Part shown: positions 1-64,000 of the stretch, one piece after another
Numbering within the stretch: the first letter of the stretch is position 1
How the letters are laid out: the number at the start of each line of letters is the position of its first letter
Source of the DNA: Dictyostelium discoideum
Lineage: Eukaryota
Direction: 5' to 3'
Assembly: GCA_000004695.1 (NCBI GenBank)
Contig: CM000151.3
Location: 1,280,001-1,344,000, forward strand
DNA length: 64,000 nucleotides
Position numbers and translations under genes: made by a program
Notes under the pieces: model-generated
What the model was told of the DNA's origin: nothing
The model's input: only the letters and a program-made list of their open reading frames with translations
Database searches by the model: none

Positions 1-1
1 T

Positions 2-712
2 AAAGTTTGTCGTAAGATGGTTGAACTCTTGGGTCATCCAACTATTGCCGTTCAAACACCAGCACTTCGTACCATTGGTAACATTGTAACTGGTGATGAT
101 AATCAAACCCAAATTGTATTAAGTGTTCAAGCTCTTTCACATCTCTTGAACCTCTTACAATCACCAAAGAGAGCCATTCGTAAAGAAGCCTGTTGGACCA
201 TCTCCAATATTACTGCAGGTGATAAAAATCAAATTCAACAAGTCATCGATGCCAATATCATTCCATCACTCGTTTATCTCTTGGCAAATGCTGAATTTGA
301 AATTCAAAAAGAAGCCGCTTGGGCCATCAGTAACGCTACCTCTTGTGGTACCCCTCAACAAATTCATTTCCTCGTTAGCCAAGGTTGTGTCAAACCATTA
401 TGTGATCTCCTCAAGGTTTCAGATCCACGTATTATCAATGTTGCACTCGAAGGTATTGAAAATATTTTAGTTGCTGGTAAAAAAGAAGCTCAAGTCACTG
501 GTGTCAATCCATACAAAAAGATCATCGAAGATGCTGATGGTCTTGGTAAAATCTATGATTTACAACATCATATGAACAAAGATACCTTTGAAAAAGTTTC
601 AAGAATTATCTCTACTTATTTGGAAGATGAACAAGAAGATGAAGGTGATCTCATGCCAGAAGGTTCTTCTTTCTCCTTTTCAAATCAAACAAATTCCAAT
701 TTTAACCTTTAA
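2..712 (+). CDS. importin-alpha (karyopherin-alpha), C-terminal portion; the 5' end is cut by the window edge
   Basis: The frame stays open from position 2 to TAA at 710-712. The sequence carries armadillo-repeat signatures ([36 protein letters not shown]) and an acidic tail EDEQEDEGD, as in importin-alpha ARM repeats 6-10. Confidence 0.85.
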
Positions 713-794
713 AAAAAAAAAAAATTTCTTTTTTTTTCTTTCAAAAAAACAAAAAAAAAAAAAAACATATAATTAATAATCACGCACATAAAAA

Positions 795-900
795 TTTAAA
801 TTTATTCACTCACTCACTCATTCACTCCTCACACTTCACCTCACTCCTCACGCTCACATTAATTCACTCACTCACACATCACTCCTCACGCATAATATAA
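795..900 (+). repeat. C-rich, strand-asymmetric (CACTCA)n-like block in the 3' flank of the importin-alpha gene
   Basis: ttcactcactcactcattcactcctcacacttcacctcactcctcacgctcacattaattcactcactcacacatcactcctcacgcat has no G on the plus strand and is about 45% C, against a background of under 10% C. The sub-unit cactcctcacgc occurs twice. Confidence 0.6.
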
Positions 901-1319
901 ATAATAATGATATAATTACTCTTTCTCTTTCTTCTCTTCTATCAAACATGTTTGTTTTATTATTAACATGTAAATTTCACCATTTCCCGTTCGACCATCT
1001 AATATATTAAATTAATAAAAGTAATATATTTAAAAAAATAACCATCTATTATTTAATCACTTTTATTTTTTCTTTTTTTCCTTCATTGTATTTTTAATTT
1101 ATTCTTTTTTAAAAAAGAAAAATAAATTATATAATTTATCTAAACAATTTTTTTCTTTTTTTTTTTTTTAAAGTTTTTTAGTTTATATATATCATTTATT
1201 TTTTTAGTTTCAAAGAAAAAAAAAAAAAGAAAAAATTGTTTAGATATTTATTACAAAATAATATCAAAGAGCTGATATTATCCAATGTTTATTTTTTTTA
1301 TTTTTTTTTTTAATAATTT

Positions 1320-1976
1320 TTATTCATATTTTGGAAGTTGTCTACGAGGATTTTCGCTATTTATGTTATCATAACCATCTCCATTGGAATTTTCACTATC
1401 ATTTCTCTCTATTTGTTCATTATTTTCTGAGGTAGTTGGGATGAATTCTATAAAAGAGATTATTAAAAAAAAAAAAAAAAAAAAAAAAAATGTTAGATAA
1501 AGTGAAAAAAAAAAAAAAAAAAAATTAAAGGAGGGAATATTACTTTCAGGTTTATAATAATCTTGATCAACTGGTAAATTACTGTTTGAGGAGATAGTTT
1601 CACTATTTGAAATTGATGTGGTTGGACTAAATTGAATTGAATTATTAACATTGTTTGAATTATAGTTGTTATAACTGCTGCTGGTGTTATTATTATTAAT
1701 ATTATTATTGTAATTATTATTATTGTTATTATTATTATAATTATATGGGAGTGATGATGGTGCTTGTTGGTATGGGTTTGGGTTTATTGGTAAATTATAG
1801 TTGTTATTAAAGTTGATATTTCTTCTACTTGGACCACTAGCACCACCATTACTGTAAATTTTGGAACCAGCACTTGATTGACCAACTTTGACTGGATTAC
1901 CATCAACTAAACCTCCATTCATACCTGCGATTGCTCTTACACATGATTCACTATCTTTATAATTAACAAATGCAAA

Positions 1977-2032
<56 letters not shown>

Positions 2033-2961
2033 GAAAATAATAAATAGGTTAATAATAATTATTTATAATTTATAAATAAAATAAAATAAAATAATTAAAT
2101 ACCCTCTAGAAGGAAATAATCTAATTGAAGTGATTTCACCAAATTCTTTAAAAATATTATTTAATGTTTGTTCTTGGGCTATTGGAGTTAGATCACCTAC
2201 AAAAATAGCGTTTGAATTATTTTTTGGTGAATATTCTCTTGGTTGGAAACCACCATTACTATTACCATTCCTAAAATTATTGCCACCACCACCACCACCA
2301 TATGGATGATATCCATTTGGACGGTTTGACCTATCAAAACCATTATTATTATTATTATTATTATTGTTATTATTATTGTTATTATTGTTGTTATTATATT
2401 TATTATCATTATTTTCACCATTTTCATAATTAAAAGGCGGTGGTTTATGTCTTTCTACCATACCATATGGTGATCCATTTCCATTTCCATTTCCATTTCC
2501 ATTTTCATTTCCATTTTTATAATTATTATTACTATTATTATAATTATTATTATTATTATTATTTCTATTATCATTCATTACTTGTTCTTCATATTCACCA
2601 TCTTCAAAGTTGGTTGTATTATCTGACCTAAACCTTTTAATTCCATCTCTTTCTTGGCCATTATGATTACTATTACTATTATTACAACTATTATTACCAT
2701 TACTATTATTAATATTTCCATTTGATATTGTTTTATTTATTGTCGGTCTTTTGAAACCAGTTGCTTTGTTATCACTTGAATTTGTGGGTTCTAATTTCTT
2801 TAATTATTAAAATAAAAAAATTATTAATAACTGAACATATATATGTATATTTATATTTATATTTAAATATAAAATCTATAAATAAATGAAGGAGATAAAA
2901 TAAAATAAAATAATAATAAAATAAAATTAATAATAAATTAAAAAGTTTTTGTTTTTATTTT

Positions 2962-3011
<50 letters not shown>

Positions 3012-3399
3012 ATGGTTTAAATAAAAAATTTGGGAGGGACAAAAAAAAAAAATAGATTAAAAAAAACAATAAATCGCGATTAAAAAAAAAAATTAAAAAA
3101 AAAAAAAAAATTAAATAAAAAAAAAAAAAAAAAAAAAAAAAAGCGGATGATTAAAAAACAAAATAAAAAGAAAAAAAGGTTTTTATTTTATTTATTGTTG
3201 TTTTTTTATTTGCTATTATTATTATTGTTATTATTGTCATTATTACTTTTGCCAATATTTTTTTAGCTTCATCTAATTTTAATCTTTGTTCATCTTCTTT
3301 TTCTTTCTTATCTTTTTCTAACTTTTTTTCAATTTCTTCATATTTTTGTTTTAATGACTTCTCTTTATCATCTAATGCTGCCGCTTTTTTAGAGCTCAT
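1320..3399 (-). CDS. RRM-domain RNA-binding protein, three exons: about 3399..3247, 2797..2104, 1978..1320
   Basis: Exon 1 starts at ATG 3399 (MSSKKAAALDDKEK..., a Lys/Glu-rich coiled segment) and ends at AAA|GTAATA. Exon 2 runs from a TAAAG acceptor through an Asn/Gly-rich region to RNP2 (IFVGDL) and ends PSRG|GTATTT. Exon 3 begins with RNP1 (GFAFVNY, after a poly-A intron ending AG) and continues to stop 1320-1322. The joined exons total 1506 nt, a multiple of 3, and the RRM is split by the intron between RNP2 and RNP1. Confidence 0.7.
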
Positions 3400-3406
3400 T
3401 TCTGCT

Positions 3407-3442
<36 letters not shown>

Positions 3443-3679
3443 TTAAGGTGAATGTTAATGTGTCAATAATAAAAAAAAAGAAAAAAAAAAAAAAAAAAAA
3501 AAATTTAAATAAAAAAAAAAAAAATTTAACGGTTTCAAAAAATTTAAATTTAATTCAAAAAAAAATAAAAAAAAAAAACAAATTTAATTCCAAAAAAAAA
3601 AAAAAAAATAAATAAAAAAAATTAAAAAATTAAAAAATATAATAATGAACAATGTTTTGAGATCAATGATTTTGTTTAA

Positions 3680-3713
<34 letters not shown>

Positions 3714-3863
3714 GTTTGTAATTATTATTTTAAAATGTGTCCAAATTGAAGTTTTTTTTTTTTTTATTATCTATTATTATTTTTTTTTTTTTTTGTTTCC
3801 TTTGAGAAATTTTTTTTTTTTTTTTTTTTTTTTTCCAGATTTTTTATTTTTTATTATCTATTA

Positions 3864-4679
3864 TTATTTTCTTTGGAAACCACCTCTACCCATTGGTCCA
3901 CCTGGTGGGAAACCTTGTGGTGGCATATTGTTGAAGTTTGGGCCACCTGGTGGGAAACCTTGTGGAGGGAAACCACCTCTACCCATTGGACCACCTGGTG
4001 GGAAACCTTGTGGTGGCATATTACCATTATTGAGATTTGGGCCACCCATTGGACCACCTGGTGGGAAACCTTGTGGTGGGAAACCACCTCTACCTATTGG
4101 ACCACCTGGTGGGAAACCTTGTGGTGGACCGCCATTATTGTTATTTGGATTATTATTGAAAGCACCTTGTGGTGATGGGCCACCTGGTGGGAAGCCTTGT
4201 GGAGGGAAACCACCTCTTCCCATTGGTGGTGGAACACCGCCACCTGGCATCATTGAATGTGGAGCTGGACCACCAACACCTCTAACTGGACCAGTCAAAC
4301 CTGACATTGGTCCACTACCACCCATACCCATACCACCCATTGGCATACCTCTACCAACGGCTCTACCAATACCAGGACCACCTGGAATTTGTGGTGGCAT
4401 CTTTGAGGTTGCTGCTAATTTGGCTTCCTCTGGTGGTGGTGCCTCAACTGACATTGAAACCACAGTTTCACCTCTAATTAAAATCATACCCAATGTTCTC
4501 TTTTCTTCTCTATCCTCTTTACCTTTTTGTCTAATTCTTCTAAATTCCTCTGCGTCACAAATAACAACATTCATATGTTTATCAAATGCTAAAAATCTAC
4601 CAACAATAACTCTACCATCTTGAATTGTTACTCTCATTCTATAATTAATGTATTGTAACATTTTACTACTTTTGGGCAT
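3864..4679 (-). CDS. snrpB: small nuclear ribonucleoprotein SmB/B' (Sm core protein), single exon
   Basis: ATG at 4679-4677. The N-terminal Sm fold [49 protein letters not shown]...[25 protein letters not shown] closely matches human SmB ([51 protein letters not shown]). It is followed by a Gly/Pro/Met-rich C-terminal tail with repeated [12 protein letters not shown] units. Confidence 0.85.
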
Positions 4680-5050
4680 ACCACTCTATATTTTTTTTTT
4701 TTTTTTGTTTTTTTGTTTTTTTGTTTTTTTGGTTTTTTTTTTAATATTATATAATAGTTTATAAATATAAATTAGTAAAAATATATTTATATTAATTTTT
4801 TTTTAAAAAAAAGTATTTACCATTTTGTGTGTATATATATATTGTGGTGTTTGGGATTTGTTTTTTTCGGGAGTTTTTTTAGTTTGGTATTTTTTTTTTT
4901 TTTTTTATATTAATTTAAGATTATAGTATAAATAAAATAATCTAACAAAAATTTCTAAAATGAATCTAATTTAAAATTAAAAATAGATTAAAAATAGGGT
5001 TTTATATATTTGTGTTTTAATGAACCGATCAATGAAATCAAAAAACAATA

Positions 5051-5083
<33 letters not shown>

Positions 5084-5358
5084 ATGAAAAAGTGAATTTT
5101 TTTTTTTTAAAAAAAAAAATAAAAATAAAATAACCTAATTGATGAAATTTTTCATATGCAAAAAAAAAAAAAAAAGAAAGATATATTTTTTGAACAGTGT
5201 GTGAAAAAAAAGATATATAAGTGTTTAGATAATTAGAAAAAAAAAAAAAAGAAAATTTTTAAAAGAGTGTTTAGATAATTAGAGAAAAAAAAAAAAAAAA
5301 ACAGGAAAAAAAAAAACCTTTTACTTTATTACTTTTTTTTTTTTTTTTTTTTTTTAAT

Positions 5359-6321
5359 TTAATTTAATTCAGCAATCATACATCTAATACCACCACCACC
5401 AACAGATTGAATTGTTGGAATTTCACGAGTAATGAAACCACCATTACAATTTTTAGAGATGATATCTTTTTGAGAATCAGTGAAAGCATCAAAAGAAGAT
5501 TTTGAACAAACCAAGAATTGATCACCTTTTTCATTTTGAACTTCAATGACATTACCACAGAAATTGTTTACTTGATCTTTAGAGATATCAATGATGGTAT
5601 GAGTTTTTGAGAGAGTTGATTGAACGAGTTCTCTTTCTTGTGGATTTGGAATTGAGTCTAAACAGATGACAGCAATCTTTGTACCAATTGCCATGATTAC
5701 ATTTGTATGATAAACGATTTTATCGTTTGAGTCTAATGATTGGAATGAAATTAAATTGTAGCCTAGCTTATCACACCATTCTTGAGCCAATTCTTTATTT
5801 GATCTTTGTGAGATACAAATGTATGCATTCTTATTGACCCTATCCAACACGAATGAGCCAGTACCTTCTAAAAATTTATTTTCATTCTCGTAATGTGTCA
5901 AATCGATTATGTCCAAAAGATCTTCAGAATGACGAGATTTAAGATATTCGATAATATTTGATCTTCTCTCTAATCTACGATTTGGGTGACACATTGGGTA
6001 TAAGACTAAAGTATTCTTACCGCCACTGCATCCATTAACATTTGACATTTCCTCTACTGAATGTGTTGAGAACCAATTGTTTGGGAATAAACAATCTGGT
6101 GTTTCAATACCATCACCTCTTGGTTGAAACAATTTAACATTTACTCCTTTTTCAATCAATGCTTCATAATATCTTGTAAATTCTTGAACTCCCATCTTAT
6201 GAACATCAATTGATTCCTCTGGTTTATTCATAAATGTATTATCATTAATTGCTTGTGCATTACTCTCAAAATGAGTTGGTTCAACCATTAAAATTGATTT
6301 ACTTGATTGTTGTCTTGACAT
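5359..6321 (-). CDS. amidinotransferase-superfamily enzyme (arginine deiminase / DDAH / citrulline-utilisation hydrolase-like fold), single exon
   Basis: 320-aa ORF starting at ATG 6321. The C-terminal motif SVGGGGIRCMIAEL resembles the catalytic Cys loop of the amidinotransferase/guanidino-modifying superfamily. A His- and Asp-containing core (LDSND, VYHTNVIM) is also present. There are no low-complexity insertions. Confidence 0.65.
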   Translation of the reverse strand: MSRQQSSKSILMVEPTHFESNAQAINDNTFMNKPEESIDVHKMGVQEFTRYYEALIEKGVNVKLFQPRGDGIETPDCLFPNNWFSTHSVEEMSNVNGCSGGKNTLVLYPMCHPNRRLERRSNIIEYLKSRHSEDLLDIIDLTHYENENKFLEGTGSFVLDRVNKNAYICISQRSNKELAQEWCDKLGYNLISFQSLDSNDKIVYHTNVIMAIGTKIAVICLDSIPNPQERELVQSTLSKTHTIIDISKDQVNNFCGNVIEVQNEKGDQFLVCSKSSFDAFTDSQKDIISKNCNGGFITREIPTIQSVGGGGIRCMIAELN

Positions 6322-6360
6322 TATTTATTTTTACAAAAAACTATTATATATATATTACTG

Positions 6361-6415
<55 letters not shown>

Positions 6416-6461
6416 AAAAAAAAATGAATAAAAAAAAAAAAAAAAAAACTATACAAAATTT

Positions 6462-6511
<50 letters not shown>

Positions 6512-7156
6512 AAAAAAAACAACAATTCTAACCGGTTTGAAATTTCGACCAGAGTCTATACAAAAACTTAAATTAGACCCATATCTCCTAATTATTTTAA
6601 AATTTTTTTTTTTTATTTTTTTAAATTAGATTTAAAATTTTTAAACATATTTTTTTTATTTTTTAAGAAATTAAATTTTTTATTATTTTTATTTTTATTT
6701 TTATTTTTATTTTTTTTTTTTTTTTTTTTTTTTCTTTTTAACCCCCGATTAAAATGTATTTCTATTATTTATTAATATTAAATAATTAAATTAAAAAAAG
6801 ATATTTTTAAAAAAAAAAATAAAACAAAATAATTTTTTTTCTTATAAACTACTCACTTTTAAATTTTTTTTTTTTTTTTTTTTTTTTTATAAAATTATCA
6901 AATAATCTGATTGATCATTTATTAATAAATTAGTTTTTTAATTTTAATTTTTTTTATTTTTTATTTTTTTTTTTTTCGTTTTGTTCGTTCATAAAAAAAA
7001 AAAAAAAAAAAATGAAAATAAAATTTTTTAATTTCTCCTTTTCACCCCTCAAATAAAATAAAATAAAATAAAAATTTTTTTTTTTTTTATTTAAAAAATA
7101 ATAATAATAATAAACTTTAATATATTTATATAAATATATACTTTTAAAATAAAAAA

Positions 7157-8101
7157 ATGAGTATTTTTACACCTGTAAATAATAAAACACTTACGAATAT
7201 AGTTGTTGTAAGATATAAAAAGGGAGCTGCTAAATTCGAAATTGCATGTTACCCATCAAAAGTACAATCTTATAGATCAAAAATGTAATTATTTATTTTA
7301 CTTTATCCTATTATTTTTTATAAATAATTGTTATTAATAAATTATTCATTTATTTATTATTTTATTATTTTTTTATTATTTATTATTTTTTTTTTATAAA
7401 ATAGTGAAAAAGATTTAAATGAAGTAATTCAAATTCATAGAATTTTTACAAATGTATCAAAAGGTATTATTGCGAAAAAGGATGAATTAATTAAAGCATT
7501 TGGAACAGATAACGAACAAGAGATTATATTATTGATTTTAGAAAAAGGTGAATTACAAGTTTCATCAAAAGAGAGAGATAACCAATCAGAGCAGACATTT
7601 AAGGATATAGCAACCATTGTGGCAGAGAAATGTGTAAATACAGAGACCCAACGTCCAATTCCAGTATCGATCATTGAAAAGGCAATGAAAGACGTCCACT
7701 ACTCAATTCACCCAACTAAATCATCCAAACAACAATCATTAGAAGTTATTAAACAAATCTCATCAGTTATTCCAATTCAAAGAGCACAAATGAGATTAAA
7801 TATTACAATTCCAACTAAAGAATCTAAAACTTTAAATCGTGATAAATTGATGGTTTTAGTTTCAAAAATTGAAGAAGAAGATCGTGATGGTGGTGGTTTA
7901 TCAATCGTTTGTTTAGTTGATCCCGGTTCATATAGAAAAATAGATGAATTAATAAAACAAGAAACTAAAGGTAAAGGTTTTATTGATATCATAAATTTAG
8001 CTGTTGCAAAAGAAGGTGAAACTAAAATTAATGAAACTGGTAAATCTGCTCCAACCTCCACCACCACTACTACCACCACCACAACTTCATCTTCAAAATA
8101 A
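7157..8101 (+). CDS. sbds: SBDS (Shwachman-Bodian-Diamond syndrome protein) ribosome-maturation factor; two exons, about 7157..7284 and 7405..8101
   Basis: Exon 1 MSIFTPVNNKTLTNIVVVRYKKGAAKFEIACYPSKVQSYRSK ends at AT|GTAATT. Exon 2 begins after ATAG, continuing EKDLNEVIQIHRIFTNVSKG...LEKGELQVSSKERDNQSEQTFKDIATIVAEKCVNTETQRPIPVSIIEKAMKD...SIVCLVDPGSYRKIDELIKQETKGKG. This is near-colinear with human SBDS ([42 protein letters not shown]...). The protein ends in a poly-Thr tail and TAA. Confidence 0.9.
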
Positions 8102-8190
8102 AAATAAATAAAAAAAAAAAAAAAAAAAAAACAAATTCCCAAGAATACAATTTATTTTAATTTTTTTTTTTTTTATAAATTTTATTTAAA

Positions 8191-8212
8191 TTAAGTTTGT
8201 ACATTTTCATTC

Positions 8213-8259
<47 letters not shown>

Positions 8260-8865
8260 ATTATTTAAATCATTTGTATTGTTACTACTACTACTATTAA
8301 AATTTGGTTTAAAAGGACTATTATTATTACTTGGGATATTTGTACTATTAATATCAAAACTATTATTTTTTGTATTTTCGAAATGAGTTAGCAATGAACC
8401 TGTGGGTGTTGAATTACTGTTGTTGTTGTTGTTATTATTATTATTATTGTTACTTCCACAACTACTAATAATATCTAATGGAGGTGAAGAAGTTTTAAAA
8501 TCACTTAAATTTGTAAAAGAATTTTGATGTTTTAAAACTGGTGAAGTCGGTGTACCTATATCTTGTCCATTTGATGAAACATTACCACCATTTGATTTTA
8601 TTTTAAAATTTGAAATTCTTGTCTCTAAATCTGTAACTAAATTAATTAGATCATTTACAACCACCAATGAACTTGCCCTTGATGATGATGCTGTATCCTC
8701 TGTTCTTTGTCTTTGTGATTTTTGTGCTCTTGGTATATTATATGCTGTTGGATTTTCACGTTTTATATTTATACTCTTTTCGCCATTCGATTTACCATTA
8801 ATACTATTTGATGCTGAACTTGGTTTTCTTTCTCTAACTGATAATTCATGTCTTAAATCTATAAA

Positions 8866-8944
<79 letters not shown>

Positions 8945-9623
8945 GGTAGTAGTACCAAAAATTAGTCAAACCTATCTAAATAAATTGTATTTTGTTTGTT
9001 TGCCTGTTTAATTACCTCTAATATCATCTCTTAATCTTTGAATTGTTTCATCTGCAACTTGTTTTGATTCTTCTAATTCACTTTGCATCCAAACGTTTTC
9101 TTCCATTACTCTATCTAATTTATCGGAAAGATCTATAACTGATGCTGAAGAGTTTCTTTCTCTTCTTTCTAATGAATCATTATCTTGTTCTAATCTTCTT
9201 TTATCCTCTAATAATGATTGTTTCGTTGTTTGTAATTTTGTTACTTCATCCTGTAAACTATTTATTAATTTTGATGATTCTTTATTTGTCGTATTTAATT
9301 TATCTACAATTGTTTCATGATCATTTTTTAATCGCCTAAATTATATATGGGTATATATGGATATAAGTAATCAATTTTTATTTTTATTTTTTTCAATTTT
9401 ATCTTTTAACATACGCATATTGTGAAGCTAAATCTGCACATTTTTTTTCACAGATTCTTAATTCATCTTCCATTTCTTCTTCTAATTGTTTTGAAAAATC
9501 TTGAAATTCAGTAAATGTCGTCTCTAAATCGTCCATCTCTTGTTGTTTATCTTCTACTCTCTTTTTCCAATATTGAATCTCTTCTTGAGGTGTTGTAAAT
9601 ATAGGTATCTCTGTTGATGCCAT
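8191..9623 (-). CDS. NudE / NDEL1 family protein (dynein and LIS1 regulator); three exons, about 9623..9415, 9335..9016, 8858..8191
   Basis: ATG at 9623. Exon 1 reads MASTEIPIFTTPQEEIQYWKKRVEDKQQEMDDLETTFTEFQDF...QYA (compare NDEL1 [30 protein letters not shown]). Exon 2 continues RLKNDHETIVDKLN...ERRERNSSASVIDLSDKLDRVMEENVWMQSELEESKQVADETIQRLRDDIR (compare NDEL1 ...[39 protein letters not shown]). Exon 3 reads DLRHELSVRERKP followed by a Ser/Asn-rich tail. The joined length is 1197 nt, a multiple of 3. Intron 2 contains an (AAT)n tract. Confidence 0.8.
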
Positions 9624-10468
9624 TTTATTTTATCTTTTTATTTTATATATAATGTGGTTTATTTTTATTATTGTTGTTGTAATTGAAATAAATAAATAAA
9701 TAAATTAATTAATTAAATTCAACCTTTTTTTTTTTTTAACAAATAAAATTTATAAAAAAAAAAAAAAAATTTAAAATAAATAAAAGAAAATTTTTTTTAA
9801 TTTTAAAAAAAAAAAATAATTGTTGTTCTTGAAATGGTAAATTATATGTGTGTTTGATTGTGTGTTGTGTGTGGTGTGGGTTTTTATTGTATGTGCCTTT
9901 ATGAGGGTTGATGTGATTTTTTTTTTTTTTTCTATTAAAAAAAAATTGTGTGAAGTTTGGGTAGTGGTGAGTTATTCTTTTTTTTTATTTATTTATTTGT
10001 TCTTTATCTCTTTTTTTGACTTTTGACTTTTTTTCTTTTTTTCTTTCTTTTTATTTATTTTCCCTATAACAATATTATCACTATTGCCTAATTATTTTTC
10101 TAATTATTTGTTATTATTTTATTATATTATAATAAATTTTTTTTTAGAACCACTTTTTTTTTTACCACATGGGGTATTGTAATTAAACAAAATATGGGTT
10201 TTGTATAAAAAAAACTCCAAAAAAAAAAAAAAAAAAAAAAACTAAAAAAAAAAAAAAATTTATAAAAAAAAAAAAAAATAAAAAAATAAAAAAATTGATA
10301 AAAAAAAAATTTCAAATCAAATTTCTGTCTTCCAAAAAAAGAAATTATTAATTTTCTGGAAAACCAATGGATTCATGGTTTTCTTTTTTTTTTTTTTTTT
10401 TTTTTTTATTGTTTCATTTTTAGAGATTTTATTTTATTTATACAATTAATTTTTTTTTCTTTTTTTTT

Positions 10469-12193
<1,725 letters not shown>

Positions 12194-12686
12194 GGTTCAA
12201 CAACTAATTTTTATATTCTTTTTTTATTATTTATTTATTTATTTGTATTTATTTTATACATATATAAAATAAAAAAAATTAAAATGATTAAAAAATAAAA
12301 AAAATGATTGAATGTGGACTAAGACTCTTTGTGGATAGTTTTAAAAAAAAAAAAAAATAAAAAAAAAAAAAAAATAAAAAAACTGAAAAACGCAAATTTG
12401 TGTTAGATAGATATTTTTTTTTTTTTTTTTTTTTTAGATTTTTAATCCAAAAACAAAACAACCTAAATATTTGAATTACACTAAAATTATTTTTTTTTTT
12501 TTTTTTTCTATCTACAAAATTTTATTACAATATTATTTTATTTTATTTTTTTTATTTTTTTGGGGATTATTTATTAGTGTACTACAATTATTGGTAATTA
12601 ATAAATAATAAATATTAATAATGATGAATTTGGTTAATAAAGGTAAAAATAATAAATTCAAACACTCAAAAAGAAATAAAAATAAA

Positions 12687-12720
<34 letters not shown>

Positions 12721-12722
12721 AC

Positions 12723-12935
12723 CTTTTTTATAATATATTTTAAACTAGTATAACCCTTTTTTACTAAAAATTTTATATGTTCTTGATCAGTTTCATATTT
12801 GTGACCCTCAAAATGTTCACGTGTAAAAGTCCAATAATAATTTTGTGCTGGTTTTGGTAATTTTTGATTAATCGATCTTACTATAGTTCTATACAATGCT
12901 AATGATGCTGGAGAAATTGTATTGGGTTGACCCAT
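12723..12935 (-). CDS. LYR-motif (Complex1_LYR family) small mitochondrial protein; exon 1, possibly followed by a 4-codon terminal exon near 12580
   Basis: MGQPNTISPASLALYRTIVRSINQKLPKPAQNYYWTFTREHFEGHKYETDQEHIKFLVKKGYTSLKYIIKK carries the L-Y-R tripeptide and downstream basic/Phe pattern of LYRM proteins. The ORF then runs into a GTAATTTTTTATTTT donor and an (ATAAAA)n intron-like tract. A phase-0 acceptor TTGTAG near 12585 would add YTNK and a stop. Confidence 0.5.
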
Positions 12936-13360
12936 TTTCGGTTTATTTGGGTATTTTTTTTTTTTTGTTATTTAAATTTATTCTTATTATAGGTGCTGAT
13001 GTATTTGGAATTTTTTGAAATGAAATTAAAAAAAAAAATTAAAAAAGTAAAAAATAAAATTTTAAAAAAAAAAAAAAAAAAAAAAAAGGATTATTTTAAA
13101 AATTTAAAAATATATAAATATATAAAGGCTGATTCACAAATTATTGTCAAAATTAATTTTTCTAAACACTTTGCCCACAAATGAAAATATCTTTTTAAAG
13201 AATATTATGCTTGTTTTGGTATGATTTCCCAATATTTTATTTTATTTTATTTTATTTTATTTTTTTTTTTTTTTTTTTCGACAATTTTTTTTTTTATTTT
13301 ATTTTATTTTTTTTTTTTTTTAATTTTCATTTCAACCATAACGACCAAAACAAAAAAAAA

Positions 13361-14394
<1,034 letters not shown>

Positions 14395-14566
14395 ATATAA
14401 AATGTTTATTTAAATAAATAAAAAAAAAAAAAACTAATTATCTCATAAAATGTTTAAAAAAAAAAAAAAAAAAAATCTAATTTATTTACTCGATCAAAAG
14501 ATTGATCAAAATAATTTTATTTTTTTATTTTTATTTATAATTTTATTCCAATTTGGAAATGTTTTT

Positions 14567-14608
<42 letters not shown>

Positions 14609-14744
14609 TTTTTTTTTTTTTTTTTTTAATTTTTCATTTTCAAATTTTTTTCATTTTTTTTTTTTAATTACAGTTACAGTTAGACGCAATCAAAAATATA
14701 AAAACACACTTTTTTTTTTTTTTTTTTTTTTTTTTTTGTAAAAT

Positions 14745-16604
14745 ATGAGTTCAAACGAAACTCTTCCAAATTCAGAACAAGAAAATAATAGTAAAACTGA
14801 TACCAAAAATGATAATAAAAATATAGGTGATGAAAACAAAATAATCGATACAGATAAAGATATGAAAGACAATGATACCATAAATGGTAAAGAGAATGGC
14901 AACATAAACATAAATAGTAATAATAACAATAATAATAATATTGATACAGATAAGGAAATGAAAGAAACTTCCTCAATTGAGGAAGATGATAATAATAATA
15001 ATAAAAACCAAAACAACAATAATAATAATAATATTAAAGAGGAGAACGATAATTTAACCGAACTCAAAAATAATAATAATAAAGAAAATAAAGAAAATAA
15101 AGAAGAAACAATTAAAGAGGATAAAGAAAAAGAGAATAATAAAGAACCTGTAAAAAATAAAGAAGAAACAAACAATATAAATAATAATAATAATAAAAAT
15201 AATAATAGTGACAATATAAATAATAATAATAATAATAATAGTAAAGAAACATTAAATAAAATATCATCAATGTCAAAAGTATCATTAACAAGTGAAAGTT
15301 CAGAGATTAACGGTCAAGTGAATACGGGTGTAGTTAATAACAATACAAATATAGATATCACACAAACCAATCTTGATGAGCCAAGAGATTCAAGAGTAAT
15401 AAAATCAATTTTAAAAACTATGGGTATTCAAGCTCATGAGCCAAGAGTTGTTAACCAACTCTTAGAATTTATGTATAAATATGTTTTTGAGGTATTACAA
15501 GACGCAATGATATATGGTGAACATTCAGGAAAGACTGATATTGATGTATCAGATGTTAGATTATCAATTCAATCGAGAGTTAATTATCAAATTTCAACAC
15601 CACCACCAAGGGAGCTATTATTATCAATAGCCGAAGAAAAGAATAAAACACCATTACCACCCATTCCAAATAGATATGGTGTGTTTTTACCACCTGATGA
15701 ATATTGTTTAACCAATCCAAACTATCAAGCAAATCCAACAAAACCTGTATTTCAACCTGTTCAACCATTGGTTGGAAATACTTCACGTGGTAATTATAAT
15801 AAAAAACAATCTGATAAACAAGTTTCAATTAAATTTAATTCAATGTCAAATAATTCTACTACTACTACTACAACTACACCACCAACTATTGGTAGTCAAA
15901 ATGGTACAACAATCGTTTCACCTCCAAATTTAGGTAGTTTAGGAACTACAACAACTACTACTACTACTACAATTACACCACCCCCACCAATTTTACCATT
16001 ATCATCTAATATTAAACCACCAACATTATCAATTCCATCATCAATTACATCACCACCAACAGTAACTACAAAAAATACATCCACACCAATCATTGGATTG
16101 GGTTCTACTACTGTTGCACCACCTAAAACTTCTTCTTCCTCTTCAACAATCGCTCCACCTGTATTGTCATTACCAACTTCAATCACTTCACCACCAACTG
16201 TAACTGCTTCCTCAACAACAACAACCACAACAGCACCTACAACAACATCACCAACCATTCCATCTTTATCATCACCAACTACAGCAGCAACAACAATTAC
16301 TGTAAAGAAAGAGGATGTAAAAATGGATGATTTTGATGATTTTGATGGTCAAATGAAAGATGACATAACACCATCATCAACACCACAACAACCATCACAA
16401 CCAACAGAATCAGAAACAACAACAACTGCGACAGCAACAACAACACCTGCTGTAACAACAACAACAATACCACCAACAACAACTTCAACCACACCACCAA
16501 CAACAGCAACAACCTCAACAACACCACCACCATCAACAACAACTACTTCAACACCACCAACAACTTCAACAACACCACCTCCACAAATAAAAGAAGAAAA
16601 ATAA
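14745..16604 (+). CDS. taf9: TFIID subunit TAF9 (histone-fold TAF), single exon with N-terminal Asn/Lys-rich and C-terminal Thr/Pro/Ser-rich low-complexity extensions
   Basis: The core SRVIKSILKTMGIQAHEPRVVNQLLEFMYKYVFEVLQDAMIYGEHSGKTDIDVSDVRLSIQSRVNYQISTPPPRELLLSIAEEKNKTPLPPIPNRYGVFLPPDEYCLTNPNYQ is colinear with the human TAF9 histone fold and conserved region (...[84 protein letters not shown]...LPPDRYCLTAPNY). Confidence 0.85.
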   Translation: MSSNETLPNSEQENNSKTDTKNDNKNIGDENKIIDTDKDMKDNDTINGKENGNININSNNNNNNNIDTDKEMKETSSIEEDDNNNNKNQNNNNNNNIKEENDNLTELKNNNNKENKENKEETIKEDKEKENNKEPVKNKEETNNINNNNNKNNNSDNINNNNNNNSKETLNKISSMSKVSLTSESSEINGQVNTGVVNNNTNIDITQTNLDEPRDSRVIKSILKTMGIQAHEPRVVNQLLEFMYKYVFEVLQDAMIYGEHSGKTDIDVSDVRLSIQSRVNYQISTPPPRELLLSIAEEKNKTPLPPIPNRYGVFLPPDEYCLTNPNYQANPTKPVFQPVQPLVGNTSRGNYNKKQSDKQVSIKFNSMSNNSTTTTTTTPPTIGSQNGTTIVSPPNLGSLGTTTTTTTTTITPPPPILPLSSNIKPPTLSIPSSITSPPTVTTKNTSTPIIGLGSTTVAPPKTSSSSSTIAPPVLSLPTSITSPPTVTASSTTTTTTAPTTTSPTIPSLSSPTTAATTITVKKEDVKMDDFDDFDGQMKDDITPSSTPQQPSQPTESETTTTATATTTPAVTTTTIPPTTTSTTPPTTATTSTTPPPSTTTTSTPPTTSTTPPPQIKEEK

Positions 16605-16712
16605 ATAGAAATTAAATCATTTATATTTATTCATATCATATTATATATATTTATAATAAAAAAAAATAAAAAAAAGAAAAAAATAAAAAAAAAAAAACTT
16701 TAAATTATTTTT

Positions 16713-18183
16713 TTAGTGTAAACCATTTCCATTTCCATTTCCATTTCCATTTCCATTTCCATTTTCATTTTCATTTCCATTTCCATTTCCATTACCATTC
16801 GTAATTTCATTTCCATTTGTTTTTCCATTTGTATTAGTATTTGTATTTTGAAGTTTATTTTCACAACCTGGACAATTATGTAATGATTCATGTATAAATA
16901 GATCACAATCTAAACAAAATATCTCTTGACAACGTGGACATGAAAAAAATAAAGATAATATTGATTTCTCTGATGATGATAAACAACCTATACATGTTAC
17001 ATTTTTATTTAATTCCCTATTATAATAATAATAATGATAATAATTAAGATTAATATAATTATTAATTAATATAAATAAAAATAATAATATAAAACACTTA
17101 CTTCCAATTAACTTCATTAAATAAAGGTATTTGAAATAAATGATGATATGATCTTGCTAAATGAGGTGAAGAAACTAAAGAAAGATTACAAATTTGACAA
17201 TCAGTTGGTAATTCACAAGATTTAACACCACAACGTGGACATATGTAGCCAGAGTATTTCATTTTCTCATGACAAATACAAGGTGATGGTACAGTGGAAG
17301 TGATTTGTTGAGGAAAACCCATTTCAACCAAAGCTGCTTCAGTTTTACCAATGGTTGGTGGTGGTTGACATTTTAACATTAAACTTTCATTGAAATGTTC
17401 TTCATTTAGAATTACTTTTGAGGTACCATTAGTTTGTTCTGCTATAGCCTTACAAATGTATAGTTCGGCAGCCATATGAATGAATGAAACTCTAATGGAT
17501 TCATTCTTTAATGATTGAATTGTTTTTTGTAATGATGAAGGATCGCATGTCGTCAATGATGAGAATATGAATAACACTTCCCTACTACCATACTTTGGTA
17601 CATAGCATAGTGATGATAGTGCAACCTCTAATGAATTTTGAATTGATGGTTCACCTTCCATCGCTATGGCATCTTTCATAGCTTGTATATGTCTTAATCG
17701 GTTACCTGATAGTTCAGAGATTTTCTCTGCTTTACTGTTTTTTGTGATGATAATTGATAATTGTGAGATTGGATTTTGGTCGAAAAATTCCTTTATAAAG
17801 AGTTCAACATTTTGTAAAAGCACTTGATAACGTGATGGTTTTAAATCTTGATTGGATAACGTCTTTGAAAGATCCAATATCAAACATAAATGTCTTTGCA
17901 TACCTCTTCGTACACGTTGATCTTGACTTAATATACCATCCCTATCTTTATTTTTTAATCTACGATTACGTGTATTCCTCTCCTCTTGATTCGATGGTCT
18001 TAATCCATGTTCATCTTCATCTATTGTTAACCATGTCTTTTCAAATCGATTCTCCCATTTATATTTATTTGTTCCATCTTCATCATTGGTTTGTAATACA
18101 TGTGCTGGCCCATCTTCATCATCATATAATGATCTATTGGTCCTTTTATTTTGTGCATTGTTATTATATATATTCTTACTCAT
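16713..18183 (-). CDS. gtf2h2: TFIIH subunit p44 (GTF2H2 / Ssl1); two exons, about 18183..17102 and 17016..16713
   Basis: ATG 18183. Exon 1 contains the vWA domain and C4 zinc finger: KYKWENRFEKTWLTIDEDE...RGMQRHLCLILDLS...QDLKPSRY...NPISQLSIIITKNSKAEKISELSGN...REVLFIFSSLTTCDPS...MGFPQ...YICPRCGVKSCELPTDCQICNLSLVSSPHLARSYHHLF, near-identical in layout to human p44. It ends at a GTAAGT donor. Exon 2, after a TAATAG acceptor, encodes the C-terminal RING-like C4C4 (TCIGC...CPRCQEIFCLDCDLFIHESLHNCPGC) and then a (GN)n tail. The joined length is 1386 nt, a multiple of 3. Confidence 0.9.
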
Positions 18184-18774
18184 TTCTATTTTATATATAT
18201 ATTTATATTTTTTTTTTTTTTTTTTTAAATGAATATGAAAAAAAAAAAAAAAAAAATAAAATTAGTGAAAAAAAAAAAAATTAAAAAAAAAAAAAAAAAA
18301 AAAAATATACAAATAAATAAAATTGAAAAAATTATATAAATAAAATTTTAAATAGATACAATGAAGGAATTGAATTATAATATTATAAATTTAAAATTTT
18401 AAAAAAATCTGATCCAAGTATTTTATTCTTAAAAAATTAATTCTTTTAATTTAAAAAATTAATAAAAAAATAAAAATTGTTTTTTTTTTATTTTTTTTTT
18501 ATTTTATTTTTATTTTTATTTTTATTTTTTTTTTTTTTTAATACACACGAAAGAAAACACCACACAAAATTTTTTTTTTTTTTTTTTTTATTTATTTTAA
18601 AATTTATTTATATTTAACACAATAAAAAAAAACAAATAAACAATTAAAAAAATTATATATAAAACATCCGATTTATAAATAATAATAATTTTTAGGTTTA
18701 ATTAAATAGTATCAGAAATAAACTATACAATTTACACATATAGAGTATAGTTTAAATAAATAACAATATATAAA

Positions 18775-19620
18775 ATGAATAATTTTATGATAAAATGTGT
18801 ATCAAATGCAGTATTCAAATTTATAGGAGTTAGAAGGTTAGCAAGTTTTGCGGCTCTATCAATTGGTCCCAAAATAGTAGATCATACAGTAAATAAAGTG
18901 ACAGGAGGTTTAATACCTGTTCAAGTTGTTAGATTACTTCGTACCTCTTTATCTTATGCTCCATTGGCTGTTGTAATGGGTACAAGTGGTGCAACAGGTG
19001 GTGTTGCTCCAGTTGCTTCTGCTGTTACCTATTATATTTTAGTTCAAGTTTCGGAAAGTAAGATATTATTATAAATTCAATATTATTATTAATAATAATA
19101 ATAATAATAATTAATAATACCATTTTATAATTTATACTAATAAAATATATTATTAGCATTATGTATGTTATTAGTCAGAGAAGCAACAGGTGCAACATTT
19201 AGAGGGGTAAAATATGTAGTATCGTCAACCTACAATACAATTACAGGTAAAGATAGAAGAGAAGAAAAAATGGTAGATATAGAGTTAGAAAGTTGGGTAT
19301 TTTTAGAAAAAGAGGAAATTCCAGTTGAAGAATTTTCACCTGAAAAGGTAAAAGAGGTTGAAAACTATTTTAATTCAATAGAATTAGATAGATTAGGTGT
19401 AGATAGTGAAAATAATAATCATATGAATGACAATAACAATAACAACAACATTATAAATAATGGCCAACAAATTAATATAAATAACAGTTATTATCAAGCA
19501 AAAGATCCAAAAGAAATGGAAGAAATTTTAACAAATTTAAATAACAATATAAAACTAGATAAATTAGAAAAAACAAATATTAGAAGTAGTAATAATCTCG
19601 ATGATTTCATTCTATTGTAA
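18775..19620 (+). CDS. small membrane protein with Gly/Ala-rich (glycine-zipper-like) hydrophobic segments and an Asn-rich C-terminus; two exons, about 18775..19057 and 19157..19620
   Basis: ATG 18775, donor A|GTAAGA about 19058, acceptor TATTAG about 19156. The hydrophobic segments read LASFAALSIGPKIV and LAVVMGTSGATGGVAPVASAVTYYILV; exon 2 reads LCMLLVREATGATFRGVKYVVSS..., then an acidic/Asn tail to TAA 19618-19620. I cannot assign a family; a FUN14-like domain is one possibility. Confidence 0.45.
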
Positions 19621-20205
19621 AATTAAAACTAAAAAAAAAAAAAAAAACGACTGTAACCAAGCATTTACATGTATATAATAACAATTTAAAATAAAAATTA
19701 TAATAATAATAAAATATTATTATCCAATACCTTTTTTTTATTTATCTTTTTTTTTTTAAACAACTAATGACCCATCTAAAAAAAACAGATTTAAATTTAT
19801 AAACCTGTTTTTTTTTTTAACAACGAATGATGCCCATAAATTTAAAATGAACCAGACGAACCAACTTACTGCTCACTTAAACCCTAAAATACATAATCTA
19901 TAATTAATATTAGTAACAACAAATACCTCAACCCAAAAAAAAAAAAAAAAAAAAAGAGTCCAAAAACCAAAAAAAATTAAAAAACATATTATCATTATTA
20001 TTTTTTTATTTTTTTTTCGTATTAATTAATATGCAGGTGCGTCTTTTTTGTTTTGTTGGTTATGTGGCAACAGAATGTTAAAAAAAAGGTTAACAATTAA
20101 AACAATTTTCTGATAAATATCTAGTCATTTATTTTTTTTTTTTAAAAAAAAACAGATCCCATATCATAAAAACAACTCGATTTCAAAAGTAAAAAAAAAA
20201 AAAAA

Positions 20206-20254
20206 GATTCACAGGTCGGAAAATAATAAAAAAAGGTTCACAGGTCGGAAAAAA
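20206..20254 (+). promoter_or_regulatory. direct repeat GATTCACAGGTCGGAAAA, two copies 29 bp apart, about 180 bp upstream of the family-gene ATG; a candidate family-specific cis element
   Basis: gattcacaggtcggaaaataataaaaaaaggttcacaggtcggaaaaaa is a relatively GC-rich island in an A/T-only promoter. The same pair occurs in inverted orientation at about 25695-25745. A single variant copy gattcacaagtcagaaaa sits at the same relative position upstream of copy 4 (37601-37618). A related agagcattcacag/agagcattcaaag pair lies upstream of copy 3 (about 31293-31335). Confidence 0.35.
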
Positions 20255-20432
20255 TAAAGATATTTTCTCACAGCAGAAGATATTTTTTTTTTTTTGGGTA
20301 TTCTTTTCATTTTTTTTTTTATTTTTTGGTATTCTTTTCATTTTTTTTTTTATCTGGTAATAATATGATGTGTCATTTTTTTTTTTTTTTTTCATTTTGT
20401 TTTTTAATTATTTTTTAGTATATAGATTTTAA

Positions 20433-20831
20433 ATGGGGAAATTTTTTATTTGTTTTTTGATGTGTTCAATGTTTTTTTGTTTTGTTAATTGTGTTGAACC
20501 TCCAAAAGATGAATATGACTGTTTCTTTAATTTTATTACAAAAATAAACCTTTTTTCATTCTTTCCAAAAATCAATGCCACTCACTATAATTTTTGTTCA
20601 GTTAATATTAAGTGTGATGAAGTTACTGGAACAATAAAAGAGTTTGTATTTTATTTTTATTTTATTTTATTTTATTTTATTTTATTTTTTATATTATTTT
20701 AACAAACTTTATTAAATATAATTTATTTTATAGTGTTACTATATTAAACACATTAACTAGTGGATATAACAACCAAGCAATACTGCCAACAGATTTAGCG
20801 TGTCTTCCTAATTTTAGTAGAATGTATGTAT

Positions 20832-20868
<37 letters not shown>

Positions 20869-23800
20869 CCTATTAAACGTCATAATATAATATATAGATT
20901 TTTACAAAATTTAAATATTTCAAAAGAACTTGTATTTTATCAATTCCCACAAACAATTTATGAAGTAACATATAATTATGAAAACTATGCTTGTAGTCCA
21001 ATTGATCAAAAATTACCTGATATTCCATCTTTGTAAGTATACGGATATATTTTTTTTTTTTTTTTTTTTTTTGATTAAATAAAAAAGTAATCTAAAATAA
21101 TATTTTATTTTTAGTTTTTTTTATTGTAAATCCATTTCCGGAACAAGAATAAAAATGTCACACATAATGAATCAGAGACTTTTTAATTTAAAATATAGTT
21201 ACGTATATTTTGAAAACGATGTTATTGCAACGCATAATATCTCAATGGTTGCGTTTACAGCAACTTCATTAAACTTTGCAGACTTTTCAAACTTTAAGAG
21301 TTTACAAACTTTCTCAATGTATTTTAATCAAGATTTTGTAATTTCATCAATCCAAAACTTTTCAACAATTATTGCAAATTCCATACAAATAGAGCACGAC
21401 ACAGGTATTTTGTATCCATTTTATATACCATTAAATAATTTCACTCAATTACTAGCAATAACCGCACTTTTTGAAAAACCAATTTCATTAATAAATCTTT
21501 CAACTTATGGTTTTAAGCAACTGCATCTTTTGCATGTTGGAAACGAGTTTAATTTAAATGGTGAGATTCCGATAATTCCACCTCATGATTGCTATTTTTT
21601 AGTATACTATGGCAATTTTAATGTATTTCCAAATTTTTCAATTATTACAGGATCTTTTGGTTCTTATCAGTCAAACTTTTCAATTACTTTACCACCATAT
21701 TCAGGTAAAGGTGCAATGATCTCTTTAATAAACAATAACCTTATTGGAACAATTGATGAATCTTGGTGTAATGTCAATTTGGTAATTTATAAAAATAAAT
21801 TAACAGGGTATGTTTAAAAAAATATATAAATTGCGCAAATTTAACTATCTAACTTTTTTTTTTTTTTCAATTAATAGAAAAATACCTTCATGTTTTACTT
21901 GTTATTTTTCAGATCCCTCTATATTTAATTATTTTTCTGGTAACCAATTTACAAACTACAACCAATCAATTGGATGTTCTGAATTTGCACCAAGATTTCA
22001 ATTATTGGACATTTCAACCAAAACTTTCCGTGTAACAGGTATTAATATAGGTTTTTATCCTAATAATTGGTTATTAAACTCAGTTGATTCCCCATATAGT
22101 ACTCAAATTATCTCAATGGGGTATGAATATGTTGTGATGTACTTATTTTCAATAATACCAAGTCCAAAATACTTTAATGTTACATTTGTGCATCCAGCAC
22201 CATCACGAACAATATCATTCCCTCTTGGTTATCAATTCCCAAATCCAACAGGTATAAAAATAACAGCAAATCAATTAATAATTACAGGTGAACTATTTTC
22301 AAGTTATATGGGTTACTCAGATCAATCAGTCCAATTTGAAGAAACATCTACTAATTGTACAATAAAAGATGGTAATTTCTTTAATATAACTTGTGAATTT
22401 GTACCATCATCTATTTCTACCTTAACATACCCAACAATCATTAAAATTAAAAATGATAATTTAACACCTAAATCAAATTCCATGTCCTAATAATTGCGAT
22501 GATATTAATAATAGTATTTGTGATCTTTCTAAGGGTATTTGTGTCCCACCTTGTAAAAATGATTGTGGAATATTCGGTGAATGTAATGATCAAACTGGAG
22601 AGTGTGATTGTGATTCAAACCATCAAGGTCCAAATTGTTCTGTACCATTTAAACAATGTCCAACAGGTTCAAATTCTTTAATTTGTAGTAGTGCAGATTA
22701 CAATATGTGTAACAATCAAACTGGTATTTGTACATGTTCTCCTAGTCAACAAGGTCAAAATTGTTCATTACCATTTAAACAATGTCCAGTTGGCTCGGAT
22801 TCTTTAATATGTAGTGGAGGTAATAACAATTGTAATAATCAAACAGGTATTTGTTATTGTGATTCAAACCATCAAGGATCTGCTTGTTCAATACCATTTA
22901 AACAATGTCCAGTTGGTTTGGATTCTTTAATTTGTAGTGGAGGTGACAATAATTGTAATAATCAAACTGGTGTTTGTACTTGTTCTCCAAGTCAACAAGG
23001 CTCTGATTGCTCATTACCATTTAAACAATGCCCAGTTGGTTTAGATTCATTAGTATGTAGTGGAGATTACAACAACTGTAATAATCAAACAGGTATTTGT
23101 TATTGTGATATTAAATTTACAAATGATGATTGTTCAAAACCAAATCAATATATATCATCTGTTTCACCATCGACCACAAATGGAGGTGAGGCATCATTTT
23201 TTGGTTGGTTTGGAGATATTCATTCAAATCCATCATTATTAATTGGAGCTCAACAATGTCAACCAATAACATATAATTCTTCAATCGAAATTAGATGTAT
23301 TGCACCACCAGGTAATGGAGTATATGATATTACTTTTAATCAAAATGATATCATGTATCAATTAAGAAATGGTTATAGTTACCTTGAAATTTTTAAAAAT
23401 TGTCCAAACAATTGTACAAATTCAAATCAAGGAAATTGCAATACTTCAAATGGAGAATGTAATTGTATAAACAATTACTATTCATTCGATTGTAGTTTAA
23501 AAAGAAATAATAACACAGGTGGTAACAATGGTGGTAACAATGGTGGTAACAATGGTGGTAACAATGGTGGTAATCCCTCGATTGATCCATCAACAGGTGG
23601 AACTAATATTACTGATAATCAAGTAAATTTCCAAATTTATTTTAAAAATTTATTTGAAATTGATTTCAACGGTAATATTGTAAATCAATATTCATTGCAA
23701 AGTAATTGGACTCTCAATAAGACTAAAGATTCACAAGAAAATAATATTTACAAATTAACACAAATCATTCAACAATCATGTGAAATTGTAACATTGATAG

Positions 23801-24396
23801 AAGAAGTTTCAACATCTAAACAATATTCATTTGCAGGCTCAACATTCACATTAGATGCTGGTTCAATTAAATTAACAATTTCGATATCAAATTATATTTA
23901 TAATAGCAGTTTAAATACATTACAACTTCAATTAATATCATCAGTAGATAATGAAAGTGAAGGATCAGATTGTAATATTAAACAAGTTTCTACAAATGAA
24001 ACCAATACATCCTCATTTAAATATATTAAAATTTCAAAAGATAATAGAGTCCTTCAAGGTAGATTCATTAATCAAATACTATCAGATGGAAGACCAACAT
24101 ATTTATCAATTGATGTTAATAATAATGGTAATTCAGTAATTGCAACATTAAATCTACCACATTTTGTAAACCAATCAATTATCGATCCAGACTTTTCAGT
24201 TTTACTCGAAACTGATTTTAAATCGGAATGTGACAATAAAAACTCTCGTAAATGGTTAATACCAGTTGCTGTGGCAGTCCCAATCGTTGGTCTTTGTTCT
24301 ATTGGAGTGATTGTATATTTTTTATATAGAAAACATTTTGTTGAAATACCTCTAAAAGTTAAATTACAAAGTATTGGAAATAAAATAAATAAATAA
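20433..24396 (+). pseudogene. copy 1 of the tandem LRR-EGF-IPT transmembrane receptor-like gene family; five-exon structure intact at the 5' end but with a frameshifting indel in exon 5 (about 22458-22466)
   Basis: Exons lie at about 20433..20641 (signal peptide MGKFFICFLMCSMFFCFVNC), 20733..20826, 20880..21030, 21115..21807 (LRR-like: NLSTYGFKQLHLLHVGNEFNLNGEIPIIPP...LINNNLIGTIDESWCNVNLVIYKNKLTG) and 21878 onward. Relative to copies 2-5 the sequence gataatttaATAAGAAGAGTAATTGTCAATCCATTAATTGGACAActaaatcaa is replaced by gataatttaACACctaaatcaa. This is a net loss of 32 nt, so the frame terminates at 22490 and the EGF/IPT/TM part (ORF 22705..24396) continues in another frame. Confidence 0.6.
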
Positions 24397-25348
24397 AAAA
24401 CCTTTACATTAAAATGTAAATCGTCCCTCATATTTTATTTTATATTTTAATTTATTTGTAAATCATTTGAAAAAAAAAAAAAAGAAAAAAAACAGACTGG
24501 ATACATACTTTAGTTTTTATATTTTATATTATTTTGTATTTTTGGTTGAGTTTCTTTTTTTAAATACTAAATTCATATTAAAAATTAAATCATTTGATTT
24601 TTTTTATTTTAAGTGTATATATTATTATTATAATTATTATTATTTTATTTTATTTTTTTCGGATTAAACTTTGATAAAAAAAATGTAATAAATATGAATT
24701 TTGTGTGTAATTTTTTTTTTTTTTACACAAGCAATACAAAACAAAGCTTTTTTTCCAATTTTTTTTATATTTGTCGAGCAATAAAAAAAAAAAAAAAAAG
24801 CAGCTGAAAATCAAATAAAATTAAAAAAATAATTATTTTTTTTCCTCGTCTTGCTTGATTAATATTCAGATATGACTCAATAATTATCTTTTTTTTTTAT
24901 GAAATTTTGTTTTTATTTTTTTTTCTCCTCTTGCTTAATTGATATGCAGATATGACCTAATAAGAAGAGATATTGAATTTTTTTCCATAGATTGTATCAC
25001 CAAAAGAATCTATTTATGTTTGATTTGGAAAGACACTAAATTTAAAAAAAAAAAAAAAATAATTATTAAGTGCAAAAAAAAAAGATATTATAACAAAAAA
25101 AAAAAAAAAAATGGAAAAAAAAATCAAAAAAAAAAAAATCTTTTTTTATGTGCGACAACTATTTATTTTTTAAAAATGATATGGGATCTGTTTTTTTTTT
25201 TTTTTTTTTTTTAAAAAAATCTTTTTTTTTAAAATATTTGAGGTTTTTTACGAAACATTTTTTTTTATATTTTATTTTCACAAAATAAAAAATAAGCCAA
25301 AAAATACCCATTGCGTTATAATATGATGTGGCTTAAAAGAATTTTTTT

Positions 25349-25384
<36 letters not shown>

Positions 25385-25416
25385 TTTTTTAATTTTTATT
25401 TAGTATATAGATTTTA

Positions 25417-25866
25417 TATTTTTGTAATAAAATTAAAGAAACAGTCATATTCATCTTTTGGAGGTTCAACACAATTAACAAAACAAAAAAACATTGAACA
25501 CATCAAAAAACAAATAAAAAATTTCCCCATTTAAAATCTATATACTAAAAAATAATTAAAAAACAAAATGAAAAAAAAAAAAAAAAATGACACATCATAT
25601 TATTACCAGATAAAAAAAAAAATGAAAAGAATACCAAAAAATAAAAAAAAAAATGAAAAGAATACCCAAAAAAAAAAAAATATCTTCTGCTGTGAGAAAA
25701 TATCTTTATTTTTTCCGACCTGTGAACCTTTTTTTATTATTTTCCGACCTGTGAATCTTTTTTTTTTTTTTTACTTTTGAAATCGAGTTGTTTTTATGAT
25801 ATGGGATCTGTTTTTTTTTAAAAAAAAAAAATAAATGACTAGATATTTATCAGAAAATTGTTTTAA
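25417..25866 (-). repeat. 450-bp inverted duplicate of the family promoter plus the 5' half of exon 1 (reverse complement of about 20070..20545), inserted head-to-head into copy 2
   Basis: 25440-25545 is the exact reverse complement of the copy-1 start (atggggaaattttttatttgttttttgatgtgttcaatgtttttttgttttgttaattgtgttgaacctccaaaagatgaatatgactgtttc). 25560-25866 is the reverse complement of 20070-20400, including the ttcacaggtcggaaaa pair. The spurious poly-Lys ORF 25568..25780 (+) is identical to 20183..20395 (-). The left junction is a 33-bp inverted repeat: gttttttaatt.ttt.tagtatatagatttta forward at 25384-25416 and reversed at 25545-25578. Forward exon-1 sequence resumes at 25867 (aaatcaatgccactcac) with about 25 bp lost. 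Confidence 0.8.
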
Positions 25867-26142
25867 TTGTTAAAAATCAATGCCACTCACTATAATTTTT
25901 GTTCAGGTAATATTAAGTGTGATGAAGTTACTGGAACAATAAAAGAGTTTGTATTTTATTTTTATTTTTTATTTTTTATTTTTTATATTTTTTATATTTT
26001 TTATATTATTTTAACAAACTTTATTAAATATAATTTATTTTTTAGTGTTACTATATTAAACACCTTAATTAGTGGATATAATAACCAATCAATATTGCCA
26101 ACAGATTTAGCGTGTCTTCCTAATTTTAGTAGGATGTATGTA

Positions 26143-26174
<32 letters not shown>

Positions 26175-29100
26175 TTCCCATTAAACGTCATAATATAATA
26201 TATAGATTTTTACAAAATTTAAATATTTCAAAAGAACTTGTATTTTATCAATTCCCACAAACAATTTATGATGTAACATATAATTATGAAAACTATGCTT
26301 GTAGTCCAATTGATCAAAAATTACCTGATATTCCAACTTTGTAAGTATATGGATATATATTTTTTTTTGACTAAATAAAAAAGTAATCTAAAATAATATT
26401 TTATTTTTAGTAATTTTAATTGTAAATCCATTTCCGGAACAACAATAAAAATATCGCACATAATGAAACAGAGAGTTTTTAATTTAAAATATAGTTACGT
26501 ATATTTTGAAAATGATGTTATTGCAACTCATAATATCTCAATGTCTACATTTACAGCAACTTCATTAAACTTTGCAGACTTTTCAAACTTTCAGAGTTTA
26601 CAAACTATCTATATATATTTTAATCAAGATTTTGTTATTTCATCAATCCAAAACTTTTCAACCATTAAATCAAATTCCCTACATATAGAGCACGACACAG
26701 GTATTTTGTATCCATTTTATATACCATTAAATAATTCCACTCAGTTGCTATCAATGGCCGCACTTTTTGAAAAACCAATTTCATTAATAAATCTTTCAAC
26801 TTATGGTTTTAAGCAACTGCATCTTTTGCATGTTGGAAACGAGTTTAATTTAAATGGTGAGATTCCGATAATTCCACCTCTTAGTTGCGATTTTTTAATA
26901 TTCTATGGCAATTTTAATGTATTTCCAAATTTTTCAATTATTACAGGATCTTTTAGTTCTTATCAGTCAAACTTTTCAATTGCTTTACCACCATATTCAG
27001 GTAAAGGTGCAATGGTCTCTCTAATAAACAATAACCTTTTTGGAACAATTGATGAATCTTGGTGCAATGTCAATTTGGTAATTTATAATAATAAATTAAC
27101 AGGGTATGTTTAAAAAAATATAAAATTAATAATTTATTCAAATTTAAACATATCTAACTTATTTTTTTATAATAAAAAGAAAAATACCTTCATGTTTTAC
27201 TTGTTATTTTTCAGTCGCATCTTTTTTTAATTATTTTTCTGGTAACCAATTTACAAACTACAACCAATCAATTGGATGCTCTGAATTTGCACCAAGATTT
27301 CAATTATTAGACATTTCAACCAAAACTTTCCGTGTAACAGGTATTAATATAGGTTTTAATTCTAGATATTGGTTATTAAACTCAGTTGACTTTCCATATA
27401 GTACCAACGTTATCTCAATGGGATATGAATATGTTGTGATGTACTTATTTGCAATAATACCTAATCCAAAATACTTTAATGTTACATTTGTGCATCCAGC
27501 ACCATCACGAACAATATACTTCCCTCTTGGTGATCAATTCCCAAATCCAACCGGTATTAAAATAACATCAAATCAATTAATAATTACAGGTGAATTATTT
27601 TCAAGTTATATGGGTTACTCAAATCAATCAGTCCAATTTGAAGAAACATCTACTAATTGTACAATAAAAGATGGTAATTTCTTTAATATAACTTGTGAAT
27701 TTGTACCATCATCTATTTCTACCTTAACATACCCAACAATCATTAAAATTAAAAATGATAATTTAATAAGAAGAGTAATTGTCAATCCATTAATTGGACA
27801 ACTAAATCAAATTCCATGTCCTAATAATTGCGATGATATTAGTAATAGTATTTGTGATCTTTCTCAGGGTATTTGTGTCAAATCTTGTAAAAATGATTGT
27901 GGAATATTCGGTGAATGTAATGATCAAACTGGAGAATGTGATTGTGATTCAAATCATCAAGGTCCAAATTGTTCTATACCATTTATGCAATGTCCAACAG
28001 GTTCAAATTCTTTAATTTGTAGTAGTGCAGATTACAATATGTGTAACAATCAAACTGGTATTTGTACATGTTCTCAAAATCAACAAGGTCAAGATTGTTC
28101 ATTACCATTTAAGCAATGTCCAGTTGGTTCAGATTCGTTAATATGCAGTGGAGGTAATAACAATTGTAACAATCAAACAGGTGTTTGTACTTGTTCTTCA
28201 AGTCAACAAGGTCAAGATTGCTCATTACCATTTAAACAATGTCCAGTTGGTTTGGATTCGTTAATATGTAGTGGAGGTAATAACAATTGTAACAATCAAA
28301 CTGGTATTTGTTATTGCGACAGTAAATTTACTAATATTGACTGTTCAAAACCAAATCAATATATATCATCTGTTTCACCATCAAATACAAATGGAGGTGA
28401 AGCATCATTTTTTGGTTGGTTTGGAGATATTCATTCAAATCCATCATTATTAATTGGAAATCAACAATGTCAACCAATTACATATAATTCTTCAATCGAA
28501 ATTAGATGTATTGCACCACCAGGTAATGGAGTATATGATATTACTTTTAATCAAAATGATATCATGTATAAATTAAGAAATGGTTATAGCTACCTCGAAA
28601 TTTTTAAAAATTGTCCAAACAATTGTACAAATTCAAATCAAGGAAATTGCAATACTTCAAATGGAGAATGTAATTGTATAAACAATTATTACTCATTCGA
28701 TTGTAGTTTAAAAAGAAATAATAATACAGGTGGTAACAATGGTGGTAATCCCTCGATTGATCCATCAACAGGTGGAACTAATATTACTGATAATCAAGTA
28801 AATTTCCAAATTTATTTTAAAAATTTATTTGAAATCGATTTCAACGGTAATATTGTAAATCAATATTCATTACAAAGTAATTGGACTCTCAATAAGACTA
28901 AAGATTCACAAGAAAATAATATTTATAAATTAACACAAATCATTCAACAATCATGTGAAATTATAACATTGATAGAAGAAGTTTCAACATCTAAACAATA
29001 TTCATTTGCAGGCTCAACATTCACATTAGATGCTGGTTCAATTAAATTAACAATTTCAATATCAAATTATATTTATAAAAGCAGTTTAAATACATTACAA

Positions 29101-29568
29101 CTTCAATTAATATCATCAGTAGATAATGAAAATGAAGGATCAGATTGTAATATTAAACAAGTTTCTACAAATGAAACCAATACATCCTCATTTAAATATA
29201 TTAAAATTTCAAAAGATAATAGAGTCCTTCAAGGTAGATTCATTAATCAAATACTATCAGATGGAAGACCAACATATTTATCAATTGATGTTAATAATAA
29301 TGGTAATTCAGTAATTGCAACATTAAATCTACCACATTTTGTAAATCAATCAATTATCGATCCAGACTTTTCAGTTTTACTCGAAACTGATTTTAAATCG
29401 GAATGTGACAATAAAAACTCTCGTAAATGGTTAATACCAGTTGCTGTGGCAGTCCCAATCGTTGGTCTTTGTTCTATTGGAGTGATTGTATATTTTTTAT
29501 ATAGAAAACATTTTATTGAAATACCTCTAAAAGTAAAATTAGCAAGTATTGGAAATAAAACAAAATAA
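25867..29568 (+). pseudogene. copy 2 of the LRR-EGF-IPT TM family; 5'-disrupted (no ATG or signal peptide on this strand) but exons 2-5 are otherwise intact (exon 5 about 27180..29568)
   Basis: Exon 1 starts mid-codon at the inversion breakpoint, and the ORF-track M at 25867 is TTG. Downstream exons parallel the other copies: exon 4 about 26420..27112, exon 5 encoding four EGF-like 41-aa modules, IPT, C-terminal domain and TM (WLIPVAVAVPIVGLCSIGVIVYFLY), with TAA at 29566-29568. It could still be expressed from an unseen upstream ATG, so the pseudogene call is provisional. Confidence 0.5.
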
Positions 29569-29840
29569 ATAAATAAAAAACTTTTACATTAAAAAGTAAA
29601 ATTGTTCCTATTATTTTATTTTTTAATTTATTTGTAAATATCATTTAATAGATTAAGTTTTTATTTTTATTTTTTTTTTTTTTTTTTTTTGTTTTTATTT
29701 TTATTTTTAGGTTTAATTAATTAATTAATTTTCATTTATAAAATCATTATAAAATGAAACTTTATTTATACTTTATTAATTTTTAATATAATAAAATACT
29801 GATAATACAAATATTTATTTTTTGATGCAAGTTAACATTT

Positions 29841-30637
29841 TTATAATCTATTTGAGCTTGATGGGATTGAAACTTTGCCAGAACAAGTATCAAAACCATC
29901 AACTTCAGGGCAATCCATAATTGAGAGTGTTTTTTTATCAATACATAATGCAATAGTTGATAATTTATTATTATCACATTGCATAACTGGTTGGCCACCA
30001 AATTGACTATTAATTGCACTTGAAATTGAATCGGATTCATAGGTATCTTGATCTGATGGGTAAATATTTTCTGAAATTAATGCAGATGTTAAATTATGTT
30101 GAGTATATAATTTGAGACCAGCAACAAAATAATCATGTTCATTTGAAATTGGTGAACCTGCTACAACTGCGCATGTACCTATAGATAAATAAATAAATTA
30201 ATTGGTTAAATTATTTATTATTTTTTATTTATTATTTATTATTTATTATTTATTATTTATTATTATTTATTTTTAATATTGAATATTAAGTGTACACATA
30301 CCATGTTTTTTATATTCACTTGTCCAGAATAAATCATTATCTTCAGTTAATGAAATCCAATCAACATTTAATTGATCTTCTAAATCTGAAATTTCACCTA
30401 AATCAAATGATGGACCAGTACAGAAAGCTGGATAGGAGTTGTTTCTGTCGTTTGGCCATAATCCATGAATTGTAAATGCTTCTCTTTCTTTATTTTCAAT
30501 ACATTTGCTTTCACTACAATATGAATAAATCCATTGTTGAACGAATAAATAGTAATCAAAATCACCCGGCGTTGTATCTGATGAACCTGATGATGAATCC
30601 CATCTAGTTTCGTTTGAATTTACTATTTTAAATTATA

Positions 30638-30718
<81 letters not shown>

Positions 30719-30835
30719 TAGTTAAATATTAATATATATATAGTAATTTATATTAAAATGTTAAAAATTATATATCTTCATACCTGATAAAACAATTAAT
30801 AGTACAGATAAAATTAAAATAATTAATTTATTCAT
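29841..30835 (-). CDS. RNase T2 family secreted ribonuclease; three exons, about 30835..30784, 30622..30302, 30178..29841
   Basis: Exon 1 is the signal peptide MNKLIILILSVLLIVLSG, donor G|GTATGA, and intron 1 contains an (ATT)n tract. Exon 2 reads ...DFDYYLFVQQWIYSYC...FTIHGLWP (CAS I, HGLWP)...EYKKH, donor G|GTATGT. Exon 3 completes KHGTC (CAS II) and continues ...VMQCDNNKLSTIALCIDKK...*. The joined length is 711 nt, a multiple of 3. Confidence 0.85.
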
Positions 30836-30863
30836 TTTTAATTATTTTTTTTTTAAAAGAGTG

Positions 30864-30907
<44 letters not shown>

Positions 30908-31272
30908 GATTGTTTTACGAGTGGTTTAAAAAATTAATTTTTTTTTTTTTTTTTATTTTTATTTTTTATTTTTAAATAATTTTTGTACAATAAATGACCC
31001 GAAAAGAATATTCTAAACCAAAAAGAAAATTCTGTTAATGTTAAACCTGAAAATATTTTTTTTTTTTTTTAATTATTTTATGTACTAAATTCATATTAAA
31101 ATGAATGACAAATAAAATAAATTGTAAAAAAAAAAAAAATTAAAAAAATAAAATGATTAAATTCATTTTTTTTATTTTATATCATTTTGTATATTTTTAT
31201 ATACTAAATTCATGTTAAAAATAAATATAATTAATTTTTGTGGTTTCGCATTCTCCCCTCACAAAAATTTAC

Positions 31273-31305
<33 letters not shown>

Positions 31306-31860
31306 ATTCACAGAAAAAATAAAAAAAAAAGAGCATTCAAAGTAAAAAAAAAAAAAAAAAAAATGGAAATAAAATGAAAAAATAGCAAAGATTAAATTTT
31401 AATTTTTTTTTTTTTTTTTTTTTTTGTTTTTAACATAAAGATGAAAAATAATCATTTCAGATTTTTATTTTTCAAAGGTCATTGACGTCACCAAAAAAAA
31501 AAAAGGAAGGAGCTGTGCATTGAGGACTTTGGTTAGATATTAAAAAAAAAAAAAATCAAATCTTTTTATTCCCAATATAAATATCTCAATATTTTTATTT
31601 TTTTTTTATTATTTTTTTTTTTTTTTTTTTTTTTTTTTCAAAAATCAGATTACCGTATCATTTTCAAATAAAACCAATTTAATTATCAAAATAAATTATT
31701 AAAAAAAAAAATATGTTTTTTTTTCCCTGTTGGAGGATATTTTTTTTTGTCAACAATAAAAAAAAAAAAAAAACCCATTAATTATTTTCATATTTTTCAT
31801 TTTGTTTTTTTTTTTTCCTAATATTTTTTTTTTGATTTTAAGTTAATACTTAGATTTTAA

Positions 31861-32449
31861 ATGGGTAAATTTATTATTTGTTTTTTATTGTGTTCAATGT
31901 TTTTTTGTTATGTTAATTGCATTGAACCTCCAATAGATGAATATGACTGTTTCCTTAATTTTATTACAAAAATAAACTTTTTGTCAATTTTTCCAAAAAC
32001 CAATTCAACTCTCTATGATTTCTGCACAGGATATATTAAGTGTGATGAAGTTAATGGAAAAATAAAAGAGTTTGTATCATATTTTTTTATTTTTTTTTAT
32101 ATTATTTTAACTAACTTTATTTAATTTATTTTCTAGTATATCTATAAAAAACATTATACCTAGTGGGTATAATAACCAATCAATATTACCAACAGACTTA
32201 GCGTGTCTTCCTAATTTAAATAAACTGTATGTATAATTAAAATTAAAAAAAAATAAAAAAATAAAAAATTCTTATTAAACATTTTAAATATAATTTATAG
32301 ATATCTCGAAAATCTAAATATATCAAAACAGCTTGTATTTTATCAATTCCCTCAAAAAATGGGTCAAGTAACATATAATTATGGAGACTATGAGTGTAGT
32401 TCAATTGACCAAAAACTACCGGAAATTCCATTTTTGTAAGTTTGGCAAA

Positions 32450-32482
<33 letters not shown>

Positions 32483-35400
32483 CTTTTTTTCTTTTTTTGA
32501 TATATATATATATATATTATTAAAATAAAAAAATAAAATAAAAGTATTCTAAAATAAAATTTTATTTTAAGTTATTTTTATTGTAAATTTATTTCTGGAA
32601 CAACACTTAAAATGTCATACATATCGAAACAGACATTTTTTGAATTAGGAGATAGTTTTGTGCATTTTGAAAATGATGTTGTTGCGACTCATAATATCTC
32701 AATGGTTTCATTTACAGCATATTCATTAAACTTTGCTGACTTTTCAAATTTTCAAGGTTTAGGATTTTTCAAAATGACTTTCAATCAAGATTTTATTATT
32801 TCATCAATACAAAACTATTCAACCATTAAATCAAATTCCATACAAATAGAGCACAACATAGATATTCCCTATCCATTTTATATACCTATAAACAATTCCA
32901 CTCAAAGATTATCAGTATATGCACGTTTTGAAAAACCAAGTTCAATGATAGATCTCTCAAGTTTAGTTTATTCAGATTTATCTCTTTCGGGAGTAGGAGA
33001 CAAGTTCAATTTAAATGGTGAGATTCCGATAATTCCACCGCCTGGTTGCAATTTTATAATAATGCATGGTAATTTTAATGTATTTCCAAATTTTACATAT
33101 TTTACAGGTGGCTTTACTTCTTTTCAGTCAAACTTTTCAATAGCTTTGCCATCCTATTCAGGTAAAAATACAATGTTTTCAATGATAAACAATAACTTGA
33201 TTGGAACAATTGATGAATCTTGGTGCAATGTCAATTTGATAATTTATAATAATAAATTAACAGGGCATGTTTAATTATAAATTAATTCATAATATAAAAA
33301 TAAACAAAATTAACTTTATCTAACTTTTAATTTTTTTTTTACAATAGAAAAATTCCTACATGTTTTACTTGTTATTTTTCAGATCCTGCAGTTTATACTT
33401 CTTTTTCTGGTAACCAATTTACCAACTACAACCAATCAATTGGGTGCCCTGAATTTGCACCAAGATTTGAATTGATGGACATTTCAACCAAAACTTTCCG
33501 TGTAACAGGTATTAATATAGGCTTTACTCCTATGAATTGGTTATTAAACTCAGTTTACTTTCCTTATAATTCCCAAGCTATCTCAACGGGATATGAATAT
33601 GTTGTATCGTACTTATTTTCAATTATTCCTAATCCAAAATACTTTGGTATATTATTTGTGTATCCAGCACCACCACAAACAATATACTTCCCTCTTGGTG
33701 ACCAATTCCCAAATCCAACCGGAATAAAAATAACATCAAATCAATTATTAATTACAGGTGAATTATTTTCAAGTTATATGGGTTACTCAAATCAATCAGT
33801 CCAATTTGAAGAAACATCTACTAATTGTACAATAAAAGATGGTAATTTCTTTAATATAACTTGTGAATTTGTACCATCATCTATTTCTACCTTAACATAC
33901 CCAACAATCATTAAAATTAAAAATGATAATTTAACAAGAAGAGTAATTGTCAATCCGTTAATCGGACAATTAAATCAAATTCCATGTCCTAATAGTTGCG
34001 ATGATATTAGTAATAGTATTTGTGATCTTAATCAAGGTATTTGTATCAGTTGTGTTGATGATTGTGGAATATTCGGTGAATGTAATTTTCAAACCAAAAC
34101 CTGTGATTGTGATTCAAATCATCAAGGTCCAAATTGTTCTATACCATTTATACAATGTCCAACAGGTTTAAATTCTTTAATTTGTAGTAGTGTAGATTAT
34201 AAAATGTGTAACAATCAAACTGGTGTTTGTACTTGCTCTCCAAATCAACAGGGTCAAGATTGCTCATTACCATTTAAACAATGTCCAGTTGGTTTGGATT
34301 CGTTAATATGTAGTGGAGGTAATAACAATTGTAATAATCAAACTGGCATTTGTTATTGTGATAGTAAATTTACAAATGATGATTGTTCAAAACCAAATCA
34401 ATATATATCATCTGTTTCACCATCAAACACAAATGGAGGTGAGGCATCATTTTTTGGTTGGTTTGGAGATATTCATTCAAATCCATCATTATTAATTGGA
34501 AATCAACAATGTCAACCAATTACATATAATTCTTCAATCGAAATTAGATGTATTGCACCACCAGGTAATGGAGTATATGATATTACTTTTAATCAAAATT
34601 ATATCATGTATCAATTAAGAAATGGTTACAGCTATCTTGAAATTTTTAGAAATTGTCCAAACAACTGTACAAATTCAAATCAAGGAAATTGTAATACTTC
34701 AAATGGAGAATGTAATTGTATAAACAATTATTACTCATTCGATTGTAGTTTAAAAAGAAATAATAATACAGGTGGTAACAATGGTGGTAATCCATCAATC
34801 GATCCATCAACAGGTGGGACTAATATTACTGATAATCAAGTAAATTTCCAAATTTATTTTATAAATTTATTTGAAATCGATTTCAACGGTAATATTGTAA
34901 ATCAATATTCATTACAAAGTAATTGGACTCTCAATAAGACTAAAGATTCACAAGAAAATAATATTTATAAATTAACACAAATCATTCAACAATCATGTGA
35001 AATTGTAACATTGATCGAAGAAATCTCAACATCTAAACAATATTCATTTGCAGGCTCAACATTCACATTAGATGCTGGTTCAATTAAATTAACAATTTCA
35101 ATATCAAATTATATTTATAAAAGCAGTTTAAATACATTACAACTTCAATTAATATCATCAGTAGATAACGAAAATGAAGAATCAGATTGTAATATTAAAC
35201 AAGTTTCTACAAATGAAACCAATACATCCTCATTTAAATATATTAAAATTTCAAAAGATAATAGAGTCCTTCAAGGTAGATTCATTAATCAAATACTATC
35301 AGATGGAAGACCAACATATTTGTCAACTGATATTAAAAGTGATGGTAATTCAGTAATTGCAACATTAAATCTACCACATTTTGTAAATCAATCAATTATC

Positions 35401-35601
35401 GATCCAGACTTTTCAGTTTTACTCGAAAATGATTTTAAATCAGAATGTGATACTAAAAACTCTCGTGAATGGTTAATACCAGTTGCTGTTGTAATTCCTG
35501 TTCTCAGTGTTTGTTTTATTGTAGTGATTATCTATATTATTTATAGGAAACAATTTATAGAGAAACCTCTAAAAATAAAATTAGCAGCTTTAGGAAATTA
35601 A
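31861..35601 (+). CDS. copy 3 of the LRR-EGF-IPT TM family, apparently intact; exons about 31861..32069, 32180..32270, 32345..32480, 32585..33277, 33345..35601; three EGF-like modules
   Basis: ATG 31861 with signal peptide MGKFIICFLLCSMFFCYVNC. The 220-aa LRR-like exon (ORF 32612..33274) ends in the GG|GCATGT donor. The last exon (ORF 33472..35601, open upstream to about 33345) runs NPLIGQLNQIPCPNSCDD..., then 3 x (C..CSxxQQGxDCSLPFKQCPxGxxSLICS), IPT-like (SSVSPSNTNGGEASFFGWFGDIHSNPSLLIGNQQCQPITYNSSIEIRCIAPPGNGVYDITFN), the C-terminal domain, TM WLIPVAVVIPVLSVCFIVVIIYIIY and TAA. Confidence 0.7.
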
Positions 35602-35689
35602 AAATAAATAAATAAATAAATATTAATTGGTATATATATATATTTTGATCTATTCTTTTTTTATCTATAAATCTTTATTGTGATACAAA

Positions 35690-36000
35690 ATCCTTTACAG
35701 GAGGGTTGTTTCAATGATTGAATAAATGATAAATCAGCAACGATCAATATAATCGATTAAAAGAAATTGAGTATTATTTTGGAGTTATAATTAATTTGTA
35801 ATTAATTTTTCATTTATAACCATGAGAATTTCTTTTCACTTAATAAGTAATTGGTAAATAAAACAAGTAGTACCGAATAAACAAATTGAAGAGATTAAAT
35901 TATATTCATAAAATAATTTGATAATTGATTATTACCACTACTATTACAATTTGAAATTACTAATTCTGAAATTCTATTTGGCTGTAATTGTAAATTTTGA
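35690..36000 (-). pseudogene. orphan fragment homologous to the 3' end (last TM helices and tail) of the beta-helix/7TM gene at 46566..51617
   Basis: 35692-35990 aligns base-for-base, with scattered substitutions, to 46671-46960 (…ggagggttgtt.caatgattgaataaatgat.aatcagcaacgat...gaaattgagtattat...ggtaaataaaa.aagta...gaataaac.aattgaagagatt.aattatattcataaaataatt...). It keeps the same position, about 100 bp downstream of a family-gene stop codon, and the same minus orientation as the full gene after copy 5. Homology is lost upstream. Confidence 0.65.
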
Positions 36001-36295
36001 ATCATTAATTATTATATTTGAATGATTTTTTGAAAGAATACACATAAAACTATAAATCCTCTTTATATATATATAAATAATAAACTTCTTTTATTCGTCT
36101 CTCTGTTGCTAAATCGTCTTCGTTTAAGAATAATTAACTAATATATAAACATGAATAATATTATAAACAGTGTACAACAATTCATTCTTTATTATTATAA
36201 TTAATCAACACAATATAAACCTCTTTAATGATTCCCAAAGACGTCACATTTTATTTTTTTTTTTTATTAAATCACTTAAAAAAAAAAAAAAAAAA

Positions 36296-37396
36296 AAAAG
36301 ATAACAGAGATGGTGTAATTTGGAAAAAAAAAAAAAAAAAATTGAAAAAAAAAAAAAATTAAAAAAAAAAAACAAATATGAATAAATTAAAAATGATTTG
36401 GATTTTATTTGTTAGCTCTCGTTGGATTAAAAATTGTCCAAATATTAAAAATAAAAATAATTATTCTAGAATGTTCATCTAATTCTGTATATTAAATACG
36501 TTGTATCTACAACTGAAAATATTTTAATACCATCAATAATTAATGGTATTTGAGATAACCTATCTTTACTATTTATTGGATTTAAATCATTTAAAATTAA
36601 AATGTTTTTTTTTACATTATTTAATTTTTTTAATATAGTTTTATGATATTTTACGATTTGATCAATTGTTGGATAACATTTTATAAAATGTAAATATAAT
36701 AATAAATCTTTTAAATTTAAATTTATATTATATCTCTTAACTTTGTTTGGAGATAAAAAAAACTATTTTTATCAATCCAAAATAAGATTTAAACAATCTT
36801 TCATTAGAAAAAAAAAAATTTCTACATTATATTCATTTAATAATGACATTTTCGAAATATATGTAAAAAAAAAAAAGTTAGTGTAATTTTAAAAAAAGTT
36901 GGTGTAATTTAAATTTTTTTTTTTTATTTTTATTTTTTTTTTTTTTACTAAAATGCCCAAAGCATCCTCTTGGTAACCAGCCAAAGGATTCTTATTTAAA
37001 ATCAGATTTAATTAAAAATTTAAATTTAATTGCTGATGATATTATCACCAATTTAAATTTGAATTTTCAACAAAAAAGAACTAAAACAGCTATCAAAAAG
37101 AATTAAAAAAATTAATTCTGATCTTAAAAGCCATACAATATTTGGGATGTCAGATTTCAATTGAAAAATGTTTGAAGTTTTCAATTAACAATATCCTGAA
37201 AAAAAAAAAAGAAAATTGATTTAATAGGATGGGTTGAATCCAACTAAATGTTAAACATAAATAAATAAAAAAATAATCCAAAAATAAATTTTTTATTTTT
37301 CTCATTTTTTTTTTTTTTTTTTCAGATTACGCCATCTCTATTTGGTATTTTTTTTTTTTTTATTTTTTTTTTTTTTTTCAGATTACGCCATCTCTA
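36296..37396. mobile_element. possible decayed TIR element: inverted repeat agagatggtgtaat (36308-36321) against attacgccatctct (37326-37339), both followed by tttgg, with a second right-end copy at 37382-37395; interior carries only broken ORF fragments
   Basis: The 14/15-nt inverted repeats are among the few GC-containing strings in this 2.2-kb unit-specific spacer. The right end and 18 bp of flank (ttcagattacgccatctct) are tandemly duplicated 56 bp apart. No intact transposase ORF is visible. The interior minus-strand reading ...LSQIPLIIDGIKIFSVVDTTYLIYRIR* is short and interrupted. Confidence 0.25.
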
Positions 37397-37793
37397 ATAT
37401 TATTTTTATTTTAACTGTGGAGGATATTTTTTTTTAATAAAAAAAAAACCTATAGTTGGTTTTCAATATAGTATGTTGTATAAAACTTTAGTATCATTTG
37501 TGTGCAAAAAACTGGTTCATAATTAAAACAATTTTCTAACACCTCAAATCTGATTTTTTTTTTTTATGATGCGCGTTGCCAAAAAAAAAAAAAAAAAAAA
37601 GATTCACAAGTCAGAAAATAATAAAAAAAAAAAGATATTTTTTCACAGTGGATATTTTTTTTTTTTGATATTTTTTCCTTATTTTTTTTTATTTTTTTTT
37701 TTTTTTCAAAAAAATATCTAATTAAACTGTGAATTGGTTTTATTGATTTTTTTTTTTTTATTTTTTTATTTATTTTGTTTTTTTAGATAATAA

Positions 37794-38213
37794 ATGGTTA
37801 ATTTTTTTATTTGTTTTTTGATGTGTTCAATGTTTTTTTGTTATATTAATTGCATTGAACCTCCAGTAGATGAATATAATTGTTTCTTTGATTTTATTAC
37901 AAAAATAAACCTTTTTTCATTCTATCCAAATACCAATGCTACTCACTATAATTTTTGCACAAATAATATTGTATGTGATGGAGTTACTGGAACAATAAAA
38001 GAGTATGTATTTTATTTTATTTTATTTTATTTTATTTTATTTTATTTTATTTTATTTTATTTTATTTTATTTTATTTTTTTTTTTTTTTTAACTAACTTT
38101 ATTAAATTTATTTTAGTATTACTATATTAAACACCTTAACTAGTGGATATAATAACCAATCAATATTACCAACAGACTTAGCGTGTCTTCCTAATTTTAA
38201 TAGAATGTAGGTA

Positions 38214-38262
<49 letters not shown>

Positions 38263-41200
38263 CCTAATAATTATACAGATATTTCCAAAATCTAGTTATA
38301 TCAAAAGAACTTGTATTTTATCAATTCCCACAAAAAATTAATGAAGTAACATATGATTATGGAGACTATCCTTGCAGTCCGATTGATCAAGAGCTACCTG
38401 GAACATTTGCCTTGTGAGTATTGAAATATTTTTTTTTTTTTGACTACTAAAATTATTTATTAAAAAAAAAAAAAAATAATATTCTAAAATAATATTTTAT
38501 TTTTAGTTATTTTTATTGTAAAACTATTTCGGGAACAACAATAAAAATATCACACATAATGAAACCTTCAATTTTTTATTTTAGAAATAGTTTTGTACAT
38601 TTCGAAAATGATGTTGTTGCAACTCATAATATCTCAACGATTTCATTTTCAGTGTTTTCATTAAGCTTTGCAGATTTTTCTAATTTTATAAGTTTGGGAA
38701 TTTTCCAAATAACTTTCAATCAAGATTTTGTTATTTCATCAATACAAAACTTTTCAACCATTAAATCAAATTCCATCTCAATAGATCACAACCAAAATAA
38801 TTTCTATCCATTTTATGTACCAATAAATAACTCCACTCAATCATTATCAATAGCGGCACTATTTGAAAAACCAAATTCAATGATAGATCTTTCAAGTTAT
38901 GGTTTTAAACATTTACTTTTATCGAAAGTTGGAGAAAAGTTTAATTTAAATGGTGAGATTCCGATAATTCCACCCACTAGTAGCAATTTTTTAATAAACT
39001 TAGGCAATTTTAATGTATTTCCAAACTTAACAAAATTTTCTGGGACTTTTAGTTCATCTGGGTCTAACTTTTCAATTGCTTTACCATCACATTCAGGTAA
39101 AAGTACAATGGTGTCTTTAGTAAATAATAACTTTTTTGGAACAATTGATGAATCTTGGTGCAATGCCAATTTGATAGTCACCGGTAATAAATTAACAGGG
39201 TATGTTTAAATTAATAAAAAAATAATCCATATAAATCTAAATATATCTAACTTTATAATTTTTTTTTTTTATTAATAGAAAAATACCTACATGTTTTACC
39301 TGTTATTTTTCAGATATCTCATTTTTTAATTATTTTTCTGGTAACCAATTTACAAACTACAACCAATCAATTGGGTGTTCTGAATTTGCACCAAGATTTG
39401 AATTGTTGGACATTTCAACCAATACTTTCCGTGTAACAGGTATTAATATAGGGTTTAACCCAAGATATTGGTTATTAAACTCAGTTGACTTTCTAAATAG
39501 TTACCAAGCTATCTCAACGGGATATGAATATGTTGTATCGTATATATTTGCAAGAATACCTAATCCAAAATACTTTAATGTTACATTTGTTCATCCAGCA
39601 CCATCACAAACAATATACTTCCCTCTTGGTGATCAATTACCAAATCCAACCGGTATTAAAATAACATCAAATCAATTAATAATTACAGGTGAATTATTTT
39701 CAAGTTATATGGGTTACTCAAATCAATCAGTCCAATTTGAAGAATCATCTACTAATTGTACAATAAAAGATGGTAATTTCTTTAATATAACTTGTGAATT
39801 TGTACCATCATCTATTTCTACCTTAACATACCCAACAATCATTAAAATTAAAAATGATAATTTAATAAGAAGAGTAATTGTCAATCCATTAATTGGACAA
39901 TTAAATCAAATTCCATGTCCCAATAATTGTGATGATCTTATTAATAAAATCTGTGATCTTTCTAAGGGTATCTGTGTCTGGAAAATTTGTAAAAATGATT
40001 GTGGAATTTTTGGCGAATGTAATGATCAAACTGGAGAGTGTGATTGTGATTCAAATCATCAAGGTCCAAACTGTTCTATACCATTTATACAATGCCCAAC
40101 AGGTTCAAATTCTTTAATTTGTAGTAGTGTAGATTATAATATGTGTAACAATCAAACTGGTATTTGTACTTGCTCAACAAATCAACAAGGTCAAAATTGT
40201 TCATTACCATTTAAACAATGTCCAGTTGGTTTGGATTCCTTAATATGCAGTGGAGGTAATAGCAATTGTAATAATCAAACAGGAGTTTGTTATTGTGATT
40301 CAAATCATCAAGGTTCAACTTGTTCAAAACCATTTAAACAATGTCCAACGGGTCTAAATTCTTTAATTTGTAGTAGTGTAGATAATAATATGTGTAATAA
40401 TCAAACTGGTGTTTGTACATGTTCTCCTAGTCAACAAGGTCAAGATTGCTCATTACCATTTAAGCAATGCCCAGTTGGTTTGGATTCCTTAATATGCAGT
40501 GGAGGTAATAACAATTGTAAAAATCAAACAGGTATTTGTTATTGTGATTCAAATCATCAAGACTCTGATTGCTCATTACCATTTAAACAATGTCCAGTTG
40601 GTTTGGATTCTTTAATTTGTAGTGGGGGTGATAACAACTGTAATAATCAAACTGGTGTTTGTACATGTTCTCCAAATCATCAAGACTCTGATTGCTCATT
40701 ACCATTTAAACAATGTCCAGTTGGTTTAGATTCTTTAATTTGTAGTGGGGGTAATAACAATTGTAATAATCAAACTGGAATTTGTTATTGTGATAGTAAA
40801 TTTACAAATGATAACTGCTCAAAACCAAATCAATATATATCATCTGTTTCACCATCGACCACAAATGGAGGTGAAGCATCATTTTTTGGTTGGTTTGGAG
40901 ATATTCATTCAAATCCATCATTATTAATTGGAGCTCAACAATGTCAACCAATTACATATAATTCTTCAATCGAAATTAGATGTATTGCACCACCAGGTAA
41001 TGGAGTATATGATATTACTTTTAATCAAAATGATATCATGTATCAATTAAGAAATGGTTACAGCTATCTTGAAATTTTTAGAAATTGCCCAAACAATTGT
41101 ACAAATTCAAATCAAGGAAATTGCAATACTTCAAATGGAGAATGTAATTGTATAAACAATTATTACTCATTCGATTGTAGTTTAAAAAGAAATAATAATA

Positions 41201-42042
41201 CAGGTGGTAACAATGGTGGTAATCCATCAATCGATCCATCAACAGGTGGAACTAATATTACTGATAATCAAGTAAATTTCCAAATTTATTTTAAAAATTT
41301 ATTTGAAATCGATTTCAACGGTAATATTGTAAATCAATATTCATTACAAAGTAATTGGACTCTCAATAAAACTAAAGATTCACAAGAAAATAATATTTAT
41401 AAATTGACTCAAATCATTCAACAATCATGTGAAATTGTAACATTGATCGAAGAAATCTCAACATATAAACAATATTCATTTGCAGGCTCAACATTCACAT
41501 TAGATGCTGGTTCAATTAAATTAACAATTTCAATATCAAATTATATTTATAAAAGCAGTTTAAATACATTACAACTTCAATTAATATCATCAGTAGATAA
41601 CGAAAATGAAGAATCAGATTGTAATATTAAACAAGTTTCAACAAATGAAACCAATACATCCTCATTTAAATATATTAAAATTTCAAAAGATAATAGAGTC
41701 CTTCAAGGTAGATTCATTAATCAAATACTATCAGATGGAAGACCAACATATTTGTCAACTGATATTAAAAGTGATGGTAATTCAGTAATTGCAACATTAA
41801 ATCTACCACATTTTGTAAATCAATCAATTATCGATCCAGACTTTTCAGTTTTACTCGAAACTGATTTTAAATCAGAATGTGACAATAAAAACTCTCGTAA
41901 ATGGTTAATACCAGTTGCTGTGACAGTCCCAATCGTTGGTCTTTGTTGTATTGGAGTGATTGTATATTTTTTATATAGAAAACATTTTATTGAGATACCT
42001 CTAAAAGTTAAATTAGAAAGTATTGGAAATAAAATAAAATAA
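37794..42042 (+). CDS. copy 4 of the LRR-EGF-IPT TM family, intact and the longest (1296 aa, nine EGF-like modules); exons about 37794..38002, 38117..38206, 38279..38413, 38507..39199, 39279..42042
   Basis: ATG 37794. Exon 1 is 209 nt and ends GA|GTATGT. Exon 2 ends AT|GTAGGT. Exon 3 ends TT|GTGAGT after a poly-A40 intron. Exon 4 ends GG|GTATGT. Exon 5 starts after TTAATAG at 39278 and ends TAA at 42040-42042. Exon lengths 209+90+135+693+2764 total 3891 nt, a multiple of 3, with consistent phases 2,2,2,2. The C-terminal TM is WLIPVAVTVPIVGLCCIGVIVYFLY. Confidence 0.75.
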
Positions 42043-42779
42043 TATTAAATAAAATAAAAATAAATAAACAAATAAAATGATAAATTGTCACTATTATTTT
42101 ATTTTTTATATTATTTGTAAATATTATTTAAAAGATTAAGTTTTTATTTTTTTTATTTTTTTTTATTTTTTTTTTAGGTTTAAAAAATTAATTTTTTTTA
42201 TAATAATAATTTGGTCACTAAATGAAATTTCCAAACCTACCTGAAAAGAATATTCTAAACCAAAAAGAAAATTCTTATAATGTTAATCAAAACATTCAAA
42301 TCTGGCAAAAAAAAAAAAAAAAAAATGGAAAAAAAAATGAAAAAATAGCAAAGATTAAATTTTAATTTTTTTTTTTTAACAAAATTAATTATTAGACGTA
42401 AAGATGACGACTGAACATTTGATTTTTTTTTTAAAAAAGATCTTTGAGGCTACCCAAAAAAAAATGAAGAGGTAAAGTAGATATTAAAAAAAAAAAAATC
42501 CTAAAAAAAAAAAAATATCCAAAAATAAAATCAAAAATGTTTATTTCCCAATAAATATCTCAAATCATTTGTTCTTTTTTTTCAAAAATGAGATTACCAT
42601 ATCATTTCAAATAAAACCAATTTTATTATCAAAATAAATTATGGCAGTTATTAAAAAAATAAATGGATATGTTTTTTTACTTACCGAAGATTTTTTTTTA
42701 AATTGATAGTAAAAAAAAAAAAATCTTAATTTTTTTAACATTTTCCATTTTCCATTTTTTTTATAATAATTAGATTTTA

Positions 42780-45700
42780 ATGGGGAAATTTATTATTTGT
42801 TTTTTGTTGTGTTCAATGTTTTTTTGTTATGTTAATTGCATTGAACCTCCAATAGATGAATATAATTGTTTCCTAAATTTTATTACAAAAATAAACCTTT
42901 TTTCATTATTTCCAAAAACCAATGCCACTCACTATGATTTTTGCACAGGATATATAAAGTGTGATGGAGTTACTGGAACAATAAAAGAGTATGTATTTTA
43001 TTATTTTATTTTTTTTATATTATTTTAACTAACTTTATTAAATTTTTTATTAAAGTGTAACTATTTTAAACACTTTAAAAAGTGGATATAATAACCAATC
43101 GATTTTAGCAACAGACTTAGTGTGCCTTCCTAATTTAAATAGAATGTATGTGTATTTAAAACAATGAAATAAAATAAAATTGCTATTAAACATGTTTATT
43201 ATACTTTTATAGAAATCTCCAAAATCTAAATATATCTAAACAGCTTGTTTTTTATGAATTCCCACAAAAAATTGGTCAAGTAACATATAATTATGGAGAC
43301 TATGAGTGTAGTCCAATTGATCAAAAACTACCTGAAATTCCATCTTTGTAAGTTTGGCAAAATCCTTTTTTTTTCTTTTTTTTAAAAATTAAAATTATGG
43401 TATTCTAAAATAATATTTTATTTTTAGTTATTTTTATTGTAAATCCATTTCTGGAACAACATTTAAAATCTCATACATAACAAAACAGACAATCTTTTAT
43501 TTTGGAGATAGTTTTGTACATTTCGAAAATGATGTTCTTGAGACTCATAATATCTCAATGGTTTCATTTACAGCATATTCGTTAAACTTTGCTGACTTTT
43601 CAAATTTTAAAGGTTTGGGATTTTTCAAGATGACTTTCAATCAAGATTTTATTATTTCATCAATACAAAACTATTCAACCATTAAATCAAATTCCATACA
43701 AATTGAGCACGACACAGATTTTCCCTATCCATTTTATATACCAATAAATAATTTCACTCAAAGATTATCAGTATATGCACGTTTTGAAAAACCAAGTTCA
43801 ATGATAGATCTCTCAAGTTTAGTTTATTCGGATTTATCTCTTTCGGGAGTAGGCGACAAGTTTAATTTTAATGGTGAGATTCCGATAATTCCACCACCTG
43901 GTTGCAATTTTATAATAATGCATGGTAATTTTAATGTATTTCCAAATTTTACATATTTTACAGGTGGCTTTACTTCTTTTCAGTCAAACTTTTCAATATC
44001 CTTGCCATCCTATTCAGGTAAAAATACAATGTTTTCAATGATAAACAATAACTTGATTGGAACAATTGATGAATCTTGGTGCAATGTCAATTTGATAATT
44101 TATAATAATAAATTAACAGGGTATGTTTAATTAAAAATTAAAATAAAAATTAATTATATTAAAAAATAAATAAATATAAAAATAAACAAATTTAACTTTA
44201 TCTAACTTTTTTTTAATAATAGAAAAATACCTACATGTTTTACTTGTTATTTTTCGGATCCTGCGGTTTATACTTCTTTTTCTGGTAACCAATTTACAAA
44301 CTACAACCAATCAATTGGGTGTTCTGAATTTGCACCAAGATTTGAATTGATGGATTTTTCAACTAAAACTTTCCGTGTAACAGGTATTAATATAGGCTTT
44401 ACTCCTATGAATTGGTTATTAAACTCAGTTTACTTTCCTTATAGTTTCCAAGATATCTCAACGGGATATGAATATGTTGTGTCGTATTTATTTTCAATAA
44501 TACCTAATCCAAAATACTTTAATGTTACATTTGCTCATCCAGAACCATCACAAACAATATACTTCCCTCTTGGTGATCAATTACCAAATCCAACCGGTAT
44601 TAAAATAACATCAAATCAATTATTAATTACAGGTGAATTATTTTCAAGTTATATGGGTTACTCAAATCAATCAGTCCAATTTGAAGAATCATCTACTAAT
44701 TGTACAATAAAATATGGTAATTTCTTTAATATAACTTGTGAATTTGTACCATCATCTATTTCTACCTTAACATACCCAACAATCATTAAACTTAAAAATG
44801 ATAATTTAATAAGAAGAGTTATTGTCAATCCATTAATTGGACAACTAAATCAAATTCCATGTCCAAATAATTGCGATGATCTTAATAATAGTATTTGTGA
44901 TCTTAATCAAGGTATTTGTATCAGTTGTGTAGATGATTGTGGAATATTCGGTGAATGTAATTTTCGAACCAGAACCTGTGATTGTGATTCAAATCATCAA
45001 GGTCCAAATTGTTCTATACCATTTATACAATGTCCAACAGGTTTAAATTCTTTAATTTGTAGTAGTGTAGATTATAATATGTGTAACAATAAAACTGGTG
45101 TTTGTACTTGTTCTCCAAATCAACAAGGTCAAGATTGTTCATTACCATTTAAACAATGCCCAGTTGGTTTGTATTCGTTAATATGCAGTGGAGGTAATAA
45201 CAATTGTAACAATCAAACAGGTATTTGTTATTGTGATAGTAAATTTATAAATGATGATTGTTCAAAACCAAATCAATATATATCATCTGTTTCACCATCA
45301 ACCTCAAATGGAGGTGAAGCATCATTTTTTGGTTGGTTTGGAGATATTCATTCAAATCCATCATTATTAATTGGAAATCAACAATGTCAACCAATTACAT
45401 ATAATTCTTCAATCGAAATTAGATGTATTGCACCACCAGGTAATGGAGTATATGATATTACTTTTAATCAAAATGATATCATGTATCAATTAAGAAATGG
45501 TTACAGCTATCTTGAAATTTTTAAAAAATGTCCCAACAATTGTACAAATTCAAATCAAGGAAATTGTAATACTTCAAATGGAGAATGTAATTGTATAAAC
45601 AATTATTACTCATTCGATTGTAGTTTAAAAAGAAATAATAATACAGGTGGTAACAATGGTGGTAATCCATCAATCGATCCATCAACAGGTGGGACTAATA

Positions 45701-46485
45701 TTACTGATAATCAAGTAAATTTCCAAATTTATTTTAAAAATTTATTTGAAATCGATTTCAACGGTAATATTGTAAATCAATATTCATTACAAAGTAATTG
45801 GACTCTCAATAAGACTAAAGATTCACAAGAAAATAATATTTATAAATTAACACAAATCATTGAAATATCATGTGAAATTGTAACATTGATCGAAGAAATC
45901 TCAACATCTAAACAATATTCATTTGCAGGCTCAACATTCACATTAGATGCTGGTTCAATTAAATTAACAATTTCAATATCAAATTATATTTATAAAAGCA
46001 GTTTAAATACATTACAACTTCAATTAATATCATCAGTAGATAACGAAAATGAAGAATCAGATTGTAATATTAAACAAGTTTCAACAAATGAAACCAATAC
46101 ATCCTCATTTAAATATATTAAAATTTCAAAAGATAATAGAGTCCTTCAAGGTAGATTCATTAATCAAATACTATCAGATGGAAGACCAACATATTTGTCA
46201 ACTGATATTAAAAGTGATGGTAATTCAGTAATTGCAACATTAAATCTACCACATTTTGTAAATCAATCAATTATCGATCCAGACTTTTCAGTTTTACTTG
46301 AAAATGATTTTAAATCTGAGTGTGATACTTACAACTCTCGTAAATGGTTAATACCAGTTGCTGTGGCAGTTCCAATCTTTGGTGTTTGTTGTATTGGAGT
46401 GATTATATATTATTTTTATAGAAAACATTTTATTGAAATACCACTAAAAATAAAATTAGGAATTATTGGGAATAAAATAAAATAA
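42780..46485 (+). CDS. copy 5 of the LRR-EGF-IPT TM family, apparently intact (three EGF-like modules); exons about 42780..42988, 43075..43170, 43215..43345, 43448..44120, 44222..46485
   Basis: ATG 42780 with signal peptide MGKFIICFLLCSMFFCYVNC. The LRR-like exon is the ORF 43558..44130 region and the last exon is ORF 44347..46485, open upstream to about 44222. This copy is most similar to copy 3 (same FTPMNWLLNSVYFPY, ISCVDDCGIFGECNF variants), suggesting that copies 3 and 5 and copies 2 and 4 are sub-lineages. TAA at 46483-46485 lies about 80 bp from the stop of the convergent minus-strand gene. Confidence 0.75.
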
Positions 46486-46565
46486 ATAAAAAACCATTAT
46501 ATTAAAATTGTCGCTGTTATTACTTTATTTTATTTAATTTTTTAATTTATTTGTAAATATTTATT

Positions 46566-51617
<5,052 letters not shown>

Positions 51618-51919
51618 TCTTTTTCAAAATTATCATTATTATTATTAACAAATATAATAAAAAAAAAAACAAAAATAAAAAGAAGAAAAAAAAAAATGAA
51701 AAAAAAAAAAAAAAAAAAAATATCGGCAATTTTCAGTCAATTTTCATACTAAATTTTTGAGATTGCTTGGAAAAAAAAATTAAAATGTGAAAAAAAATAA
51801 AAATAAAAAAAATTAAATAATTAAAAATAAAAATAGATTTATTATTATTATATATATATAAATATAAAATTTACAAATTAAATTATTTTTTATTTATTTA
51901 ATTAAAAATACATTATAAT

Positions 51920-51954
<35 letters not shown>

Positions 51955-51956
51955 CC

Positions 51957-53399
51957 TCAAGATGTAAAAGCTTCTTTTTCTTCAGGTAAAATTTCAATAT
52001 TAATATTTAAAGTGACACTATTTTGAATTACAAAACCAGTTTGTGTAGTTACTAAAGAATTATTTATAAATGATCTCCAACCCCATTTATTTTCGGTATG
52101 GAATATATTTGTTGATGCTAATTTTCTATTTCTTGTGAAATCTTTATTTAATAATTCAAATGAAAATTGAACTTTTGATGGTGTTTGATCATCAAATTTA
52201 TATAAATAAATTGATAAGAAATCTTTTGATTCATCACTTAGGCCGCCATTGGGATAGAATTGAATTTTAAATTTTAAATTTCCAACCATAAATTCGGGAG
52301 ATTCGATTGACTTTGGTTTTGGATAATCTTGTAATTTTTGTGACCAATTTGTGATAACCCATTTATTTTGATAATTAAATTTCAATTCTCTAATTACTTT
52401 TAATTCAGATTGCAATATTTTAAAATCATCTTTAAGTCGGTTATATTCCAATTCTAATTTCTTATATTCCTTTTCAGATTTTTCAAATTTACATATATGT
52501 TGGTCGATTGTTGCTTCCATGTATTTACTATGGTCGATTAATTTCATGTGTTCGGACAACTCGGATCTTGGAAATTCTAGCATACATCCTGCTTCTCTAT
52601 ATTTACATTGTATCACTGTGAATGGACATTCATTCTCTATATGGTATTTTATTCTACCTCTTTCGATTGTGCAATTGAATGTGGGCGAATTACAATTTTG
52701 TGGACATTTAATTGGAAACTTTTCACATTCGGAATAGTGTACTTTACTATCATCAATCACCAACCCTTTCTCACCACAAAACTCACATTCTGATTTCAAC
52801 TTTTTACATTTCTCTGCATGGTCTTTTAATTGATTCTTTCTTAATCTTGTTTTACATTCCTTATCATTTGGACATTCAATAAATTGAAATTGACATTCCT
52901 TTATATGACCTTCTAACTCATCAACTTTTAAAATCTCTTTACAACCAAATTTTTCATCAATTTCAATTTTACCAGAATTTAAAATTCTAAATAAATTTGG
53001 ACAAAATATTTTTTTATTTCTAAATTCCTATTTGTGTATCAAAAAAAAAAATATATTTTTAAAATTATTAATAAAAAAAAAAAAAAATTGAAAAAAAAAA
53101 AAATTATTATTTTTACAAACCTTTTGTAAATAAATATTTTTTGATAATGAATCTACGGAATTCACTCTTGTTCTACATGTCATACATTCTTTTTTTGATT
53201 CCAAAGATTTCATCCAACATAATCTACAATGAACATGTCCTTCTTTACATTGTAAAGCTTCACATTTATTTACATCCATTATACATTCTTCACAAATTGG
53301 ACAATTAAAATTTTCTGATAAAGAAACTGGATCAACAATTAAATCATTTATTGTAAATTTTATTGGTGTAATATTTAATTGTGAAATTGTTGTTGTCAT
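51957..53399 (-). CDS. TRAF-like protein: RING finger, TRAF-type zinc fingers, coiled coil and MATH domain; two exons, about 53399..53121 and 53027..51957
   Basis: Exon 1 from ATG 53399 holds a C3HC4 RING (CPICEECIMDVNKCEALQCKEGHVHCRLCWMKSLESKKECMTCR) and ends AAG|GTTTGT. Exon 2, after AAATAG, has TRAF-type Zn fingers (CPNLFRILNSGKIEIDEKFGCKEILKVDELEGHIKECQFQFIECPNDKECKTRLRKNQLKDHAEKC..., HYSECEKFPIKCPQNC...HIENECPFTVIQCKYREAGC), then a coiled coil and a MATH domain (VITNWSQKLQDYPKPKSIESPEFMVGNLKFKIQFYPNGG...). The ORF-track M at 52799 is TTG, and the frame is open upstream to the acceptor. Confidence 0.75.
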
Positions 53400-53453
53400 T
53401 ATTATTAATTTAATTTAAATTATTTTTTTTATTTTTAGAATATTTAATTTAAT

Positions 53454-53490
<37 letters not shown>

Positions 53491-53559
53491 TTTTTTTTAT
53501 TTTAAGAATATTTATTATTATCTGTTTGTTTTACTCCAATATTAATTTTTTTACTATAA

Positions 53560-53591
<32 letters not shown>

Positions 53592-54018
53592 AAAGAAAAA
53601 AAAAATTCTAATTTTAAATTCTAATGATAATAATTTTCTTGTTTAAAAATAAATTATTTAAAAACTGGTAAAACAGACTGGTTTTATTTTCATTTTTTTA
53701 TGATTTTTTTTTTTTTTTTTTGTTTTTTTTTTCTGTTTTTTTATGAAAAAAAAAAGCTGGGATCATTTACCCGTATTAAAACAAAAACAAAAAATTTATA
53801 AATATCATTTCAAAAAAAAAAAAACAAAAATAAAAAAAAAAAAATAAAAATAATTATTTGAATTGATCTTTGATGACAATTGACCAGTGCACATGCTCTC
53901 TGATTTTTTAAAAATGCGCAAAATGTCATAAAAATAAATGCAAAAATAAAAAAAAAAATAAACTAATCTTAAAATGAATAAATTACAACCTTAAAGTTGT
54001 TTAAAGACACAACAATTC

Positions 54019-54072
<54 letters not shown>

Positions 54073-54435
54073 TTTTATTAAAATATTGTTGGTTGTTTTT
54101 GATTCAAGGGAAATAAATAAATAGATTTTTTTTTTTTAGCCAACAGAAGTGTATGTTTTTTTTTTTTTTTAATATCTATACAAGGTTGGGTTTTTTTTTC
54201 TTGTTTATTCCTAAGATTTTTTTTTTTCCTTTTTTTTTTTTTTAATTATTTTTATTTTTTTTATTTTTTATTATTGTATTTAGTTTTTTCTAAAAGTTGT
54301 GTTACAAATATTGGTAGTTTATGAAGAGATGGAGTTTTTGATTATTGTTTTTTTTTTTTTTTGTTTAGTTTATTTTGATTTGTAGTGAAAGGTTTGTTTT
54401 TTTTTTTTTTTTTTGTATTGGAGAGGTTTATAGTT

Positions 54436-56074
54436 TTAATGATTTGAAGTAGTTGTTGTTGTTGTAGTTGTGGTTGTGTTGTTAGTTGTTGATGAAGTAG
54501 TGTTGGTTGTAGAAGGTGATTGAACAGGAATTGAATTTGGAGTAGAAGAAGAGGAGGAGGTAGTTGAAGGTGAAGCAGAATGAGAATTTAAATTTGATGA
54601 CACATTTGCATTTGAATTTGAAGAGGAGGATTGATTAGAAGAAGAGATTGCCAAATTTGGGAATAAAGGTGATGGCAATTCAATTTGATTCATAGCATGT
54701 GATGGAATTAATGTTTTGGCTAGTTTTGGACCGATTGAAGTTTGTTCTGCGATTGTAAAGTTGAAGAGGGGTGGTAAAGGTTTACCATCTGGAAGACATG
54801 TCTTTGGATCTCTTAATTCATCAAAGAATGGATGTGCACAAATTTCAACTGGCTTTAATCTTGAGGATGGATCATAAAGTAAGATTTTTGAGATTAAATC
54901 AATTGATTCGGCCGGTACATCCTTAGCTTTGAATACTCTTGGCCATGGGTTTGCTTTGATCTCTGGGAATTTAAATGAGGTATAATATGGATTCATTGCA
55001 TGAATTTGTTCTTTGGTTGGTGTACCCAATACCTTTATAATCTCTACCAATTGGTCAATACCATTCTCACCAGGGAATAACGGTTGACCCAATAATAATT
55101 CTGCCAAAACACATCCTAATGACCAAACATCAATAGTTGTAGTATAGTTTGTTGATCCAAAAATTAATTCTGGTGCACGATAATGTCTTGAACAAATATA
55201 AGAAACATTAGTTTCTCCTTTAATTAATATCTTTGCACTTTAATAATTAAGTAATATATAAAAAAAATATATAAAAAATAAAGTTAGTATCAAAAAAAGG
55301 GTAAAAAAAAAAAAGTATAGAGAAAATTTACCTTCCAAAATCGCAAAGTTTTAATGTACTGGTTGATGTATCCAACAATAAATTTTGAGGTTTAATATCT
55401 CTATGACAAATTCCAAGTGAATGAATGTAGTTTATTGATCTACACAATTGATATATATATAACTAAAGTTTTTTTTAAAAAAAAAAAAAATTTACTTAGA
55501 AACATTTTCTAAATCTTTCTTGTTATCAATGTTATTAGTTTAATGTTTTAATTACCTTTACAAAAATGTTTGGAACAGGTTGTTTAGACATACTATAGTG
55601 TCTTGAAACTCTGTAAACTGTATCTGGCACATATTCCAATACTAAATTTAAATAAACTTCATCATTCTAGAAATTTGTAAAAGAATTGTTAGAAAATTAT
55701 GTTATTAATTGATCAATATATGTGAATGAATGAATATTAAATATATTTACATCTGATGTGTAGAAACTATTTTTTAATGAAACTATATTTATATGATTTA
55801 ACATCTTCATGATTTGTAATTCTCGATTCTATATTTATAAGAAAAAAGTTAATATACTTGGTTTTTTTTTTTGTTATTAATTTATGGACAAAAAATAATA
55901 ATTTACCTTGTATCTTTGGTCTTGTAAAACCTTTTTTATTGCTACAACCTCTTTGGTATCAGCCACAATTGCTTGAGTGACGACACCAAATGAGCCATTT
56001 CCAATTACCCCCTCTGTTATATAACAAACTCCATTTGATTTAATGATTACTTTATCAAATTTATTTGATCTTGG

Positions 56075-56108
<34 letters not shown>

Positions 56109-56245
56109 GTTGTTGTTGTTGTCTTTTTATTGCCATTATCATCTGTCTCCTTTTTATCTTTCTCTGTTGTGTAATAATATTAGTAATAAGTTATGTGTAT
56201 GATAAATAATAAATAAGAAAGATTTCTTACCCAATATCTGATCCT
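54436..56245 (-). CDS. gskA: glycogen synthase kinase-3 (GSK-3), six coding exons
   Basis: ATG 56245 (MSSKDQILG|GTAAGA). Successive exons encode ...[35 protein letters not shown] | [26 protein letters not shown] | [37 protein letters not shown] | [44 protein letters not shown] | [102 protein letters not shown]...[11 protein letters not shown], then a Ser/Thr-rich tail. Identity to animal GSK-3beta is about 70% through the kinase core. The last exon is ORF 54436..55107, extended to about 55250. Confidence 0.9.
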
Positions 56246-56648
56246 TTGAACTCATTTTAAAGTTTTTTTATTATTATTATTATTATTTTATTTTTGAGTT
56301 TTTTTTTATTTTTTTTTTATTTTTTTTTTATTTTTGGTGATGTTATCTATTCTATTTGTAAAAGTTAAAGTTAATATTAAATTTCATGAAGATTGTTATA
56401 TTAAAATAATGAAACAAAAAAAAAAAAAAAAAAAAAATTTTAATTTTAAAAAAAAAAAAATTTTAAAAATTAATTTTAAAAAAAAAATTAAAAAATAAAA
56501 AAAAATAAAAAGTTGATTGATTTATGTGTATAGTGATTAGAAAAAAGAAAGAGGTGTATTGATATTTTATATTATTAAATTGTTATTATTATTATTATTT
56601 TTTTTTTTTTTTTAATTATTACAAAAATGTTTGTGTGGTTATTTAAAA

Positions 56649-56697
<49 letters not shown>

Positions 56698-57146
56698 ATT
56701 TTAAAATTTTTTTTTTTTTTTTTTTTAAAATTTTTTTTTCTTGGGTGTTGGTGTAAAGTGTTGGGTGTTTGATAAAAAATAATAAAAGAAAATAAATTAC
56801 CCACACAAAAAAAAAAAACAAAAAAAAAAACAAAAAAAGAAAAAGAAAAAAGAAAAAAGAATATGGTGATTGATTAATTGAATTATAATATGGAAAGTTA
56901 ATAATTTGGAAGTTTTCAAAAAATAAAAGAATAAATAAAAAAAAAAAAATAAATAATAAATAAATTAAATCTTTTATTAAAAACCATCCATAGTAAATTC
57001 TTGTTTTAATTTATTTATTTATTTATTTCTCTATTTTTTATATTTATTTATCTATTTGTATTTATTTATTTATTATTTATTTATTTATTTATTTTTTTTT
57101 TTTTTGATGCCCAAAATTAAAATTGGTTTATTTTAAGAAAAGAAAG

Positions 57147-57179
<33 letters not shown>

Positions 57180-57273
57180 CAAAGAATCAAATTAGATATT
57201 TACCTTACAGTGTGCTGTGCGATGGGTGATGTTTGTGTTGTTCAATCGATGATTATTTATTTTGGTTGCTTTG

Positions 57274-57306
<33 letters not shown>

Positions 57307-58746
57307 GATATTTACACCTTTATAGATTTAAAAATATTGTATCCAAGTTATATATATGTTGATATGTGATTATTGGTACAATTGTTTATATAAAATGATA
57401 TATAATATGTTTTGTTTTCTTTTTTCTTTTTTCTTTTTTTCTTTTTTTCTTTTTTTTTTCTTTTTTTTTTTTCTTTTCTTTTTTTCTTTTTTTTTTTTTC
57501 TATTTTGTTATTTTTTTTAATAATAAAAAAATAATATTATATGAACTAGATTGTTTTGAGATTGATTATAAATACATATATAAATATATATTGCTAATAT
57601 TAATATATATACATATAAAAAAAAATTTTGGTTTATATTAATGAAAAAAAAAAAAAAAAAATTTAAAAAAAATGAAATTTTTTTTATTTTTTTTTTTTTT
57701 TTAAATTTTTTTTTTTTTTTTATTTTTTTTAAAAAATAAAGGATGGGTTGGAAATGATTTGACATCCACAATTGGTTTTTTTTTATTAATAAAATTTTTT
57801 TTTTTTTTTTTAAAATAAAAAAAAAATTAACAATTTCCTTTTTAGAATATTTTAATTAATACTGAAATATTTGCGATTTAATTATTTAGTTATTAGGTGT
57901 ATACAGGCAAAGCGAATAAATTTATAGAAAAAATCTTGGTTTTAGTGTCAGGCTGAAAAAAAATAAAATAAAATGAAATAAAATAAAATGAAATAAAATA
58001 AAATAAGTGAAAAAAAAAAATCAAAATAAAATAAAATAAATAACATAAACTAAAATAAAAATAAAAATGATTAACCAAAAAAAAAAAACAAAAAAAAAAA
58101 ACAATGTTTAATTTTCCCAAAAGACTTATTTATTTAAGTTTTTTTAATTGTTATAAATAAATTGCATTAGAGGGGGCGCCAAGATTTTTTTTTTTTTTTT
58201 TTCAAATTTATTTTTGTTTTTATTTTTTTTTATAATTTTTTTTTTTTCATCATCATTTTCAAGTAATTTTTTAGGTCTTGCTTATTTTAAAAAGACGAAA
58301 CATTCAGAGTTTTTGTTAAACAAACAATTTTAAAATATTTTGTTTTTTTTTTTTTTTTTTTTTTTTTGATACTAAAACTTTTTTTTTTCAGTTTATTTTT
58401 TATTTTTTTATTTTTATTTTTATTTTTTTTTTTTTATAACTTCTTTTTTATTCAACCACTTTTTTTTTTTATCATTATTATTTTTTAATAAATAATATTA
58501 TTTATTTTAATTAAAATCATTAAAGTAAATGAAAGTGTGTTGGTTTAAGCATATTTATACATATTAAGTTAAAAGCGTGCAAATACAAACCAAACACAAA
58601 CACAAACACAAATATTCACATAAACACTAATACACAAAAATAAATAATAGAAAATAAATAGAAAAATAGTTTTTTGGAAAATAAATAATAGAAAATAAAT
58701 AAAAAAATATTTATACATACATACATACATACAATTCAAATAAATA

Positions 58747-60380
58747 ATGAAGTTTGATACAACTAAATATTATCTACTTTTAGAACTACCAGTTGATTGT
58801 TCACAAGATGATATAAAAAGATCATACCGTGCCTTAGCGTTAAGATATCATCCAGGTAAGTGTCAAGACATATATATATATATATATATATATAGATATT
58901 TAAATAAACCCAGCAGTCGCACCCACACCCACACACAAACTTACACAAACACCATTTTACACAAGGTTTATGATGATTTTTTTTTTTTTTTTTTTTTTAA
59001 TATTATAATACAACTCAAGTAAAGTAGTGGTATTAATAAACACAACTATATATATTGTTGTTTTGTAATTTAAAAATATTTTTTAGATAGAAATCCAGAT
59101 CCAACAGCAGCAGAAGCATTTAAAGAAATAGCAGAAGCATATGAAGTATTATCAGATCCAGAAAGAAGAAAATTGTATGATCAATATGGTGCAGAAGGTT
59201 TGAAGTTCTTTGAGAACGGAGCATTTGGTGAAGACGCAGCATATATTGCAAAGTTGATGGGATCATTGAAATTGATAGCATGTACAGGGTTTTTAATATT
59301 ATTGATAGCGATCCTTTTCCCAATATTCATAGTTGTCAAGACCAAAGGCGCCGTCGATTGGTCATGGGCAAAAGTATTTTCACCAGCATGGATCATCATG
59401 TCATTGGTTATAGTGTTTACAGCATTTTTGGCAATCCTTTCAAAGAAATTAACATTTTTCATTTGGGCAGCACACAATCTATTCATTATGACATTCATGG
59501 GTTTATTAGTATCGAAATTGGACGCAACCACTTACACAGCTTCATCCATGTTATGGTCAGAGGTTTTCATACCAATCTATGCATTGATTGTAACAAGTAT
59601 CCTACAGAAATATGAAATTTTCTCAAGAGAACACTATGAAAAACGTTTTTCATCACCAGAACATTTAGATACTTGTACAAATTTTGGTTTGGGTCATCCA
59701 GGTTTTATTTTACGTAAATTGTTGAGAGATTTAGTTGCAAGTTGGTTCTTTGTTTTCCTAATGTTAAAATTGGATCATGTAGTTGAATGGAATTGGTGGA
59801 TAAATTCAATTCCTGTCTTTTTTTACATCATTTTCTATTTGGTTTTAATGGCATTAGATAATAGTTCAAAAATGAACAATTTATCAATGGATGAAGATGA
59901 AAGAGCCTCAAATGAAAGTGTTAATAGTTTCTTATATTGTATTTTCATTTTCTTAATGATTCCAGTTATCTTATTTATTTCTTTATTAGCTGCTCATATC
60001 TCTGCTGATAGATTTGCAATTGCTAATGTATTCATTCCAATTTTTATTGTTTTAGGGTAATTATTTTATAATTTTTTTTCAAAATACATTTTAACATAAA
60101 AATATAATACTAATTAATTTATTTTTATTTTTATTATTATTATTATTATCATTATTATTATTATTACAATTATTATAGTCTTTTAACTTGTGCATATTGT
60201 ATTTTTGCATGTTGTGCTTTAGCTGCAGCAAAGGGACAAGGAATGGAAGATTTCCCAGGTGGTTCACCAACTCAAAATATCGCTTCAATCATTAACAGTA
60301 GAATGTTAAGACCACAAAAATTCTTGGAAGCTCAACACTTACCAACAACCAGTACCTCTGTTGGTGTAGAAAATGTTTAA
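58747..60380 (+). CDS. DnaJ (J-domain) protein with a C-terminal multi-pass transmembrane domain; three exons, about 58747..58856, 59087..60056, 60179..60380
   Basis: Exon 1 from ATG 58747 ([36 protein letters not shown]) ends G|GTAAGT. Intron 1 contains (AT)n and (CA)n tracts. Exon 2 completes the J domain ([43 protein letters not shown] motif present) and encodes six to eight hydrophobic helices. Its donor is GG|GTAATT at about 60057 and the acceptor TTATAG at about 60178. Exon 3 encodes one more hydrophobic segment ([19 protein letters not shown]) plus a tail, ending at TAA 60378-60380. Confidence 0.7.
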
Positions 60381-60571
60381 TTTTACCAAAATAAAGAGTA
60401 AAAAGTTCACATATATATAAAATTTTAAAAACTAAAAATAAAAAAAAAAACTAAAAATAAAAATCAAAAAAAAAAAAAAAAGAAATAATTTATTAAAAGA
60501 AAAAAAACAAATAAATATAATTTTGTACAGGTTTTTTTATTTTTTTAATTTTTTTTTTTAAATATATTTAA

Positions 60572-63500
60572 TTATTTTGTTGTTGTAGTTGTTGTAGTTG
60601 TAGTTGTAGTTGTAGTTGATTGAAATGGTTTAGTTTTTTTTAAATTATCTTGAGAATTAAAATCAATTTTTCTTTTAATTTGGAGTGGTGGTTTGTTAAT
60701 AGTTGGTTTTTGTTGTTGTGATTGTTGATTTGAAACTGTTTGCAATTGTTCTAATTTTGAAGGTGATGAAGATGAAATTATATTAATTTTACTATTACTA
60801 ACTTCTTCTAATGGTTTCTTAATAGGTAAATTATGATTAACAGTACTGTTAATACTATTTAATTTTGATTCCAAAGTTCTAATCTTTTTCTCATCGATTT
60901 TATTCTTTTTAATTAATTGTTCATAATTTTCAAAAAGTGTTGTTAATTCATCGTCTTTATCCAAGAGAGATTGTTGAAGTTGTTTGATTATTAGATCTTT
61001 TGAGTCATCTTGTTGAACATTATTGATTTGTTCCAATTGAATAGTTGAGATTTTCTCTTGTAATTGTTGGTTTTCATTGGTTGAATTTTCGAGTTTTTGT
61101 TGTAATTGATCGGATTGTTTTTGGAGATCATTTGATTTCTCAATGGATTCATTGTATTGTTGTTGTTTTTCATCAAATTTAGATTTCAATTGATGAATGG
61201 ATTCGATAGATAATTGTTTTTCATCTTGTAATTTTTGAATCTCCAAAGTGTTTATATTGAATTGTTGTTGTAAATGATTGACTTGTTGTTGTAATGTTGA
61301 AATTTTTTCAATGGATTCTTGATTTTGTAATTGTTGTTCCTCCAAATTTGATTTTAATTGTAAATTTGAATCGGATTGTGATTGTTTATCATCTTGTAAT
61401 TTTTGAATCACCAATATATTTAAATCAAATTCTTGTTTTAATTTATTTAATTCTTGTTTTGATTGTGAAAGTTTTTCAAGTGATTCATCGTATTGTTGTT
61501 GTTTTTCATCAAATTTAGATTTCAATTGATGAGTTGATTGAATTGAAGATTGTTTTTCATCTTGATGTTGTTGTTGAATTAATTCTCTTTCTTTTAAATA
61601 ATTTTCAGTTTGTTGAGAATGTAAATGTTCAAGTTGGGAAATTGATTGTTCCAATTGTTTAATTACCAAAGTATCTTTATCATTCTCTTTTCTCAAATGA
61701 GTATTTGATTCCTTTTCAAATTTAATTTCTTGTTCCAATTGATCCAATTTACATTGTAAGTTAGAGTTTTCATTAGTTTTTTCTTGTAAATTTTGAGTTA
61801 CTTCTTTAAATTCTTGAATCATTTCATCGAGTTTCGATTTAATATCATCAGATTTTGATTGATTTTCAAATGAATTTTGTTTTTCAAGTTCAACATTTTC
61901 CTTTAATTGAGTGATCATATCATTTTGAAGTTTATTTCTTTCCAATTCATTGGATAAATCCAAGAGTAATTGTTGATTCTTTGATTTTAACTCTGTTACA
62001 TGGTTTGATAATTGATCGATTGAACTATCAGAATTCTTTTTATTTGAATTAAATAATTGAATATCTTGTTTTAATGTTGAGATTTCATCTTGTTTTTCAA
62101 AGAGTTGTTGTTTTAATCTATCAAATTCCAATTGTAATTGATTCTTTTCATCTATTAATTCTTGATAATTTGATTGAGAATCATTGATTTCCATTTGATA
62201 ATCATTGATTTTCTTATTTAATTCCAATAAGGTTGAATTCAATGTAGAGACACCATCTTGTTTATCAGAGAGTACCTGTTTCAATTGATCTAATTCCAAT
62301 TGTAATTGATTCTTTTCATTTTGAATCACTTTAATATTGTTATCATATTCTTTAATATCTGATTGATAATTGGATATTTTTCTATTCAATTCAAATTCAA
62401 TTGAATTTAATAAAGTGATATCATCATGTTGTTCAGAGATTCTTTGTTTCAATTGATCCAATTCCAATTGTAATTGATTCTTTTCATTTTGTAAACTTTG
62501 AACATTTTCATTTGATTCAGTGATTTGTGATTGATAATCAGTGATGGTTGAATTCAATTGTAAGAGGTTATCATTCAATTTAGAGGTTTCATCTTGAAGA
62601 TCATTACACTTGACTAATGATTCTTTTATTGATTGATTACGTTGTGAAATTGTTTCTTCAAGTTTAATAATTTCATCTTTATCAATTTGTAAATCAATTT
62701 GTAATTGTTGTATCTTATAATCACTAGTTGAAAGATCCTGTTGTAATTGTTGAATTTTATGATTGTTTTTATCGATTTCCATCTCTTGTAATTGGATACA
62801 AGATTGTTTTTCATCTATCAACATTTTAGATTGTTCAATTTGTTCTTGTAAATCTTGATTATATTGTGAGCTTAATGATTGAATTTTCAATTCAAACTCT
62901 GTTAATTGATTTTGATTTTCTTCAATTTTTAATTCAAGTTTTGAAATGATTTCATTGGATTCATTTAGTTGACATTGTAATTGTGATTTCAAATCAGAGG
63001 TTTCATTTAGGGAATCTTGTAAGAGTGAAATTTGATTTTGAGAATTTTGAAGATCCAATGAATTTGAGGATTGTAATTGTTGAATTTGTTCCAATTGATC
63101 ATTGGATTGATCATTCAATTTGGATAATTTTAAAGAGAGAGATTGGCAAGTCTCTTGATATTGTTGTTTTTCATTTGATAATTCCTTGATTTCCAATTGT
63201 AATTCAATTACAGTCTTTTCAAATTGTGAAATTGAAAGTTTACATTCTTGAACCAATTCTTTACTTTCAGATAATTGTTGTTTCAATTGTTCTATTTGAT
63301 TATTGTAAAAGTTTAAATCATCAGATTGATTTTGATTGATTTGTTTGGAATTTTCTAAATCCATTTTCAAAGTTTGACATTTATATCTCTCTTCATCCAA
63401 TAGAATTGTGAGTTCACCTTGATGATTGGATTGTTCCTCATTGACTCGTTTAACTTGTTCGATTGATTTCTCTAATTGAGTTGTATATAGTTTTGATTCA

Positions 63501-64000
63501 TTAAATAAATTTATGGATTGTTGTAAATCTTGTTTCAAATTAAAGAGTTGATTTTGTTCAACTTGATAACGTTGATTTAATTCATCGAAATTTGATTTAC
63601 CAAGATTAATCTTGTCAAACAGTTGATCAATATCAATTGAATTTTTTTGTAATTGTTCTTGTTGTCTATTGAGATCATCTTGTTTCAATTGTAATTCACT
63701 AGTTAGTTGATCAATTGATTCCAGGGATTGATTATATTGGTCATCCTTTTCTGAAAGTTTTTTATTTAATTCAATCACTTGTAATGATAAAGAATGAATA
63801 GATTGTTGTTTTTTAATCGATTCATCATTTAATTGAACAAGTTTTTCATTTAATGAATTAATATCAACTGATTGATTATCTATTGTAGTTAAATGTTGAT
63901 TAATTGTTAATTGATTTTGTTGAATGGTTTGTTTCAATTGTTGAGTTTTTACTTGAAATTCTTGAATTGTTCTCTCTTTATTTGATAGTTCTTGGTCTTT
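60572..64000 (-). CDS. long coiled-coil protein (more than 1140 aa); its N-terminus lies beyond the window end
   Basis: One open frame runs from stop 60572-60574 up to 64000 with no stop. The ORF-track M at 63937 is internal, and upstream codons continue ...KDQELSNKERTIQEFQVKTQQLKQTIQQNQL. The sequence is heptad-rich with near-identical about 45-aa repeats (VQSLQNEKNQLQLELDQLKQRISEQHDD.., VIQNEKNQLQLELDQLKQVLSDKQDG.., LIDEKNQLQLEFDRLKQQLFEKQDE..) and (HQLKSKFDEKQQQYDES/NESIEK..). The C-terminal end is basic and Pro/Thr-rich (KPPLQIKRKIDF...[14 protein letters not shown]). Confidence 0.7.
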   Translation of the reverse strand, partial: KDQELSNKERTIQEFQVKTQQLKQTIQQNQLTINQHLTTIDNQSVDINSLNEKLVQLNDESIKKQQSIHSLSLQVIELNKKLSEKDDQYNQSLESIDQLTSELQLKQDDLNRQQEQLQKNSIDIDQLFDKINLGKSNFDELNQRYQVEQNQLFNLKQDLQQSINLFNESKLYTTQLEKSIEQVKRVNEEQSNHQGELTILLDEERYKCQTLKMDLENSKQINQNQSDDLNFYNNQIEQLKQQLSESKELVQECKLSISQFEKTVIELQLEIKELSNEKQQYQETCQSLSLKLSKLNDQSNDQLEQIQQLQSSNSLDLQNSQNQISLLQDSLNETSDLKSQLQCQLNESNEIISKLELKIEENQNQLTEFELKIQSLSSQYNQDLQEQIEQSKMLIDEKQSCIQLQEMEIDKNNHKIQQLQQDLSTSDYKIQQLQIDLQIDKDEIIKLEETISQRNQSIKESLVKCNDLQDETSKLNDNLLQLNSTITDYQSQITESNENVQSLQNEKNQLQLELDQLKQRISEQHDDITLLNSIEFELNRKISNYQSDIKEYDNNIKVIQNEKNQLQLELDQLKQVLSDKQDGVSTLNSTLLELNKKINDYQMEINDSQSNYQELIDEKNQLQLEFDRLKQQLFEKQDEISTLKQDIQLFNSNKKNSDSSIDQLSNHVTELKSKNQQLLLDLSNELERNKLQNDMITQLKENVELEKQNSFENQSKSDDIKSKLDEMIQEFKEVTQNLQEKTNENSNLQCKLDQLEQEIKFEKESNTHLRKENDKDTLVIKQLEQSISQLEHLHSQQTENYLKERELIQQQHQDEKQSSIQSTHQLKSKFDEKQQQYDESLEKLSQSKQELNKLKQEFDLNILVIQKLQDDKQSQSDSNLQLKSNLEEQQLQNQESIEKISTLQQQVNHLQQQFNINTLEIQKLQDEKQLSIESIHQLKSKFDEKQQQYNESIEKSNDLQKQSDQLQQKLENSTNENQQLQEKISTIQLEQINNVQQDDSKDLIIKQLQQSLLDKDDELTTLFENYEQLIKKNKIDEKKIRTLESKLNSINSTVNHNLPIKKPLEEVSNSKINIISSSSPSKLEQLQTVSNQQSQQQKPTINKPPLQIKRKIDFNSQDNLKKTKPFQSTTTTTTTTTTTTTK

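Follow-up and report, generated by a model that had tools for sequence, protein, structure and literature searches.

An inverted patch of paralogous promoter and coding sequence at the start of a ComC-like gene in Dictyostelium discoideum

How did a gene in a tandem array come to have its start codon replaced by a backward-facing stretch of promoter and signal-peptide sequence, and is this arrangement real? Both questions are raised by the 5' end of DDB_G0272334, which we examined within 64,000 nucleotides of chromosome 2 of the D. discoideum AX4 reference (the window; G+C content 23.7%). A first-pass annotation of this DNA had proposed that an inverted duplication disrupts the gene, and we find the same: the start of DDB_G0272334 contains the reverse complement of a segment of the preceding gene copy, matching at 457 of 457 positions. 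From comparison of gene copies and strains, the event is very probably real, derived, templated by that preceding copy and disabling for DDB_G0272334.

The ComC-like array and the inverted patch

Self-BLAST of the window reveals five tandem, same-strand copies of ComC-like EGF/transmembrane genes:

Copy 1: start near 20433, forward strand
Copy 2 (DDB_G0272334): start near 25416, forward strand
Copy 3 (DDB_G0272336): start near 31860, forward strand
Copy 4: start near 37794, forward strand
Copy 5 (DDB_G0272366): start near 42790, forward strand

The array proteins combine an LRR_ComC domain, two ComC beta-sandwich domains, EGF repeats, a ComC_SSD domain and a C-terminal transmembrane segment. 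The annotated proteins P0002 and P0003 (the latter being DDB_G0272334) pass the Pfam curated cut-offs for LRR_ComC (301 and 286 bits, respectively) and ComC_SSD (245 and 243 bits), and both also match Beta-sand_ComC_1st/2nd and EGF_2 at these cut-offs. By its Pfam domain set, the copy-2 product is a member of the ComC-like EGF-domain transmembrane proteins, and in a protein search the large copy-2 ORF at 27418-29568 is 100% identical to AX4 DDB_G0272334. The opposite strand carries an RNase T2 gene in the interval between copy 2 and copy 3. Over their aligned bodies, copies 1 and 2 share ~91% identity, and their longest exact match in direct orientation spans 213 nt. No papers were found in a literature search for DDB_G0272334, DDB_G0272336, DDB_G0272366 and DDB_G0272332.

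The start of copy 2 and its counterpart in copy 1 are made up of the following features:

20090-20546, forward strand: donor segment in copy 1, consisting of 343 bp upstream of the ATG (20433) and codons 1-38; intact
25318-25416, forward strand: native proximal promoter and 5' leader of copy 2, retained; orthologous to about 9870-9963 of the OT3A locus L001
25416/25417: left junction, …TAGATTTTA / TATTTTTGTAAT…, microhomology 0 nt
25417-25873, reverse strand: inverted copy-2 patch, matching the reverse complement of 20090-20546 exactly
25414-25530, reverse strand: orphan mini-ORF MGKFFICFLMCSMFFCFVNCVEPPKDEYDCFFNFITKI with its stop, 38 codons (MGKFF…ITKI) giving a signal peptide plus 18 residues
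25399-25549: imperfect palindrome made by the event, with perfect 18-bp arms (25399-25416 and 25532-25549) and a 115-nt spacer
25872-25874: right junction, …GTTTTAATTGTTAA / AAATCAATGCC…, microhomology 2 nt (AA)
25874-25946, forward strand: what is left of copy-2 exon 1, from codon 46 (KINATHYNFCSGNIKCDEVTGTIK); a GT donor follows at 25947

The exact match between patch and donor stops at both ends of the 457 nt and extends no further in either direction. No other exact inverted repeat of the window reaches 100 nt, and among exact repeats of every kind it is the longest (the next is 390 nt long, direct and coding). It lies in homopolymer-rich non-coding DNA; an inverted identity of this length is far beyond chance. 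The upstream part of the donor carries two TTCACAGGTCGGAAAA motifs and one CAGATCCCATATCA motif, and the TTCACAGGTCGGAAAA pair is present in the patch, where a motif pair had been placed by the first-pass annotation. The donor copy itself, 5.3 kb upstream of the patch, is unaltered.

The first-pass annotation had also let the forward upstream sequence of copy 2 run until one base before the expected ATG, which is borne out (it ends at 25416), and had traced the inverted segment to copy 1, which stands, with its size corrected from 450 to 457 bp. The right-hand boundary has to be redrawn: the patch carries codons 1-38 instead of the first 31, and exon 1 resumes at 25874 with codon 46 (K46-I-N-A-T-H-Y), not at codon 40 with ~25 bp lost, so that 20-22 nt (codons 39-45) are missing in either orientation. 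The two patch bases at 25872-25873 (AA) could equally have come from the donor or from the target.

Upstream of copy 2 itself, homology to the patch ends at about 60-170 nt and does not reach its distal ~290 nt; the only matches of these distal 286 nt are to the promoter of copy 1 and to its OT3A orthologue (L001 4182-4572, 84%). Judging from these alignments, the donor of the patch is paralogue copy 1 and not copy 2's own promoter. Copy 1 is colinear with its OT3A orthologue (window 17029-23109 matches L001 1054-7217), and because it sits at this ancestral, colinear position, copying ran from copy 1 to copy 2.

The palindrome at the left junction is less regular than the perfect 33-bp arms and 128-bp spacer originally described. 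The 33-bp arms match at 31 of 33 positions, of which 18 bp are perfect, and the spacer (25417-25531) is 115 nt; extended to 59 nt (25361-25419 and 25529-25587), the arms are 92% complementary. Its predicted DNA fold has a z score of -4.8, and a search of 19500-26500 against Rfam (E<=1) gave no match, so no known RNA family accounts for it. The native promoter, which ends at 25416, is oriented rightward and the inverted one (25531-25873) leftward, so that the two promoters, taken before to face outward, are convergent over the mini-exon. By this geometry, the palindrome is best read as a by-product of a paralogous promoter set head-on against the native one.

The ancestral state in other strains

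The orthologue genomes matched by protein search come from BioProject PRJNA1300491, the source of de novo Nanopore and Illumina assemblies of D. discoideum AX2-214, CR116C and OT3A and of sister taxa (Holland et al. 2025, PMC12745789). The loci compared are L001 (OT3A), L002 (CR116C), L003 and L004 (both in GCA_054883475.1, locus tag ACTFIT) and L005 (a D. cf. discoideum isolate). We infer that locus tag ACTFIW is OT3A and ACTFIR is CR116C by setting locus-tag counts against the protein counts in PMC12745789. ACTFIT is taken to be AX2-214 from its near-identity to the window and its locus-tag counts, and because the other two D. discoideum isolates are called genetically diverged (Holland et al. 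2025, PMC12745789).

OT3A has an intact copy-2 orthologue. L001 9058-9966 aligns in forward orientation with window 24479-25419 and is followed in L001 by ATG GGT AAA … and further codons, those of the signal peptide included, as far as …TTTCCAAAAATCAATGCC, at which point window 25874 picks up. The D. cf. discoideum isolate has the same intact forward ATG and signal peptide at the homologous site (L005). Since both keep a forward exon 1, the patched state of AX4 and AX2 is derived. In reaching it, AX4 copy 2 lost 135-137 bp (the base before the ATG and codons 1-45) and gained 455-457 bp, the 2-nt uncertainty arising because AA is common to donor and target. Taken together, the alignments show a non-reciprocal repair, in which a lesion at the 5' end of copy 2 was filled with an inverted copy of the copy-1 promoter and codons 1-38.

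Candidate mechanisms and rival explanations

We favour, with moderate confidence, a BIR/MMBIR-type strand switch on a paralogous template. Under this model, an end broken at the copy-2 start, or a fork collapsed there, would pair with the homeologous proximal promoter of copy 1 over ~60-100 nt at ~92% identity (the sequences that now form the palindrome arms); its 3' end would switch to the opposite strand 115 nt ahead and copy ~457 nt backwards, and the copied strand would rejoin copy 2 through the AA microhomology. The copy-1-type promoter would now fire toward the native copy-2 promoter across the orphan 38-codon ORF. Such a strand switch would account for the paralogous position of the patch, its short spacer and its orientation. 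Templated insertion by FoSTeS/MMBIR, and by BIR template switching, has been reported. The copy-2 patch resembles FoSTeS/MMBIR insertions in that a nearby (5.3 kb) intact template is copied non-reciprocally with a small deletion at the breakpoint and with little or no homology at the junctions. It differs from them in its location, the corresponding site of a tandem paralogue, which suggests pairing guided by homeology and not by pure microhomology; in addition, MMBIR usually leaves no blunt junction, whereas the left junction here is blunt.

The junction microhomologies (0 nt on the left and 2 nt on the right) are compatible with template switching and with fragment capture alike. A tentative alternative, which we consider rather unlikely, is that a double-strand break in copy-2 exon 1 lost ~135 bp and was closed by end joining around a free 455-457-bp fragment of copy 1, inserted inverted by chance and perhaps delimited by a short inverted repeat at its ends. 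Capture of fragments at double-strand breaks by NHEJ is known from yeast mitochondrial DNA and Ty cDNA, and REMI in Dictyostelium relies on end joining. The copy-2 patch shares with such captures a short insert of arbitrary orientation, junction homology of 0-2 nt and a small target deletion, and one blunt junction beside one with 2 nt of microhomology is typical of end joining. The repeat that might have delimited the fragment flanks the donor:

20082-20091 (AAAAAAGGTT) and 20547-20556 (AACCTTTTTT): perfect 10-bp inverted repeat bracketing the donor segment

If the AA is given to the target, the copied unit becomes exactly the "loop" (20092-20546) between the 10-bp arms, and a comparable bracket is found around 0.36% of 20,000 random 457-nt segments of the window in a post hoc test. 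The repeat may hint at what set the limits of the copied unit, and the strand-switch model does not explain it; its arms are used at neither junction, and a 10-bp A/T-rich stem around a 455-nt loop would be thermodynamically weak. Capture would also require a separate release event while copy 1 stays intact, so that the source of the fragment would have to be a sister chromatid or an intermediate made by copying. Finally, it leaves unexplained why the insert landed at exactly the paralogous position: random capture does not predict that the insert should be the equivalent region of the adjacent paralogue.

Fold-back inversions and inverted duplications with short spacers occur in yeast and in human constitutional and cancer genomes, and fold-back or template-switch repair was the origin first suggested for this locus. 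Of these two, template switching is still a good candidate, and fold-back is contradicted by the complete identity of the patch to copy 1. The version to be weighed has copy 2 fold back on its own promoter and exon 1, followed by gene conversion from copy 1. The order of forward sequence, 115-nt spacer and near reverse complement, with its palindromic junction, is indeed that of a fold-back inversion, yet the inverted arm is copy 1 at all 457 positions and differs from the promoter that copy 2 retains (31/33 in the arms), so that the self-identity test fails. The arms come from two paralogues, 92% alike over 59 nt and unrelated thereafter, and the inverted part covers only 457 bp before forward sequence resumes; nothing is duplicated on the scale of a chromosome, and there is no terminal deletion. 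The model would also call for two events within a very short time, and conversion could not have spread and halted exactly at both junctions because the sequence upstream of copy 2 is non-homologous to the distal ~290 nt of the patch. We therefore regard self fold-back as most improbable.

Other routes were tried and rejected. An in-place inversion fails since copy 2's own promoter is still there in forward orientation, standard ectopic gene conversion would have resulted in direct orientation, and every version of a template switch through AAAAAAGGTT/AACCTTTTTT predicts that ~20 nt (…CCTTTTTTCATTCTTTCCAA…) should be kept at the right junction, where they are absent.

The patch could also have been introduced in error when the 2005 Sanger reference was cloned or assembled, through backward placement in copy 2 of a read or clone from copy 1. 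Its 100% identity to copy 1 and its size, near that of one Sanger read, would fit such an error, as would the error-prone appearance of the AX4 reference just upstream of the junction (25074-25366). Against it, both junctions recur in GCA_054883475.1, a de novo Nanopore and Illumina assembly that is colinear with window 8751-45609 at 99.7% identity, the differences being nearly all in homopolymer lengths. The junction strings TAGATTTTATATTTTTGTAATAAAATTAAAG and GTTTTAATTGTTAAAAATCAATGCCACTC are found there exactly (L003 3562 and 4012; L004 16615 and 17065), and both are absent from L001 (OT3A) and L002 (CR116C). At 25074-25366, GCA_054883475.1 differs from AX4 by ~10 single bases and a 16-nt difference in a T run, the rest of the 37 kb being near-identical, and it agrees there with OT3A, for example in …CTTTATTGATTTT… versus AX4 …CTTAAAAGAATTTT…. 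This agreement with OT3A where AX4 differs, together with a contig that is not reference-shaped (3.6 Mb versus 8.5 Mb for the AX4 chromosome record), indicates that the assembly is independent of the reference. The AX4 bases in this interval, beside a 43-T run and the palindrome, are probably Sanger base-call errors. Independent reads in forward orientation had been named as what would refute the inversion; instead, the independent long-read assembly has the same inverted junctions, and an artefact is extremely improbable.

AX2 and AX3/AX4 were derived separately from NC4. If both AX4 and AX2-214 carry the patch, the rearrangement was most probably already in NC4 and was inherited from it; if ACTFIT were instead AX4, the sequence would be validated but NC4 inheritance would not. 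In the AX2 assembly, the patch has two 1-nt homopolymer differences from its own copy-1 donor (L004 16874 and 16963, equivalent to window 25668 and 25758), which could reflect slippage after the event or long-read polishing error.

Lastly, it is scarcely credible that the patch is a functional, programmed element, whether a promoter switch that can invert or a regulatory module evolved for bidirectional or antisense action. A whole promoter with its paired motifs does lie in opposite orientation, but the two ends of the segment (TATTTTTGTAAT… and …TTTTAATTGTTAA) do not form an inverted repeat, the patch is tied to a 135-137-bp coding deletion of bases that other strains keep, and OT3A, CR116C and D. 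cf. discoideum all lack it, with one orientation only seen. The patch is a further example of a type of mutation already known and does not represent a new system.

Consequences for copy 2, its gene models and the array

On its own strand, copy 2 has neither a start codon nor a signal peptide, and its remaining reading frame is intact. The gene strand contains no in-frame ATG upstream of codon 46, and the sole in-frame start is the TTG at 25867, in agreement with the first reading of the ORF. Residues 34-1200 of the OT3A protein map colinearly to the forward strand of copy 2 with no disabling stops, and residues 1-30 map to the reverse strand only; the in-frame N-terminal signal peptide present in paralogues and orthologues is thus missing from AX4 copy 2. 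The signal peptide survives in the mini-ORF that had been predicted on the opposite strand and that is indeed found there, closed by a TAA created at the left junction. Because the ATG and the signal peptide are gone, copy 2 has presumably lost its function, and it is likely a recent null allele.

The AX4 reference annotates DDB_G0272334 as an intact 1146-aa protein, with a first exon that falls inside the patch:

25653-25750, forward strand: exon 1 of the DDB_G0272334 reference model (MKRIPKKKKISSAVRKYLYFFRPVNLFLLFSDL), wholly within the inverted promoter and antisense to it

The N-terminus of this model is the ORF at 25653-25754, whereas the orthologues begin with the signal peptide. A chance GT within the reverse complement of the TTCACAGG motif is spliced to exon 2, bypassing the true exon-1 remainder, and the first exon of the model appears to be a spurious product of annotation. 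In the AX2 annotation, copies 1 and 2 are fused into one gene of 2243 aa. Both gene models are symptoms of the copy-2 lesion. Exact look-ups of the 38-aa mini-ORF, the 50-aa and 92-aa junction ORFs, the 716-aa body ORF and P0003 returned nothing on record. At the other end of the gene (about 29540-29900), the model P0003 reads …GVILDGIETLPEQVSKPSTSGQSIIES…, as opposed to the conserved …GVIVYFLYRKHFIEIPLKVKLASIGNKTK before the stop in the ORF and in all orthologues, and this odd C-terminus is probably a second mis-splice in the model.

Copy 1 shows a lesion of its own further downstream. At 22464-22490 it lacks 32 bp that both copy 2 and the OT3A orthologue of copy 1 contain, which causes a frameshift and a stop at 22490, and its sequence at these positions is identical in the AX2 assembly. 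Copy 1 is thus probably a pseudogene too in the laboratory lineage, in which case two of the five array members (copies 1 and 2) would be dead in the standard laboratory lineage and intact in wild strains.

The value of these results is mainly practical, as they correct the reference annotation of DDB_G0272334 for work on the ComC-like family in AX2 and AX4 and for comparative genomics. They also provide a clean, polarised case, with known donor, target and ancestral state, of a repair patch that was templated by a paralogue and inserted inverted, in a genome extremely rich in A+T.

Dictyostelium has Dicer, RdRP and Argonaute genes, and the convergent geometry raises the idea that the patch acts as a natural RNAi trigger that silences the ComC-like array in NC4-derived strains. 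Double-stranded RNA would form from the convergent native copy-2 and inverted copy-1 promoters, or by read-through of copy 1 into the patch 5.3 kb downstream, and its identity would be 100% to copy 1 (5' leader and codons of the signal peptide) and 85-95% to the other members. Resting on the geometry and the known RNAi genes, this idea is very unlikely to be correct.

A structurally dynamic multigene locus of Dictyostelium has been described in tgrBC, termed a "hypermutable hotspot" (Holland et al. 2025, PMC12745789). The array studied here is likewise a tandem cell-surface gene family with duplications, deletions and inversions between strains; it differs in that its family is ComC-like and not Tgr, in its location on chromosome 2 and in that no link to allorecognition is known. 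The ComC-like array is thus a second cell-surface gene array, besides tgrBC, that is structurally variable between strains.

Several minor observations concern the promoters and the rest of the array. The motif TGATATGGGATCTG occurs at 20153-20166 (reverse strand), 25177-25190 (forward) and 25797-25810 (forward), and the native promoters of copies 1 and 2 carry it in opposite orientations, suggesting a promoter element that acts either way round. The TTCACAGGTCGGAAAA motif is found twice before copy 1 and, as a variant with 2 mismatches, once before copy 4. Array copy number and integrity vary among AX4/AX2, OT3A and CR116C. In CR116C (L002 1384-3022), exon 1 is fused in frame (…THYN/CKQCVVG…) to the EGF-repeat region by an internal deletion of ~2.3 kb, and the gene is annotated with 400 aa. 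The number of 123-nt tandem units that encode the EGF repeats (22565-23233 in copy 1, 27899-28444 in copy 2 and equivalents in copies 3-5) also differs, both between copies and between strains.
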